This document shows, piece after piece, positions 1 through 64,000 of a stretch of DNA of 64,000 nucleotides. Numbering within the stretch: position 1 is the first letter of the stretch; every line of letters begins with the position of its first letter. A model generated the notes under the pieces. The model ran no database searches, had not been told where the DNA came from, and saw nothing but the letters and a program-made list of their open reading frames with translations. The position numbers and the translations under genes were made by a program. Source of the stretch: Spirochaetia bacterium (GTDB lineage: Bacteria; Spirochaetota; Spirochaetia; DSM-16054; Sediminispirochaetaceae); NCBI GenBank assembly GCA_034520965.1, contig JAXHMY010000009.1, forward strand, positions 128,001-192,000. Direction: 5' to 3'.

Positions 1-313
1 CGAAGCGCACAAGGACTTCCCCCTGCGCTAGGTGTTCTCCCTCTTCGGCAGCGTGCAGGATAGTCCCGGAGATCTTACTCCTGATTTCCCTGGATACATA
101 CGGCTCCACAACCGCCGGACCATCCACTTGGACTGTTATAGTTCCGGGTTCTGCCTGAACGGTGCTTGTGCCCTTCTCTCCGGGAGGATTCTCTCCGTTT
201 TCCGAAGCTGATTCGCCGCTTATGAGGGAAACATTTCCCCGGGACAATGCTATTCCAGTCCCGCCTATCAATACGATTGCAGTGAGCAGAAGGTAAATTT
301 TTTTTCTTTTCAT
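1..313 (-). CDS. RND/HlyD-family efflux periplasmic adaptor subunit (runs off the window edge)
   Basis: ATG at 313-311 overlaps the TolC stop (ATGA). Translation MKRKKIYLLLTAIVLIAGLG...GTITVQVDGPAVVEP...IRSKISGTILHAAEEGEHLAQGEVLVRF shows an N-terminal TM helix and a lipoyl-like half motif. Confidence 0.75.
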   Translation of the reverse strand, partial: MKRKKIYLLLTAIVLIGGTGIALSRGNVSLISGESASENGENPPGEKGTSTVQAEPGTITVQVDGPAVVEPYVSREIRSKISGTILHAAEEGEHLAQGEVLVRF

Positions 314-1713
314 TGTATCTTCCTCATGTAGTCAGAGCTCTCCATGCCTGATACCAGATTCCGGAGAAGGTACGCGGCCTCGGCGGAACGCAGCAACGAT
401 TCTTGTCTCCCGGCCTCCGCCGACATGAGCCTGAAACGGGCCCGTTCGAGCCCTGCCGCGGCCGAAAGTTCCTCAGCAGCTGTCGCCCTTTGTTCTTCTC
501 GCAGAGACAGAACGGTTTCGAGTCTCTCCCTTGCTCTTTCTATCGATTTCTGTGCCTGCGTAAGCTCCTCGTTGCTCAATAGATACCGTTGATACAGGGA
601 CCTGAGCTGTAGTTCGAGAGAAGATTTGCGCTCTTCGATCTCAAGCTTGTGGGCAGCTATGCTGTTCTCGAGTATGTGTTTTTCGTTTTGATCGGATTTT
701 CCGATCTCCAGCGGCAGACGTACCGAAAGGCCGAGTTCCCAGGTTTCAGTACTATTCGAGGTCCTGCTTGTCTTCTCCAAGTCCGGCCCGTAGCTGTACA
801 GCGGGAGACCGTAGGAAAGCCCCAGAGAAGCGCGCTCTACATCGTAGGCTAAAGAGGCACTCTGCTGCCGGCCGGAAAACGAGAGCTCAATGGTCGGATA
901 GGAGAGGAGGCTACCCTGCGCCTCTATCTCACGGCGCTCCGCTGCAATAGCGTTCTGCAGGGCCGAGATTTCGGGGCTATGGGCCGCCGCAGAGGCGAGC
1001 AGTTCTTCAAGAGCCGGAAGTGCGAGAATGTCCATCTTCAGCGGCTCCAACTCTCTCTCCTCCACCGGCTGTAACCCTGATGCATGTGCGAGCTCTATCC
1101 ATGTAATTTTTTTCTTCAATTTCCCCTCTAAAAGAGCTGTTTCGGCCTCCTCCAGCTCATCTTCTGCGCTTTGCAGGCTTAAAAGAGAAACATCGCCGGC
1201 ATCGAAGAGCCGGGTCTGAGTTCCCAGTCGTTCTTCGGCGGCCCTCTTCTCGGCCTCGAGAACCGTCATCTCTTCCCCGGCGAGCCAGGCTTCTTTATAG
1301 AGGAAGAAGAGTTCGAGGAAGGCTGCATCGATGCGGTACATGAGATTATCCCGCTCGAGGTCGAAATTCTCTTGGAGTGATATTTTCTGCAGTTTTTGAC
1401 TCTTCAGGAGTCCGACGGGGATTTGGGCGGCGATGCGAGCCTCGAATTCTACCTGTTCGGCAAACGCTTCGGCAAATGCGCCGTTTTCTTCACTCCGTGC
1501 CGTTGCAGAAGGGACCAGGGAAAGAGAGGAATTACCGGGATAACGAGCACTTTCGAGCTGCAGTCCCGCCGCATGCAGGCTGAGTTCGGCCTTCCGCACC
1601 GCCGGAGAGTTGTCGAGGTTTTCGACGAGCTCTTCGAAGGATAAGCCGAACAGCGATTGAGTCGTAATAATGATCAGGATGCATACCATCCATGCCGATT
1701 TAAGGTACTTCAT
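310..1713 (-). CDS. TolC-family outer-membrane efflux protein
   Basis: 467 aa with a signal peptide and two repeated helical OEP-type halves (NSPAVRKA / HSPEISAL; RLFDAGDVS); directly upstream of the adaptor gene. Confidence 0.8.
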   Translation of the reverse strand: MKYLKSAWMVCILIIITTQSLFGLSFEELVENLDNSPAVRKAELSLHAAGLQLESARYPGNSSLSLVPSATARSEENGAFAEAFAEQVEFEARIAAQIPVGLLKSQKLQKISLQENFDLERDNLMYRIDAAFLELFFLYKEAWLAGEEMTVLEAEKRAAEERLGTQTRLFDAGDVSLLSLQSAEDELEEAETALLEGKLKKKITWIELAHASGLQPVEERELEPLKMDILALPALEELLASAAAHSPEISALQNAIAAERREIEAQGSLLSYPTIELSFSGRQQSASLAYDVERASLGLSYGLPLYSYGPDLEKTSRTSNSTETWELGLSVRLPLEIGKSDQNEKHILENSIAAHKLEIEERKSSLELQLRSLYQRYLLSNEELTQAQKSIERARERLETVLSLREEQRATAAEELSAAAGLERARFRLMSAEAGRQESLLRSAEAAYLLRNLVSGMESSDYMRKIQ

Positions 1714-1861
1714 TGCTCACCTCTTGTCTGCAAACTAGTGTAAAAATGTGAATAAAGTATGAAGGAAATATGTTGTTTTTAGATACCAGCCTTAATTGCG
1801 TTTTACTCTGATCTTTGGTAGCATATTCGCAGGTACTAAAATACTTTCAGAGCGAACCGGA

Positions 1862-2135
1862 ATGGCGAAAACAACACGAACGAAAGAACAGGCACGTATC
1901 CTCAAGGGGGGACCGATGTGCGTCAACGCCCTTGCCTGCCGGCTCGGGATCAGCCAGGGGGCGGTCTCGCAGCTTCTGCGGGGCCCTCTACGGGATGAAA
2001 AAGACCGATCGTAGGAAGCGGGCAGGTGAGCTGCTCGAGCGCTTCGGCCTTGCCGAGGCGGCGGACAGGAAGTTCTCCGGCTATTCGAAGGGGATGAAGC
2101 GCAAGCTCACCATCGCCGGCGGCCTGCTCGTCCAC
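1862..2135 (+). pseudogene. Chimeric remnant: internally deleted ArsR-type HTH joined to an internal fragment of an ABC ATPase
   Basis: One frame reads QARILK|GGPMCVNALACRLGISQGAVSQ (ArsR HTH). From ~1975 another frame reads FCGALYGM...LLERFGLAEAADRKFSGYSKGMKRKLTIA (ABC signature region, no Walker A). Confidence 0.65.
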
Positions 2136-2246
2136 TATTTCATCATGTGTACGAGATATAGAAATTCTGCATAAATGAGAATCGCTGTGCCCCTAAAGCG
2201 GTATTTGAAAAATCTAACATAATAGACTATACTGCCACTATAAAAT

Positions 2247-4330
2247 ATGAAAAATAAACACACTCACATTCATATTCCTTTAAGATCCTCGATTCCCTTG
2301 ATTGTGGGGTATGCAAAAGCCCGGATTGTAGAGCAGATACGTTCAGTTTCGTTTATTCTCTTGTATCTCATAGTATTTCAAAGGTTTGTGCTGGGAATAC
2401 CAATTACCGACGGGTTGTGGATTGCAATTGGTATTGGGATGGTCGTTTTAGGGCTCACTCTTTTCCTGGAGGGAATCAAACTGGGCATCATGCCGCTCGG
2501 CTGAGAAGGTTGGGGTTGCCCTTCCTGAAAAGTGTAAGAGCTTTCTCGTAATAATGCTGTTCGGCTTCCTCGTCGGTTTCGGAGCGACCATAGCCGAGCC
2601 CGCTGTTGCTGCCCTCCAGAAACTCGGCAGTTCCGTTCCTGCATGGAAATCGCCTCTCCTCTACCTCCTGCTCGAACAGCACACGGATATTCTCGTCCTT
2701 TCCATCGGTATAGGTGTAGGTGTGGCGGTGATATTTGGGCTTATACGATTCACCTTCGGTTTTTCAATAAAGCCGCTCATTTTTACGATTATACCCATAG
2801 TCCTGGGAACAACCATCTTGGCTCATACTCACGATAAGCTCCGCAGTATTATAGGCCTGGCATGGGATTCGGGGGCGGTTACTACGGGTGCGGTCACGGT
2901 GCCTCTGGTGCTTGCCATCGGTATTGGGGTTTCGAGAGCCTCGGGAAAAAACGAAGGGGCCCGGGGCAGCTTCGGTATTATCATGCTTGCCTCGGCTTTT
3001 CCCATTTTAAGCGTACTTATACTGGGATTCACTCATGAGTCCTGCCGCTCCGGCGCCGGTCTCGGAGGCGGATTTTTTTGCACTGGAAAGACGGACGGAG
3101 ACGTTGGATCTGTTCGAAAGCGAGGAACAGCTGCGGCAGTATGTATTCAGGCAGGCGGGCGAGGAAGGACGACGGGCATATTTCGAAGGCAGGGATGAAT
3201 ACCACGAAGCCCTTAGGGCGCTTGCAGCGGACCGGCAGTTTCGCAGAAACACCCTCGGGAGTATGACCCTTTCTACGTGGATAGATGAACATGCCTCGGA
3301 ATATGAGCGCAGATACGTTACCGAAAATTATCGCATAAAAAGGGTCGAGTCAGAGGAGAGCGTTGAGATCAAAGGGATTCTCTTAAGTGGAACCCGAAAT
3401 GCCGCTCAGGCCGTTGTCCCTCTGGTACTGCTGCTCGTAGTAGTGCTTGTGCTGTTTTTGCGTGAGTCTCCGCGCTACCGCGACGAGGTTATACTGGGGG
3501 TTCTCCTGGCAATTTTGGGAATGTCGCTGCTCGGTTCGGGGATATCCCTCGGGCTCACCCCTCTGGGCAGGGAGGTCGGGAAGGGCTTGCCCCGCTCTTT
3601 TCAAACGGAAGACGAAGTAACCAATCGCCTCGTAATAGAAAACTTCGACACGAGTTTGCTGTTTAAAAGTGTCGATGTTGATGGAAATATTAACCGCTAT
3701 TTTTACCTCGAAGAGGGAGACCGGCTTGAGAAAGTGAGCTTTGTTCCGGAACGCTACGATGAAGCACACAACATCTATGAGCATGTAATGACCCGCGGCC
3801 CTATGTTCGAGACGAATTTGACTATCCTGGGTATCGTCCTGGTATTTCTGTTTGCATTCGGTATGGGCTATGGATCATCTCTTGCCGAGCCGGCCCTCCA
3901 CGCTCTTGGGCGAACCGTCGAGGGTATGACCGTGGGAATGGTAAAGGAGAAACACCTAGTACGAATAATTGCCTTGGGAGTGGGGATCGGTATTATGGTC
4001 GGGATCATACGCATCATGTTCACCATTCCCTCGGTCTCGCCTCCTATACCTCCCTATCTCCTGCTGTTCCCGCTTTCGATCATGGGAGATGAGGATTTTG
4101 TGGGAATAGCCTGGGACAGCGGGGGAGTTACCACTGGACCGGTAACCGTACCCCTGGTCATGGCAATGGGACTGGGAATCGGCGGCGAGATAGGCGTGTA
4201 TGACAGTTTCGGCATATTGGCTCTGGGTTCGGTGTATCCTATTCTTACTGTGCTAGTGTACAGTTTTATAATTCGGATACGCCAACGGCGTTATATCCCT
4301 GCGCAGAAGACAGAGGGCCCCGATGAGTGA
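2247..4330 (+). CDS. Double DUF1538-domain membrane protein, split by two +1 frameshifts (~2502, ~3031)
   Basis: Two copies of the G..T/SLAEPA and AWDSG(A/G)VTTG(A/P)VTVPLV motifs. ORFs 2247-2504, 2554-3198 and 3035-4330 join when one base is removed at each site. Confidence 0.8.
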
Positions 4331-5454
4331 GAAACCATTTACCCGGCGAAAAGTGAGCAGTATTACCTGTATTGTCCATCGCAGCCTGCGGAAGAAGATT
4401 GGCGAGCATATACAGAGAATTGGGATTCCCTCGGCATATGTAGAGCTGGGTAAGAACGTGCGGCAGCTTATCCGTTCCCGTCCCTTCGGTTTGCCGGGTG
4501 CTAGCACTCAACTTCACGAGTCGCCCTCTGAAATATTTCGTTTTACCGTGTCGCAGCAAGAGTCAAGGGATATCATCTATTCTCTTATAAACGCCGGAGA
4601 ACTGCATATACACGGTCGCGGGATGATCTTCTCTCAGGAAGTGGATGAGTATAGCCGTTATGAGGTCCCTGAGCTGCTGCCCGCGGAAAAAACGGAGACC
4701 CGGCATCCCCTTCTTCCCGATCTCTCGCTTATCACCTGTATTCTTTCCAGGCCCGGCAGTAGTGAAGAACTTTCTGGAATTGCCCTTGATCTCGGGACAT
4801 GTGTTCCTATTGTTCACAACGGGAGGGGGACCGGTATGCGGGACAACCTGGGGCTGGTGAGGATTGCGATTCCGCCCGAGAAGGAGATTGTACAACTGGT
4901 TGTGCCCGAGTACGATGACGACAGCATTATTCGGCTTCTTATCGAAGAAGGACGCCTCAACTATCCCGGGCGGGGATTCCTCTACAGTACCCCTATAAAG
5001 GCCGGTCTTGTGGACACCAAGCTGCGCATAGGACGCCAGAAGCATGCGGCGAGTATCGAGCAGATAATATCGGCAATAGACGAGCTGAAGGCGAGCACTT
5101 CGTGGCGTCAGCGTTTTACCGGTTTCGAGGGGAATCTTTCAGCCTCCGCACCCCGGCTCCGACAGGGATACAGAGAGATCGTAGTAATGTGCAGAGAGGG
5201 GAAGAGTGACGTACCTTGTCGATGCAGCGATGGATGTCGGAGCCCCCGGTGCCACCATATCCCGGGTGGCCCGTATGAATCTGCAGAAACAGGAGGGGCA
5301 TTCTGCGGCAAGCGAGCGGGCGGTACTCTGCGTGCCGAAGGATATTTCCGATCAGGTTATGGATGCACTGCTCAATCGGGCAATGAGCGGAAAAGATGAA
5401 GTAGATAGTATTCGCATACACGATACCTCCCACGTATTTACATATACAGCGTAA
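4323..5454 (+). CDS. P-II-like protein with three tandem P-II-type domains, +1 frameshift at ~5211
   Basis: Repeated ITCI..., GRGTG...IPPEKEIVQLVV...PGRGFLY and AAMDVGAPGATIS motifs; overlaps the DUF1538 stop. Confidence 0.7.
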
Positions 5455-5521
5455 CAGAGAAACTACACGGAGAGCTTTTTCTCACCTTTGTTCACAGAAA
5501 ATCGATCGGCAGTCTGTTGAC

Positions 5522-6196
5522 TTAGAAGCCTTTTTTTTGTCCTTCCCAGGGGGGAGCGGTACTGTTCTTAAATTCTTCCACGCTGGGACCGCCCAGTTTT
5601 CCCAGCCGGATGATTCCATATGTATAGGTAATGATAAGCAAAGTGAGAATGCCCGGCCATCCGAGGAGAAAGTTAAAAAATACCAGCCGCCCCATATTCC
5701 CCTGCTGAAAATATATAATCTGTCCGGTGAGTCTGAGGGAGAAATACAGCACCCATAGCCAGGTAGTCTCCGTATACGCAGGCCTTACTTTCGGGTGCCT
5801 GTACCATTCCAGGGGCCATCCCCGTGATATAAAACTCATCCATGCTACCAGCGGCCGTTTGGCGGCTATACTCAGCAGGGCCAGTATGATCGTCACCGCT
5901 CCTGTCAGCATCGAGGGTAAGAAAATTCCCTCCTCTCTCTTTAACAGGAATACAAGTCCGAAGGCTATTAGGGTGACAAGCAGGCCCTCAAGAGACCTTT
6001 TTGCCGATTCTTTTCTGATCCATCGGTAGATAATAAAACCCGTTGTCATGAATATTGACACAAGCAGAGCGATATAAAAACCGGCGCTCAGATTCATTAA
6101 AAGAAAGACCAGGGGAGGCAGGACAAGATCCGTCATACCCGGGCGGCTGAACACAATCTTTTTTAACTCATCGTATATATCTTTCAACAATCTCAT
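5522..6196 (-). CDS. DUF3159-like multi-pass membrane protein
   Basis: Hydrophobic helices; DLVLPPLVFL, RPLVAW, WY.HP.VRPAYTETTWLW, LGWP motifs. Confidence 0.6.
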   Translation of the reverse strand: MRLLKDIYDELKKIVFSRPGMTDLVLPPLVFLLMNLSAGFYIALLVSIFMTTGFIIYRWIRKESAKRSLEGLLVTLIAFGLVFLLKREEGIFLPSMLTGAVTIILALLSIAAKRPLVAWMSFISRGWPLEWYRHPKVRPAYTETTWLWVLYFSLRLTGQIIYFQQGNMGRLVFFNFLLGWPGILTLLIITYTYGIIRLGKLGGPSVEEFKNSTAPPWEGQKKGF

Positions 6197-6213
6197 GGCA
6201 GAATTGAACACCC

Positions 6214-7002
6214 CTATCGACGCGGCGGAAGGGGAAACAGGATGCTGGTCGATTCCCTGTAGGAGCGATATTCCGGATTATCACCATATTTTTTGTAGGC
6301 GCTTTTTTCGAGAAGCGGTATTCCGCTGACAAAAAGAAGTAAGAGAGTGATAAAAAGGGGCCCGATAAGAGTCAACCAGTCAAACCCCCTGAGGGAGGGT
6401 ATGACAACAATGAATAGGCCCCACCACACAAGCATTTCTCCAAAATAATTCGGGTGTCGCGAGTATTTCCATAAGCCGGAATCCACCCAGTGAGCAGCGT
6501 TTTCAGGTTTGCTTTTATAGCGGAACTTTTGTATATCGCTTATGGATTCAATTAACAGGCCCAGTGAAAAAAGTACTATCCCGATTAATGTAAAAAAGAG
6601 GGACCCTTCATCAGATGGCGAAGTGATATACAGGGAGAAAGGAAGCATTACGAGCCATACCGTCGTTGCCTGGAGCACCCAGAATTTGAGAAAATTTATA
6701 AAATCACCTCTTTTATCATCAAAACGATCGTCCTTGCCGATTTTTATTATCCTGTAAAGCAGGTAGGATCCCAGCCGGGCACTCCACAACAGTATAGCCG
6801 CGGAGACAAGCAGCTTATGATAAGAGAACGCCCCCCCGGATGTAAGCAAGAGGAGCAGGGTCAGCAGAAAGAAACTGAGACTATAAGAGATATCGGTAAC
6901 TTTATCAGTCTTGAACGCAGCGGCAAACATAAAAAAGAAGGTATTGATGGCAAAGCTAATAATCAAAGAAAATAGTATCGGATGGGACTGGACAAACTCC
7001 AT
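6214..7002 (-). CDS. DUF1295 / steroid 5-alpha-reductase-like membrane protein
   Basis: TDKVTDISY, WSARLGSYL..R, D.RFD, DIQKFRYK, GLWKYSRHPNYFGE, SGIPLLE motifs; GGGAGG RBS before the ATG at 7002. Confidence 0.85.
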   Translation of the reverse strand: MEFVQSHPILFSLIISFAINTFFFMFAAAFKTDKVTDISYSLSFFLLTLLLLLTSGGAFSYHKLLVSAAILLWSARLGSYLLYRIIKIGKDDRFDDKRGDFINFLKFWVLQATTVWLVMLPFSLYITSPSDEGSLFFTLIGIVLFSLGLLIESISDIQKFRYKSKPENAAHWVDSGLWKYSRHPNYFGEMLVWWGLFIVVIPSLRGFDWLTLIGPLFITLLLLFVSGIPLLEKSAYKKYGDNPEYRSYRESTSILFPLPPRR

Positions 7003-7158
7003 TGTGAGCCTCCCTGATTGGCATAATGGGAGCCTATGATCACACCATAGCATATAGCAATAAACAAAACTCATGCGGCAAGTCTTCATTTATTTTTGCT
7101 ATATCCGGCAAATTTAACTATATTTATTCCATTGAGCGAATCAACAGGGAGTTGTAGA

Positions 7159-7704
7159 ATGAAAAAACACTTTTTGTTCACCTTATTGCTTTTATCTGTA
7201 TACGGACATGCTGAAGCCGGAGGGGAAGCGGAAGCCTTCCATGAAACTGTTTCTTATGTGGATCTTGAACGGTTTACTGGAGACTGGTATGTCATAGCTG
7301 TTATCCCGACTCCCTTTGAGAAGGATGCGGTAAACGGTGTTGAAAACTACAGCCTAAACAAAGACGGTACAATACAAGTAAGATATACCTTCAGAAAAGG
7401 CTCTCCCGAGGGTAAGAAAAAAGTGATGTACCAGAAGGGGTGGATATACAACTCCGAGACAAATGCAGACTGGCGGGTCCGGCCAATCTGGCCCCTCAAA
7501 CTCCCGTATTATATTTTGGAACTTGACGAAGACTACAGCTATACGGTGATAGGCACAAATAACTATAAGTACCTCTGGATAATGGCGCGAAAACCGGTAA
7601 TGGAAAAGACAGTATATGAGGAAATTGTAAAACGAATGGAACAGCGGGGATACGATACTGATAAAATACAGATAATGAAACAAGATTACGAGGGACTGAA
7701 ATGA
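7159..7704 (+). CDS. Bacterial lipocalin (Blc family)
   Basis: VDLERFTGDWYVIA (GxW motif), Y.ILELDEDYSYTVIG, YLWIMARKP; signal peptide. Confidence 0.85.
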   Translation: MKKHFLFTLLLLSVYGHAEAGGEAEAFHETVSYVDLERFTGDWYVIAVIPTPFEKDAVNGVENYSLNKDGTIQVRYTFRKGSPEGKKKVMYQKGWIYNSETNADWRVRPIWPLKLPYYILELDEDYSYTVIGTNNYKYLWIMARKPVMEKTVYEEIVKRMEQRGYDTDKIQIMKQDYEGLK

Positions 7705-9515
7705 CAGTAGATACTATTACAGGCTTCCACCTTTATCATGGCTTTCTTTCAGGATCTTTTAATATTGCCAAACACCGGGAACATCTGAACAAAATCAATG
7801 TGTTTCCGGTTCCCGACGGTGATACCGGAAACAACATGGTCCAAACCTTCAGATCAATAGTAAAGGGCCTTAAATCTAACCGGTCAGCGGGAAAAATCCT
7901 CGAAGATATTGCCGACAGTTCGCTTGAGCATGCGCGAGGCAATTCCGGTATTATTATTTCCGGCAATACCTTAACAGTCTCTACAAAAACGCCGGTCACA
8001 GAGATTCCTATTCGATTAAAGATTTCGGTACCGCGGTAAAAAAGTACTGCCCTTAGCAAGGCATACCAGGCGATGGAAAACCCTGTTGAGGGAACAATTC
8101 TTACAGTGATAAATGAATGGGCTGAGGTCGTCCACAGCGAGAGCCATAAAGGTAGTGCTTTCGAAAAAATACTATCCAGGGCTTTTGCGGCGGCAAAAAA
8201 GGCTCTTCTAAAAACCCCTGAACAACTGAAAGTACTCAAGGAGAACAATGTAGTCGATGCGGGGGCAAGGGGATTCGTGGATTTCCTTGAAGGCATTGAA
8301 CTTATGAATAAAAACGGCCCGGTTACATCTTCAATTCGAAAGGAATTTATAGTGCCGCCAACTGAAACAGAGGATTATGAAAAGGGAGATCTGCATTCCG
8401 GCCCCGCGATGCTTGATTTCAGATACTGTACCGAAGTACTCCTTGAAAACGTGACGGATTCCCCCGGCAATATACGGAACGACCTGAAGGCAGTAGGGAA
8501 TTCCCTGATTGTGAGTAAGGGAATACACAGAACTCGTATACATATCCATTCAAATAGTCCCGCGGAAGTGGTGAGAAGAGCCGGAGAGTATGGCCGTATC
8601 ACTCAGCAGAAGGCTGATGATATGCTTAGGCAGGAACAGGTCCTTAGTAATCGACTGGGAGATGTGGCAGTTCTCACTGATTCGATAGCGGATATACCCC
8701 AGGAAATTCTTGATACATATCAAATCCATGTTATAAACCTCCAACTGATCTGGGATAATCAGGAATTCCTGGACCGCTTAACTATCTCGCCGGAGGCATT
8801 CTACCGGGAACAGGCTGTCAGAACTTCATTTCCCAGCAGTTCTACTCCTACAAGAGCCAGGGTAGATGCTATGTATCAATATCTGTTAGAGCACTACTCG
8901 GGCATCATTGTCCTTCCGGTAGCGAAAGCCCTGAGCGGTACATGGCAGCAGATGGTGCTTGCCTCCGAATCCTACAACAAAGACGAGCAAAGAATTATAA
9001 CTGTTGATACTCGCCTCAATTCCGCGGCTCAGGGACTCCTGGTTATAGAGATCGCAAAGGCCGCAGCCGAGGGAATGAATCTGGAGGAATTATCTGCTCT
9101 GGCGGAAAACCTGAAAAAGCGCATAAAAATTTTTGTCAGCGTACAGACTTTCAAGTATATGGTGAAAGGGGGCCGTGTGAGTCCCCTCAAGGGGTTCATA
9201 GCCTCCGCTCTGAATATAAAACCGATAGTATCTCTCGATGCTGCGGGAAAGGGAATTGCCTTTGAAAAATCCTTTTCCCAAAAGGGGCTTCTAAAGAAAA
9301 TGGCGGGCATCATTGAAGATATTGAAAAGAGAAAAGGAATCCAGAAGTATTGTGTTGTTCATGCACTTGCAGAAGATAAGGCCAAAGTATTCGCCTCAAT
9401 AGTCGAAAATAGTACAGGCAAAACTCCTGCATATATAAGCTCCATTTCGCCAATCGTAGGCATGCATTCTGGAAAAGGGGCTGTCGCGATTGGACTTATA
9501 GAAAAAGAAGGGTAG
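7701..9515 (+). CDS. DAK2 (FakA-like) plus DegV (FakB-like) fusion, with two compensating frameshifts (~7962, ~8042)
   Basis: LNKINVFPVPDGDTGNNM, ARGNSG, PVEGTILTV, VVDAGARG, RYCTE, RIHIHS, then DegV motifs TDSIADIP, LSGTW, KGGRVS, KPIVSL, GMHSGKG. Confidence 0.85.
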
Positions 9516-9523
9516 CGAAATAA

Positions 9524-9644
9524 TCGCGGAGAAAAAAAATCCGCGGACATTCCCAAAACGGGGCGGCGGCTTGCCCGCCGCCCCGTTGTCCAAAAGTGCG
9601 GAGCAATTTTGGACAACACTGGATAAGCGTAATGCAGTATCCGG
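9524..9644. repeat. Cluster of four tandem inverted repeats (terminator or REP-like structure)
   Basis: tcgcgga/tccgcgg (9524-9546); aacggggcggcgg/ccgccgccccgtt (9557-9587); gttgtccaaaa/ttttggacaac (9585-9617); ctggata/tatccgg (~9619-9644). Confidence 0.7.
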
Positions 9645-9704
9645 GCTTTACACCACGGCTATCAATATGTTTTGTCCTCGCATTTTCTCCAATTTAATTT
9701 TATA

Positions 9705-10481
9705 ATGATAACTATGGTTATATGGTCGTTTATTAATTTTCTTGCTTGTATTGGGGTTATTGTTGTCAACGGATTGGCAAATGCTCTTCCGCTTAATGGA
9801 ATAGGTACTGGGGAACTATCTGATCTCTATCCTAATCTTTTCGTACCGGCGGGGGTAACCTTTTCAATCTGGGGGATTATTTACATTCTGCTGATAGGGT
9901 TTTGTATCTATAGTATTAGAGCCTCCCTCAGTTCGAAAACAGACGCTTCTTTCCTCAAATACGTTGGACCTTGGTTTTTCCTCTCCTGTGTTGCGAATGT
10001 GTTGTGGATTTTTGCATGGCACTGGCAGAAAGTGGGACTCTCACTTGTGGTGATGCTCTTCCTCCTTTTTTCACTAATTATCATCTATCTGAACCTGAAT
10101 AAAAGGACTGAAGCTTCTCTTGCTGAATTGATCTTCACCCGGCTGCCTTTTAGTATCTACCTCGGCTGGATTACGGTGGCGCTTATTGCAAATGTTACAG
10201 CCCTGCTGGTCAAAACAGGTTGGGGAGGCTTTGGCTTATCTGAAACATTCTGGACAGTTACCGTTATTATTGTAGCGGTCATTATAACCTTACTGGTGAT
10301 CCATACACGGAAGGATGTCGGATACAGTCTGGTTGTAATATGGGCTCTGCTCGGAATAGTGCTAAAGCGAAGTGCCCTTGGAGACGCCCCCGCTGTAACA
10401 GCCGCAGCTGTCGGCGGAATTGTTGTTATTGCACTATTTCTGATACTGGTAAGCGTACGGAAATCGGTCAAGAGAATATAG
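9705..10481 (+). CDS. TspO/MBR-like tryptophan-rich membrane protein
   Basis: NGLANALPLNG..TGELSD.YPNLFVPAGVTFSIWGIIY, N.LWIFAWHW, PFSIYLGWITVA, V.IWALLGI motifs; start codon uncertain. Confidence 0.75.
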   Translation: MITMVIWSFINFLACIGVIVVNGLANALPLNGIGTGELSDLYPNLFVPAGVTFSIWGIIYILLIGFCIYSIRASLSSKTDASFLKYVGPWFFLSCVANVLWIFAWHWQKVGLSLVVMLFLLFSLIIIYLNLNKRTEASLAELIFTRLPFSIYLGWITVALIANVTALLVKTGWGGFGLSETFWTVTVIIVAVIITLLVIHTRKDVGYSLVVIWALLGIVLKRSALGDAPAVTAAAVGGIVVIALFLILVSVRKSVKRI

Positions 10482-10559
10482 ACAGCTACACCCAATTGAA
10501 GTTCGAAATTGCGGCGGCACGCAAGGCATAGAACCTGATTTTTGTGGTATAATCCCCAC

Positions 10560-10808
10560 ATGCTGTCGGTTAAGCAACTGAAAACACCCAGGTCTGATCC
10601 CTTCCACCAAGCCGCACTAATCCAGTGGCGGCTTTTACCCCAGGAAACCGGCTCTGCTGAAGCCTTCGCCGCTGCAGTCTCTATGCATGCCGATCAGGCG
10701 TGTGGCAACGAGCAGGTGAAACTACTAGTGTTTCCCGAACTTTCAGGGCTGGGGCTGCTTTTGGAAAAGCTTAATCCCGGCATCTGCACAGCCATATTCC
10801 GAGTTTAG
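10560..10808 (+). pseudogene. N-terminal fragment of a carbon-nitrogen hydrolase
   Basis: AALIQW... and VKLLVFPELSG motif, followed by truncation. Confidence 0.5.
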
Positions 10809-11041
10809 CCGCCGACGAAGCTCGATGTAAGGAAAAATGGATTGATCTCGGGCCGTATTGGCACAGCTTGGACCAAAACCAAGATCAAATCCGGGAACGG
10901 GGTTAATGATCTAAAGCGGGTACTACACATAGTATGCGAGGGTTACCCGGTTTCTCCCTAAGGATTCTGCACATTACACTCCTATGGTTATTTCGAGCGC
11001 ATCTTGTATCGCTCCAGAGAAAGTTATAGACTCGCTAGGCC

Positions 11042-12488
11042 ATGAAAAAGATACAGTCCTCCGCTACCCTCAAAAGACTCCTGGTTATTGCCTTTCCTAT
11101 GGTTATCTCGCAGACCTCCGACACGATTATGCTCTTTGTGGACCGGTTTTTCCTCTCTCGGGTGGGGGAGGAATACCTGGCGGCCTCCATGAGCGGCGGT
11201 CTCTCCCAATTTATGCTGGGCTCTTTTTTTATAGGTACTATCGGCTATGTAACGGCGGTAGTGGCCCAGTACTATGGAGCCGGAAGGCATGAAAAATGTG
11301 CCGAAGCGACCTTTCAGGCCATTGTTCTCTCTTTTCTTAGTTATCCCCTTCTTCTGGCGCTTTCTCCGCTCATGCGGATTTTTTTCGCTTCCCTCGGGCA
11401 GACGGATTTACAGGTTGAGCTTGCGTATACCTATTTTCAAACACTTATTTTCGGCGTAATTTTTCTTATACTTCGCCATGCCCTGGCCGGTTTTTTTATC
11501 GGCATAGGAAGAACCACCGTGGTGATGATTGCCAACGCCGTAGGGATGTTTGTGAATATTCCCCTTAACTATGTATTGATCTACGGTAAGCTCGGTTTTC
11601 CCGCCCTCGGCCTTAGGGGTGCAGCTATTGGTACAGTTCTGGGAAATATGACTATCTTTATTATCCTGGCGGCCTTTTACCTTCGGGGCAGAAACCGGAC
11701 TGATTTTTCTACCCACACCGCTCTGTCTTTTCGTCCCAAAATACTCAAGACTCTATTAAAGTTCGGGGTTCCCGCAGGGCTTGGCGATGTTTCTCAACAT
11801 TGCAGCGTTTAACCTCTTTGTACAATCTATGCACTCCTACGGGACCAAGGTTGCGGCGGCGGTCACTATTGCCTTTAACTGGGATGTGGTGGCTTTTTTG
11901 CCGATGCTCGGGATGGGGCACGCCGTTACCGCTCTGGTGGGTCAAAATGTAGGTGCCGGGGATTACCTAGAGGCACGAAAGTCCGCCTTTATCGGCCTTA
12001 AGACCGCCTGGGTCTATTCTTTTTCCATAATGATACTCTTTATTGTAGCTGCCCGCCCCTTGGTGAGCGTGTTTATACCCGGCCTCGGGGGCGGAAGTAC
12101 CGAGGTAAGCAGCATGGCGGTTATCATGCTTCGCCTTGCCTCATTTTACGTGTTGGCGGACTCTGCGCAGATCGTCTTTACCGGTGCCCTGCGTGGTGCC
12201 GGAGATACCCGCTGGGTTATGTTCGTCTCGGTAGCCCTTCACTGGATGTTTGCCTGCGTGGCGCTCGTGCTTATAAGGATTCTCAAGGTAGACCCGGTTA
12301 TTGCATGGCTCGCTTTTATAGGTTTTATCATAGTGATAGGGACCAGCATGTTTCTCCGGTTCCTCGGAGGCAAGTGGAAGGATATTCAAATGATCGACGC
12401 GGAAGCCCCGGAATATCCCTACAGTTTAGGAACGTTTCCAGAAATTATCGCGGAAGAACCGGTAGAGCCTACATTGTCCGAGGACTAA
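11042..12488 (+). CDS. MATE-family efflux transporter, +1 frameshift at ~11781
   Basis: IAFPMVISQ..D.IMLFVD, VAQYYGAG, NIPLNYVLIYGKLGFPALGLRGAAIGT, VGQNVGAG, GALRGAGDT. Confidence 0.88.
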
Positions 12489-12638
12489 CCTGGTTGTATA
12501 TATTGCGATAGAAGTTCTTCGCTGATCTCCCAAAACCATCGCCACCTTTGACTGGGAGTACGCCCGGGAGGGGTTGTAGCTTCGGCTCTATTGTAGGTCC
12601 TCAAAATCAATACTGCCGCTTTCATGCACCATAGCTGT

Positions 12639-13160
12639 TTATTTAACCGGTTTGATTCTTACTGTATGTTTTTGCGGATCGTAGGCGGTAGGTACCAGCT
12701 GTATTTCAGCTCCCTCGTTTTCAGCACCAGTGCAGATCTGCTTTAGTGCCTCAAGCTCACGAAGTGCTGTTTCATGACTGTCTTCACCTAAACGGTACGG
12801 CAGATAATGTGAAAAGTCTTGAGTCAAATTTTCATATAAACCCTGCGCAGCGCTTCGTACTTTTTCTGCGCTGCTTAATCTACCGCTCATAAAAACACTC
12901 ATATCTTTCTCGGCATGTTTCCATATACAGTCATCATCAGCATCTTGAAGGGTTCCATTTTGAAGTCGCGTGGGCCGACCATCTCAAGTGCCTGCGGGTA
13001 CATTGCAAGTACTAAAGGGCCGTCCAGATTAGAAAGATGATTCGGCAAAACCAATAGAGGCCCTTTTTCAGGGATATTTTCAATTCCTTCCACAGTTGTG
13101 CTGGTAAGCAGAGAATAGAATGTGTTCAGAAATACTCGACTAAAGTTTCTTCGTTTCTTG
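12639..13160 (-). pseudogene. PlsC-like acyltransferase remnant with internal deletion
   Basis: VEGIENIPEKGPLLVLPNHLSNLDGP (HxxxxD) is present; the FPEG block is missing; stop at 12899. Confidence 0.6.
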
Positions 13161-13396
13161 AGAAAAGTAACACTACTTTATTAAAATATTGTAAGTATTT
13201 CACTAAAATACTGTTTGAAGTAATGAATGTAATCATTCAAATGTGTGCGATGTTTTGCTTTCAGAGGGACTTTATGTTATTAGCCCATTATATTGCCTTC
13301 CGGTCTACGGTAACTTTACACACCGCTGATAAGAACCGCGGAATCAGTGTTAGGAAATGTATACATGATTTGATTTCCTGTTCATTTGGTATATTA

Positions 13397-13738
13397 TCAT
13401 TCTGCGTGAATCCTGTGAATCATGAATTCCTTCCCGGTGATGATGCGGAAGTTTGCACTTCCGCATCTGGGGCAGAGATTGTCGTTCTCGACGAGGTTAT
13501 AGTTGAAGTTGCACCCTTCGCACTGTCCAATACCCGGTGTGATCTCCAGTTCGAGATTAGTGTCTTCGAGACGGGATTTTTCAACTGCGATGGGATACAC
13601 ATCTTCCAGGTATTTCGGAACTACGCCCGAGAGCTCCCCGACCTGGAGGACAAGTGTATCGATTCTGCGGATGTTGTTTTCATCCATAAAATCCTCCATC
13701 TGTTTGACGATCTGGATGACGATGCCGAGCTCATGCAT
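13397..13738 (-). CDS. hypA: Nickel metallochaperone HypA
   Basis: MHE N-terminus, VGELSGVV, CEGC...CPRC zinc site, TGKEF; 113 aa. Confidence 0.92.
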   Translation of the reverse strand: MHELGIVIQIVKQMEDFMDENNIRRIDTLVLQVGELSGVVPKYLEDVYPIAVEKSRLEDTNLELEITPGIGQCEGCNFNYNLVENDNLCPRCGSANFRIITGKEFMIHRIHAE

Positions 13739-16430
13739 ATTTATTCCCGCTTTTGAAAGTGCCGGTGAGCTTGCGGGCGGTAATGCGCACTTTACGTTTG
13801 AGCGCATGCTTGATAACTTCCTTCTTGAGGTCGGGGAAGTCGACCCCGGTCTCGTTACGGGTTTTTACAAGGCTAATCGCATCGAACTCGCAGCGTGTGG
13901 TACAGGCACCGCAGCCGACACACATGAATTCATCGACGATCGAGACGCCGCAATTCAAACAGCGCTCCGATTCATGTCTGAGCTGTTCCTCAGTGAGTGT
14001 TCCTGCGATCTCATCAAAATCGTTCTTGAAATTTTCCACGGGTCGGGTGTAGACGCGCTCCCTTGAAACGTTGTCGTAGCTTGTAAAATCGACAAGAGTC
14101 TTGTCGAGGGCTTTGTAGTTATTACGTTTGCGTCCGTACACAAGGGACTGACCGCGTTGAACATAGCGATGCAGTGAGATTGCGGCTTCTTTGCCGAGGG
14201 CAATTGCGTCAATGGCGAACTTCGGACCGGTAACCGCATCGCCGCCGGCGAAGATGTCGGGGTCGGTGGACTGAAGCGTAATTTCATCGACCTTGAGGGT
14301 TTTGTTGCGGTTGAGTTCGGCGCTGCTTCCTTTGAGCAGATGGTCCCATTGGATGACCTGGCCGATGGCAACGAGCACCTGGTCGGCGGGAAGGGTGATT
14401 CTGTCGTTCTCATCAAAAGCCGGGGAAAATGCGCCGTCCGCATTGAACACTTGCGTGCAGCGTTTGAATTCAACGGCGGTCACTTTGCCGTCTTGGACGA
14501 TGAAGCGGGCGGGTCCGTACCCGTTCTTAATCTCGACCTTCTCTGCTAACGCTTCGTGGACCTCATCGGCGAGGGCCGGCATTCCCTCTCTGGTTTCAAG
14601 GGTAACCATTGTGGTTTTCTGTGCGCCCTTGCGCACGGCGGTTCTCGCAACGTCAATGGCAACGTTTCCGCCGCCGATAACTATGGTTTCGCCGTTATGG
14701 TCTGCTTCCTTGCCGAGGGCGACATTTTTGAGGTAATCGACACCGGTCTCGACGTTTTTTGCATCTTCTCCTTCGAGTCCGAGTGCCCGGCCGCCCTGGG
14801 CCCCAATGGCAATAAAAACTGCGTTGTAGCCGTCTGCTTTCATTTCCGGGATGGTTATATCCCTGCCAACTTCAACTCCGGTTTTGAATTTCACACCGAG
14901 TTCCTTGAGCACATCGATCTCGGCATTGATGACATCCTTGTTCAATCGGAAGGCCGGAATGCCCAGGTTGAGCATGCCGCCGAGGGTTTTCTCTTTTTCA
15001 AAAACCGTGACGCTGTAGCCCTCTATGGCCAGATAATAGGCACAGGAGAGGCCTGCCGGGCCGGCACCGATAACAGCAATATGCTTGTCGGTGTAGTTAT
15101 GCTTGATCTCTGGTATGTAGCGCTCGTCTTCATTCAAATCTTTCTCGGCCACGAACTTCTTGATATCGTCGATGGCCACGGCTTCATCAAAATCCCCGCG
15201 CGTACATCCGGCCTCACAGAGTGCGGGACAGATACGTCCGCAAACCGCGGGGAAGGGGTTGTCTTTTTTGATGATTTTGAGCGCTTCTTTGTATTTGCCT
15301 TCGCCCGCGAGTTTGATATAGGCGGGTATGGAAATGTGAGACGGACACTCTGTTTTACACGGAGCAGTTCCTGTATCGAGCCCTTCGCTTCTGTTTATCC
15401 GGTAATCGAAATTCCACTTTTCCGTGCCCCATTCCGAGTTGAAGGGGACATCCTTGCGGAATTTGATCTGCGACTCGATGGAACGGCAGAGCCTTTCCCC
15501 GAGCTGAAGAGCTCCGGTGGCGCAGACATCGACACATTCGCCGCAGCCGACACATTTGTCCTTGTCTACCTGGGCTGTATAGTTAGAGCGCACCATATCA
15601 GGGTTGTTGTACATAGTCGCTGAACGAAGTGCATAGCATGAGCAGTAGCAGCAGTTGCAGATAGCGTGAGTGTGTCCCTCGCCCTCGACATTCGGAATCT
15701 GATGCATGAGCCCGTCCTTCTCAGCCCGGGCGATAATTTCGGAGGCCTCTTCCTTTGAGATCTCCCGGCCGCGCCCGGTGCGGATGTAGTATTCCGCCGC
15801 ATCATCGAGCTGGATGCACATATCTTCTTTCAAGTGCCCGCAGCCTTCGCCCATTTCTTCGCGGGAGGTTCGGCATGAACAGTCGGAGACAGAGATAACC
15901 CGGGCCTTGTTCAGGTATCTTGAGATCTCTTCTGACTCGGCAACCCGTGATGTCCCATCGAGGGAGGATTCAATCGGGATGACGCGCATAAGGCCCTTCC
16001 CTACGGGGATGTTTCCAGCGGCAACGGGGTTTCTGAGCCGACCGTAATCATCGAACGCCTTGGCTATCTGGGGATATTTTTTTACATTTTCTCGGTTGTT
16101 GACAACCATCTCGAAAATGCCCGGCACCCAGGTTTCGTGCCAGAACATGTCTACGCCCTCTTTATTGTTCACGGTCGCAACCCCGGCTTCTGCGAGGTCC
16201 CAGAGGATCTTGTGTGTCTTTTCTACGGGTTTATCGGCGCGCTTTGCAACTTCTTCGACGGTCATACGGACGCGGAACTCCAGGGCGAGGGCGACTTCGG
16301 CCATCTCTTCAGTGACCACCTTCTCGAGCAGGAGATAGCGCGGGTCATCGTAGGAGAAACCCTTCTTTGAACCGAATTTTACATTCGATATTTTGTGACA
16401 AAACTTCAATAGCTTTTCGTTTTCAATCAT
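13731..16430 (-). CDS. Multidomain Fe-S/FAD NAD(P)-dependent oxidoreductase: N-terminal HTH-like and Cys-rich domain, ferredoxin, GltD/NfnB-like core, C-terminal ferredoxin
   Basis: CSCR..C..C, ICNCCYCSC, CVGCGECVDVC, APCKTECP, VCGRICPALCEAGCTR, GAGPAG, GGGNVA, GGD, RCLNC, CVGCGACTTRC. Confidence 0.85.
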   Translation of the reverse strand: MIENEKLLKFCHKISNVKFGSKKGFSYDDPRYLLLEKVVTEEMAEVALALEFRVRMTVEEVAKRADKPVEKTHKILWDLAEAGVATVNNKEGVDMFWHETWVPGIFEMVVNNRENVKKYPQIAKAFDDYGRLRNPVAAGNIPVGKGLMRVIPIESSLDGTSRVAESEEISRYLNKARVISVSDCSCRTSREEMGEGCGHLKEDMCIQLDDAAEYYIRTGRGREISKEEASEIIARAEKDGLMHQIPNVEGEGHTHAICNCCYCSCYALRSATMYNNPDMVRSNYTAQVDKDKCVGCGECVDVCATGALQLGERLCRSIESQIKFRKDVPFNSEWGTEKWNFDYRINRSEGLDTGTAPCKTECPSHISIPAYIKLAGEGKYKEALKIIKKDNPFPAVCGRICPALCEAGCTRGDFDEAVAIDDIKKFVAEKDLNEDERYIPEIKHNYTDKHIAVIGAGPAGLSCAYYLAIEGYSVTVFEKEKTLGGMLNLGIPAFRLNKDVINAEIDVLKELGVKFKTGVEVGRDITIPEMKADGYNAVFIAIGAQGGRALGLEGEDAKNVETGVDYLKNVALGKEADHNGETIVIGGGNVAIDVARTAVRKGAQKTTMVTLETREGMPALADEVHEALAEKVEIKNGYGPARFIVQDGKVTAVEFKRCTQVFNADGAFSPAFDENDRITLPADQVLVAIGQVIQWDHLLKGSSAELNRNKTLKVDEITLQSTDPDIFAGGDAVTGPKFAIDAIALGKEAAISLHRYVQRGQSLVYGRKRNNYKALDKTLVDFTSYDNVSRERVYTRPVENFKNDFDEIAGTLTEEQLRHESERCLNCGVSIVDEFMCVGCGACTTRCEFDAISLVKTRNETGVDFPDLKKEVIKHALKRKVRITARKLTGTFKSGNKYA

Positions 16431-17101
16431 TACTGTGTACTCCGTTCCTGTATTTTTTTAAGCAGATAGTCGCACCATGCGTCCATACCGTCTCCGGTTT
16501 TTGCAGAGATGGGGAAAATCTTGATGTCGGGGTTTAGTTTTTTAACGCTTTCTTCCAAAGCCTCAAAATCGAAATCGAAGATGGATAGGGCGTCGGTCTT
16601 GCTGATGATAAGTACGTCGACTGCTGTGAACATCTTCGGGTATTTGAGCGGTTTGTCCGAGCCTTCGGGGACAGAGAGGATCATGCAGTTCAAATTCTGC
16701 CCGAGGTCATAGCTTGCAGGGCAGATAAGGTTACCGATGTTCTCGACAACCACGAAGTCCAGCGCCTGGGATTTTATATCGTCAAGGCCTTGTCGCACCA
16801 TCGCCGCATCGAGATGACACATGCCGCCGTTGTGAATCTGGATGACGTCGACACCGGTCTTCTGGATGGTCTTTGCATCGACATCGCTGTCGATGTCGGC
16901 TTCGATGATGCCGATATCAACGTGCTCCTTGATTCTGCTGAGCGTCGAGACCAGCATAGTTGTTTTTCCGGAACCGGGACTGCTCATAAGGTTCATCATA
17001 AAAGTGTCCGTTTGCTTGAGCAGGTCTCTGTTCTCTCCCGCTTCCTTGTCATTGTTCGCATATACGCTTTTTTTTACTTCTATTATTCTTAGTTCATCCA
17101 T
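16430..17101 (-). CDS. hypB: Nickel-insertion GTPase HypB (short form, no His-rich N-terminus)
   Basis: SSPGSGKTT, GGMCHLD, ENIGNLICPA, EGSDKPLKYP, SKTD, SAKTGDG. Confidence 0.92.
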   Translation of the reverse strand: MDELRIIEVKKSVYANNDKEAGENRDLLKQTDTFMMNLMSSPGSGKTTMLVSTLSRIKEHVDIGIIEADIDSDVDAKTIQKTGVDVIQIHNGGMCHLDAAMVRQGLDDIKSQALDFVVVENIGNLICPASYDLGQNLNCMILSVPEGSDKPLKYPKMFTAVDVLIISKTDALSIFDFDFEALEESVKKLNPDIKIFPISAKTGDGMDAWCDYLLKKIQERSTQ

Positions 17102-17115
17102 AATACATTCTCCTT

Positions 17116-17943
17116 TTAGTTTCCGTATGCCCTCGCAGAGTATTTCATTACATAGTCCTTGTTTCTATACTTCATAAACCAATAGCCTACATAAAAGATG
17201 TGGAGCCCCAGATTCAGCATGCCCCATGCCGTATGTACCTGGGGGTTGAACCAGGCGCTCGAATCCATAACCGGTGTAAAGATGTCATAGGATGAGCGGA
17301 TGAGGATGTGGATTCCCAGTGTGTAGATACGCCCCATCAGCCAAAGGTCTGAACGCTTCTTAATAAGCATCCAAAGCAACGGCACGGTGAGAATACATAT
17401 GCTCGAGGCAAAGTATGAAGGGTTCTCGCCATACACAAACGCCGCATTCCAGACAGTGTAGAGCAGGCACCAGGCGATCGGCAGGTCAGCGATTAGTTCT
17501 CCGAAATGCCTATGGCCGTCATACTTGGCGATTCGCCAATGCGTGCTGGGAAGCGGAATCGTAATGATTAGGATCACTCCGCAGAGGGCGTTGAATGGAT
17601 TGCCCATCTGGAAATCGGTAATGGTAGCTTCCAGAATATTGAGGGCTAACACTCCAAACAGTATCCATAGCGGCCATTGTTTCTTCAATGCCGGATATCG
17701 ATTCTGGTGTCTGCCGTTATTGGCCATCCGGATGTAGGACACAAAACAAAGCGGAATCAAAACGCTCAGGGTCTTCGACCAGCGGAAAAAACCCTCGAGG
17801 TTCAAAAACCATAGTGGAAATGTGAGCAAAGCGAGGATGAAGAACCATTTATAGAAGGATTCCTTCTCACGGGTGTATTCCAGAAATAGAAACAGGAAAA
17901 GCGTATACGTTCCCATCGAAACGATAAAGCTGAGTGCTTCCAC
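17116..17943 (-). CDS. Uncharacterised polytopic membrane protein (DUF5692-like)
   Basis: 275 aa with several TM helices; FRWSKTLSV, LALNILEA...DF, NALCG, YT.WNAAFVY, W.MGRIYTL; AGGAGG RBS before the GTG. Confidence 0.6.
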   Translation of the reverse strand: MEALSFIVSMGTYTLFLFLFLEYTREKESFYKWFFILALLTFPLWFLNLEGFFRWSKTLSVLIPLCFVSYIRMANNGRHQNRYPALKKQWPLWILFGVLALNILEATITDFQMGNPFNALCGVILIITIPLPSTHWRIAKYDGHRHFGELIADLPIAWCLLYTVWNAAFVYGENPSYFASSICILTVPLLWMLIKKRSDLWLMGRIYTLGIHILIRSSYDIFTPVMDSSAWFNPQVHTAWGMLNLGLHIFYVGYWFMKYRNKDYVMKYSARAYGN

Positions 17944-18077
17944 GGTACAACCTCCTAAAGTCGCTAATTTAAAAGTAAAATTAGCTCAAATAGATTTATT
18001 AGATTTATATTTAGCATTATACTCAAAAATAGCCGGAAGGGGTATTGAATTTCGAAGATCTTCACAGCAAGAAAAAC

Positions 18078-18128
18078 AAAAAATAGTCTGTATGTAGACT
18101 TATATAGCAATAAAAGCCTAATTTTATG
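18078..18128. promoter_or_regulatory. Conserved upstream element, copy 1 (candidate regulator site)
   Basis: Core TATAGCAATAAAAGCCTAA (18103-18121) matches 22228-22246 at 18 of 19 positions; flanking TGTAT and ATG sit at the same offsets. Confidence 0.55.
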
Positions 18129-18171
18129 GAGTTTTGTGTAAGCCTGTGATACACTAGGTGTGGTGATGCTT

Positions 18172-19134
18172 ATGAAAACAGAATGCCAGGACATATTCCA
18201 ATCATATAACCTGCCCTTTAAGACCTTTTTCGTCGAGTGCGTCAATCATGAAAAAACCGTGCATCCAGATATCGAACTCATATGGGTGCTCAAGGGAACC
18301 GCCGTGATCGAAACGGAAAAACAGACCTTCAAGCTCCTGCCCGAGACAGTATTCATGGTTTACATGAATGAACCCCATGCCATCTGTGCGGAGAAGGACA
18401 CATTGATTGTCTCATATCGCCTGGATAATGCTTATCTTCATGACCGGGGACTTTTTTTTGAGAAAATACCCTTTAGGCAACGGGTGTTCTCCTTTGAATA
18501 TCTTGCCAAAAAATATAGGCAGGTGCCGCTCCTGCTGTTGCAGCTGCTTAAGTTATTGCTGTCGGAAGAACCGCGTGAGATTATCTATCACAAGATCAAG
18601 GCCTATTACAATTTCTATATCTTCGAGCTCTACGCTATCCTTTCTAAAGAGCGGTTCCTCGATGTAAAGACCATCAATTACGATGTGTATCTCCACCGTA
18701 CGAACATGATCGTCGAATACATTCATGACCATTGCACAGAAAAGGTGACGTTAGAGGATCTCGCCCGCCTCACGGACCTGTCGACATTCCGGGTGTCCCA
18801 TTTTATTAAGGAAGCTCTCGGCGTCTCATTCAAGAATTTTCTGAACAACGTCCGTTTTGAAAGGGCTCTCGAGCTTCTAAACGATTCCTCCGATAGTATC
18901 GTCGAAATCGCAAAAGAGGCCGGCTTCAGCGACTATAAACATTTCAACAGGATTATGAAGGAGCGCTTTGGAAAAACGCCCCTTAAGTTCAAAAAAGAAA
19001 ACACACCTCATGCGAGCAGGAAAGTTCTTCCTATCGAAAATTACAGCTTTATCCTCGAAATCAAGCAATGTCTCAAGAACCTTGAACAGGATTCGAGATT
19101 CCAAGAGCTTTTCAAGTTTGGAAATTTTAACTGA
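18172..19134 (+). CDS. AraC-family transcriptional regulator with N-terminal cupin
   Basis: HPDIELIWVLKG...NEPHAI cupin; VTLEDLA...SHFIK...F..FLN.VR, IVEIAKEAGFSDYKHFNR..KERFGKTP double HTH. Confidence 0.9.
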   Translation: MKTECQDIFQSYNLPFKTFFVECVNHEKTVHPDIELIWVLKGTAVIETEKQTFKLLPETVFMVYMNEPHAICAEKDTLIVSYRLDNAYLHDRGLFFEKIPFRQRVFSFEYLAKKYRQVPLLLLQLLKLLLSEEPREIIYHKIKAYYNFYIFELYAILSKERFLDVKTINYDVYLHRTNMIVEYIHDHCTEKVTLEDLARLTDLSTFRVSHFIKEALGVSFKNFLNNVRFERALELLNDSSDSIVEIAKEAGFSDYKHFNRIMKERFGKTPLKFKKENTPHASRKVLPIENYSFILEIKQCLKNLEQDSRFQELFKFGNFN

Positions 19135-19166
19135 CTTTTTTTATACCTTCCATAAGTTTCAAGGGA

Positions 19167-20262
19167 CTACAAATCGAGCTCTAATGATTGGTACCCGCCA
19201 TAGTAGGCTTCGGCTAACGATTCGTATACATCGAAATTAAGAAAGAACCGGCTAATCTCATTAGTTTTCTCAGCCGGTTTGATATCCGTAAACGCTTCGG
19301 GATACAGCATAGTCCCGAGATAATAGGCGTTCGCAAGGGCGATCTCGATGTTCGTGGAATAATAATTGTAAGGCATCTGCATGAATACATCGCCCTTATT
19401 GAAGGCTTGCAGACTGTCATAGTATTCCGGCATTGCCTGTATATCCCGCATCAAAAGCTCATAGCCGTTTGCATCGATTACAATGATTTCAGGATCCCAC
19501 ATGAGCAGTTGTTCCTTATTGATGAAGACATACTTTCTTGATTCCTGCGAGGGAGACGACATTTTCCGCATTGATATAGTTGAGAAGGTCATAGTCGCCC
19601 GAAGTGCTTCGGATGCCCTGCACCCCGCTTCTTGGCAGACAACCCAGATAGACGGCTTTGGGGTTTTCAATGCTGGAAGTACGTTCGATAAGGTCAGCTT
19701 TTGTATTTTCAATATAGGTAATGACGGCCGCGGCCCTGGCTTTGTTGCCGGTAACTGCTCCGATTATTCTGAGGGACGCATACATTCTTTCATTGAATAC
19801 ACTGCCGTGGGCGGTGTCGCGGGTAATGGTTACCACCGGAATCCCCGTATTGGCCTGAAGGCGTTCGATTGCCCTGCGTTCATAATGATCGCTCACGATG
19901 ATTACATCCGGATCAGCATTCAGGACCCCTTCGGCGTCGAAGGATGCCTGTGGTCCGCCAGGTCCTACATCGGGAAGTCTGTCGAACCTTTCTTCATAAA
20001 GCTGAGCATAGGGCCGTCCGGCGGTGTTTTTGTTTTTTTCAAAAGTCTCGATTCCAACGATTTTATCGGGTTCTCCTATATAGGTATAAAGCCTGAGGGC
20101 GCCCGGCCCTATCGCTATGAAACGGTTGGATTTGGAAGGGACCGAGACTTCACGTTCGTACACATCCAGTACTGTGATGGAAGCTGCGTCTGCGATGGCC
20201 GCACCGCAGCTCCACAGTAAAAAAACGAAGGCGTATGTTGAAAGTAAAAAAAAGTTCTTCAT
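19167..20262 (-). CDS. Class III (iron-siderophore/cobalamin-type) ABC substrate-binding lipoprotein, +1 frameshift at ~19533
   Basis: Lipobox LWSC; DVYEREVSVP, GPGALRLY, EGVLNADPDVI, KEQLLMWDPEII, PYNYY.TN, LYPEAF.D. Confidence 0.8.
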
Positions 20263-20278
20263 AGTGTGATCTCCTGTT

Positions 20279-21025
20279 CTAGTAAATAACATTTTTCATG
20301 CCCTTGTGGTGCAGGATTTCAGCGTGAACACCATACACGGTCTCTATCATATCGCTTGTTATGATATGCTCTTCTCCAAAGCCATACACCCGACTATCTT
20401 TCATGAAGAGATACTTGTTGGAGAAGCGCATGGCGAGATTGACGTCATGCATGCAGACGATAAGGGTTCGATTTTCAGTTTCGGAGAGGTCCTTGATGCA
20501 GTGTGCTATTTCTAGCTGATTTTTCATGTCCAGATTGCTGGTGGGTTCATCCATCAGGATGATCGGGGTCTCCTGGGTGAGCGCCCGGGTAATGAACACT
20601 TTTTGCCTTTCGCCTCCGCTGAGACGGCTAATGGGTGTCAGCGCTTTGTCTGAAAGGCCGAATTTTTCTATGTAGGCTTCAGTTATTCTGAGGTCTTCCT
20701 TTGTGACGTCGTAACGGATGTGGGGTCTTCTTCCAAGAAGAACAGTATCGAATACGGTGGCGTCCGTGAAAGACCCCTCCTGCGAGACATAACTCACCTG
20801 CCTTGCAAGTTCGTCGCTTGAATACTCATGCAGCGGTTTTCCATTCAAGTGAATTGCCGAATTTGTCTTAAGAATTCCGAGCAGACATTTGAGTAAGGTC
20901 GATTTGCCCACCCCGTTCTCTCCGAGTAGTGTGACACAATCGCCCTTTTCCACTTTGAAGGAGATGGCATCGAGCACTGTATTTGAGCCGTATTTGAAAG
21001 TCAGATTATTTACTTCAATGGGCAT
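20279..21025 (-). CDS. FecE/BtuD-type ABC transporter ATPase
   Basis: GENGVGKST, LSGGERQKV, LMDEPTSNLD, MHDVNLA. Confidence 0.9.
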   Translation of the reverse strand: MPIEVNNLTFKYGSNTVLDAISFKVEKGDCVTLLGENGVGKSTLLKCLLGILKTNSAIHLNGKPLHEYSSDELARQVSYVSQEGSFTDATVFDTVLLGRRPHIRYDVTKEDLRITEAYIEKFGLSDKALTPISRLSGGERQKVFITRALTQETPIILMDEPTSNLDMKNQLEIAHCIKDLSETENRTLIVCMHDVNLAMRFSNKYLFMKDSRVYGFGEEHIITSDMIETVYGVHAEILHHKGMKNVIY

Positions 21026-22070
21026 ATCGCATCCGACCTTTGAACAGGATGTAGAGGAAAAGGGGGGCACCGAGCATTGAGGTGATTGCCCCAACAGGCA
21101 GGACAATCGGGCTCAGTAAAGACCGGCTGAGCATGTCCGCGAGCAGGAGTATCAGGCTCCCCAGCAGCATCGACCCCGGTATTAAAAAGCGATGATCGTG
21201 ACCAATTATTCGGCGCATGATATGCGGGCCAAGCAGGCCGACAAAACTGATCATGCCGAGAAACGCCACAGAGACTGCGGTAATCAGCGCAGCGAGGAAA
21301 AGCGAAACAAACCGGACTCTGCTCACATCCACGCCAAGACTTCTCGCAGTGTCATTCCCGTTGGCGAGGGCGTTGTAATCCCAGCGCTTCCGGTAGAAGT
21401 AGAGTGAAGCCAGCCCCACTACGATGCTAAGGATCGCAAGTGCATGCCATCCGATTCTGCTGAGGTCGCCAAAAGTCCAGAAGATCGCTTTTGAGAGTTC
21501 CGTTTCGTCCGCGAAATACTGGACCAGCGTTGTCATTGCATTGAACAGTGCGCTGATTGCAACTCCCGCCAGAATGATCGCCTGCGGAGTGAATCCTTTC
21601 ATTTTGGAAAGCATCAGGATCGCGAGGGTCGATCCCATCGCGAACAAGAAGGCAAAAAGGGTGGTGAGGTAAGGCATCTCCGCAATGCCTGAATGGACAC
21701 CTGAGATCGTTGTTGCCAGAATAATTGCCAGGTTGGCTCCGAAAATCGCCGCTGAAGAGATTCCGAGGGTGGAAGGGGATGCGAGGGGATTCTTGAGCCC
21801 GATCTGCATCACGCATCCCGCGACCGAGAGTCCTGCCCCTGCCACGACAGCTGCAATTATTCTCGGGAGGCGAAGCTTGAAAACCACCATATGGTGGCGC
21901 GCCGCGCTTCCAATTCCGAACAACGTCCTGATGACTTCAAGGAATCCGAGTTCATACGATCCGATCATGATCGCTACGATGCCCGCGACCGCAATAGTAA
22001 GGGTAATCAGAATAAGAAAAAGCTTTTTCTTTCTGATATGGTTTTCGTAACGTTCAAGATGGCTGTACAT
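21015..22070 (-). CDS. FecCD/BtuC-type ABC transporter permease
   Basis: LRLPRIIAA, MQ..LKNPLASPSTLGISS, FWTFGDL, ARSLGV, ISFVGLLGPH, LPVGAITS.LGAP; alternative start at 22085. Confidence 0.9.
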   Translation of the reverse strand: MYSHLERYENHIRKKKLFLILITLTIAVAGIVAIMIGSYELGFLEVIRTLFGIGSAARHHMVVFKLRLPRIIAAVVAGAGLSVAGCVMQIGLKNPLASPSTLGISSAAIFGANLAIILATTISGVHSGIAEMPYLTTLFAFLFAMGSTLAILMLSKMKGFTPQAIILAGVAISALFNAMTTLVQYFADETELSKAIFWTFGDLSRIGWHALAILSIVVGLASLYFYRKRWDYNALANGNDTARSLGVDVSRVRFVSLFLAALITAVSVAFLGMISFVGLLGPHIMRRIIGHDHRFLIPGSMLLGSLILLLADMLSRSLLSPIVLPVGAITSMLGAPLFLYILFKGRMRYAH

Positions 22071-22200
22071 AATATTATTCCGCATTGTAAGACCCGGTCA
22101 GACCTACCGATGGAGCCCGGTGCATTGTTGCTCTGCGTTTTTTCATAGAATTATCTTCGGTGTGCTTATAAGCAGGGCCATTATATAGATACGCTGTCAA

Positions 22201-22253
22201 AAAAAATAGAAGTTGTATTACAATTTCTATAGCAATAAAAGCATAAATCGATG
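22201..22253. promoter_or_regulatory. Conserved upstream element, copy 2, including a 25-bp palindrome
   Basis: ATAGAAGTTGTATTACAATTTCTAT (22206-22230, one mismatch) abuts TATAGCAATAAAAGCATAA (22228-22246). Confidence 0.55.
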
Positions 22254-22462
22254 TATGACCGCAGACAGCTCCTGTGTTCGGTACGCTATCGGAGTGCGTG
22301 TTTAAGGGCCTAAAATTTATATAATAGAAGCTGTTTTTTCACCTCTCCCATAATTCCAGGTATAAATGCTGCAGCGGGTTCAGAATCGCTGAGCCGGCAA
22401 GATAGTACCAGAACTTCGCATCCCTTGCATCGAAGAGGTCTGCACTTTATACTTTCATACAT

Positions 22463-23977
22463 ATGGACAAAGAAGAACAAAATTACCCTTATATAAACCG
22501 GGCAGCCCGGATGATCCGGCGTTGGACCGGAATAAAACAAATATCGCAGCGCAATACAGCTCCGCCGGAACTTCATCAAACCCGTAACCGGCCGGGTACC
22601 TTTGCCACGGTTCAGAACAACGGACACACTGTGGCGGAAACTGCCCGCAGAATCCCCGTACTTGACAGCTGCGAGGTACTGGTGGTAGGGGGCGGCCCCG
22701 CCGGCATCTCCGCAGCATTGGCAGCCCGGCGGACGGGGGCTGATACCCTTTTAATGGAACGCTTCGGTTGTTTCGGCGGGGTAATCACTACCGTTGGAAT
22801 GGAAACTCTGGGCTGGTACCGCTACGAAGGAACAGTGGAATCGGAGGGCATCGGCATTGAAATGGAACGGCTTGCGGCCCGCATGGGCGGAACCACCAAA
22901 TGGCCCCACAATGACAGCGAGTGCCTCGATGCAGATGTCTTCAAGGTGCTTGCCGATGACCTCCTGGACGAGGCCGGTGTACGGCCCCTCCTTCACACTA
23001 TGGCCGTGGAAGCGATAGTGGAAGAGGGACAGATTAAAGGAGTAATTACCGAAAGCAAGTCCGGCCGGCAGGCAATTCTGGCACAGAGAGTAATCGACTG
23101 CACCGGAGATGCCGACATAGCTCATCTGGCCGGCTGCAGTTATCATAAGCTCCCGAAGGAGGAGATGCTGGGTGTGAGTACGGTATTTAGCTGCGCCGGA
23201 GTCGATACCCGGCGGTTTCTTGAATATGCCCAGGCGAATCCAAGGCAATATTCCGATTGGGCCACCGAATGGACCCCCGCCACTACCGGAAAAGAGGACG
23301 ATCTTCTCACCCCCTACTTGGGCCAAGAATTCGAACAGGCGAAGGAGATGGGAGTCATCTCGAAGGAGATAGAACTGGGAGGTACCTGGTCGGCCCTCTC
23401 GGATGCAGGCGAGGCGACCAACCTCAATTTAGTGTACATGAAGAGCTACGATGCAACCGATGTCCGTGATTTGACTGAAGCCTCCCAGCGGGGCCGCAAG
23501 GAGGCACTGGAAGCGCTGAAAGCGCTCAAGGCGGTTGTTCCGGGCTTTGAAAACGCAAAACTGCGGAACTTTTCGATGACCCTGGGGGTAAGGGACAGCC
23601 GTAAAATTAATGGCCGCTACCGCTTAACCGAGAAGGATGTAACCAGCCAGGCGGTTTTTGAGGATTCAATCGGTATTTTTCCCGAATTTTTAGACGGCTA
23701 CAACATCCTGGTGTTGCCGAGTTCCGGGCGCTTCTTTCAGGTGCCCTACGGCTGTATGGTTCCCGATTCAGTTGATAATCTGCTGGTTGCCGGCAGAGCT
23801 GTCGCCGGCGACCGAGTCTCGCATACGGCCATGCGGAACATGATGGGCTGCACCGTCACCGGCCAGGGAGCTGGTACCGCGGCGGCGGTTTCTCTTCGGG
23901 AGCATCAGTCTACCGCCGACGTCAACATAGCTGCGGTGCAGAGTGAGCTGAAACAGCAAGGGGTGCGTCTGGAGTAG
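22463..23977 (+). CDS. FAD-dependent oxidoreductase (FAD_oxidored / PF12831-like)
   Basis: VVGGGPAG, ERFGCFGG, IDCTGDAD, LGVRDSR, VPYGCMVP..VDNLLVAGR, R.M..C...GQGAG. Confidence 0.85.
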   Translation: MDKEEQNYPYINRAARMIRRWTGIKQISQRNTAPPELHQTRNRPGTFATVQNNGHTVAETARRIPVLDSCEVLVVGGGPAGISAALAARRTGADTLLMERFGCFGGVITTVGMETLGWYRYEGTVESEGIGIEMERLAARMGGTTKWPHNDSECLDADVFKVLADDLLDEAGVRPLLHTMAVEAIVEEGQIKGVITESKSGRQAILAQRVIDCTGDADIAHLAGCSYHKLPKEEMLGVSTVFSCAGVDTRRFLEYAQANPRQYSDWATEWTPATTGKEDDLLTPYLGQEFEQAKEMGVISKEIELGGTWSALSDAGEATNLNLVYMKSYDATDVRDLTEASQRGRKEALEALKALKAVVPGFENAKLRNFSMTLGVRDSRKINGRYRLTEKDVTSQAVFEDSIGIFPEFLDGYNILVLPSSGRFFQVPYGCMVPDSVDNLLVAGRAVAGDRVSHTAMRNMMGCTVTGQGAGTAAAVSLREHQSTADVNIAAVQSELKQQGVRLE

Positions 23978-24004
23978 ATCCGGCCGCGTTGCGTACGCCG
24001 CCGC

Positions 24005-24498
24005 CGGCGGTTCATCTCCGAATATAATATCCGGGTCGTTGATGAGGGCGCGGCAGATTCCCACTCTCTGAAGTTGGCCGCCGGAAGCCTGGGTGATATC
24101 ATTATCTGAAATATCGGCAATTCCCAGTTTTTGATCAGCTCGGAGGCCTTTTTGTTGATCACTTTGCGGCTCAGGTTTTTTGCCAGGTACGCGGACATAA
24201 TGACATTGTCAAAAACCGAGAGGTTTCGCAGAAGGTGAATATGCTGAAAAATGAAGCCCATGCTGGTAAGCCTCAAGCTCGACAGCTCTTTTTCCGAGAA
24301 ACTTGTGAGATCCTGGTCTTTGAAGACTACGTTGCCGGAGCTGATTTTGTCCATGCCGCTGATATTGTACAGCAGGGTGGATTTTCCCGAGCCCGAAGGA
24401 CCCATGAGCGATATGAAATCGCCCTTTTCGATCTTCAGGTTCACCTTTTTCAGGACGTAGTGTTCATTCCCCTTTCCGGGAAAGTACTGTTTATTCAA
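24005..24498 (-). pseudogene. LolD/MacB-type ABC ATPase remnant, frameshifted and truncated after Walker B
   Basis: GPSGSGKST, GFIFQ; after a shift at ~24128 it reads ASGGQLQRVGICRALINDPDIIFGDEP and then ends. Confidence 0.75.
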
Positions 24499-24519
24499 TG
24501 CTTTGGATTCAAGTAAAAG

Positions 24520-24799
24520 GAGCAGGGAAGAGAATGCCGGACGGCTTGTAAAGGAAGGACTGTATCGCTATATCCGGCATCCCTAGTACGCCGGTTTTCT
24601 GCTTATCTCGATTGGAGTGCTGTTTGAGTGGATGAGCATACTGCTTATGGTAATGTGGCCGGTTTTGGCAGTCCAGTACCACAGACTTGCCCGTATGGAA
24701 GAGGCGGACCTGGAAGAACAGTTCGGTTCACTTTGGTATGAGTACCGGGTAAAGACGGGTATGTACCTGCCGCGTATGAGGAAGAGACGCCGGAATTAG
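24520..24799 (+). pseudogene. C-terminal fragment of an isoprenylcysteine-methyltransferase-family membrane protein
   Basis: RLVKEGLYRYIRHP*YAG with in-frame TAG, then EEADLEEQFG..W.EYR.KTGMYLP; no N-terminus. Confidence 0.7.
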
Positions 24800-25399
24800 T
24801 ATCTCAGTTTGTTGAGCAGCTCCACCCGGCTGCGCGAGTCCGCTTTCCGGTAGAGATTGTAAATATGGGTGCGAACGGTGGCGGGGGATATGTAGAGCTC
24901 CGAGGCAATCTCCTTGTTTGATAAGCCGTGGGCGATCATTACCGCTATCTCAGTTTCCCGGGCGGAAAGGCCGAGGGATTTCACCCTTTCGGCAGGAACA
25001 GACTCGAGGGTAGGTGCTCCGGAATCTCCCATCCCAGATAAGCCGGACCGCAGCACTCATAGAGACGATGTTCCAGCCAAGGTAAAAGAGGTAATCAATC
25101 GAAAATTCCGAGAAACCCAGAATACCCGAAGAGGCTATGGCATACTCTATCAGGCCCAGAGGGGCAAAAATCAAAGCGCATAGACCATAGGCTTTCATAA
25201 GCGGCCTGAGTACCGGTGGTTCATACGGCTGAAGGGGCGTCCGGAGCATTATTCCCAGGGCTGCAACGGCGGCAGGAGTCTGCTGCGGACCCTCATATTC
25301 AGAAGCAACAGGGCTGCTCTTCCCATAAACCCCGTGGCAAAAAACAGTACATAGAAAACCATCAGAAAATGCTGCATCGCGTGTCCGCCTGTTATTCAA
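24796..25399 (-). pseudogene. Membrane-anchored LuxR-type regulator, frameshifted (~25040) and probably truncated
   Basis: GLSARETEIA..IAHGLSNKEIASELYISPATVRTHIYNLYRK; TM segments upstream in another frame. Confidence 0.7.
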
Positions 25400-25589
25400 T
25401 GAGCTTATTCACTTTAATCATTTTAACCCGGTACTACAATAGCATTGAATCCTTGACAAACTATAAAAAGGGATCCACTATAAATTATCATAAAAACTGA
25501 AGTCGGGCGGATCGGCGTTAGACATCTTTCGCTCGTTCGTACCCTTCCTCCCGAGTCTCTTAAGCTTTGAGATAAAAGGGAGGATTGTG

Positions 25590-26363
25590 ATGCGTGTAAA
25601 GCCTACTGTTTTCATTACCTGTGTTTGTCTGCTCTTTGGCTGAGTGCTGCGGGCTACGCCCAGCAGCAGAGTTTATGGGCCCCGGTGTACCCCGGTGCAG
25701 TTCAGTGTGAGTATTCCTCCGGAGACAACGTATCCGTGTTTTTCAGCCACGACACCTACGACAGGCTCGAGGCGTTCTATTCCGCCGATAAGGATATCAA
25801 ACCCCGCAAAAGTGAGAAAGACGATGCCCGGTCGGCTTTTTTTATCTACAGTAAGTCGGTGTACGGGGATGCAGGTTCAATCGACGGGGTATCTATCAAT
25901 TACGACCATGCCTACAGCCCTGCAGTCGGAACCGTGTTTAAAAGGCTTGAGCAGCTCATACTCGACGGTGCCCTCGATAGGCAGGAGTTCGCCGAGATTC
26001 GCCGGCGCTATGAGCGTATGGGCCGCTATTTTGAACTGAGTGATCAGCGTGACAAGCGGGGTTATCATGTACCGATGGATAAAGATAATTTTGCTGCAGT
26101 ACGAACAGCAGATAGAAGATTATATCCAGGAGGGAGAGAGCTGGGAGGAGAACGAAGAAGATTTAATGACCCGCTACCACTCTTTAATAGCCCAGGGAAA
26201 GTTTCAGGAGGCTGCGGAGTTGATGCAAAAGGGCTCTGCCCAGAGCTTAGAGGCGGCCCGGCGACCGACCGACAGAAAAGTGGTCGAATTGTGGAAGGAG
26301 TGTCTGTCGGAGATGGCGTCGGCGGCCTATCCCGTTCGGCTTGAAATTGGACGAAGAAGGTAG
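25590..26363 (+). CDS. Hypothetical secreted protein with two apparent frameshifts (~25637, ~26084)
   Basis: GGGAGG RBS; signal peptide MRVKPTVFITCVCLL..SAAGYA; ORFs 25625-26344 and 26040-26363 join. Confidence 0.5.
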
Positions 26364-26589
26364 TTTTCCAGGACTTTCTATTTATCCCGTAATGTAGATA
26401 AAATCGAGGAGGAGCGCGATAAAAAGATCGTCCAAACTGTGGATTGTGGCGTGAGCCCTGCTTGTTATTGTCCTGTCGGGGACGGTTGCTCCAGAACCGG
26501 CGTCTGGCGAAAGTGTGGTAGATGTGCCTGCGGTTGGTGTGGTCTCTCCCGGGTGGCTGCCGTGGAGCATAAAGTACTGGTCTTACCGA

Positions 26590-26660
26590 ATCCTCACCGG
26601 GATCGTTCAGGTAGAGCTCGTAGCAGGGGACGTCGACGCACTGTGCCGCAGCGAGGGGGG
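26590..26660 (-). pseudogene. Short GyrI-like effector-domain fragment
   Basis: DVPCYELYLNDPGE motif isolated among non-coding-looking sequence. Confidence 0.35.
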
Positions 26661-26689
26661 GGAAACCTTCCCATTTAATAGAAGCTACA

Positions 26690-27979
26690 CTAGAGTGTAT
26701 CACCGAGAGCCCATTTCCAGGCGGGAGTAACCTCGACAACGCCCTCTTCCAGATGAATCGACTCCTCTTGTGAATGGCTTATAATGGAGCCTCTGCCGAG
26801 AGCGAATCTTTGCATAGCCTTTTGCAGCCCCCGTAATTCTCTCTGCCGGTTTTCGTCGTTTAACTCGTAACACGCCTGTACGGCCCCGACAATGCGAACG
26901 CCATCATACACGAGAAAATCGGTTTCGAATCCGTTAGAATGAAAAAAAACGGTATATCCTGCTTTTATCAGCTCCAGCAAGACGAAAGTTTCAAGGTACC
27001 ATCCCATATCAGGAGTATTTGAAAACCGGTATGCGGTTAACACGCCAGGGTCGTTTACGTAGACCTTCTTAAAGGACTGTTCCTGTTTTACAGGAGAGTC
27101 GTGATATTTGGGTATAGATAGTACGGCAAATGCATCCTCAAAGTGTCCGACCAACTCGTAAAGGCTGTTCTTGCCTACGCTGATACCTCTCGATTTGAGA
27201 TCGTTGTAGTATTTATGTACCGAGAAACTCCTCGCATTTCCCGATATAAGCCGCTTCAACATGTCCTTTACCAGGTGTACTTTCCCTATTTCATGGCGTT
27301 CGATAATATCGCGGTACAGCATTACATCTACGTAGGATTGCATCGTTTTTATCCGCATCTGCTCTTCCAAGCCGAATATTTCCGGAAATCCGCCCCACCA
27401 GAGAAATGCATCGAAGTGGTTGATAATCCGGTTTTTTTCACGTGTAGCGTATTTCGCTTCCGGGCTCACACCGTGATATCGAAGGTATTCACGAAACGAA
27501 AAGGGAAACAGCGTAAAGGAGAGTGCTCGTCCGCGCAGTGAGGATGCAATTTCTCTGCCCATCAATCGTGAAGAAGATCCGGTAATCCATAATTTTGTGC
27601 TTACCGTATCTTGTACTCTCCGGATAAACTTTTCCCAGCCTTCCACCTCCTGTATCTCGTCGAAAAAGAAGTAGACGTCTGATAAGTCGGTTGAGGGATA
27701 GAGTTGCTGGTAGGCATCGATAATCTTATGCAAATCTCCCCTTCCGATGTCCACACGCTCGTCTTCGAAATTGATGTATACGATGTTGACGGGATCCACT
27801 GTTTTTCGCAGTTTATCGATGAGGGAGTACAAAAACCACGTTTTTCCGGTTCTCCGGGGACCGATTATCGAAATAATCTTCCCGCTGTCGAGGGGGACAG
27901 TGAGCTCTCGGGGAATTATAGGCCCCGGCAGCTTCCTCTGATGAAAATCGGCAATTATCGTCTTGAAAAGCTCTAACAT
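26690..27979 (-). CDS. AAA_14 ATPase with DUF4143 C-terminus
   Basis: GPRRTGKT, YINFEDER, FFDEIQEV.GWE, TGSSS, GGFPE, KKVYVNDPG, ETDF...VQACY. Confidence 0.85.
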   Translation of the reverse strand: MLELFKTIIADFHQRKLPGPIIPRELTVPLDSGKIISIIGPRRTGKTWFLYSLIDKLRKTVDPVNIVYINFEDERVDIGRGDLHKIIDAYQQLYPSTDLSDVYFFFDEIQEVEGWEKFIRRVQDTVSTKLWITGSSSRLMGREIASSLRGRALSFTLFPFSFREYLRYHGVSPEAKYATREKNRIINHFDAFLWWGGFPEIFGLEEQMRIKTMQSYVDVMLYRDIIERHEIGKVHLVKDMLKRLISGNARSFSVHKYYNDLKSRGISVGKNSLYELVGHFEDAFAVLSIPKYHDSPVKQEQSFKKVYVNDPGVLTAYRFSNTPDMGWYLETFVLLELIKAGYTVFFHSNGFETDFLVYDGVRIVGAVQACYELNDENRQRELRGLQKAMQRFALGRGSIISHSQEESIHLEEGVVEVTPAWKWALGDTL

Positions 27980-28274
27980 AGTATGATTATACCATAATAT
28001 TTCTTTTTCAGAAAGAAACTTTTTAATATTATTTCTTCTAAAAAAGGAAACTTTTTGATTTGATCTATCGGCACATCGATTCAACTGGCCTGTCGACAAG
28101 GTTGTGTCTAAGTTGGCGGGGGTCAGACGAACCAAGAGGTAGTCTTCAATTGCAAGTTCAAGGAGAAAAAACCGTTCATTTACCTGGTGGGCAGAATAGC
28201 TGATTTTTGAGTATATAGTTTGACCTTAGGGCAGAGTCAAGAAGAGAATAAAAAAATGTGTTATAATAAACAGC

Positions 28275-28979
28275 ATGAAATCAAAGCTCGTCTCCCGCTG
28301 TTCTATTATGCCTCTGCCAAAGATACTCACAAGAGGTACAGTTCTATTTGTAGTGCTGCTCTTCTCTTCTCCCCTGCTGTTTTCAATTGATTTCCAAGGT
28401 ACTGAAGCGGATTATTCGCTCCGGATAATCGAATCGGAACAGTCCGACTTGGATGATGGTTCAACCGGTATGGTATTGACCAATGTGTTTAGCCTTCGCC
28501 TTCCGGTTCAACTGCCCCATCCAAGGCTATCCTTTGTGCCGGGTATCTCATTTACCAGCATGTATTATCGGTACGATGATATTCTGAAAAGGGCAGTACC
28601 GACGGATGTTGAGTGGCGCGAGCTGACTGCCTTAGTCCCTATGCTTGATTTTAATATGCGCTGGGATTTTATTAAGAGCAGATGGGGGCGTTATTCGGCG
28701 GAAGCCGGGTTGGGGTTTAAGCTGCCCCTTCCGGTAAAAACTTGGGAGAGCGGTACGGTGAACAACTCCGGTAAGATTCTGCCGGCCCTGTATTCGGATG
28801 CTCAGTTTGTGCTGCCGGAGTTTGCACTTCAAGCCGCCTGGCCATTGACGGAGAAGTTTGACCTGTTTGTGCGCTTTTCAGGCTATGTGCCGGTGTATCA
28901 CGCCTGGGACGGGAAGGGTTTACCCTTTACGGACGGGCTGACGGGCAGTATCCACCTGGGAGCCTATTTTCCCTTCTAA
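28275..28979 (+). CDS. Hypothetical outer-membrane beta-barrel-like protein
   Basis: Signal-like N-terminus, alternating beta-strand pattern, C-terminal aromatic (LGAYFPF); start may be 28308. Confidence 0.5.
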   Translation: MKSKLVSRCSIMPLPKILTRGTVLFVVLLFSSPLLFSIDFQGTEADYSLRIIESEQSDLDDGSTGMVLTNVFSLRLPVQLPHPRLSFVPGISFTSMYYRYDDILKRAVPTDVEWRELTALVPMLDFNMRWDFIKSRWGRYSAEAGLGFKLPLPVKTWESGTVNNSGKILPALYSDAQFVLPEFALQAAWPLTEKFDLFVRFSGYVPVYHAWDGKGLPFTDGLTGSIHLGAYFPF

Positions 28980-29041
28980 TTACACCCTTCTAATTATGCG
29001 AAATGGTAGCTTGTGCGCAAGGGTGACTTGCGTGCAGGGGG

Positions 29042-30274
29042 CTAAATAAACTGGCTGGGGAAGATTTCTTTTTGGCCTTCTTCAGAATGCGCCACCACCA
29101 GTGAGCCCAAAGCTACTGTTACCATATCGATAAATACTGCAAAGCTGCTCAACAGTGGAAGTATCGGATAGATAATCAGAAAGCCGTTTTCTATTCCGCG
29201 GCCGTACAGTGTACACAGCGCGGTGAGCGCTGCCGCCACTCCGAAGCCCGGAACAGTGCTGGAGAGCAGGGATGCTGCAATACTAATGCCGATGATCCAC
29301 GCAATCTCGACAAACTCAATGCCCAAACTGGAATAGGATTTAAGAATGACGATAAAAGTGATGCTGCTGACCATAGCTGTTCCCGCTTTTGCAAACAGGG
29401 CAAACAGGGGAATCGTAACCGAACCAATTCTACGAGGCACTCCCAGGTTTTCTTTAATATGGGGAATCATAGGAACCAGGCTAAAATAGCTGTTTCCCGA
29501 AAAAAAAGCCGCGATTGAGGGTGCCAAAATTCCATACAGGTATTTATAGGGGTTCTGCCGGTCTGTAAGAAAATACACCAGAATCGGATAGATGCAGAAA
29601 ATTATGAACACCCCTAGAATACCAATCAACAACAGTAATTCGGAGTACAGTTCAATCTCATCGGTTCTGCGTAGATGAACAACAAAAGAAGCAGATAGGA
29701 CGATCAGTCCAAAGCCCAGAATTTCGTTCACAAACTTGGCAATATGGTAGAAGATACGGGTGAATGAATCGAAAACTTGGACTACCGGACGGCTCAGTAC
29801 TTTGTCAAATGAAAAGTTGAGTCCCAGGAACAGTGCAAAGAAAACGATTGGGAACAGGATATTACCGTTGCCGGTAAAGATATTAAACAGGTTGTTGGGA
29901 AATATCTGAAAGATAAGTTCCTGAAAACTTGGAAAAGAGTGTACTGCTTCGGTTTCAACAATAATAGGTATTCGTTCGGGAGCAACTAACAATACTGCCC
30001 CCGTTCCGATTCCTACCAGCAGAGCTGCGGTTGCCGCGATAATGAGGAAACTTTTGCCGATAACCGCCAATACCCGGCGGTCCATACGCAGACGGTATGT
30101 GCCGTAGGCAAGGGAGAAAAAGATTAAGGGAAACAGGGCGTAACGGCCGATGTGGAGAACAATTTGGGCTGCAAATTGAAGGTTTTGGTAGTAGGCCTCC
30201 CCGGTTGGAAAGACGTATATTCCGAGTAGAACCCCGATAGTTGCTGCAAGCAGGTACTTAATCCATAGTTTCAT
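29042..30274 (-). CDS. Dicarboxylate/amino-acid:cation symporter (DAACS-like)
   Basis: Multi-TM; FP.NLF, AAFFSGNS, LGVPRRIGS.TIPL, STVPG, D.VT. Confidence 0.7.
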   Translation of the reverse strand: MKLWIKYLLAATIGVLLGIYVFPTGEAYYQNLQFAAQIVLHIGRYALFPLIFFSLAYGTYRLRMDRRVLAVIGKSFLIIAATAALLVGIGTGAVLLVAPERIPIIVETEAVHSFPSFQELIFQIFPNNLFNIFTGNGNILFPIVFFALFLGLNFSFDKVLSRPVVQVFDSFTRIFYHIAKFVNEILGFGLIVLSASFVVHLRRTDEIELYSELLLLIGILGVFIIFCIYPILVYFLTDRQNPYKYLYGILAPSIAAFFSGNSYFSLVPMIPHIKENLGVPRRIGSVTIPLFALFAKAGTAMVSSITFIVILKSYSSLGIEFVEIAWIIGISIAASLLSSTVPGFGVAAALTALCTLYGRGIENGFLIIYPILPLLSSFAVFIDMVTVALGSLVVAHSEEGQKEIFPSQFI

Positions 30275-30330
30275 AGTACGGATACCATAGCCCTTTTCCA
30301 GGGGCTGCGTCAATCTGAATTGTAAGCTGC

Positions 30331-31002
30331 TTATCTACCCTTTTGGGTGAAACTAAGCGCATTCCATACGGAACGATCGCCGTGGCGGTACCATTTGCCG
30401 TGGCTGCCGCGTGCCTTTTCCGTTAAGGTTCGATGTACAAAGAGGGCGTAGTCGTCGGGAGTGCTCGCGTCGGAGGTGAAGCCGTTGATCATAATCGGCT
30501 CATTCTGATACAGAGTGAACATGCTGTCGGCAAAAGTTTTTATGCCGCCGATACCGACCGCGTCAATTGGCGGTAGTACTTCTAGGCCGGAGGTATGTAT
30601 TACGATTGAAAGCTGCCCCTGTTTTCGTTTTTGAAAATATCCCAAGACTTCCCGTAAAAAGTAGAGTCCTCCTTTTACATAGTTATCGATGTAACTGTCG
30701 ATTGATGCCAGACCCAGTTCATGAAGAGGCTTGTTTTCCATAAGAGCACTGAATACAAACACTACTTCATCAATTGTATCCCGCTTGTTCTCTGCTTCTA
30801 CCAACAGGTTATGGATCGAGACAGAGGAGTGGCGCGTCCAGGGGATGATAGTCAAATGATCTTCCACCTCTTCCCCAGCGGAATTGCGGCCCGGGTTCCC
30901 TTCATCGGCTCGAATCACATGGGCTCCGTCATCAATAAATAGCTCTGAGAGGCGCTGGGCCAGGGGAGAGGTATTTCCATTTAACAATATTGTTTGGTCC
31001 AT
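30331..31002 (-). CDS. Hypothetical protein, degenerate SDR-like fold
   Basis: ILLNGNTSPLAQRL...GAHVI, TIDEVVF resemble an SDR without catalytic motifs. Confidence 0.45.
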   Translation of the reverse strand: MDQTILLNGNTSPLAQRLSELFIDDGAHVIRADEGNPGRNSAGEEVEDHLTIIPWTRHSSVSIHNLLVEAENKRDTIDEVVFVFSALMENKPLHELGLASIDSYIDNYVKGGLYFLREVLGYFQKRKQGQLSIVIHTSGLEVLPPIDAVGIGGIKTFADSMFTLYQNEPIMINGFTSDASTPDDYALFVHRTLTEKARGSHGKWYRHGDRSVWNALSFTQKGR

Positions 31003-31084
31003 AGGCTTCCTATAGTAAATGAAAAAGAGTTTGAAATTCAAGAAACATATAATGTATGATACATAAAAAGGGGTGGGTTTTACC

Positions 31085-32728
31085 ATGAAAATAGCTATCG
31101 GGCAAATAAATACAAAGATCGGTGATTTTGAAGGCAATGTAAACAAAATCATCCATACCGCGGAGCGAGCGGCGGAAGATTTAGCGGAGCTGCTGGTGAT
31201 GCCCGAGATGTGCGTGTGCGGCTACCCTCCGATGGATTTATTGGATTACGACCTGTTTGTGCGTGAGAATCAAAAAGCCCTGCGACGACTGCAGCGGGAG
31301 CTTCCTGCGCAGGTTGCGGTGACGGTTGGGTATGTGGACCGGACCCGGGGCACTTCAGGCAAGCCCTTGCAAAATGTGGTCTCAGTGCTGTATGAGGGTA
31401 AAATTCTGCATACCCAGGCGAAAACCCTGTTGCCGACTTATGATGTGTTTGATGAAGCCCGCTACTTTGAACCTGCCACTGAGAGGCGGGTGTGTGAGCT
31501 GAAGGGAAAGCGCATTGGTATAGCTATTTGTGAAGATATTTGGTGGGAGCAGGAACCGGTGCCGGGCACTCGTTATACCGTTGATCCGGTTAAAGAGTTG
31601 ATGGATGCCGGGGCGGAGATCCTGCTGAGCCCCTCGGCCTCCCCGTTTTTTAAAGGAAAACAGGAGGTCCGGCGGAAATTGCTGGAAAGAATCGGCCATT
31701 CCTCGGGAGTGCCGGCCGTGTATGTGAATATGGTCGGGGGAAACGACAATCTAATTTTCGACGGCTGTTCAATGATTACAGATGCCGATGGACGAATGGT
31801 GAAGTGTGCTAATGAGTTTGCTGAAGACTACTTGGTGTGTGATACCGAGGCTCAGCATCAGAGGACGACGTTGCCGCAGGTGAATGAGAGTGAGAAGCTG
31901 CGGAAAGCACTGGTGATGGGGGTACGAGACTATGTGCATAAGTGTGGTTTCAAGCGGGTCCATCTTGGCTTATCCGGAGGCATTGATTCAGCCTTAGTGG
32001 CGGTTATTGCAACACAGGCGCTGGGGCCGGAGAATGTCCACTGTTTTGCCCTGCCTTCGCGCTACTCCTCCGAAGCAAGTGAATCCGATGCCCGACAGTT
32101 GGCCGATAATTTGGGAATCGGCTATGATATCCTGCCGATTGAGGAGCCCTTCAAGTCGATACTATCTGTGCTCGATCCTGTCTTTGAGGGAAGGGAGTCG
32201 GATGTGGCGGAGGAGAATGTGCAGGCCCGAGTCCGCGGCCTGCTGTTGATGGCCTATTCGAATAAGTTCGGGTCTCTCCTGCTTACTACCGGGAATAAGT
32301 CGGAATTGGCCACCGGGTATTGTACCTTATATGGAGATATGTCCGGAGGCTTGTCGGTAATCGGCGATCTATTTAAGGGGCAGGTCTACGACTTGTGCAA
32401 TCATATTAACAGTGCTGAAGAGCTTATTCCTCAGAATATTATTGATAAGCCGCCTTCAGCGGAGCTGAGGGCGGATCAGACCGATCAGGACAGTTTGCCG
32501 GAATACGAGGTTCTGGATGATATTCTTGAGCAGTACTTGCTCGCCAATAAGTCTGCTGCCGAAATCGCCCAAACCGGGCACGATTTGCAGACGGTCCGTG
32601 AAGTGTTGAGGCTGGTGGGGCGCAATGAATACAAGCGTCGGCAGGCACCTCCGGTGTTGAAGGTGTCGACCCGGGCCTTCGGAACAGGCCGCAGAATGCC
32701 GATAGCAAGAAATATCTACGAAGCTTAG
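31085..32728 (+). CDS. nadE: Glutamine-dependent NAD+ synthetase
   Basis: PEM...GYPP.DL, LLPTYDVFDE.RYF, ICEDIW, GLSGGIDS, ENVQARVRG, TGNKSE, KPPSAEL, YKRRQAPP. Confidence 0.95.
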   Translation: MKIAIGQINTKIGDFEGNVNKIIHTAERAAEDLAELLVMPEMCVCGYPPMDLLDYDLFVRENQKALRRLQRELPAQVAVTVGYVDRTRGTSGKPLQNVVSVLYEGKILHTQAKTLLPTYDVFDEARYFEPATERRVCELKGKRIGIAICEDIWWEQEPVPGTRYTVDPVKELMDAGAEILLSPSASPFFKGKQEVRRKLLERIGHSSGVPAVYVNMVGGNDNLIFDGCSMITDADGRMVKCANEFAEDYLVCDTEAQHQRTTLPQVNESEKLRKALVMGVRDYVHKCGFKRVHLGLSGGIDSALVAVIATQALGPENVHCFALPSRYSSEASESDARQLADNLGIGYDILPIEEPFKSILSVLDPVFEGRESDVAEENVQARVRGLLLMAYSNKFGSLLLTTGNKSELATGYCTLYGDMSGGLSVIGDLFKGQVYDLCNHINSAEELIPQNIIDKPPSAELRADQTDQDSLPEYEVLDDILEQYLLANKSAAEIAQTGHDLQTVREVLRLVGRNEYKRRQAPPVLKVSTRAFGTGRRMPIARNIYEA

Positions 32729-32738
32729 CGATTACACT

Positions 32739-35700
32739 CTAAGTGACACTGCTCTCCAGCAGCAGTTCTATGCGGTATTCCGCCGACTCCTCAGCCTGCA
32801 GCCAACGTTTGATGTAAGCAAAAACCTCTTCCGACTGCAACCTGCTTTTTCCGGACTTGATCTGGGCAAGCAGGGCAATAGTGTTCAGCCACCACAACAG
32901 TTCCTGCATCGATTCGCCCTTGTACCACTCTTGGTTGTTGTCATGGTGCAGATTAAGAAACGCTGCGGTAAAGGGTTCTCGAATAATGTGTTCTAAGACC
33001 AGTTCGGAAGCCGGGGGCATGGTGACGGAGGAGGCTTCTTCGTCATCGAGCAAGCTAAGCCAGTTCTGCTGCGAGACGGTAACTAAAATCAATTCATAAA
33101 GACGGGGAAGCGATTTCTCTTCAACACCCTGCTCGCGAAAGGATTTTACGAATTGCTGCGGCAGCAGCAGATCGGCAGCGCACTCGGCGGCGGTGCTGTA
33201 GTTTAAGTCCTCTTGTATGAACTCTTGCAGCGGGGTAAGCAGGGTCCATGCGAGCATAAGTAAGGGAGTCTCCGGCATTAGCGTCAGGCCTCGGTGATAA
33301 TAGCCATCACGGTTAGGGGGGTGGGGAAGGATTAGCGGATTGCTTGAGGTCGAGAGTGTGCCTATGGCTTCGAGATTCTTCTGAAAATGCTTGATGGCTG
33401 CAGCTTTCTGCCCGCTGCTGCCGTAGCCCAGGCGCAAACATTCATCCAAAAAATCATCGTAGTAGGACCAGTAATCGTCGAAGGATATCTTTTTTAGGCC
33501 GGTTCCCTTATAGAGCGCCTGGCGAATCGGTGTAATCAGCGGTGATTGCAGAAACCGCTTAAAGGCCAGGTGGATTGGCTCGAGAAAAAGCTCTTTCTTG
33601 CGGAGTTCGATATCATAGATACCCCTGCCGTCCAAGGTTTCGTACAATTTTCGATACAGCCCGTCCCTGTCTTGTACCTGATAAAAATCAAGATACACGT
33701 GGCTCTGGTATCCGTGCAGGTGTATAAACATCCCCTGCTGATGCAGAGCGGTGTTTTCGCGAATAAACCATCTGCCCGAGTGCTGTTCCCGAAAAATGGT
33801 AAAATAATCGTGTTCGTTTACGATCTGCAGCCCTTCGGCCAGGGAGTATTGCCTGGCGCTGCGATTGCCGGCGGAATCCTTTATGGCGAAGGGCGATGAG
33901 GTGGTGATGCGGCCGGCGGTTGAATTGAAGGCATTGTTGTAGGTTATTAGGGCTGTCTCGGTCCCGCTGTGGTTACTGTAGGCGAATACGTTGTGGTCGA
34001 CTTCGCCGTTTTCCCGATACATATCATACAGCCGAAAATTCTCCGAGTCGGAGAAGAGATACCGTTTTTTCATCAACGGGAAGATCGACTGATAGTGCCG
34101 GTTAATCAGGTCCCAATTGGGAATTTCGTTCCAATAGGCTCGCCGGTATTCCATTCCGTATTTTTCATGGTAGCCCTCAATCTGTCCGTGTCCAAACATC
34201 GGCAGTCCGGGCATAGTGACCATTAGGGTGCAGACTCCAAAGTATTTATCACCGTCTCCAAACTGAGCGATGGCGGTGTCCTCATCGGGGTTGTTCATAA
34301 AATTTACAAAACGCTTGAGGATCTCCGGTTCAAAGCTGATGGTACTTTTAATGGTATTTTTGTATTTTTCATTCTCTTCACTTTTCAGCATATTCATAAA
34401 TGCACTGTTATAGACACGATGCATTCCGAGGGTCCGTACAAAAAACCCTTCCATCATCCAAAAAGCCTCTGCCAGCAGCAGGGTGTCCGGTGCTTCCGCA
34501 GCTACCCGGTCCACTACCTCGCGCCAGAACTCTTGGGGCATGCTGCGATAAAACTCCTCGTTGCTTATGCCGTACTGGGAGCGTCCGGGAATGTCGCCGC
34601 CGCTGCCGGGAGCCGGGTACCACAGACGATGGATATGCTTGCGGGCCAGGGTCATGGCTGCGTCAAAACGTATAATGGAAAAGTTATGCGCCACATGCAG
34701 GATGGTCTGAATCAGAGCCTCCCGGGTTTCTGGGTTCAGAAAATCAAGCTGGGCGGTATCGTTCCACGGCATGGAAGTACCGTCGTTCCCGTGGTAGATA
34801 TATCGGCTTTGCTGTGATGGAAAGTGATGCCACTTAAAGGTCAGGGCGGCATCGGTGCGGTCGTAATAGTGGTCTTCAAGATATATGCCGATATCCGGAT
34901 GGTCGGAGAGATTTTGGCTGTTATAGGTATAGGATGGGTAGGGTGCGTCCGGCAGCTGCAGAAACCAGTCGGGATGGTCGTATACCCAGTCCCCGTCAAT
35001 TCCGGTGTGGTTGGGTACCATGTCGCTTGCCAGTCGGATTCCCCGGCGGTTACAGCGATTGGCTAAATTATGTAGAGCTTCCCAACCGCCGAGTTCCTCT
35101 GCAATTTCATACCGCTTCAGGGAGTATGCGGAGGCCTCGGCCTCTGGATTACCACAGGAGCGTTTGATGGTTTTAGATGCACTGCTGCGTTCCCATAGGC
35201 CTATCAGCCAGAGGGAATTAAAGCCCATGTCCGCCAGACGGTTTAACTCTTCATCGGGAATGTGGTCCAGTCGGTGAATCGTTCTGCCGTAGGAGCGGGT
35301 GAGCTGGTCAAGCCACACAAGGGCGCTTTTTGCCAGTAAAACCACCTGGGGCATCCAGACGGTATCCTGACTAAAGGCTTCATAATCAAACTCCAGGCCG
35401 GAGTAATCGGGGGTTCTGCTGGGACCGGGTCCGGGAGGAAAACTTGGGCGCTGCTCCTCTTTCAAGTAATCAATGCCGCGAAGCAGTTTTTCGGCGTAGG
35501 GACCCAAATACTCTTTCCAATGGCTCACCACGTAGTTCAGCTGGGCTAAGATGCTGTGTGGAGCCTCATGGGCGGGTACCTGCAGAAAATCGATTAAGTT
35601 AAGAGACGTATCTCCGACTCCGGGGAGTTGTTCGAAGAAAAGGTAGGCCCTTTTGACTACCTTATTGTAATTACTTTCGGTGGTGAGGGCTGTGTCGTCA

Positions 35701-36266
35701 ATCAGTTCATGGTACAGCTTTAAGGCCGGGTTAAGATTACTCAACCACACCAGAAGCATCTCCTCAAGATATATTTCTGTATTGGGTCGCTGCTGGTCCA
35801 ATTTGTGCAGATGCTCCTCCGTACCCTCCTCTCCGCTGTATACCGGAGCGGGGGGATAATGGTCGATCATCGCTGTAAGGGTATCTTCGACTTGTGCATC
35901 GCCAAGCTCTTCTCTGAGATGCTGTTCCAGCTGGGTGAAGATGTCGGAGCCGTTCTCCTCGATATAGAGGTGAACTACATGGTGCGAAATTTCGTGCAGC
36001 AGCGCTAAAGCATATACTTCTGCAGCAGACGCCCTTAGTTGCGGATAGCGGTTTACATTTCTTTTTTGGTTCATGGCTTCAACCAGCTGGACCACCGCTT
36101 TTTGATTGGTACTGATTACATGACCCTCTTTAGAAAAAAGGGACTCAGAAAACTGGTAACGGTCTCGTGAAAAGCGGGATATGTGAAACCAGACACGCAT
36201 CTGAGACACACTCCTACCGTCTGTTTTTGACCGGGTTAAATAGAAATTTTCAAATGGATACTGCAT
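32739..36266 (-). CDS. Large GH13 alpha-amylase-family protein
   Basis: SDMVPNHT, IRFDAAM, LLAEAFW, NNPDE, PGLPMFGHGQ. Confidence 0.85.
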   Translation of the reverse strand: MQYPFENFYLTRSKTDGRSVSQMRVWFHISRFSRDRYQFSESLFSKEGHVISTNQKAVVQLVEAMNQKRNVNRYPQLRASAAEVYALALLHEISHHVVHLYIEENGSDIFTQLEQHLREELGDAQVEDTLTAMIDHYPPAPVYSGEEGTEEHLHKLDQQRPNTEIYLEEMLLVWLSNLNPALKLYHELIDDTALTTESNYNKVVKRAYLFFEQLPGVGDTSLNLIDFLQVPAHEAPHSILAQLNYVVSHWKEYLGPYAEKLLRGIDYLKEEQRPSFPPGPGPSRTPDYSGLEFDYEAFSQDTVWMPQVVLLAKSALVWLDQLTRSYGRTIHRLDHIPDEELNRLADMGFNSLWLIGLWERSSASKTIKRSCGNPEAEASAYSLKRYEIAEELGGWEALHNLANRCNRRGIRLASDMVPNHTGIDGDWVYDHPDWFLQLPDAPYPSYTYNSQNLSDHPDIGIYLEDHYYDRTDAALTFKWHHFPSQQSRYIYHGNDGTSMPWNDTAQLDFLNPETREALIQTILHVAHNFSIIRFDAAMTLARKHIHRLWYPAPGSGGDIPGRSQYGISNEEFYRSMPQEFWREVVDRVAAEAPDTLLLAEAFWMMEGFFVRTLGMHRVYNSAFMNMLKSEENEKYKNTIKSTISFEPEILKRFVNFMNNPDEDTAIAQFGDGDKYFGVCTLMVTMPGLPMFGHGQIEGYHEKYGMEYRRAYWNEIPNWDLINRHYQSIFPLMKKRYLFSDSENFRLYDMYRENGEVDHNVFAYSNHSGTETALITYNNAFNSTAGRITTSSPFAIKDSAGNRSARQYSLAEGLQIVNEHDYFTIFREQHSGRWFIRENTALHQQGMFIHLHGYQSHVYLDFYQVQDRDGLYRKLYETLDGRGIYDIELRKKELFLEPIHLAFKRFLQSPLITPIRQALYKGTGLKKISFDDYWSYYDDFLDECLRLGYGSSGQKAAAIKHFQKNLEAIGTLSTSSNPLILPHPPNRDGYYHRGLTLMPETPLLMLAWTLLTPLQEFIQEDLNYSTAAECAADLLLPQQFVKSFREQGVEEKSLPRLYELILVTVSQQNWLSLLDDEEASSVTMPPASELVLEHIIREPFTAAFLNLHHDNNQEWYKGESMQELLWWLNTIALLAQIKSGKSRLQSEEVFAYIKRWLQAEESAEYRIELLLESSVT

Positions 36267-36302
36267 GTATGCTCCTCAGAGACAACGCCTACTGAAGGGT
36301 TA

Positions 36303-36854
36303 TCAACTACTATCTTCAAGTTCTTTCATTTTATCACGAATTCGAGCAGCCTCTTCGTAGTTTTCCTCCGTGACTGCCTGGTCGAGCTTCTGCTGAAGCT
36401 CCTCCTTTTCTTGTTTTAGAGGGTCGACTTCTCCCTCGATAGGCTGTTCACTAATAGAACTGAGAGGGATACCCGCTTCGTCAACTACGGTTTCTTCTAT
36501 ATATAACGGACATTTGTGGCGCACGGCTATACCCATCGCATCCGAAGGCCGGGCATCAATTGAGAGGGAATTATCTGCCTTGGATAAAATGAGTTTGGCA
36601 AAAAAGGTTCCCTCTTTGAGGGAAGTGATTTCAATTCGCTCTAGCTCTACTTCCAATTCTTTGAGCAACGAGAGGAATAGGTCATGGGTAAGAGGGCGAG
36701 GCATAGGAACATTACCCATACCTATAAGAATAGACTGGGTTTCCAATTGTCCGATGAATATAGGAACTGCAAGCTCGGCTCCGAGCGGGCGTACTAAGAC
36801 CGCATTTCCCTGATCGGTACGTGCGACTGTCCAAATTTCTGCTTCTACTAACAT
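36303..36854 (-). CDS. Bifunctional nuclease family (DUF151) with UVR domain
   Basis: PIFIGQLE, PRPLTHDL, IDARPSDA, AVTEENYEEAARIRD. Confidence 0.9.
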   Translation of the reverse strand: MLVEAEIWTVARTDQGNAVLVRPLGAELAVPIFIGQLETQSILIGMGNVPMPRPLTHDLFLSLLKELEVELERIEITSLKEGTFFAKLILSKADNSLSIDARPSDAMGIAVRHKCPLYIEETVVDEAGIPLSSISEQPIEGEVDPLKQEKEELQQKLDQAVTEENYEEAARIRDKMKELEDSS

Positions 36855-36915
36855 TCTGCCTTTCCCCCACTAGGGTAGGATAAGACATTTCCGGCGTGAT
36901 ATCAATATATAGGGC

Positions 36916-37986
36916 TTAGTCGTAGATCTGAGCTTTATCTTCTCCGCGAAGTACACGAAGTGCCGCATCCCGCAGGGCTTCAATTTCACCTTCTCCGGGG
37001 TAGATAAGAACCCGGCTGATAAACTCAACCCTTTCTTTTATAAGAGTGGTAAGCCGATCGTTGTAGGCCAGGCCGCCGGTGAGGACTATCCCGTCAAGCC
37101 GGCCGGAGAACACGCTTGCCAAAGCTCCAATTTCTTTGGCTACCTGATACGCCATAGCTTGAAAGACAAGTTCCGCAAGCTCTTCCCCCTGCTGCCCCCG
37201 TTGATCGACTTCCCGCCCGTCGGAGGTACCGAGATAGGCCATAAAACCACCCTTGCCCTTGAGCATTTTCATGATCTCTTTTTGGGTGTATTTTCCGGAG
37301 AAGCAGAGCTCTACCAGTTGTCCTGCAGGCAGGGTACCGGATCGCTCCGGAGAAAAGGGGCCTTCTCCGTTGAGGGCGTTGTTTACATCAATAACTTCTC
37401 CATTTTCATGGGCGCCAACCGAGATCCCGCCGCCCATATGAGCTATAATTAAATTGGACTGCTCGTACGCTTTTTTCAATTCTGCGGCTGCCCTGCGCGC
37501 AACTGCTTTTTGATTCAGGGCGTGGAATATTGAGATCCGCGGCAGTTCCGGATGCCCGGAGATACGGGCGAGGGGCTGTAATTCATCCACCACCACCGGA
37601 TCGGCGATAAGGCTGGGTGCTTTGGAAGTGTGAGCAATTTCATGGGCAATTAATCCGCCCAGATTACTGGCGTGCTGGCCGCTTACTCCTGCCCGAAGGT
37701 CTTCGGTCATGCGCTCGTTTACCGCCCACACTCCTCCGGGAATGGGTTTCAGAAGCCCGCCGCGGCCGATTACCGCGTCGAAACTGCTGGGATCGATGCC
37801 TTCGGCTTTTAGACTTTCCTGAATGATATTTGAGCGGAAATCATACTGATCGGTTATACTATCAAACTGGGCAAGCTCATCGGCATCATGACGAATGGTC
37901 TCGTTAAGTATCTCCTGCTCAGCTTCAAAAACTGCAATTTTAGTAGAGGTTGAGCCGGGGTTAATTACTAGTATTCTTTCCTTCAT
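36916..37986 (-). CDS. buk: Butyrate kinase
   Basis: INPGSTSTK, GRGGLL, HASNLG, DPVVVDE, FHALNQKA, HMGGGIS, GPFSPERSG. Confidence 0.95.
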   Translation of the reverse strand: MKERILVINPGSTSTKIAVFEAEQEILNETIRHDADELAQFDSITDQYDFRSNIIQESLKAEGIDPSSFDAVIGRGGLLKPIPGGVWAVNERMTEDLRAGVSGQHASNLGGLIAHEIAHTSKAPSLIADPVVVDELQPLARISGHPELPRISIFHALNQKAVARRAAAELKKAYEQSNLIIAHMGGGISVGAHENGEVIDVNNALNGEGPFSPERSGTLPAGQLVELCFSGKYTQKEIMKMLKGKGGFMAYLGTSDGREVDQRGQQGEELAELVFQAMAYQVAKEIGALASVFSGRLDGIVLTGGLAYNDRLTTLIKERVEFISRVLIYPGEGEIEALRDAALRVLRGEDKAQIYD

Positions 37987-38101
37987 AATTGTATCTCCTT
38001 TATCCGTCATTATTGCGCAGCTTGAGATAGTTGACAATGGTAAAATTAGAATAACCTCAAACTCTTTAAGCTAATTTACTTATCTTAAACAAAATGTGAG
38101 C

Positions 38102-38144
38102 ATTCTAAATTTGATAATTTTAATAAAATTTTCAAATTTAGAAT
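38102..38144. promoter_or_regulatory. 43-bp AT-rich palindrome in the divergent buk/lipase intergenic region
   Basis: ATTCTAAATTTGA-t-AATTTT-aat-AAAATT-t-TCAAATTTAGAAT (one mismatch). Confidence 0.6.
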
Positions 38145-38178
38145 TGCTGTGGTAAAATTATTAATAAGTGTGGGGAAT

Positions 38179-39546
38179 ATGAATTCTAAGGCCCTCTTAA
38201 TTGTTGCTTCTATTATAATCCTGTTGCTGTTGTCAGCCTGTGCCGGTACCGACCGGGCTGAGGGCTCAAGGGGAGAAGCTAACTATATGCTCAACCCGCA
38301 GCAATCCGAAGATCCGGAGGCAGGCAAGGGGCCATTGAAGCGACCATTGGAGCAGCCTATAATTTTTGTGCACGGCTTTATGGGCTTTGGTACTAACTCC
38401 GATACTGGGCTCAGTTTCCCCTATTGGGGGGGTACAGTTGATTTAGAGGAAGGGCTTCGAAGTTCGGGTTTTGAAGTATATGTCGCAGAACTAGGGCCGG
38501 TCTCTTCTAACTGGGACCGCGCCTGCGAGCTGTACGCCTATATTAAAGGCGGCGTGGTCGATTACGGGGAGGCGCATTCACAAAAGTACGGACATGCCCG
38601 CTTTGGCGAGTACTATTCCGGAGTGTATCCCGATTGGGGAAGCGTAAAAGAAGAGACAGGGCGGCCGTATTCTGTGCACCTGGTTGGACACAGCATGGGC
38701 GGGCAGACGGCTCGTCTGCTGACGGAACTGCTGGCACAGGGCGATCGGGATGAAATTGCAGCAGGGTATGAAGCCGGGGATAGGGGACTCTCGGAGCTGT
38801 TTTCCGGCGGACACTCCTGGGTGAGCAGTATCACGACTATTGCGGCTCCCCATGACGGGACGACCCTTACCACACGCTTTCGCAATTCCGGACTGCTGGA
38901 AAAGATATTCGCACGGCTTGTGGCCTCTTCCAGTTTAAAAAAAGAGGATCCTCTGATTGAGCTGCACGTGCAGCATTGGAGCACACTAAAAGAGCCGAAT
39001 GAGTCATTTGCACGCTTTGTAAGGCGGGTGATAAATGAGGACCTCTGGAGGCAGACCGAGGATTTTAGTTACTTCGACCTGTCTCTAAAGGGCGCGAAGC
39101 GGCTGAATGTGAGGACTTCAACTCAAAGGGATGTGTATTACTTTTCCTGGGCAACCAGCCGTACCATGCCTGAAAATGAGGAGGGATATCATGTTCCTAT
39201 GGCGGGAATGAGTTTACTGCTGCATCCTTCGGCTCGTTATATGGGATCCCTCGCAGAGCTTCCCGGTGGAATCGACTCCGAACCCCAGCTGTGGTGGGAG
39301 AACGACGGAATAGTGAATACCTGCTCCATGGATGGACCTTCGCTGGGGCGTCAGGCATCTATTGTGCAGTATTCTGAGCCGGTAGCAGGGCAGTGGAACT
39401 TTATGGGGACCCTCAAACCGCTGGATCATCTGCAGGTGAGTCTGGTGCTTCCAATCAGCGGAGATGCTCCCCCGGGCTATGAATCGTTAGCCGGTTTTTA
39501 TGAAGAGTGGTGTAATTTTTTATATCGATTGCCGGAGGTAAAATAA
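38179..39546 (+). CDS. Lipase lipoprotein (Geobacillus/Staphylococcus-like family)
   Basis: Lipobox LSAC; PIIFVHGF, YWGG, SNWDRACELY, GHSMGG, NDGIVN, DH. Confidence 0.88.
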   Translation: MNSKALLIVASIIILLLLSACAGTDRAEGSRGEANYMLNPQQSEDPEAGKGPLKRPLEQPIIFVHGFMGFGTNSDTGLSFPYWGGTVDLEEGLRSSGFEVYVAELGPVSSNWDRACELYAYIKGGVVDYGEAHSQKYGHARFGEYYSGVYPDWGSVKEETGRPYSVHLVGHSMGGQTARLLTELLAQGDRDEIAAGYEAGDRGLSELFSGGHSWVSSITTIAAPHDGTTLTTRFRNSGLLEKIFARLVASSSLKKEDPLIELHVQHWSTLKEPNESFARFVRRVINEDLWRQTEDFSYFDLSLKGAKRLNVRTSTQRDVYYFSWATSRTMPENEEGYHVPMAGMSLLLHPSARYMGSLAELPGGIDSEPQLWWENDGIVNTCSMDGPSLGRQASIVQYSEPVAGQWNFMGTLKPLDHLQVSLVLPISGDAPPGYESLAGFYEEWCNFLYRLPEVK

Positions 39547-39576
39547 TGTATGTACTGATAAGCTACGTACCGGAGC

Positions 39577-40182
39577 CTACACATTCTCTTCAATAACTTC
39601 TAACTCAAGCTTTCCGGCGGATAATTCTAGCAAAGCCTGTTGAGCGGCCTCTGTCTCGGGCTGTGGAAGATTCCCCGACAGGCTGACTTCGGTTAAAAAT
39701 TCTTCGTTCTCAATTTCTGCCCCGTAAGATTGCAGCAGCTTATGGACCGGCTCATAGAGGGAATAGGGAAGGCTTATGAAAAAGGGGCGTTTCTGGATGA
39801 GCTCTTCGGTGGGAAGGGCGGTTAAGACCTCCTGAGCGGCACTGGTATAGGCTTTTACCAGACCCCCGGTTCCCAGTTTAGTGCCGCCGAAGTAGCGAAC
39901 CACCATAATCAGCAGGTTGCTTATTCCGCTGCCTTTCACAACCTCGAGTACCGGCCGCCCGGCGGTGCCGTGGGGCTCTCCGTCGTCACTCAGTCCAAAG
40001 ATATCCCCCCGCTTTCCAACCTGAAAGGCGTATACAATGTGGCTAGCCTGGGGGTGTTCCTCCCAGGCGAATTTAAGTTCCTGTTTAGCCTGATCCGCCG
40101 AATCCACGCGGTTCGCCAGGGCAATAAAGCGGGACCTTTTAATTTCGATTTCTGCGGCAGCGGAGAGGGAAGGTATGCGCAC
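39577..40182 (-). CDS. yigZ: YigZ/IMPACT-family protein
   Basis: IKRSRFIA, SDDGEPHGTAG, VVRYFGGTKLGTGGLVKAY. Confidence 0.9.
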   Translation of the reverse strand: MRIPSLSAAAEIEIKRSRFIALANRVDSADQAKQELKFAWEEHPQASHIVYAFQVGKRGDIFGLSDDGEPHGTAGRPVLEVVKGSGISNLLIMVVRYFGGTKLGTGGLVKAYTSAAQEVLTALPTEELIQKRPFFISLPYSLYEPVHKLLQSYGAEIENEEFLTEVSLSGNLPQPETEAAQQALLELSAGKLELEVIEENV

Positions 40183-40205
40183 GGCAGCTCCTTAAGGCTT
40201 ATGGC

Positions 40206-41132
40206 CTATGGCCTATGGCCGAAAATGTTTTCCGACTCAGGCCATAAGTGTAACAAAGGGGCGGTGAGTGCGTCTATCTTCTTGATAAGCTCCGGAGGCA
40301 GGTGAATGCCGCCGGCCTGGGAACACTCTTCAACCTGACTAGGCCTTCGAGCTCCAAACAGGGTATAGCGGTTCCACTGGTGGGACAGGTTCCATGCAAG
40401 GGCCAGTTGTGCTCCGGTAATCCCGAGTTCGCTGCTGTAGGCCCAAAGCTGCTGCAGTACCGGCTGCAGGTGGGAAAAGATCTCCGGCTGCAATAACAGC
40501 AGCCGGTGTCTGGGATCTTCCGGCGGCAGGGATTCAGCCCAGCCGGGAGGGTGGGCCAGCAGGCCCTGGGCCAGTGAACTGTAACTTACCATGTTGATTT
40601 TGTGTTTTCTGCAAAAGGGGACAAGGTTCAGCTCCGGTGTACGCCACAAAAGGGAATAACCGAACTGGCAGTAATCTATCTGCCCCGCGGACAGAAGAGG
40701 TTGCATCTGCGGGGCAGAAAAATTACTTAGGCCGATGGCGCGGATGTAACCCCTTTGACGGGCCTTTTCAAGGGCTTCAATGTGGGGTCGCAGATCCTGT
40801 GACGGCTTGGGCCAGTGCAGATAGAAGATATCAATATAGTCGGTGCAAAGACGGCGCAGACTCTTCTCAATTCCCTTCTCTACGGTAGAGGCCGGCCGGA
40901 GATAGGTTTTGCTGGCGATGCTGACAGACCGGCGTACCTGACGCAGTTGTTGCCCCGTGACTTGTTCGGAAATCCCGTTTCCGTAGCCTTGAGCGGTATC
41001 AAAATGAGTGATCCCTGCCCGTAGTGCGGCACGAATAACCCGTACAGATTCGCGGTGGGAATCTGTTGAGTCGGAGGAGCTCCAATATTCGTCGCCAAAG
41101 GCCCAGCAGCCTAATCCAAGTGCTGAATTCAT
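40206..41132 (-). CDS. Aldo/keto reductase
   Basis: LGLGCW, FDTAQGYG, SLRRLCTDYIDIFYLHWP, IGLSNF, SLAQGLL. Confidence 0.9.
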   Translation of the reverse strand: MNSALGLGCWAFGDEYWSSSDSTDSHRESVRVIRAALRAGITHFDTAQGYGNGISEQVTGQQLRQVRRSVSIASKTYLRPASTVEKGIEKSLRRLCTDYIDIFYLHWPKPSQDLRPHIEALEKARQRGYIRAIGLSNFSAPQMQPLLSAGQIDYCQFGYSLLWRTPELNLVPFCRKHKINMVSYSSLAQGLLAHPPGWAESLPPEDPRHRLLLLQPEIFSHLQPVLQQLWAYSSELGITGAQLALAWNLSHQWNRYTLFGARRPSQVEECSQAGGIHLPPELIKKIDALTAPLLHLWPESENIFGHRP

Positions 41133-41228
41133 ATTATATTAACTATATTGGTTAAAATATTCATTTTTGGCTACCTTCTAGCCTTGAAATTTCTTATATT
41201 TGTGGTGTACACAGTTTATAATTTTAAC

Positions 41229-41999
41229 ATGAGGAGGGGGCGTATCGCACGTCGCTTAAGACTATTTATTCTATTACCGGCGGCTTTTACCTTTTTTATT
41301 GCTTTTTCTTCCGGTATACACAGCAATTTTCTGCAGCAGGCACAGCAGACTACCACGCAGACCCACCCGCAGACTGAAAAACAGGCTGCAGCTATGAAAA
41401 ACAGCTTTGAACTATCCGACTTAATAAAGTCACAGGGATCTTATAATCTAGATGAGATATACACCAACCCCAAATATCGAGGGATAGTAAAGGATTTTTT
41501 TACCCAGCAGACCGGTTCTGCGGAAATCACAGAATATATTTTACGAGAGAGTGAGCGTCACCAACTCCCGGTGAGTCTGACCTTTGCGTTGGCATGGGTA
41601 GAGAGCCGGTTTGACCCGCAGGCGGTGAACTACAATCAGAACTCAATTGACCGGGGTGTATTCCAATTGAATGACCGTTCCTTTCCAAATTTACGGGAAA
41701 GCCAGTTTTTTGATCCGGAGGAAAATATAGCCCACGGAGTAGCCTATCTAAAGTACTGCCTGGAACAGGGCGAGAACCAGGTTACCGCCCTGGCGATGTA
41801 TAATGCGGGCCCCAGACGTGTGAATGAGCAGGGCGCGCCAAGGATGACACTGGAGCATATCAATAAGATCCTTAATTACCGTGAGCAGCTGCAGCAGGAG
41901 TTTGAGGCATCACTTAAAGTAGCCTCATTAACCGCTAAACCGGGGAAAAGCGGAAAAAACATGACCAATGTAGTTGACAGGAACAAGCTATCTAAATAG
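41229..41999 (+). CDS. SLT-domain lytic transglycosylase
   Basis: ALAWVESRF, DRGVFQLN, NIAHGVAYL, ALAMYNAG; N-terminal TM. Confidence 0.85.
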   Translation: MRRGRIARRLRLFILLPAAFTFFIAFSSGIHSNFLQQAQQTTTQTHPQTEKQAAAMKNSFELSDLIKSQGSYNLDEIYTNPKYRGIVKDFFTQQTGSAEITEYILRESERHQLPVSLTFALAWVESRFDPQAVNYNQNSIDRGVFQLNDRSFPNLRESQFFDPEENIAHGVAYLKYCLEQGENQVTALAMYNAGPRRVNEQGAPRMTLEHINKILNYREQLQQEFEASLKVASLTAKPGKSGKNMTNVVDRNKLSK

Positions 42000-42008
42000 C
42001 GTGACTGC

Positions 42009-43928
42009 ATGATTATCGTTCTGAAGCAGGGGATAAGCCCTCAGGAAAAACAGGAAACTCGTACTTTTTTAGAGCAGCACGGGTATAAGGTCCGTGAGAT
42101 CGTCGGCGAAGAGGATACCGTCCTCGGGGCAGTCGGACGAGTACAAATGGATGTGCGCGAGGTCGAACTGTTACCGGGGGTTGATCGGGTAATACCTATT
42201 TCAAAACCCTACAAACTGGCCTCCCGCGAGCTAAAAAAAGAAGATACTATTGTCAGTATCGGGCCGGTCAGAATCGGAAGGGGACGTATTGCGGTAATTA
42301 CCGGTCCATGTGCAGTAGAAAACCGCGAACAAATGATGGAATCCGCCGCTCACGCCTACGAGGCCGGAGCAGTTATGCTGCGCGGCGGTGCATTTAAGCC
42401 GCGGACCTCCCCCTACTCCTTTCAGGGGCTGGGAGAAGAGGGCTTAAAACTGCTGAAAGAGGCTGGTGAGGCCTACGGCATGCCCGTGGCAACAGAAATA
42501 ATTGGAACCGACTATGTGGAGATGTTTAATGAATATGTAGATGTCATCCAGATCGGTGCCCGCAATATGCAGAACTTTGAGCTGCTGAAGCGGGTAGGTG
42601 CGCTGGCGAAACCGGTTATTCTAAAACGGGGGCTGTCGGCGACTATCGAAGAGTGGCTGATGGCGGCTGAGTACCTTATGGCCCATGGAACCGATGATGT
42701 TATTCTCTGTGAACGCGGAATTAGGACTTTTGAAACCTATACTCGTAATACCCTCGATTTGTCGGCTATTCCAGTAATAAAAAAGCTGAGTCATCTGCCG
42801 ATTATCGTGGACCCGAGTCATGGAACCGGTATCCGGGAGAAAGTAGCTCCGATGGCCTTAGCGGCTGTGGCTGCCGGAGCCGATGGATTGATGGTAGAAA
42901 TGCATCCTCATCCGGACCAGGCGCTCTCCGATGGACCTCAGTCATTGTATCCCGAGCAGTTTGAACGGCTTATGCGTGATATCGAGGCAATTGCACCGGT
43001 GCTTGAAAAAGAGCTGGAGCGCATACCGGAGCGCAAGACAGCCCTTGGGATGGACTTTTCTTCGGAAACTCTTAGAGGTACTGAAAAGGATACGGCAACC
43101 GCCGGAAAAGTGGCTTTTCAGGGGGTGCGGGGAGCTTACAGTGAATCTGCGGTGGAGCGTTTTTTTGGTTCTGGATATACCGCAGAGCCCCGCGGCTCCT
43201 TTGCCGAGGTGTTTAAGTCGGTCCTTCAGGGCGAGGTTGCCTACGGAGCCGTACCAATAGAGAACTCCCTGGCTGGAACAGTGCATGAGGTGCTGGACCT
43301 TCTGTTGCAGTATAGGGATATTCGGGTAGTGGGCGAGCAGAAAATTCGGATTATTCACAGTCTCATTTCGGTGAAAGGTGCCTCAGTGGAAGGTCTGAAA
43401 AAGGTCTACAGCCATCCTCAGGGTTTAGCGCAGTGTTCCCGCTTTTTCGATGACCACCGGCAGATCGAACGCATCCCATTTTTTGATACAGCCGGGGCGG
43501 TTGCCCATGTTGCTCAAATGCAGGACCCTAGCCTGGGAGCAGTTGCCGGGCGCGAAGCTGCCAAAGTGTATAATATGGAAGTAATGAAAGAGGGGATAGA
43601 AAACAATCCGCGTAATTACACCCGCTTCTTCATCATTGCCCGAGAGGAGACAAGCACTACCCGAACGCCCAACCGGGCGGCTCTGGTTTTTTCTACCCAG
43701 GATAAACCGGGGGCCTTATTTCATGTGCTTCAGATACTGGCTGATTACGGCTTAAATATGAAGAAATTAGAATCGCGACCGATTCAGGGCAAGCCGTGGA
43801 ACTATATGTTTTTTGTGGCGGTGGAACTGCCCGATGACCAGAAAGTATTGAACACAGCCATAGAAAAGATGTCGGAATCGGCGGTGGATGTGCGCCTGCT
43901 GGGGCATTACCTTGTAAAGGGCGAGTAA
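42009..43928 (+). CDS. aroF: DAHP synthase (type I-beta) fused to prephenate dehydratase
   Basis: GPCAVE, GGAFKPRTSPYSFQG, IGARNMQN, DPSHGTG, then FQGVRGAYSE, PIENS, SHPQGLAQC, NYTRF, LESRP. Confidence 0.93.
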   Translation: MIIVLKQGISPQEKQETRTFLEQHGYKVREIVGEEDTVLGAVGRVQMDVREVELLPGVDRVIPISKPYKLASRELKKEDTIVSIGPVRIGRGRIAVITGPCAVENREQMMESAAHAYEAGAVMLRGGAFKPRTSPYSFQGLGEEGLKLLKEAGEAYGMPVATEIIGTDYVEMFNEYVDVIQIGARNMQNFELLKRVGALAKPVILKRGLSATIEEWLMAAEYLMAHGTDDVILCERGIRTFETYTRNTLDLSAIPVIKKLSHLPIIVDPSHGTGIREKVAPMALAAVAAGADGLMVEMHPHPDQALSDGPQSLYPEQFERLMRDIEAIAPVLEKELERIPERKTALGMDFSSETLRGTEKDTATAGKVAFQGVRGAYSESAVERFFGSGYTAEPRGSFAEVFKSVLQGEVAYGAVPIENSLAGTVHEVLDLLLQYRDIRVVGEQKIRIIHSLISVKGASVEGLKKVYSHPQGLAQCSRFFDDHRQIERIPFFDTAGAVAHVAQMQDPSLGAVAGREAAKVYNMEVMKEGIENNPRNYTRFFIIAREETSTTRTPNRAALVFSTQDKPGALFHVLQILADYGLNMKKLESRPIQGKPWNYMFFVAVELPDDQKVLNTAIEKMSESAVDVRLLGHYLVKGE

Positions 43929-43933
43929 ACTTT

Positions 43934-43956
43934 CTCCGGCGTCTATTTAGCCGGAG
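43934..43956. terminator. Hairpin between convergent genes
   Basis: ctccggc/gccggag stem with A/T-rich flanks. Confidence 0.45.
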
Positions 43957-45362
43957 GGTTTTACCCCAAGCTTCTTCAGCTGTTCCTCTTCTTCTTTGCC
44001 GGATACATATTCATGCTTCTTTTGGTTGGCCTTTACCACTGCATTTTTAAGAGCGGTAATTTCCAATTTGATTCCCTTAATTAGAGTTCTTTGGGAACGT
44101 GAGGTTTCGCTTTTGAAGTAGGTGTCCAGTGCGGGAAGTTTAAGCAGGTAATTTTGAATATCTTCGATAGTGTTTGAGAGTAATTTAAACAGCCTGTCTT
44201 CGCTCGACTGTTCTAGTTTCTGATATGTAGGGCTTAGGCGGTTGCCCATTGCAGCAATTACTCTCGATTTTTTCAGGGCATCATCCACAAACTGGTCAAA
44301 ATTTACGCGCATGGTTTTCGGCATTGCCGTTTTCTGGTCGATGTACTCAATTTCATACACTCGCTGTTCACCCTGTTTTTGAACCATATTCAGTACCCAG
44401 CGACGGAACTTTTCGCTAAAAGTGATTTTTCGGTTCTCTATGACCGTGCTGTTGTATTTAAGTTTTTGTACGGCCTGTTCAAGGGGCGTGCTGCCGGATG
44501 CAAGAATCCGATACGCTTCAAGTAAGAGTGGTTTGAAAGATTTTTGCTGTTGGTTCTCGTCTTTTTTCTTTTCAACTTCCAGTTTTTTAAGGGTGTCTAT
44601 GCGGCGCTGTTCAGCTCCCGGCCCGCTTTGCTCATCAAGTACCTCCTCAATGAGCTCGGGATAATACGCAGTTCCGCTCATGTAGTGGTTAAATTTGGCT
44701 TTGACGGCCTTGATAACATCTCCACGACGATCTTCCAGCGCTTCAGGCTTTAAGTTCATTGCGTTGAACATCTGAAGACGAAAATCGTACTTATAACGTT
44801 CCCGCTGGTAGACCGTGATTTTCTTAAGTATCGCGAGAATTAGTTTTGATTTCTTTTCCAATTGGCGAATGCTGTCTTCCAGTATGGAGTTTGTTAGATC
44901 CTCCTGCCCCGGAGTTATTCTCTTTACTACCTCTGCTAAGACCTTGGTGTTAAGATTAGCACTGGTTTCTGTGAATGCATTCCACTTGATATAGGTAACT
45001 ATATCAACCAGCTGTTTCACATTGGGCAGGGATATATAATCAAGATTAAACTGGTAATAGTTATTGAGGAACTCCAAGATTGAATCGTATATCGACAGCC
45101 GCTGACTGATTACTTCTTTTTTTTCCGACTCTTTCATCGGTCCGGTAGGAGGAGTGGTAACCTCTGAAATTTTCAATTCATGCTTATAAGGGTCTTCTAC
45201 CAACAGTCCCTTGCGCAGAAGAATGTCGTACAAGGCCTGAAAGGACTGGTGGAAATAGCGGAACTGTTCTTTTAGTTGAGGAATTTCGTTTCTCTCTAAA
45301 GAGCTCCGGTAGTTTTGTAAGGCAGTCTCCAAAGACTGAAAATAATCGCTATTCTCTTCCAT
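43947..45362 (-). CDS. Hypothetical helical protein
   Basis: Long ORF with normal composition; no motif recognised. Confidence 0.6.
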   Translation of the reverse strand: MEENSDYFQSLETALQNYRSSLERNEIPQLKEQFRYFHQSFQALYDILLRKGLLVEDPYKHELKISEVTTPPTGPMKESEKKEVISQRLSIYDSILEFLNNYYQFNLDYISLPNVKQLVDIVTYIKWNAFTETSANLNTKVLAEVVKRITPGQEDLTNSILEDSIRQLEKKSKLILAILKKITVYQRERYKYDFRLQMFNAMNLKPEALEDRRGDVIKAVKAKFNHYMSGTAYYPELIEEVLDEQSGPGAEQRRIDTLKKLEVEKKKDENQQQKSFKPLLLEAYRILASGSTPLEQAVQKLKYNSTVIENRKITFSEKFRRWVLNMVQKQGEQRVYEIEYIDQKTAMPKTMRVNFDQFVDDALKKSRVIAAMGNRLSPTYQKLEQSSEDRLFKLLSNTIEDIQNYLLKLPALDTYFKSETSRSQRTLIKGIKLEITALKNAVVKANQKKHEYVSGKEEEEQLKKLGVKPSG

Positions 45363-45415
45363 TGTAGCTATATTATCATATAAACTGGAGATTGTAGCAA
45401 TACAGGAGAACCTTA

Positions 45416-45952
45416 ATGGGAGAAATACTAGCATTCACACCGGAAAAATTAATCATTGGTATTTTATGCAGTCATCCTGAGTGTGTAAGGGAAATTGAAA
45501 ATCCCCTTGCCGAGCAGTTTGGTCCCATAGATTACCGGAGCGAAGCGATTCCATTTACCTTTACCGATTATTATGAGCAGGAGATGGGGGCAGAGCTTAT
45601 CCGTTTTTTTGTCTCATTCGAGCAGCTTGTTGCTCCCGATCAGCTTTCAGACTTTAAGCTAAGGACGAATCGGCTGGAGAAGGAATTTCTGGTAGCGGGG
45701 AAGCGCAAGGTAAACTTAGATCCGGGACTGCTGTCGCTCGGTAAATTAATCCTGGCCTCCACAAAGGACAATGCCCAACGAATCCCCCTTGCCGATGGTA
45801 TTTTTGGGGAGATTACCTTGATATACCGCCGTAAAGGGTACAGCGCCCTGCCGTGGACTTATCGGGACTACCAATCAGAGGCTTACCATCGTATCCTGCT
45901 CCAGATTCGCAGCCGCTATAAACAGCAGCTGCAGGCTGCCGGGTATCTTTAG
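45416..45952 (+). CDS. DUF4416-family protein
   Basis: FTDYYEQEMG, K..TN.LE, R.VNLDPG, LASTK, LPWTY.DY. Confidence 0.8.
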   Translation: MGEILAFTPEKLIIGILCSHPECVREIENPLAEQFGPIDYRSEAIPFTFTDYYEQEMGAELIRFFVSFEQLVAPDQLSDFKLRTNRLEKEFLVAGKRKVNLDPGLLSLGKLILASTKDNAQRIPLADGIFGEITLIYRRKGYSALPWTYRDYQSEAYHRILLQIRSRYKQQLQAAGYL

Positions 45953-46056
45953 CTTTTTCAATTCAGGCACTTTCAAAAAACGAAGATTTTAAAATTCCAA
46001 GGCTTTTAGTTGAAGCAGAGTCTCTTCCCCTCCTGTAGTTATTACCAGGGGGAACC

Positions 46057-46893
46057 ATGCAAGGCGTAACAGGTTTCCGGGATAGAACCCGTTTGGCAGC
46101 GGCTGCACTGTGTATCCTCTGGTCTGTGTATATCAGCGGCTGCAGTGCAGTGTTCGACTTGTTGCCGAAGGTGAGGCTTCAGGTAAATATACCGAAATCA
46201 ACCTGGCAGGAGGCGGGCGTTCCGGTAGCCCACCGGGTGGTGTATCCGGATAGGTACGGAGATCTTCAGACACTTTTCCTGCCGGCGGGAGTTAATACAG
46301 CGGTAATTGAAGTGCAGCGTGGCTGCAATGTACCGGTATTGGCCTATCCTTTGGGGCGCTTAGCTCCGGCAGGGGGCTGTGTGTCCAGTCATATTCAGCT
46401 GGACCTGTTTGGCACCAATAATGTGTTACCCCTTAGGTATCGCTATGGTCCGGCGGCACAGCTGCTGCAGGATCTGTGGCAGCTGTCGGAACGCTGTCAA
46501 ACTGTTTGTGTAGAGGCGTTGGTCACAGAGCTGGTAAAGGAGGGGGATGGAGATCCATGGAACTGCGATTTTGACAGAGTAAAAGGGGCAATCGCCCGGG
46601 GCCGTCTGAACCGGCTGCATGTCCGCAGTATGAATACTACCTCCATTTCTATAGAACTTCCTGCTGAAGACTGGATTCCCGGAAATCTCTTTTTTCAGGG
46701 GGCTATTGAGGTCGACGTAGATGCTGACGGGGCGGGCCGGGGCGAAATGGTTCCTGTTCGCTTCAGTGGTCTGTATCCGGGGCGACACCTTTTTTTCTCT
46801 CCGACCAGCGGCTTAGAACTCCACATATATGTCGATAAAAAAGGAGGCTGCCGCTATGTCTGCGACAGCCTCGCCAATTTTGCCTCTTACTAA
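46057..46893 (+). CDS. Hypothetical lipoprotein
   Basis: Lipobox ISGC; GGGGG RBS. Confidence 0.55.
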   Translation: MQGVTGFRDRTRLAAAALCILWSVYISGCSAVFDLLPKVRLQVNIPKSTWQEAGVPVAHRVVYPDRYGDLQTLFLPAGVNTAVIEVQRGCNVPVLAYPLGRLAPAGGCVSSHIQLDLFGTNNVLPLRYRYGPAAQLLQDLWQLSERCQTVCVEALVTELVKEGDGDPWNCDFDRVKGAIARGRLNRLHVRSMNTTSISIELPAEDWIPGNLFFQGAIEVDVDADGAGRGEMVPVRFSGLYPGRHLFFSPTSGLELHIYVDKKGGCRYVCDSLANFASY

Positions 46894-46931
46894 TTATGGA
46901 TACTACTGGGTGTGGTTTTATTTTACCACTT

Positions 46932-49340
46932 TTATTTTACCACAATGTTTACCAGTTTATCCTTTACCGCAATCACCTTTACAACCTGTTTTCCACCGGT
47001 CCATTGGGCGATGCGTTCGTTCTCGACGGCAGTTTTCTTTAGTGTTTCCTCTTCGGTACCGGCGGGCAGGTTTACCTTTGCCCGGACTTTGCCGTTGACC
47101 TGCAGTACTACCGTCACCTCTTCTTCCTTGGTAAGCTCCTCGTCCCACTGGGGCCAGGGCGAATCGGAAATTGAGGGGGTGTTGCCAAGTTTAACCCACA
47201 TCTCTTCACCCAGATGGGGAGCATATGGGGAAATTAGCTGGACAAAGGGTTCCCACAGGGCTCGGTAAATCTGCTTTTCCTGAAAAATTTCGTTGATAAA
47301 AATCATCATCTGGGCAATGGCGGTGTTGAACTCAAGCCCCTCCGTATCCTCAGTTACCTTTTTGATAGTCTTATGCAGCAGCTGCAGATAGTGTTTAGGC
47401 GGCTGCTCATCAATCACAGGCCGGTCGGAAACCCGCCACACGCGGTCGAGAAAACGGTGCACTCCGGCCAGTCCCTTTGTAGACCAGGCTTTTGATACCT
47501 GCAGCGGCCCCATGAACATTTCGTACATGCGCATAGAATCGGCACCAAAATCACGGATAATATCATCGGGGTTAATGACGTTACCCAGGGATTTGGACAT
47601 TTTTACCCCGCCCTCGCCAAGGATCATTCCCTGGTTGACCAGCCGCTGGAAGGGCTCTTTTGTGTTCACGACCCCGATGTCATACAGCACCTTGTGCCAG
47701 AAGCGGGCGTAGAGCAGGTGCAGCACCGCATGTTCGGCCCCGCCGACGTATAAATCAACCGGCATCCAGTACTTGATTTTGTCAAGATCGGCCAGTTGAG
47801 TCTCGTTTTTCGGGTCGAGGTAGCGCAGATAGTACCAGCATGAGCCGGCCCACTGGGGCATAGTGTTGGTCTCCCGCTTTCCGGGGCCTCCACACTTCGG
47901 ACAGGTGGTATTTATCCACTCATCGATAGCTGCTAAGGGCGATTCGCCGGTGCCGGTGGGTGTGTATGAGTCTACCTCCGGCAGGGTAAGGGGCAGCTCC
48001 TCTTCGGGCAGCGGAACGGGGCCGCACTTTTCGCAGTGTACAATCGGGATCGGCTCGCCCCAATAGCGCTGGCGGCTGAAAATCCAGTCGCGCAGTTTGT
48101 AGTTTACCGCCCGCTTGCCGAGCCCTCTGGACTCGAGCCAGTTGATTATTTTTTCAATAGAATCTTCTTTATTTAAGCCGTCCAGGAACTCGGAGTTTAC
48201 ATGCAGACCGTCGCCGACATAGGCCTCGTTCTGCACATCTCCGCCTTGTAATACCTCGATAATCGGCAGACCAAACTTTTTAGCAAACTCCCAGTCACGC
48301 TGGTCGTGTCCCGGTACCGCCATAATGGCACCGGAACCGTAGGAAATTAGTACGTAATCCGCCACCCAAATGGGAATCTCTTTCCCGTTGACCGGATTGA
48401 TGGCATAGGTGCCGGTAAAGACACCGGTTTTATCCTTTGCCAGATCGGTCCGCTCAAGGTCGGACTTCTTCTGGGCCTCTTCCAGATAAGCCTGGACTTT
48501 GGCACGGTGATCGCCACTGGTCACATGCTCTACCAAGGGGTGTTCGGGGGAGAGTACCATATAGGTTGCCCCGAAGAGGGTGTCCGGGCGGGTAGTGTAT
48601 ACTTCAAACTCATCACTGCCGTCTGCCAGCTTAAACTTGACGTTCGCCCCTTCGGAGCGGCCGATCCAGTTACGCTGCATGGATTTGATGGATTCGGTCC
48701 AGTCCAGCAGTTCAAGATCTTCCAGCAGTCGGTCGGCATATTCGGTTATTTTCAGAATCCACTGGCGGATGCTCTTGCGGTTTACCTCAGCGCCGCAGCG
48801 ATCGCAGCGGCCATCCTTTACCTCTTCGTTGGCCAACCCGGTTTTACAGGAGGGGCACCAGTTAATCGGTGCTTCATCTTCGTAAGCGAGCCCTTGTTCA
48901 AAGAGTTTAAGAAAAATCCATTGGGTCCATCTGTAATATTCCGGTCGGTGAGTTGAGACTTGACGGTCCCAGTCGTAGCTAAAACCCAGAGTTTTGATCT
49001 GGTTAATAAATAAATTGATGTTTTCTTCAGTCGTTACCCGAGGCTGGGTACCGGTTTTGATGGCGTAGTTTTCCGCCGGCAGGCCGAAGGAATCGAAGCC
49101 CATCGGGTGGAGCACTTTATAGCCCCGCATACGCATAAAGCGGCTGTAAATGTCGGAGGCCGTATAGCCTTCGGGGTGGCCTACATGCAAGCCCTGACTT
49201 GATGGATAGGGAAACATATCTAGTACATACAGTCGTCTTTCTTCAGGAACAGAAGGGTCTTCGGTTACCTTAAACGTCTTCTGTTCATCCCAGTATTCCT
49301 GCCATTTCTTTTCGATCTCGTTAAATGGGTATTTGCTCAT
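46932..49340 (-). CDS. leuS: Leucine--tRNA ligase
   Basis: [39 protein letters not shown]. Confidence 0.97.
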
Positions 49341-49402
49341 GGCCGAATGATATTCACTCACGCCGTTTGCGTCAACTGCTATGGCGTACTACTGCAGCGA
49401 TT

Positions 49403-50662
49403 CTATTGTGGTTCCCCGTCCAGGGTATGGGGGGTAAACAGAACCGTTTCTATGCGTTTACGGCGGAGGTTCTCAACGATGAAGGTTCCCTTAGGGGTCT
49501 CTATCTTCTGATTTTTAACCGGCATAGTGCCTATTTTTTCTATCAGCAGACCTCCGAGGGTCTGTACATACTTACTGTGGGTAAAGGTAATGTCAAAACG
49601 GTCTTCAATCTGGTGCAGTGAGGTATCACCGGTTATTCTATAATTGTTGTCCCCCAGGGGCGTTATTTTTTCCCAGCCCTGGATTTCATTCTCATCGTAC
49701 AGTTCGCCGAACAACTCCTCCGCCACATCCTCCAGCGTGACGATTCCCGCCAGGCCACCGTACTCGTCCATCACCACCGCTATGTTGAGTTTCTCTCTCT
49801 TAAAGAGAAAGAAAAGTTCGTTCACTTTTCGTGTTTCAGAGACAAATATCGGCTTAGTCATAATTTCACGAATCGTAATATCTCCGCGATCCTCTGCAAT
49901 TGCTCGCATCATATCCCGCACCAGCAGTATTCCGACAATATACTCCGGATTCTCATCGTCATCGTATACCGGTATGCGTGAGTAACCCTCTTTCGTTATT
50001 TCTGTGAGCACCTCTTTGATGGGGGTATCGGCCTCAAGGCTGAAGACATCGGTGCGATGGGTCATGATGGTCTGGACCTGGGTGTCGTTAAAACGGAATA
50101 CGCTTTTTACCATGCGGGTCTCGTAACTCTCGACTATGCCCTCGCGCTCGGCTAAATGAACCATGTGGAGAATTCCGTCGAGGGATGTATGGGCCTTTTT
50201 TGCAGGAGTAAAAGCGCGGGTGATAGCCGAGCTTACAAAGCCGATTAATTTAATAAAGGGAAAAAGTATAATCGAAAGCACAAGGATTGGGTAAGCCATC
50301 CGCAGGGCGAGTTTTTCACTGTGAATGATCGCCAGCTGCTTTGGAGTGACCTCCGCAAAGATAAGAATGATGAGGGTGAGAACTCCCGTCATTATTCCGA
50401 CCACCTGATTGCCGAATACTCTCACGGTGAATTGGGTAGCAACCGCCGATGCGGCAATATTTACCAGGTTATTTCCGATAAGAATGGTGGTAAGCAGGGT
50501 GTCGGGGCGGGAGCTGAGTTTTTCAACTAATTTACCCCCCTTTCCTTGGTGTTTTGTCAGCGACTGCACTTGGATAAACGAGAGCGAAGTGTAGGCGGTC
50601 TCGGTAGAAGAAAAAACGGCCGATAACACTATCAAGATAAAGATGGTAATTAACTCATACAT
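49403..50662 (-). CDS. CNNM/CBS/CorC-HlyC family membrane protein
   Basis: FSSTETA, ILIGNNLVN, EVTPK, YSRIPVY, DEYGG..GIVTLED. Confidence 0.9.
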   Translation of the reverse strand: MYELITIFILIVLSAVFSSTETAYTSLSFIQVQSLTKHQGKGGKLVEKLSSRPDTLLTTILIGNNLVNIAASAVATQFTVRVFGNQVVGIMTGVLTLIILIFAEVTPKQLAIIHSEKLALRMAYPILVLSIILFPFIKLIGFVSSAITRAFTPAKKAHTSLDGILHMVHLAEREGIVESYETRMVKSVFRFNDTQVQTIMTHRTDVFSLEADTPIKEVLTEITKEGYSRIPVYDDDENPEYIVGILLVRDMMRAIAEDRGDITIREIMTKPIFVSETRKVNELFFLFKREKLNIAVVMDEYGGLAGIVTLEDVAEELFGELYDENEIQGWEKITPLGDNNYRITGDTSLHQIEDRFDITFTHSKYVQTLGGLLIEKIGTMPVKNQKIETPKGTFIVENLRRKRIETVLFTPHTLDGEPQ

Positions 50663-50971
50663 CGCGTAACTCCCTCAGGCCTGAGGCGGACTTTGAGCCC
50701 CTCATTGAGGACTTCGAGGCTGTGCAGGACACACCTATATCTGTTTTGAAAACGGTGGAAGTAGGTTTAATTTTTGATGATAAAGGATCGTCGTCGTCCA
50801 TGATGTGCACTAAAAATATATACCTATTAAGCGAGAAGTGCAAGTGGCAAATTTCGAGGCAAAGGTACAGAGCAAAGGAACAGAGCAAATTCGTATTTGC
50901 CGTCGGGGCATAAATTTTGTATATTTTTTACCAGAACACACACATATTGCAGTATATACAAGGAGACATGC

Positions 50972-52846
50972 ATGGCCAAACACAAGTTCAAGACGGAAGT
51001 ATCTCAACTTCTGAATCTTATTATTCACAGTCTGTATTCACACAAAGAGATTTTTCTGCGCGAGCTTATTTCCAACGCATCAGATGCGCTGGATAAGCTG
51101 AAATACCGCACTCTGACCGATGACGAGTTTAAGCAGATGAATTTCGATCCCCGTATCGAGATTTTTTTTGATGAAGATGGACAGAAGACTCTCACCATAA
51201 AAGATAACGGTATCGGTATGAACAGCGACGATCTGGATGAACAGTTGGGTACCATTGCCCGTTCAGGGACCAAGAACTTCTTAAACCAGTTAACCGGCGA
51301 TTCTAAGCAGGATGCAAACCTGATAGGTCAGTTTGGAGTTGGTTTTTACTCGGTGTTTATGGTGGCCGATAAGGTTGAAGTACTTACCAGGCGGGCCGGA
51401 GAAGATACAGCCTGGCTGTGGACCAGTGCCGGTGAGGAAAACTACACCATCAAAGAGGCCGAGCGTCCGGAGAGTGGTACCACCGTGACCCTGCATCTGA
51501 ATGACGAAGGGTCGGAGTATGCCAACCGCTGGCAGATAGAACAGCTGGTAAAAAAGTACTCCGACCATATCGCCTTTCCTATCTTTCTTGAGTACGACCA
51601 GAAGAGTTACGAAGGGGAGGGTGAAGATAAAAAGGAGAAGTACGAGCACAAGCGCGAGCAGGTGAACCGAGCCTCCGCTCTCTGGAAGCGCCCCAAATCG
51701 GAGATTACCGAAGACGAGTATTACGAATTTTATAAAACTATTAGCCATGATAACGAAGACCCTATGCACTACCTTCACACCAAAGCTGAAGGAACCCTGC
51801 AGTACACCACCCTCTTCTTTATTCCGCAAAAAGCACCCTTTGATATGTACCAGGCCGATTATGAGGCGGGGGTAAAACTATATGTGAGCCGTGTGTTTAT
51901 TACCGATGATTCGAAAGAGCTGATGCCCACGTATCTGCGCTTTGTCCGCGGTATTATAGACTCGGATGACCTCCCCTTGAATGTGAGCCGTGAGATTCTG
52001 CAGCAGAACCGGATTATGAACCAGATTCGTTCCAGCTCAGTGAAGAAGCTGCTGGCGGAGTTCAAACAGTTATCTGAAAATAACCCCGAAAAGTACGGCA
52101 AGTTCATAGAACAGTATAACCGTCCCCTGAAAGAGGGCTTGTACAGCGATTTTACCAACCGTGAGACCCTGATGGAATTGGTGCGCTTTAAGTCGACCGA
52201 TGCGGAAGGTTTTACCAGCCTGGCCGAGTATAAGGAGCGGATGAATGAGGACCAGAAGGCGATCTATTATATAACCGGCGAAAAAGAAGAGACCCTGCGG
52301 AACTCTCCGCTGCTGGAGGCTTACAAGAAGAAGGGTATTGAAGTTCTGATTATGGACGACGACATCGACGAGATTGTGGTGCCTTCTATCGGGACCTACC
52401 AGGAAACCGAGCTAAAATCGGTAAACCGCAGCGGCTCGGCGGAGGAATTGAAAACCGATGAGGATGAGGCAAAAGGGAAAGAGCTCGAACCCCTGTTGAA
52501 GAAGATTAAAGATATCCTCGGCGACCGGGTAAAGGATGTAGTCTCTTCTAACCGCCTAAGCGACTCCCCCTCCTGTATTGTAGCCGACGAGAACGACCCC
52601 ACTATGCAGATGCAGCAGATGCTCAAGGCAATGGGGCAGCAGGATATCCCCGAGATGAAACCGATCCTCGAGGTAAATCCGGACCACTCAATAGTCAAGC
52701 GGCTGCAGAACTCTGATGATAAAGCCCTGCTGGAAGATGTAAGCTACCTGCTGCTGGAACAGGCTATGCTGGTGGAGGGAGCCGAGCTGAAAACACCGGC
52801 GGACTTCGTGAAGCGCCTTAACCGTATTTTGGAGAAGGCGGTATAA
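50972..52846 (+). CDS. htpG: Chaperone HtpG (Hsp90)
   Basis: HSLYSHKEIFLRELISNASDA, DNGIGM, IGQFGVGFYS, DLPLNVSRE. Confidence 0.97.
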   Translation: MAKHKFKTEVSQLLNLIIHSLYSHKEIFLRELISNASDALDKLKYRTLTDDEFKQMNFDPRIEIFFDEDGQKTLTIKDNGIGMNSDDLDEQLGTIARSGTKNFLNQLTGDSKQDANLIGQFGVGFYSVFMVADKVEVLTRRAGEDTAWLWTSAGEENYTIKEAERPESGTTVTLHLNDEGSEYANRWQIEQLVKKYSDHIAFPIFLEYDQKSYEGEGEDKKEKYEHKREQVNRASALWKRPKSEITEDEYYEFYKTISHDNEDPMHYLHTKAEGTLQYTTLFFIPQKAPFDMYQADYEAGVKLYVSRVFITDDSKELMPTYLRFVRGIIDSDDLPLNVSREILQQNRIMNQIRSSSVKKLLAEFKQLSENNPEKYGKFIEQYNRPLKEGLYSDFTNRETLMELVRFKSTDAEGFTSLAEYKERMNEDQKAIYYITGEKEETLRNSPLLEAYKKKGIEVLIMDDDIDEIVVPSIGTYQETELKSVNRSGSAEELKTDEDEAKGKELEPLLKKIKDILGDRVKDVVSSNRLSDSPSCIVADENDPTMQMQQMLKAMGQQDIPEMKPILEVNPDHSIVKRLQNSDDKALLEDVSYLLLEQAMLVEGAELKTPADFVKRLNRILEKAV

Positions 52847-52889
52847 GCCCCGTCAAGCTATTATATTAAAGCGCTAATGTTTTCCAATT

Positions 52890-52937
52890 AAAAAGCGGCC
52901 CGCTGCGCTGAAAGGTATGTGCGGCGCCGCTTTTTTT
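52890..52937 (+). terminator. Intrinsic terminator after htpG
   Basis: aaaaagcggc...gccgcttttttt stem with T tract. Confidence 0.6.
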
Positions 52938-52956
52938 GTTATACTAAATCCCATCT

Positions 52957-53331
52957 ATGAGATTACGCTTGAAGTTTTTTGATTATATTGCAATTATATT
53001 TTCTCTACTGGTTACGCTGTCTATTGCGGTATATGTGTATGCCGGAAGCAACGGCCCCCTGCGGGTAAGAGTTCAGACTGAAGAGGGGACCTTTATGTAT
53101 TCCCTGGAGCAAGACCGCCGAATTGCCGCTGAGGGTCCCCTTGGTACCACCTACATTGAGGTTCACGATGGTCATGCGGCTGTAGTAGAGTCGCCTTGTC
53201 CGAACAAGCTGTGTATACAAGTTGGTGAACTTCATGAGCATGGAGACTGGAGTGCCTGCATGCCCAATAAAGTTTTTGTGCAAATAGAGGGCGGCAGCAG
53301 CGAATCTGAAGTTGATGTTACTACATATTAA
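52957..53331 (+). CDS. NusG domain II (DUF1312) protein
   Basis: N-terminal TM; GPLG, ESPCPNKLC, ACMPNKV. Confidence 0.85.
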   Translation: MRLRLKFFDYIAIIFSLLVTLSIAVYVYAGSNGPLRVRVQTEEGTFMYSLEQDRRIAAEGPLGTTYIEVHDGHAAVVESPCPNKLCIQVGELHEHGDWSACMPNKVFVQIEGGSSESEVDVTTY

Positions 53332-53358
53332 ACCCCTTCAAAAAGGAGCTTAGTCCCC

Positions 53359-54126
53359 ATGTTAAGAACGCTCTACAAATTTTTCAGTTCAATGAGACTG
53401 GCAATCGTACTGATTGTATACTTGATAGGCCTGATGGTGGTGGTTGGAATATGGGGGCCCGGAGCGCTTTCGCCCGGGGCGGCCGCATTTAGCAGTTCTG
53501 AACTTAACGGAGCGGCCTTAGGCAGTGAAGCGGGCCGGATAAGCATTATTGGCTCGCTTGTCCTGGTCGTGCTGCCGGTACTCTTGTTCGCCCTTAACCT
53601 AGGGGTATGTGCAGTATCCAGGATAGTCAAGCGTATAAAAACCGGCAGCTATTTCCGTCGCTTTGGATGGCTTTATACCGGGCCGGATCTGGTACATATC
53701 TCCATCTTACTGTTTTTACTCGGAGGATTGTTGAGCCATTACGGCCGAATAGACGGCGAGGTAAGGCTTCAGCCCGGGGAGATAGCGGCTCTAAACTCGG
53801 CCTATATGATTCGGCTGGAAGATTTTCGGATTGAGCATTACGAGAGCGGTCAGGTGAAACAGTACATCTCTTCGATCCAATTGCTGCGTCGCAGTTCCGA
53901 GGAACAGCAGGCTGAGGTTATAGACCAGGCTGATATTACAGTGAACAATCCGTATTCCCTGGGGCGATTGAAAATCTACCAGCGGAGTTATTATACTACC
54001 GGAGAGCTTGCCAGTGGGCTCCAGGCGGTGTATGATCCCGGTTATCCGGCCATTATTGCCGGAATTGTTTTCTTTTTTCTGGGATTATGCTTCATACTGG
54101 CACATAAAATCCGTACACACGTTTAG
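53359..54126 (+). CDS. resB: ResB/CcsB-like cytochrome c biogenesis protein (short)
   Basis: FFSSMRLAI, NL.VC, LVHISILL, DF.IE.Y, I.VN.P, IYQ.SY, SGLQ..YDPG. Confidence 0.75.
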   Translation: MLRTLYKFFSSMRLAIVLIVYLIGLMVVVGIWGPGALSPGAAAFSSSELNGAALGSEAGRISIIGSLVLVVLPVLLFALNLGVCAVSRIVKRIKTGSYFRRFGWLYTGPDLVHISILLFLLGGLLSHYGRIDGEVRLQPGEIAALNSAYMIRLEDFRIEHYESGQVKQYISSIQLLRRSSEEQQAEVIDQADITVNNPYSLGRLKIYQRSYYTTGELASGLQAVYDPGYPAIIAGIVFFFLGLCFILAHKIRTHV

Positions 54127-54140
54127 AGAGAGGCAACTAC

Positions 54141-54950
54141 ATGTTGGCAACTACCACCTTTGTGGTCACCGTAATTCTTATGGTTGACCAGATAATAAAG
54201 CTGTTTCGAAAGAGTGAGGTGAGCTACGAAGTAGAGCAAGTGCTCTTCCTGTTGGGAGGTTTACTACTGCTGCTTGATTTTGGGTATCGCTCGTACCTGC
54301 TTCGCTTTCCCGCGGTCACCAATACCTACGAGGCGCTGGTACTATTTGCCTCCGGGATTCTACTGCTGCTGTATTTTCTAAGTCGTAAAATTCCGTCCCA
54401 TCGAGGGGCTGGCCGGCAGCCTGAAACCCATACTTATATCTTGTTTGTGGGAACAGTTGTTGCGTTCGTCCTGCTGGCTTTAGCTTCCTCTCCGCTTATC
54501 CCGGACGATCTGGTTCCGCCGGTCCCGGCCCTGCAGTCTCATTGGCTGGTAATGCATGTGCTGCTTAGCTTTGCCGGAGAGGCCTTTTTTGTAATAGCCT
54601 TTGCCGCTGCGTTGGTTTTTCTTTTTAGCTCTCAAGAGGAAAAACGGCGGCAGGCGGATCGTATTACCTATCTCTCGGTGACAGTTGGGTATTTCTTGTT
54701 TACAGTTGGGGCGCTGGTGTTCGGAATGATTTGGGCTGAGCAGGCCTGGGGAAGTTACTGGAGCTGGGACCCCAAGGAAACCTGGGCGCTGGTGACCTGG
54801 CTCACTTATACCCTCTACTTGCATCTTAGGTTTATTCGGGGAGCTCGCGGTAAGTTAACCGCCTTGGTGGCGGTGATCGGATTTATTTTAACTATGTTTA
54901 CTTTTTTAGGGGTAAACTACCTTATGAGCGGTTTGCATAGTTATGTATAA
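54141..54950 (+). CDS. ccsA: Cytochrome c biogenesis protein CcsA (System II)
   Basis: PALQSHWL.MHV, WAEQAWGSYWSWDPKETW, YLH, GLHSY. Confidence 0.93.
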   Translation: MLATTTFVVTVILMVDQIIKLFRKSEVSYEVEQVLFLLGGLLLLLDFGYRSYLLRFPAVTNTYEALVLFASGILLLLYFLSRKIPSHRGAGRQPETHTYILFVGTVVAFVLLALASSPLIPDDLVPPVPALQSHWLVMHVLLSFAGEAFFVIAFAAALVFLFSSQEEKRRQADRITYLSVTVGYFLFTVGALVFGMIWAEQAWGSYWSWDPKETWALVTWLTYTLYLHLRFIRGARGKLTALVAVIGFILTMFTFLGVNYLMSGLHSYV

Positions 54951-54978
54951 GACCATGCGCAGTAAGCTTTGCCTGCAA

Positions 54979-55045
54979 TTGACTTAAATGGAAACTGTTT
55001 ATATTCTAAATGTTGGAAGTCAGAAAGACTTCCAAAATTTAGAAT
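54979..55045 (+). promoter_or_regulatory. Sigma70-like promoter overlapped by a 43-bp palindrome
   Basis: TTGACT-N17-TATTCT; palindrome ATTCTAAAT-g-TTGGAAGTC-agaaa-GACTTCCAA-a-ATTTAGAAT at 55003-55045. Confidence 0.55.
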
Positions 55046-55070
55046 CGCTGAGGTATAAGGGTGGTAGTTT

Positions 55071-56363
55071 TTGACAGAGAATGAGCTATCGACAGAAAGT
55101 TCCTCTTCCGGTACTTGGAAAGTCCTCGTAGTAGATGATGAAGAAGAGGTGCATTTCCGTATAAAAAAGGTGTTGAGTGAACTTGTCTACATGGATCGCG
55201 AGGTTGTAGTTCTGGCAGCATACTCTGCGGAGGAATCCCTGGAACTACTCCGGCAGCATGATGATATTGCGGTTGCTCTTATCGACATCTTTGTAGATGA
55301 TGATGCGACTTCCGGATTAGCTTTGGTACAGAAGATCCGTAAGGAGCTTCACAATACACAGTTGAGGATTATTCTGAGAACCAAAATAGAAGGTGACCAG
55401 CCTCATGAAGAGTTGTTTGTTGAATACGATATCAATGATTATAAGGAGAAGGGCGAGCTTACTATAGAGAAGTTAAGAACCACTATTATCAATGCCTTTC
55501 GTTCTTACAACGACCTACAAAGAATAGTTGACCTGAATAATTCTTTAGAGAAAAAAGTCCAGGACCGTACCCGTGCACTTTCAGAGGCGAATCTGAAGCT
55601 GCGTACGTATATTTCACGGCTTGAAAATGATCAGGAGGCCGGCGGCAGAATGCAGCAGAAACTGCTGCCGGATACACAAAAAAGGTTTGGTGACTGCACC
55701 TTTGCCAGCCGTATCTATACGTCGATGTACCTAAGCGGCGATTTCCTGGACTACTTTGAGATAGATGCCGATCGAGTAGGTTTTTACATGGCCGACGTCT
55801 CGGGCCATGGAATTTCATCCGCTTTTATCACCGTTTTGTTGAAAAATTTTGTTGATACCCAGTTAGAGAACTACTGGAATGAGGGGGATTTGCTGATTAT
55901 GCGGCCCTATCTGCTGGTGAAAAAGCTGAACAGTGAACTCCTGCGTGAGAATTTCGGCAAATATCTAACCATTTTTTATGGAGTGCTGGATCAGAAACAA
56001 AACACCCTGCGATATACAAACTGCGGCCAATTTCCGTATCCCCTCCTGCGGGAAAATGGAAAGGTTAAACCCCTTGAACCGGCGGGAACCCCGGTAGGTC
56101 TGTTTGCCGAGCCTGAGTTTATAGAAGAAGAGATTCCAGTAAGCAAGGAGTCGGCGCTGCTAATAATTTCCGACGGAATTTTAGAGCTGCTTCCGCAAGC
56201 CTCGGTAAAGGAAAAACGTAACTTAATACGACATTTTTTCAGTTTTCCGGAGGTAGATCTGCAGGAGTTGACCGAGCAGCTGGGGCTTTCACGGCAGTAC
56301 AGTTTTCCCGATGATATTACTTTTCTCATGCTGAAGAGGAGTGCTGATGATGGATCGAGGTAG
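55071..56363 (+). CDS. Response regulator receiver fused to a PP2C/SpoIIE phosphatase
   Basis: VLVVDDE, ALID, coiled coil, LSGDF.D, ADVSGHG, ISDG, DDIT. Confidence 0.9.
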   Translation: MTENELSTESSSSGTWKVLVVDDEEEVHFRIKKVLSELVYMDREVVVLAAYSAEESLELLRQHDDIAVALIDIFVDDDATSGLALVQKIRKELHNTQLRIILRTKIEGDQPHEELFVEYDINDYKEKGELTIEKLRTTIINAFRSYNDLQRIVDLNNSLEKKVQDRTRALSEANLKLRTYISRLENDQEAGGRMQQKLLPDTQKRFGDCTFASRIYTSMYLSGDFLDYFEIDADRVGFYMADVSGHGISSAFITVLLKNFVDTQLENYWNEGDLLIMRPYLLVKKLNSELLRENFGKYLTIFYGVLDQKQNTLRYTNCGQFPYPLLRENGKVKPLEPAGTPVGLFAEPEFIEEEIPVSKESALLIISDGILELLPQASVKEKRNLIRHFFSFPEVDLQELTEQLGLSRQYSFPDDITFLMLKRSADDGSR

Positions 56364-56838
56364 ATATTTTTACGCTGAAAAAAATGATATTACCTATATC
56401 AAAATGGTAGGAAATTTAAAATACACTACAAGTTCCGGTTTTGATCGTTTTGTAGACGGGTTGATGGAACGGGGTTTTAAGAATGCAGTGATAGATCTCT
56501 CCGAGGCATCCTATATCGACAGCACGAACCTAGGGCTGATTGCTAAAATTGCCGGACGAGCCCGGCATAACTCGAATATGCATGTAAGCATCGTCTCCCC
56601 GAATGAGGATATTAACGAAATCCTGCACAGCGTCCGTTTTGATAAACTGTTTACGATTGTAGAAAAAATGGAAGGGGTTGAAGGGCTGGAAGAAATTCCG
56701 GATGAACAGCAGGATAAAAAAGACGACCTTCAGATGCTTATTAAAGCTCACAAGGCGCTAATGGATATCGACGAAGAAAACCGACCCCAATTCAAGGACG
56801 TTGTTGAGCTGCTGGAGAAGGAAGTAAAAGATTTTTAA
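56350..56838 (+). CDS. STAS-domain anti-sigma-factor antagonist
   Basis: IDLSEASYIDSTNLG; overlaps the phosphatase stop. Confidence 0.85.
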   Translation: MDRGRYFYAEKNDITYIKMVGNLKYTTSSGFDRFVDGLMERGFKNAVIDLSEASYIDSTNLGLIAKIAGRARHNSNMHVSIVSPNEDINEILHSVRFDKLFTIVEKMEGVEGLEEIPDEQQDKKDDLQMLIKAHKALMDIDEENRPQFKDVVELLEKEVKDF

Positions 56839-56839
56839 C

Positions 56840-56863
56840 GCTGCTTGTCCGCGGGCAAGCAGC
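56840..56863. terminator. Hairpin between convergent genes
   Basis: gctgcttgtcc/gggcaagcagc. Confidence 0.55.
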
Positions 56864-56892
56864 TTCCGACAATCGTCCCTATCGCACCTGCG

Positions 56893-57666
56893 CTATCCAC
56901 CTAGAAAGGCCGACTTATCCACAACTTCCCAGGCACGGCCAAAGGAACGAGTAAGCTCTGAGGCCAGCCATTTGTCGAAATCCGGCGAGCCGCGCATCCG
57001 CATAGGTGAATTAACTAGCTGCTGCTGCCCGTCTACTATCTCAGTGTATACTCCGGGCTTGTAGAGGTTCATCCTGGCTAAAACCACCCCTTTGCGGTAA
57101 TTGTGGTGTATGTAATGAAGCGTGCCGTCCTCTTCGACCGATACCACCATACCGGTATGGGTAAGGTAGTCGTTGGGCTGTCCATCTTTGTTCCGGTCGT
57201 AAGTGTTATCCCAAAAGATGATGTCCCCGGGTTTGGGGCGCCGGGTTTCGTAGAGCGCCCGGTTATCTTCTAGAAAACGGTACAACCTTGTAACCCCGTT
57301 ACCTCGGTATTGGGTCATGGGAGTTGCCAGATCTATGCCTGCATGCCAGTAAATCGCCAGCACCGTGCCAGTACAGTCGGCATTGAACCTGCGGCCGTTG
57401 ACGTTTAGCCGGGATCTCCCGTTGAGCGAGAGTGCGCCTTCAACCAGTTTTGCCTGGAGCCGCGAGAGCTCTTGGCCGTCGCCGGAGCCGCTCTTCTGCA
57501 GCTGTTCGGCTACACGCTTAGCATCCGGCCCACCGCCTCCGGCCATGCTCTGGCATCCCGACATCAGCAGAACTATTACTGCGATGCCCACCGGCAGCCA
57601 GAGCGTGAACCCACAGCATCTGGGACGGCTATGGGTTCTGCCGAACCCGGCTGAATTATTCGTCAT
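56893..57666 (-). CDS. NlpC/P60-CHAP-family lipoprotein
   Basis: Lipobox MSGC; ADCTG, PGDIIFW, THTGMV, IH. Confidence 0.8.
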   Translation of the reverse strand: MTNNSAGFGRTHSRPRCCGFTLWLPVGIAVIVLLMSGCQSMAGGGGPDAKRVAEQLQKSGSGDGQELSRLQAKLVEGALSLNGRSRLNVNGRRFNADCTGTVLAIYWHAGIDLATPMTQYRGNGVTRLYRFLEDNRALYETRRPKPGDIIFWDNTYDRNKDGQPNDYLTHTGMVVSVEEDGTLHYIHHNYRKGVVLARMNLYKPGVYTEIVDGQQQLVNSPMRMRGSPDFDKWLASELTRSFGRAWEVVDKSAFLGG

Positions 57667-58300
57667 ACCTGCCTCCTTGTGGGCCTTGCTTCTCTGAGCT
57701 TGCGTCCTCAGAGCCTTGAAAACCGGTAGCTATCATAAATACCTCAAAAGACTCTTTACGGCTGGATTTCGGCTTAAAGGGTTTCGCAGCTTTGAACAGT
57801 TTGCGCAGCTGCTGGAGTATCTGCTGCTCCTCCCCGCCCTGGAACAGTTTGATTACCAGGTTTCCGGAGGGTTTAAGCAGCTGCTCCGCCGCGGCGATAC
57901 ACTGCTCGGCCAGGCCGGCCGAACGGCTCGTGTCGACAGTGCGGTTACCGGTGGTAGCCGGTGCTGCATCACTAAGTATTACATTATAAGGGCCGCGCTC
58001 CCTGAGTTTATTCATAACTTCCGATGAAAACGCATCCCCCGTAAAAGTCTCGATATTATTGAATCCCCCGGGAATTGAACACTCCTTTAGGTCCACTGCA
58101 ACCACTCGGCCCTTGGGGCCTACTTGCTGCGAGGCGTACATGCTCCAGCTGCCGGGTGCGGCTCCAATGTCGAGCACCGAGCTGCCCCGAGGCAGTACCT
58201 GGTGCTTGTTCTGGATCTCTTCGAGTTTATAGACGGAGCGGGCCGGATACCCGGCCTTCTTAGCCTTATCGGTATAGTGATCAGCTTGGCTGCGTTTCAT
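57656..58300 (-). CDS. rlmE: 23S rRNA methyltransferase RlmE/FtsJ
   Basis: ARSVYKLEE, DIGAAPGSW, LSDAAP, K.FQG, KP.SSR.ES.E. Confidence 0.93.
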   Translation of the reverse strand: MKRSQADHYTDKAKKAGYPARSVYKLEEIQNKHQVLPRGSSVLDIGAAPGSWSMYASQQVGPKGRVVAVDLKECSIPGGFNNIETFTGDAFSSEVMNKLRERGPYNVILSDAAPATTGNRTVDTSRSAGLAEQCIAAAEQLLKPSGNLVIKLFQGGEEQQILQQLRKLFKAAKPFKPKSSRKESFEVFMIATGFQGSEDASSEKQGPQGGRYDE

Positions 58301-58399
58301 ACTAGCCTCCAGTATATAATATTGCTATCGGCGGCGAAAGACTTCTACATTTGGAATTCCTGTCTTGACCGCCTCGTAAAAACTTACTACCTTTTGACT

Positions 58400-59053
58400 A
58401 TGAAACAGTCACTACTACGTAAACCTTTTCGGTATTCCTACAATAATTTAGCTTTTGGAATAATTTTGGTCAATGTCCTCGTCTATATGCTGAACTACAT
58501 CAGTCCCCACAGCCGCTTTTATACGGCTCTTATCCCTGGGCTGATCCTGCAAGAGGGCTATATCTGGCAGTTTTTCACCTATATGTTTACCCACGCCGGG
58601 TTTTCTCACATTCTGTTTAACATGCTCGGTATATTCTTTTTTGGTGTGCAGGTAGAGCGGCGGATGGGCAGTCATGAGTTTCTGCTCTTCTATCTGACCA
58701 CGGGGGTGCTGGCCGGTATATTTTCTTTTATTGTGTACATCATGACCGGAATGTACGGGGTTATCCTGCTGGGTGCTTCGGGGGCCGTGTTTGCCGTGCT
58801 GCTGGCCTTTGCGGTCTATTTTCCCCACGCCAATATTTATATTTTCGGAATCCTCCCGGTCCGCGCGCCGGTGCTGGTAATCGGATATACCGCTATCGAG
58901 CTGTTTAACCAGGTCTTCAGCATGCAGAGCGGGGTTGCTCATCTGACGCACCTTGCCGGTTTTGCCTTTGCCTATCTGTACCTGGTAATTCGAATGGGAA
59001 TTAATCCGATGGATTCATTTACAAGCGGCAGAAGGGGAGGACGTTGGCGTTAA
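58400..59053 (+). CDS. Rhomboid intramembrane protease
   Basis: WQFFTYMFTH, HILFNM, GASG, AHLTHLAG. Confidence 0.9.
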   Translation: MKQSLLRKPFRYSYNNLAFGIILVNVLVYMLNYISPHSRFYTALIPGLILQEGYIWQFFTYMFTHAGFSHILFNMLGIFFFGVQVERRMGSHEFLLFYLTTGVLAGIFSFIVYIMTGMYGVILLGASGAVFAVLLAFAVYFPHANIYIFGILPVRAPVLVIGYTAIELFNQVFSMQSGVAHLTHLAGFAFAYLYLVIRMGINPMDSFTSGRRGGRWR

Positions 59054-59875
59054 CTGTCGCTCAAAAGCACCGACGTTCTACAGCCGTCGCTGTGTTCTTG
59101 TTAAGTACGGCGCTGCTGTTTCTGGGCCCTGCCCAACGCTCCGACCGACAGTCGTCAGCCCTACTGGCCTATCCGGGGGATGTAGACATAATCACCGCTG
59201 AGTTCTGGACCGAACTGGACCCGATCATGGAGGGTTCCCAGCCCCCGGTCCCCGGAGTTGAAGGCCGGCAGGACGAACAAGGCCGTAGCGAAGCCGGCGA
59301 TTCTCCGCCTCCTCCGGTAGCTCCCCTCACCGGCTCCGGAGTATTATCCCAGGACGAAGCAATCCGGCGTACCTTGGAAGAGGCGCGGCTGGTAATATCG
59401 GGTATGATCTACGGCTTTGATCTGCGTTATACTCCCTCCGACCGAGCCCGGAATGTGGCCGAAGAGCTGGTTATAGAACCGCGGGCTCGGATACCCGCCG
59501 GTGACCAGGCTCTGCGGGTTCTGCAGGTGCGGACCTCCGGGAACAAGTATTTTGTGCATATCCGTTATGATTTAGCCGAGCACCAGCAGCGGCGAATGCA
59601 AGCCTGGGACAGTAACACCCTCTCCTCAGCCGGCGGAAGGGGCACAGCGCCGCTTCAGCAGGGCTATCGCCGGCAAATTTGAATCCTTCAACCAGGCTAT
59701 CAAAAACGCCCTGCGGGAGTATCTGCGCCCCCGTTACAAAAACAAGCCCAGCCGCATTCAAGCGGTTGTGGCATTAAAAGAACCCCCCTACACCGTAATT
59801 GACGCAGGGGGGTACCATTCAAAGGTTCGTATAAAAATCGATGTGCGCGAGGTGCGGCCCTACAGCGCCTACTAG
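59044..59875 (+). CDS. Hypothetical exported protein, +1 frameshift at ~59665
   Basis: ISGMIYGF..RYTPSD.AR.V.E; continues IAGKFESFNQAIKNALREYLR...EVRPYSAY* in the next frame. Confidence 0.6.
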
Positions 59876-59921
59876 ATTAGCGCCTACTAGATTAGCAACG
59901 CGGTGTCGGCCTGGGGCCTTG

Positions 59922-61715
59922 TTATTTTTCTGGGCTCTCCTCGTCCTCTTTCGGCAAGTTGAGCTGTAGGTGCAGCATCTGCAGCTGATCTTCATCGACC
60001 GGCGAAGGGCTGTCGTCCATCGGCGAGGCTCCTACGTTGTTCTTCGGAAAGGCAATTACCTCTTTAATCGAATCCTCTTCGGCCATCACCATAATCAGGC
60101 GGTCGAGTCCGGGAGCAATTCCGCCGTGGGGAGGCGGTCCGTATTGAAAGGCCTTTAGCAAAAATCCAAAGCGTCGTTCCGCCTCTTCCTCTGAAAAACC
60201 TACGATATTAAAAATGCGTTTCTGGATCTCCGGGTCGTGAATTCTGATAGAACCGGAGGCCATCTCGTAGCCGTTACACACCAGGTCGTAGAGGTCGCCC
60301 TTCACCGCACCGGGGTCCTGCTCCATATTGTCCAGAAACTCTTCCTGGGGCATGGTAAACATATGGTGGGCGGCCTCCCAGTGCTGGTCATCTTCGTTCC
60401 ACTCAAACAGCGGAAAATTGTCTATCCAGCCGAAGCGGAAAGTTCCAGGTGTGGCCAGTCCAAGCTGCTTGCCCAGGCTGCTGCGGACTGCTCCCAGAGA
60501 GGTACAGGCGGTATTCCATTTGTCGGCTACCGCCAGAATCAGGTCCCCCGCCGAGGCTCCCAGGGAAGAGATGATCTCATCGCTTTGTTCGGCGAAGAAC
60601 TTGGCAACTCCCCCGTCCAGGCCCTGGTCGGTCACTTTCATCCAGGCCAGACCCTTGGCCCCGTACACCTTAGCGTCTTTTTCAAGCTGGTCGATCTGTT
60701 TACGGGAGTAGCCGGCACAACCCGGGGCTACCAGGGCTTTTACCGCTCCGCCGTTCTCCACTACCGACTTAAAGGCGTTAAAACCGCTGCCGGCGGCGAT
60801 CTTGTTGAAGTCTTGCATATGCAGCTCGTAGCGCAGATCCGGCTTGTCGCTGCCGTATAGGTTCATGGCCTCGTGGTAACTGATGCGCGGAAAAGGGGTC
60901 TCCAGCTCAATATTGAGGGTCTGCTGGAAGACATGCTTCAACATCCCCTCCACCACCTCAAAGACATCGTCCTTAGAGACAAAGCTCATCTCCATATCGA
61001 TTTGGCTGTGCTCCGGCTGACGGTCGCCCCGGGCATCTTCGTCACGAAAACAGTGGGCAATTTGAAAATAGCGGTCGAAACCGGATACCATCAACAGCTG
61101 TTTAAACAGCTGCGGGCTCTGGGGCAGGGCATAAAACTTACCGGGATGAATGCGTGAGGGAACCAGAAAGTCACGGGCCCCTTCCGGGGTAGAGCGGATC
61201 ATGCTTGGGGTTTCAATCTCCATGAAACCCCGGCCTTTCAAAAATTCGCGAACCGCAAAGGTTGCATCGGTGCGCAGCTTCATTTTTCGCTGCATACTGA
61301 ACGAACGCAGGTCTAAATAGCGGTACATGAGGCGCAGGTCCTCTTTTGCATCGGTACGTTCATCTATATTGAAGGGGAGTGGTTCACAACGGCTTAAAAT
61401 TTCGATGGCGGTGCCTTGCACTTCAATTGCACCTGTGGCCATCTCGGTGTTGACCATCTCCTCCGGCCGGGCACGGACAATTCCCTTGACTGCGATGCAG
61501 TACTCACGCTTTAAGTCGCGGGCAACTGATTTGAGCGCCTCAGGGGCATCTTCATCGATAACTACCTGGCTTATCCCGTAGCGGTCGCGCAGGCTCACAA
61601 AATGAATGCCTCCATGATCGCGTGTACGATGGACCCATCCATTCAGGACCACTTCTGCACCGGTCCTGGATTTTTCCAATTCTCCGCATGTTGCGGTTCT
61701 TTTCATCTTTTCCAT
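59922..61715 (-). CDS. aspS: Aspartate--tRNA ligase
   Basis: RDHGG, STPEGARDF, LPQSPQLFKQ, FRDED, PPHGGIAPGLDR. Confidence 0.97.
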   Translation of the reverse strand: MEKMKRTATCGELEKSRTGAEVVLNGWVHRTRDHGGIHFVSLRDRYGISQVVIDEDAPEALKSVARDLKREYCIAVKGIVRARPEEMVNTEMATGAIEVQGTAIEILSRCEPLPFNIDERTDAKEDLRLMYRYLDLRSFSMQRKMKLRTDATFAVREFLKGRGFMEIETPSMIRSTPEGARDFLVPSRIHPGKFYALPQSPQLFKQLLMVSGFDRYFQIAHCFRDEDARGDRQPEHSQIDMEMSFVSKDDVFEVVEGMLKHVFQQTLNIELETPFPRISYHEAMNLYGSDKPDLRYELHMQDFNKIAAGSGFNAFKSVVENGGAVKALVAPGCAGYSRKQIDQLEKDAKVYGAKGLAWMKVTDQGLDGGVAKFFAEQSDEIISSLGASAGDLILAVADKWNTACTSLGAVRSSLGKQLGLATPGTFRFGWIDNFPLFEWNEDDQHWEAAHHMFTMPQEEFLDNMEQDPGAVKGDLYDLVCNGYEMASGSIRIHDPEIQKRIFNIVGFSEEEAERRFGFLLKAFQYGPPPHGGIAPGLDRLIMVMAEEDSIKEVIAFPKNNVGASPMDDSPSPVDEDQLQMLHLQLNLPKEDEESPEK

Positions 61716-61788
61716 GAAAAAGACTTTAGCATTACTGATTATAACTGTGCAAGATGTCTATAAAGCCCTTGAAACTACTTCTCCCGGT

Positions 61789-62259
61789 TTAGTGCCGTCG
61801 GCGGGTGTAGCAGCGTGAACAACCGAGCACGTGGGCGTGGCGTCGCTCACTGGACTGAAAAAAGCGGGCATACAGCATTCCCCCCGTCGGCAGCGCCTGC
61901 TTACATACCGGACATATACGGGCCTTGCTGCGGCTTTTCAAGCCACTGGTTGCGTGTGAGGCGGAATAACAGTAGGGGCAGCCAAAAATCTCCATCATGC
62001 CGTCCGGTTTTCCTGGATACAGCACGCTTTTCACCTTCTCCTTCTTTTCCAGGACTGTTCCGCAGAGCGGGCAGCGATGAAAGCCCGGGCCGGGGGGCTT
62101 TTCCGTGGCTTCGGCTTCGGAGTATATGCGGGGGCCAAATTGCTCCCGGCTGTGGCTAGGGCGACGTGTACGCCGAGTGTGCAGCACTTGTCCCTTGACA
62201 CCCAGCACCAGCAGGATGGTTATGACGGCTCCGGTAAGAAATAGAACGACAATTTCGAT
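61789..62259 (-). CDS. Membrane-anchored protein with four CxxC motifs
   Basis: CPLC, CPYC, CPVC, CSRC; the frame extends through a TM helix to an ATC codon 7 nt after GGAG. Confidence 0.55.
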   Translation of the reverse strand: MEIVVLFLTGAVITILLVLGVKGQVLHTRRTRRPSHSREQFGPRIYSEAEATEKPPGPGFHRCPLCGTVLEKKEKVKSVLYPGKPDGMMEIFGCPYCYSASHATSGLKSRSKARICPVCKQALPTGGMLYARFFQSSERRHAHVLGCSRCYTRRRH

Positions 62260-62320
62260 GGTTGTTCTCCTTTTGGCTTAACCCATTGCTCTAAGCTATT
62301 GTACCGGGTACAATGAGCTT

Positions 62321-63001
62321 GTGGCAACGCTTTTTATTGTAGCAACTCCAATTGGAAATTTAGGTGATATAACCCTGCGGGCACTGGAAGTGCTGAGGAG
62401 TGTAGATACCATTGCCTGTGAGGACACTCGGCATACCCGCAAGCTGCTTACTCATTTTGAGATATCCAAACCTCTGGTCAGCTGTCGTTCGCAGAACGAG
62501 GTGCAGGCGGCGGGGCGATTGATCGAGCGACTGCAGGAGGAGCGGGATGTCGCCTTTGTAAGTGATGCCGGAACCCCCGGTTTAAGCGATCCCGGGCAGC
62601 GCCTGGTAAAAGAGGTTCGTGCCGCCGGCTTTCAGATCGTACCGATACCGGGTGCCTCCGCTTTGACCGCTCTGATGAGCGTGTCTGAGTTTGGGGGGCG
62701 TACCCTTACCTTTGACGGATTTCTCAGCCCGAAGGGGGGAAAACGGAGCAGTCGTATCGCCGAACTGTTAAAAAGAGAAGAAAATTTCGTTCTTTACGAA
62801 TCTCCCCATAGAATACTGAAGATTTTGGCAAATATAGCCGACAAAGAACCTGAGCGGCAAGTACTAATTGGAAGAGAAATGACAAAAATGCACGAAGAGT
62901 TTGTCAGCGGTGCTGTGTCGGAGGTACTGGAACGGTTAGAGTTGAGAAATTCGCTGAAAGGGGAGTTTGTAATACTTGTTTCCGGCCGGAAAAAGAGTTA
63001 A
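62321..63001 (+). CDS. rsmI: 16S rRNA methyltransferase RsmI
   Basis: VATPIGNLGD, CEDTR, SDAGTPGLSDPG, YESPHR, REMTK.HEE. Confidence 0.95.
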   Translation: MATLFIVATPIGNLGDITLRALEVLRSVDTIACEDTRHTRKLLTHFEISKPLVSCRSQNEVQAAGRLIERLQEERDVAFVSDAGTPGLSDPGQRLVKEVRAAGFQIVPIPGASALTALMSVSEFGGRTLTFDGFLSPKGGKRSSRIAELLKREENFVLYESPHRILKILANIADKEPERQVLIGREMTKMHEEFVSGAVSEVLERLELRNSLKGEFVILVSGRKKS

Positions 63002-63025
63002 CATGTAATGAGAAGATGACGATAA
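62999..63025 (+). promoter_or_regulatory. Putative sigma28 promoter of flgM
   Basis: TAAC-N15-GACGATAA compared with the consensus TAAA-N15-GCCGATAA. Confidence 0.45.
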
Positions 63026-63050
63026 GTAAAGAGAAAGGTAGGAGTCAGCA

Positions 63051-63338
63051 ATGAACATTGAGGGAATAGGACCTATCGATCCCATATCGAAGCTTACGAA
63101 GAACCAGCATGCGCACAAAGCGGAAAAAACGGATCCTAAGGATTCTATCAACATTTCCGCGGATGCAAAGACCATGGGTGAAGTATACAAGATTGCAGAA
63201 CAAGTAAAGGCTGCAGATGATATAAGATGGGACCGGGTTGCCGAGGTAAAAGAGAAAATGAAGGACCCAAATTATATAAACGATACGGTCCTGGAAGATG
63301 TAGCTGACTCTGTAATGGATCTGTTTGATATCAGTTAA
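63051..63338 (+). CDS. flgM: Anti-sigma28 factor FlgM
   Basis: 95 aa; DSINISADAK, DIRWDRVAEVKEKM...Y, DVAD. Confidence 0.8.
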   Translation: MNIEGIGPIDPISKLTKNQHAHKAEKTDPKDSINISADAKTMGEVYKIAEQVKAADDIRWDRVAEVKEKMKDPNYINDTVLEDVADSVMDLFDIS

Positions 63339-63378
63339 CCCATACTGCAGGAGAGTAATGCTGTAAGATGGAAAATGA

Positions 63379-63406
63379 GACAGGGATACGCTCTCTGTCT
63401 TTTTTT
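63379..63406 (+). terminator. Intrinsic terminator after flgM
   Basis: agacaggga/tctctgtct stem followed by a T tract. Confidence 0.6.
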
Positions 63407-63441
63407 GTGTGCTGAAAAAATATGAATGAGGGCTGAAAAGT

Positions 63442-64000
63442 GTGAATGATCTGGAATTATATGTACCAAGCCGGGCCTTTTGTTATTACGGGGCTATTTC
63501 GCAGCTTGGTCGTTCTTGTTTTAAAGGAAGCCGTCGGATACTTTTGATAACGAACTCTCACTTACCGGAAACTGCTGGGCTAAAAAGTGTTCTTAGTACT
63601 GCAGAGGCAAACGGACTGAATATTATTGTAGTTCCGGATATACATCCCTATTCAAGTGATTCTGTAGTTGATGAGGTGATGGATATTGCCCGCATCAGCT
63701 ATATTGAAGGAGTAATCGGTTACGGCGATGTGGATGCCTTGTCTGTGGCCAGAGCGGTAGCACTGCTGACACCTCAGAAGCTGGAGCTTCAGCAGCTGTA
63801 TGACGGGCTGCCGGACCACACAGAGTCGCTTCCCTACGTAGAAATACCGGCTACCTCAAGAAGTCCATTCCTGTTTAACGGAGGCCTGGTGCTGGGCGAT
63901 CGCTACGACAAGAGTACCCGGTTTCTGCAGGTGGAGGCTTTCCGTCCATGTGCGGTTATACAAGACCCGGCGTTATTGAAAGAGTTTTCTCGAAAGTACC
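63442..64000 (+). CDS. Iron-containing alcohol dehydrogenase-like protein (runs off the window edge)
   Basis: Open frame from GTG; RILLIT, VIGYGDVDALSVARAVA, LPYVEIPAT, IQDP.L resemble divergent Fe-ADH motifs. Confidence 0.55.
   Translation, partial: MNDLELYVPSRAFCYYGAISQLGRSCFKGSRRILLITNSHLPETAGLKSVLSTAEANGLNIIVVPDIHPYSSDSVVDEVMDIARISYIEGVIGYGDVDALSVARAVALLTPQKLELQQLYDGLPDHTESLPYVEIPATSRSPFLFNGGLVLGDRYDKSTRFLQVEAFRPCAVIQDPALLKEFSRKY

Follow-up and report, generated by a model that had tools for sequence, protein, structure and literature searches.

An IsrA-like Fe–S flavoenzyme encoded between hypB and hypA, a probable chaperone client in a Spirochaetia genome

Which protein do HypA and HypB serve when their genes enclose a large Fe–S flavoenzyme, in a genome where no [NiFe] large subunit is found? 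About nine to ten classes of nickel enzyme are known. A first-pass annotation of a 64,000-nucleotide stretch of a Spirochaetia genome (the window) proposed that the enclosed enzyme is itself the nickel client, in a candidate new system. The system is not new: the family (IsrA, clade 9), its hypA/hypB/DUF5692 neighbours, the lack of hypCDEF or [NiFe] genes and the nickel-client hypothesis have been in print since 2023 (Kronen et al. 2023, PMC10134865), and the locus is therefore not a discovery. The literature searched contained no biochemically characterised family member, nickel measurement, purified enzyme or knockout, in agreement with the annotation, which knew of no characterised example. 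Added here are an enzyme-linked HypA clade, a second hypAB pair beside a stand-alone protein with the same six-cysteine (Cys6) domain, and the loss of a YRR motif.

Operon layout and enzyme anatomy

The locus comprises the following genes.

13397..13738, minus strand: hypA, 113 aa counted from its ATG; enzyme-linked HypA clade
13731..16430, minus strand: IsrA-like (clade 9) Fe–S flavoenzyme, 899 aa; ORF and domain matches
16430..17101, minus strand: hypB, 223 aa; G-domain type, without the long N-terminal metal-binding extension
17116..17943, minus strand: DUF5692-like membrane protein, 275 aa; divergent subtype, PF match E 2.5e-9
18160..19134, plus strand: AraC-family regulator, divergent from the operon; profile match

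The four minus-strand ORFs, in the order DUF5692-like, hypB, enzyme, hypA, are intact, and both junctions are as annotated: the hypB stop and enzyme start overlap in TAATG (16432-16428), and the enzyme stop and hypA start in ATGCATGA (13738-13731). The metal ligands described earlier are confirmed. HypA matches PF01155 (E 2e-29) and keeps MHE and two CxxC motifs; its 70.9 bits fall short of the 88.1 that TIGR00100 requires. With 249 bits HypB is above the TIGR00073 cut-off of 121, and it retains the CH and CPA ligands (C95-H96 and C127). The DUF5692-like subtype clusters apart and occurs in 7 of 104 loci. The AraC-family regulator likely controls the operon, and its head-to-head placement recurs in four of the closest loci (L007, L008, L010 and L064). 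Scans for promoters and terminators did no better than chance (7 vs 5.7 and 7 vs 5.5), and among the sequencing runs with operon pieces none was recorded as RNA. Scattered near-identical operon pieces occur in two runs from a single study; the RNA status of these runs was guessed, and they were not used as evidence.

The annotation had also noted that the operon is intact amid broken genes. Its ORFs are intact, but the contrast carries little weight. A neighbouring split ABC binding-protein gene differs by one base from its counterparts in two congeners, where it is open; breaks of this kind may therefore stem from misassembly or have arisen very recently, and this argument was dropped.

Within the enzyme, the following parts were delimited, all on the minus strand.

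15591..16430: N-terminal domain, aa 1-280, with winged-helix and cysteine-rich parts; proposed chaperone client, no Pfam match
16107..16334: winged-helix-like subdomain, about aa 33-108; structural matches to an AF2 model
15636..15881: six-cysteine site C184, C186, C205, C258, C260, C265 (with R187, H243, N259); equivalent to IsrA 'cluster V'
15522..15554: split 2[4Fe-4S] ferredoxin, first half (C293, C296, C299, C303); profile and motif
13941..15398: GltD/NfnB-type module, aa about 345-830, with two Fe–S clusters and FAD and NAD(P) sites; profile and PDB matches
14595..14603: TLE (aa 610-612) where the NADP-binding YRR motif is expected; alignment
13890..13922: split ferredoxin, second half (C837, C840, C843, C847); profile and motif

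The enzyme is 68% identical over its full length to a homologue from Candidatus Izemoplasma sp. B36, and 53-55% identical over about 886-890 residues to five Acetobacterium-genus homologues with hypA/hypB neighbours. Pfam detects Fer4, Fer4_20 and Pyr_redox_2 domains, and nothing before aa 286. No NCBIfam cut-off is reached (TIGR01316, 295 vs 472 bits; TIGR01318, 284 vs 483). The flavin module matches PDB entries 9bov (E 6e-101) and NfnA 9n5u (E 3e-88). By the YRR rule for NADP use, taken from DsrL/NfnB (PMC7596348), the TLE found in its place points to NAD(H), with NADH as the predicted donor. The two ferredoxin halves may pair up, judging from a stand-alone paralogue in which both motifs are contiguous.

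The six-cysteine site is invariant in 81 of 81 aligned rows, and it hardly varies when fused and stand-alone forms are compared. A PDB search with a 119-row profile returned 367 matches, of which the best 60 all concern the ferredoxin part, none lying before profile position 276. An AF2 model of aa 1-320 (pLDDT 88) gave only winged-helix matches of ArsR/MarR/Fur/TFE type in a VIA fold search (best Z 6.9, none at or above 8), while Foldseek matches to it had E 0.014 or worse, none at E <= 0.001. These predicted fold matches concern the winged-helix part, and we claim no new fold for the domain. Clusters found in the ESM Atlas were either unnamed or ferredoxin-named.

Chaperone linkage across genomes

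A survey of 79 related loci, some cut by contig ends, found hypA in 58, hypB in 50 and a DUF5692-like gene in 41, close to the published neighbour frequencies of 0.73, 0.56 and 0.40 (PMC10134865); the hypB-oxidoreductase-hypA triad is conserved. Profile searches of the own assembly (85.9% complete) found no PF00374, HypD, urease alpha, CooS, CdhC (ACS) or LarC. Neither the large subunit nor hypD, both expected with a [NiFe]-hydrogenase maturation locus, was thus detected in the assembly. The absences noted in the window (a [NiFe] large subunit, urease, CODH, Lar and the hyp maturation set, the last checked by HypD) therefore extend to the whole assembly, bar one weak Lar_N match (E 2.5e-8). 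A prismane match considered as CODH was ruled out by TIGR01702 and reads as a hybrid-cluster-type protein. No CbiM-type nickel transporter was found in the assembly.

Genome-level tests covered 50 of the 79 loci, the 29 omitted being mostly short. All 50 carrier genomes have hypA and 16 have hypD, so the triad is not restricted to genomes where it could serve a hydrogenase. Of these 16, 12 have a further hypA no more than about 5 kb from hypD on its contig; in two (G006 and G026) no hypA exceeds the cut-off except at or close to the enzyme locus. Many carriers have 2-3 paralogues of the enzyme, and 14 of 19 distinct further hypA loci adjoin another IsrA-like paralogue (a twentieth, a duplicate of L059, was not counted). 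Among 20 selected hypA-bearing genomes, 13 gave no HypD, [NiFe] large subunit, urease, CooS or LarC, and LarC was found in 7 of the 20. The records of Izemoplasma B36 and Clostridium MB05, titled complete genome, likewise gave none of these.

A quick HypA tree (113 columns) was built with 35 of 83 enzyme-linked sequences, a random sample plus that of the window, skipping duplicates and the short loci L223-L248. All 35 fall on one branch (SH-aLRT 94), with none of 14 hydrogenase-linked HypAs, and all of 81 enzyme-linked HypAs retain the nickel-binding M1-H2-E3 start.

The window pair is not the only one: a second hypA-hypB pair on contig C7 of the same genome adjoins a 388-aa protein consisting of a Cys6 domain and a ferredoxin, about 28% identical to the enzyme N-terminus. 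Of 16 family genomes, 8 retain this link, all of them lacking HypD over the cut-off, and 7 lack both elements. HypAs beside the stand-alone protein form a separate clade, whose closest relative comes from a genome with a [NiFe] hydrogenase. The six cysteines recur in a 429-aa paralogue that is remote from all hyp genes of the own genome and is also present in three genomes (92-95% complete) without hypA over the cut-off, so the Cys6 domain can exist without HypA. For metagenomic stand-alone homologues, hypA or hypB was present in the fetched DNA of 10/80, or 4/30 for loci of at least 6 kb. An N-domain tree, with 15 fused rows and with unlinked stand-alone rows admitted only if flanked by 1 kb or more upstream and 1.5 kb or more downstream, places the window domain with the fused clade (support 99) and interleaves hyp-linked and unlinked stand-alone forms. 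L049, labelled stand-alone in both trees, is really a split fused gene.

The separate HypA clade and the second hypAB pair beside a Cys6 protein support the enzyme as a HypA/HypB client. We consider it likely that the window pair serves this enzyme, and the added evidence suggests the cysteine-rich front domain as the part served. That core of the annotation stands after both genomic tests, the HypA tree and the second pair; the nickel content is inferred. Guilt by association makes nickel the probable metal, at lower confidence.

Proposed function and competing explanations

The explanation we favour, at about even odds overall, is an NADH-driven C=C reductase with its own metal-loading kit, carrying a HypAB-matured, probably nickel-containing Cys6 site. 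NADH would reduce FAD in the GltD/NfnB module, and electrons would run over four [4Fe-4S] clusters to a fifth centre at C184/C186/C205/C258/C260/C265. The GTPase HypB would pass nickel to HypA, which would insert it at this centre; with no Fe(CN)2CO unit to build, HypCDEF would be dispensable. The centre might then hydrogenate a C=C bond, unactivated and probably conjugated, in a hydrophobic substrate (a diene, terpenoid or lipid-like compound), providing a fermenter with an extra electron sink.

C=C reduction, itself an even call, is supported by the physiology of the founding member IsrA, for which isoprene is the likely substrate (PMC10134865). IsrA and its hyp genes are among the most strongly isoprene-induced proteins (PMC10134865), strain Y reduces conjugated dienes only, and in a Pelotomaculum enrichment given isoprene, hypA and hypB transcripts rose about 373- and 585-fold. 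None of four Acetobacterium strains tested reduces isoprene, in a genus with clade-9 homologues 47-49% identical to IsrA (PMC10134865), so the substrate is not transferable from IsrA and need not be isoprene here. These strains also speak for a HypAB-matured nickel protein with another reaction (for example chemistry of sulfur, selenium, nitrogen or H2/CO, or bifurcation of electrons to a partner), dienes being confined to the IsrA/Pelotomaculum subclade. The 2-3 paralogues in many genomes and the varied neighbours fit as well (of 104 loci, GntR in 27, a flavin amine-oxidase-family gene, PF01593, in 12 and 2-hydroxyacyl-CoA dehydratase genes in 5); the PF01593 genes also count for the C=C reductase. 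As the only physiological data of the family concern dienes and the fused clade shows a strongly conserved Cys6 region, we regard another reaction as rather unlikely. Marginally ahead of it, though still unlikely, is that HypA and HypB serve the enzyme but deliver or protect another metal (Fe or Zn), or help to build an all-iron cluster, for example double-cubane or P-cluster-like, at Cys6. Kronen et al. likened the cluster V site to P-clusters and double cubanes (PMC10134865), the Cys6 domain lacks HypA in close relatives and most stand-alone loci, and CbiM was not found in the assembly; the last two points also count against the favoured explanation, as do G006 and G026, the interleaving of linked and unlinked stand-alone forms, and the [NiFe]-hydrogenase genome from which the closest relative of the stand-alone-linked HypA clade comes. 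The invariant M1-H2-E3 start and the HypB ligands and equivalog score argue for nickel.

A HypAB-loaded metal or redox sensor, its redox state set by the flavin module, is improbable. The modelled fold of aa 33-108 resembles winged helices, and stand-alone forms hold only this domain and a ferredoxin, but a Z of 6.9 at most is typical of a common arrangement, AraC, GntR or TetR regulators of their own are encoded in the operons, and the strong induction of the founding member suits an enzyme better. Least credible, and largely refuted, is that hypA and hypB hitch-hike here and serve a known nickel enzyme (hydrogenase, urease, CODH or lactate racemase) missing from the assembly. The incomplete assembly with its weak Lar_N gene, hypD in 16/50 carriers and LarC in 7/20 leave it some room, as does a search set that did not cover NiSOD, glyoxalase I or acireductone dioxygenase; against it stand the 34/50 carriers without hypD, among them complete-titled genomes also without the other nickel enzymes searched, the hydrogenase clusters that mostly have their own hypA, and the separate HypA lineages.

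More tentatively, and with somewhat less than even confidence, the winged-helix/Cys6 domain may be the catalytic core of an unrecognised nickel enzyme class with two forms, a stand-alone ferredoxin fusion and an NADH-linked flavoenzyme whose flavin module is inserted between the ferredoxin motifs; two HypA lineages would each be dedicated to one form and build a Ni-Fe-S centre without HypCDEF. If IsrA-type proteins carry nickel at Cys6, they would add a nickel enzyme class that hydrogenates unactivated C=C bonds, which would matter both to biocatalysis and to the turnover of terpenes and isoprene by anaerobes. The locus narrows the likely chaperone target to one domain of ~280 aa, and predicts NADH as donor for the enzyme; the 388-aa stand-alone version is smaller and easier to express. 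With two chaperoned forms and an unchaperoned third paralogue as control, the own genome offers a natural three-way test of the need for nickel. hypA/hypB matches in anaerobe genomes are often no sign of a [NiFe] hydrogenase.

Comparison with known systems

The closest known system is IsrA (VUZ27132.1) from the isr operon that Acetobacterium wieringae ISORED-2 / strain Y carries (PMC10134865; Jin et al. 2022, PMC9765523). Clade 9 was compared through Acetobacterium-genus homologues as bridges, IsrA itself being known from its published description and, as far as six loci show, not among 27 Acetobacterium-genus genomes. The genera of the nearest named relatives (Izimaplasma, Proteiniclasticum, Oceanispirochaeta) appear in the clade-9 tree (Fig. 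S4 of PMC10134865). Both enzymes have about 900 aa, an unannotated first ~270-280 aa, an FAD/NAD(P) module and four canonical cluster motifs. In each, six cysteines cluster and include two CxC pairs, shifted by 4 residues between the two (IsrA 180/182 and 254/256; here 184/186 and 258/260). The clade-9 features PF07992, PF14691 and two 4Fe-4S ferredoxin motifs, one near aa 290 and one at 840-875, are present as well. hypA, hypB and DUF5692 within a few genes and a host without hypCDEF-type or [NiFe] genes are further shared with IsrA. Unlike the five-gene isr operon (enzyme, two hypA, hypB, ferredoxin), a set not found here, the window has DUF5692-hypB-enzyme-hypA with a divergent AraC gene, one hypA and no ferredoxin gene. 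The 26-residue insertion of IsrA (aa 756-782) is absent here relative to 12 homologues, including Acetobacterium-genus ones, placing the enzyme outside the isoprene-reducing subclade (IsrA/Pelotomaculum cluster I).

The 388-aa protein has the same plan as VUZ27135.1, a 350-aa '4Fe-4S ferredoxin' of the isr operon that aligns to IsrA aa 1-270. No HypA/HypB association was found for VUZ27135.1 (PMC10134865), whereas in 8 of 16 family genomes and 10 of 80 metagenomic loci a stand-alone homologue is linked to a hypAB pair of its own, with no full IsrA-like gene alongside. Enzymes of NfnB, GltD, DsrL and NsoC type (PDB 9bov, 9n5u, 4ylf, 6s6s) share the flavin and cluster module (aa about 340-835), but the matches seen lack the N-terminal Cys6 domain. 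NfnB and DsrL-2 have YRR (NADP), whereas the window enzyme has TLE, as in the NAD-using DsrL-1 (PMC7596348). Both window chaperones keep the metal ligands of [NiFe]-hydrogenase HypA and HypB; the window HypA differs in belonging to a separate clade, in a genome in which neither hypD nor a large subunit was found.

The operon and its genome

The four minus-strand open reading frames and both gene overlaps match those described in the first-pass annotation, with the 899-aa Fe-S flavoenzyme (window 13731-16430) lying between hypB and hypA. Profile scans matched HypA to PF01155 and the membrane protein to DUF5692, and placed HypB above the hypB equivalog cut-off. An AraC gene lies upstream of the operon, divergently transcribed. 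Searches of the whole assembly (3.35 Mb, 9 contigs, 85.9% complete) detected no [NiFe] large subunit, HypD, urease alpha, CooS, CdhC, LarC or CbiM. Several [FeFe]-hydrogenase-like genes are present.

The prismane protein of this assembly was considered as a CODH and rejected; it is not one. A divergent LarA-like protein gave a weak match (Lar_N, E 1.6e-8) at G000:C1:818214-818663 (own assembly; fetched locus L006 769-2037), in a genome where LarC was not found. Genes split over two frames occur at window 19167-20292, 11042-12488 and 7701-9515 and at L004 1125-2757, comprising an ABC binding protein, a MATE-like transporter, a DAK2/DegV fusion and the prismane protein. The split ABC gene differs by one base from two congeners, in both of which it is open, so assembly indels are possible.

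Conservation of the hypB-enzyme-hypA neighbourhood

A search with aa 1-345 returned at least 5745 proteins among 8000 candidates scored. Across 79 genome loci, the neighbours were hypA (58), hypB (50) and the DUF5692-like gene (41). Genome-level tests on 50 of the 79 genomes detected hypA in all 50 and hypD in 16, of which 12 carry a separate hypA beside hypD. Among 19 distinct further hypA loci that were fetched, 14 adjoin another enzyme paralogue, two are lone hypA genes, one is hypA-hypB-DUF5692 and two are hypA-hypB pairs of another type. In 20 selected hypA-bearing genomes without hypD, neither urease nor a [NiFe] large subunit over the cut-off was found, CooS occurred in three and LarC in seven, and 13 had none of the four. 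The first-pass annotation had named two genomic objections to a nickel client, namely that the triad is not conserved, or that it occurs only where its hypAB pair is the sole one for a [NiFe]-hydrogenase; given the synteny and genome counts, neither holds.

In a quick tree, all 35 sampled enzyme-linked HypAs form one branch (support 94), and those linked to the stand-alone protein, which consists of the Cys6 domain (aa 1-280 of the enzyme) and ferredoxin without the flavin module, form another (n=15, support 97), whose one sister sequence belongs to a genome that carries a hydrogenase. All hydrogenase-linked HypAs (n=14) fall outside both.

No long DNA match to hypB-enzyme-hypA was found in nine congeners; in one of these (G053), AraC and DUF5692 genes are nevertheless present up to where the contig ends. 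The operon block is collinear with that of Candidatus Izemoplasma sp. B36 (enzyme and HypA each 68% identical), whereas genomes of the same class are more distant (58-59%). We infer that the operon was gained by lateral acquisition.

Several loci carry further genes. Of 104 loci, 12 (L019, L022, L028, L029, L032, L036, L056, L058, L059, L086, L251 and L254) have a flavin amine-oxidase-family gene (PF01593, ~420 aa) close to the operon, and its product may be a partner that works on terpenoids or lipids. An enzyme subclade at five of the 104 (L087, L097, L099, L100 and L102) accompanies 2-hydroxyacyl-CoA dehydratase subunits (HGD-D twice) and a BadF-type activator. Three equal-scoring HypA matches within 7 kb adjoin one enzyme locus (G026:C9:389772, 393996 and 396527), the result of either tandem duplication or a repeat in the assembly. 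At L250 (G102:C1), an IsrA-like gene interrupted by an early stop precedes hypA, hypB and genes that resemble those for a glycyl-radical activator and enzyme, judging from the start of the sequence.

The Cys6 domain and its proposed chaperones

No Pfam family matched aa 1-280. An AlphaFold model of aa 1-320 was confident (pLDDT 88, pTM 0.86), its first part resembling a winged helix (best Z 6.9); fold searches, which barely covered the cysteine-rich part, found no solved structure matching the entire model. All 81 hypA-linked homologues conserve the six cysteines C184, C186, C205, C258, C260 and C265, together with R187, H243 and N259. The remaining landmarks and the two paralogues in the same genome are as follows.

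Enzyme aa 293-303 and 837-847: ferredoxin motifs flanking the GltD/NfnB-type module
G000:C7:109684-111879 (L003 9685-11880): second hypA-hypB pair and 388-aa stand-alone protein, convergent, tail to tail
G000:C1:958707-959996 (L106 6708-7997): third Cys6 paralogue, 429 aa, no hyp neighbours

The 388-aa protein comprises only the N-domain and ferredoxin, with 28% identity to enzyme aa 34-307. Because both ferredoxin motifs are contiguous in this paralogue, the flavin module of the enzyme appears to be an insertion into a 2[4Fe-4S] ferredoxin. What the two chaperoned forms have in common is the Cys6 domain and the ferredoxin attached to it; the flavin module is not shared. The second locus points to the Cys6 domain as the chaperone client. 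The stand-alone protein adjoins hypA in eight of 16 same-family genomes (one with an intervening gene), which are kin rather than independent cases; hypB was confirmed in all seven of the eight that were fetched, and our searches of the eight found neither HypD over the cut-off nor a full-length enzyme. Seven others lack both stand-alone protein and hypA, and the last contains a fragment and a hypA that is linked to a hydrogenase. In metagenomes, hypA or hypB was detected at 10 of 80 stand-alone loci, eight of these ten being just 43-48% identical to the query.

Other results run against a chaperone-client relationship. The 429-aa paralogue, a form common in the family, keeps the six cysteines and is present in three hypA-less genomes (92-95% complete). 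For most stand-alone homologues no hyp gene lies alongside, and those with and without such a neighbour are intermixed on the tree. Two hypD-positive genomes yielded no hypA other than the enzyme-side kind.

Beside the second hypAB locus are a ferritin-like (Dps-type) gene and a Fur/PerR-like regulator, which suggests an oxidative-stress or metal context. An 830-aa protein with a Radical_SAM match (L003 15156-17648, plus strand) resembles two fused modules that we take to be of KamA type.

Proposed reaction and relation to IsrA

The enzyme has TLE where NfnB has the NADP-binding YRR. By the YRR rule for NADP versus NAD(H) use in the accessible part of a DsrL study (PMC7596348), this points to NAD(H) as the probable donor. 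Of 103 homologues compared, xLE or CIE occupies this position in 93 and YRR in five, and five gave no match; those with YRR (L072, L079, L082, L083 and L221) are a probable NADPH-using subgroup. The most likely reading, to which we give about an even chance, is an NADH-driven C=C reductase: electrons would pass from NADH through FAD and four [4Fe-4S] clusters to a HypAB-matured, probably nickel-containing Cys6 centre, which would reduce a C=C bond of a hydrophobic substrate. Of this reading, the protein's anatomy and its tie to the chaperones have been demonstrated, whereas metal, donor and reaction are deduced.

The first-pass annotation had proposed a candidate new nickel system, but the family, its neighbourhood and the nickel proposal were already published. 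As far as the accessible text of Kronen et al. (2023, PMC10134865) goes, the 901-aa IsrA of Acetobacterium wieringae is isoprene-induced together with HypA, HypB and a 350-aa ferredoxin in an organism without hypCDEF and [NiFe] genes; neighbour frequencies among 988 homologues are 0.73 for hypA, 0.56 for hypB and 0.4 for DUF5692; and a modelled six-cysteine 'cluster V' is proposed as a nickel site. In the authors' analysis HypA/HypB were not associated with the isr ferredoxin, and a hypAB link of the stand-alone protein was not found in that text. From partial sources, A. wieringae strain Y can reduce isoprene as well as butadiene but leaves ethene, propene and fumarate unreduced (Jin et al. 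2022, PMC9765523), and two 2026 preprints give Pelotomaculum transcript data, leaving the mechanism open (10.64898/2026.02.25.708027 and 10.64898/2026.02.19.706888). The literature searched, which took in few subscription papers, yielded no biochemical characterisation of a family member. The family may represent a new class of nickel enzyme, and the present genome provides a compact three-paralogue test of this possibility.

Compared with the IsrA homologues of clade 9, the enzyme shares every feature tested: length, Cys6 site, domains and neighbours. It is 53-55% identical to Acetobacterium-genus homologues, which served as bridges to IsrA; for IsrA the published identity to such homologues is 47-49% (PMC10134865, in part). 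Because it has neither the insertion nor the five-gene operon of IsrA, the enzyme is predicted to be a relative of IsrA and not an isoprene reductase proper.
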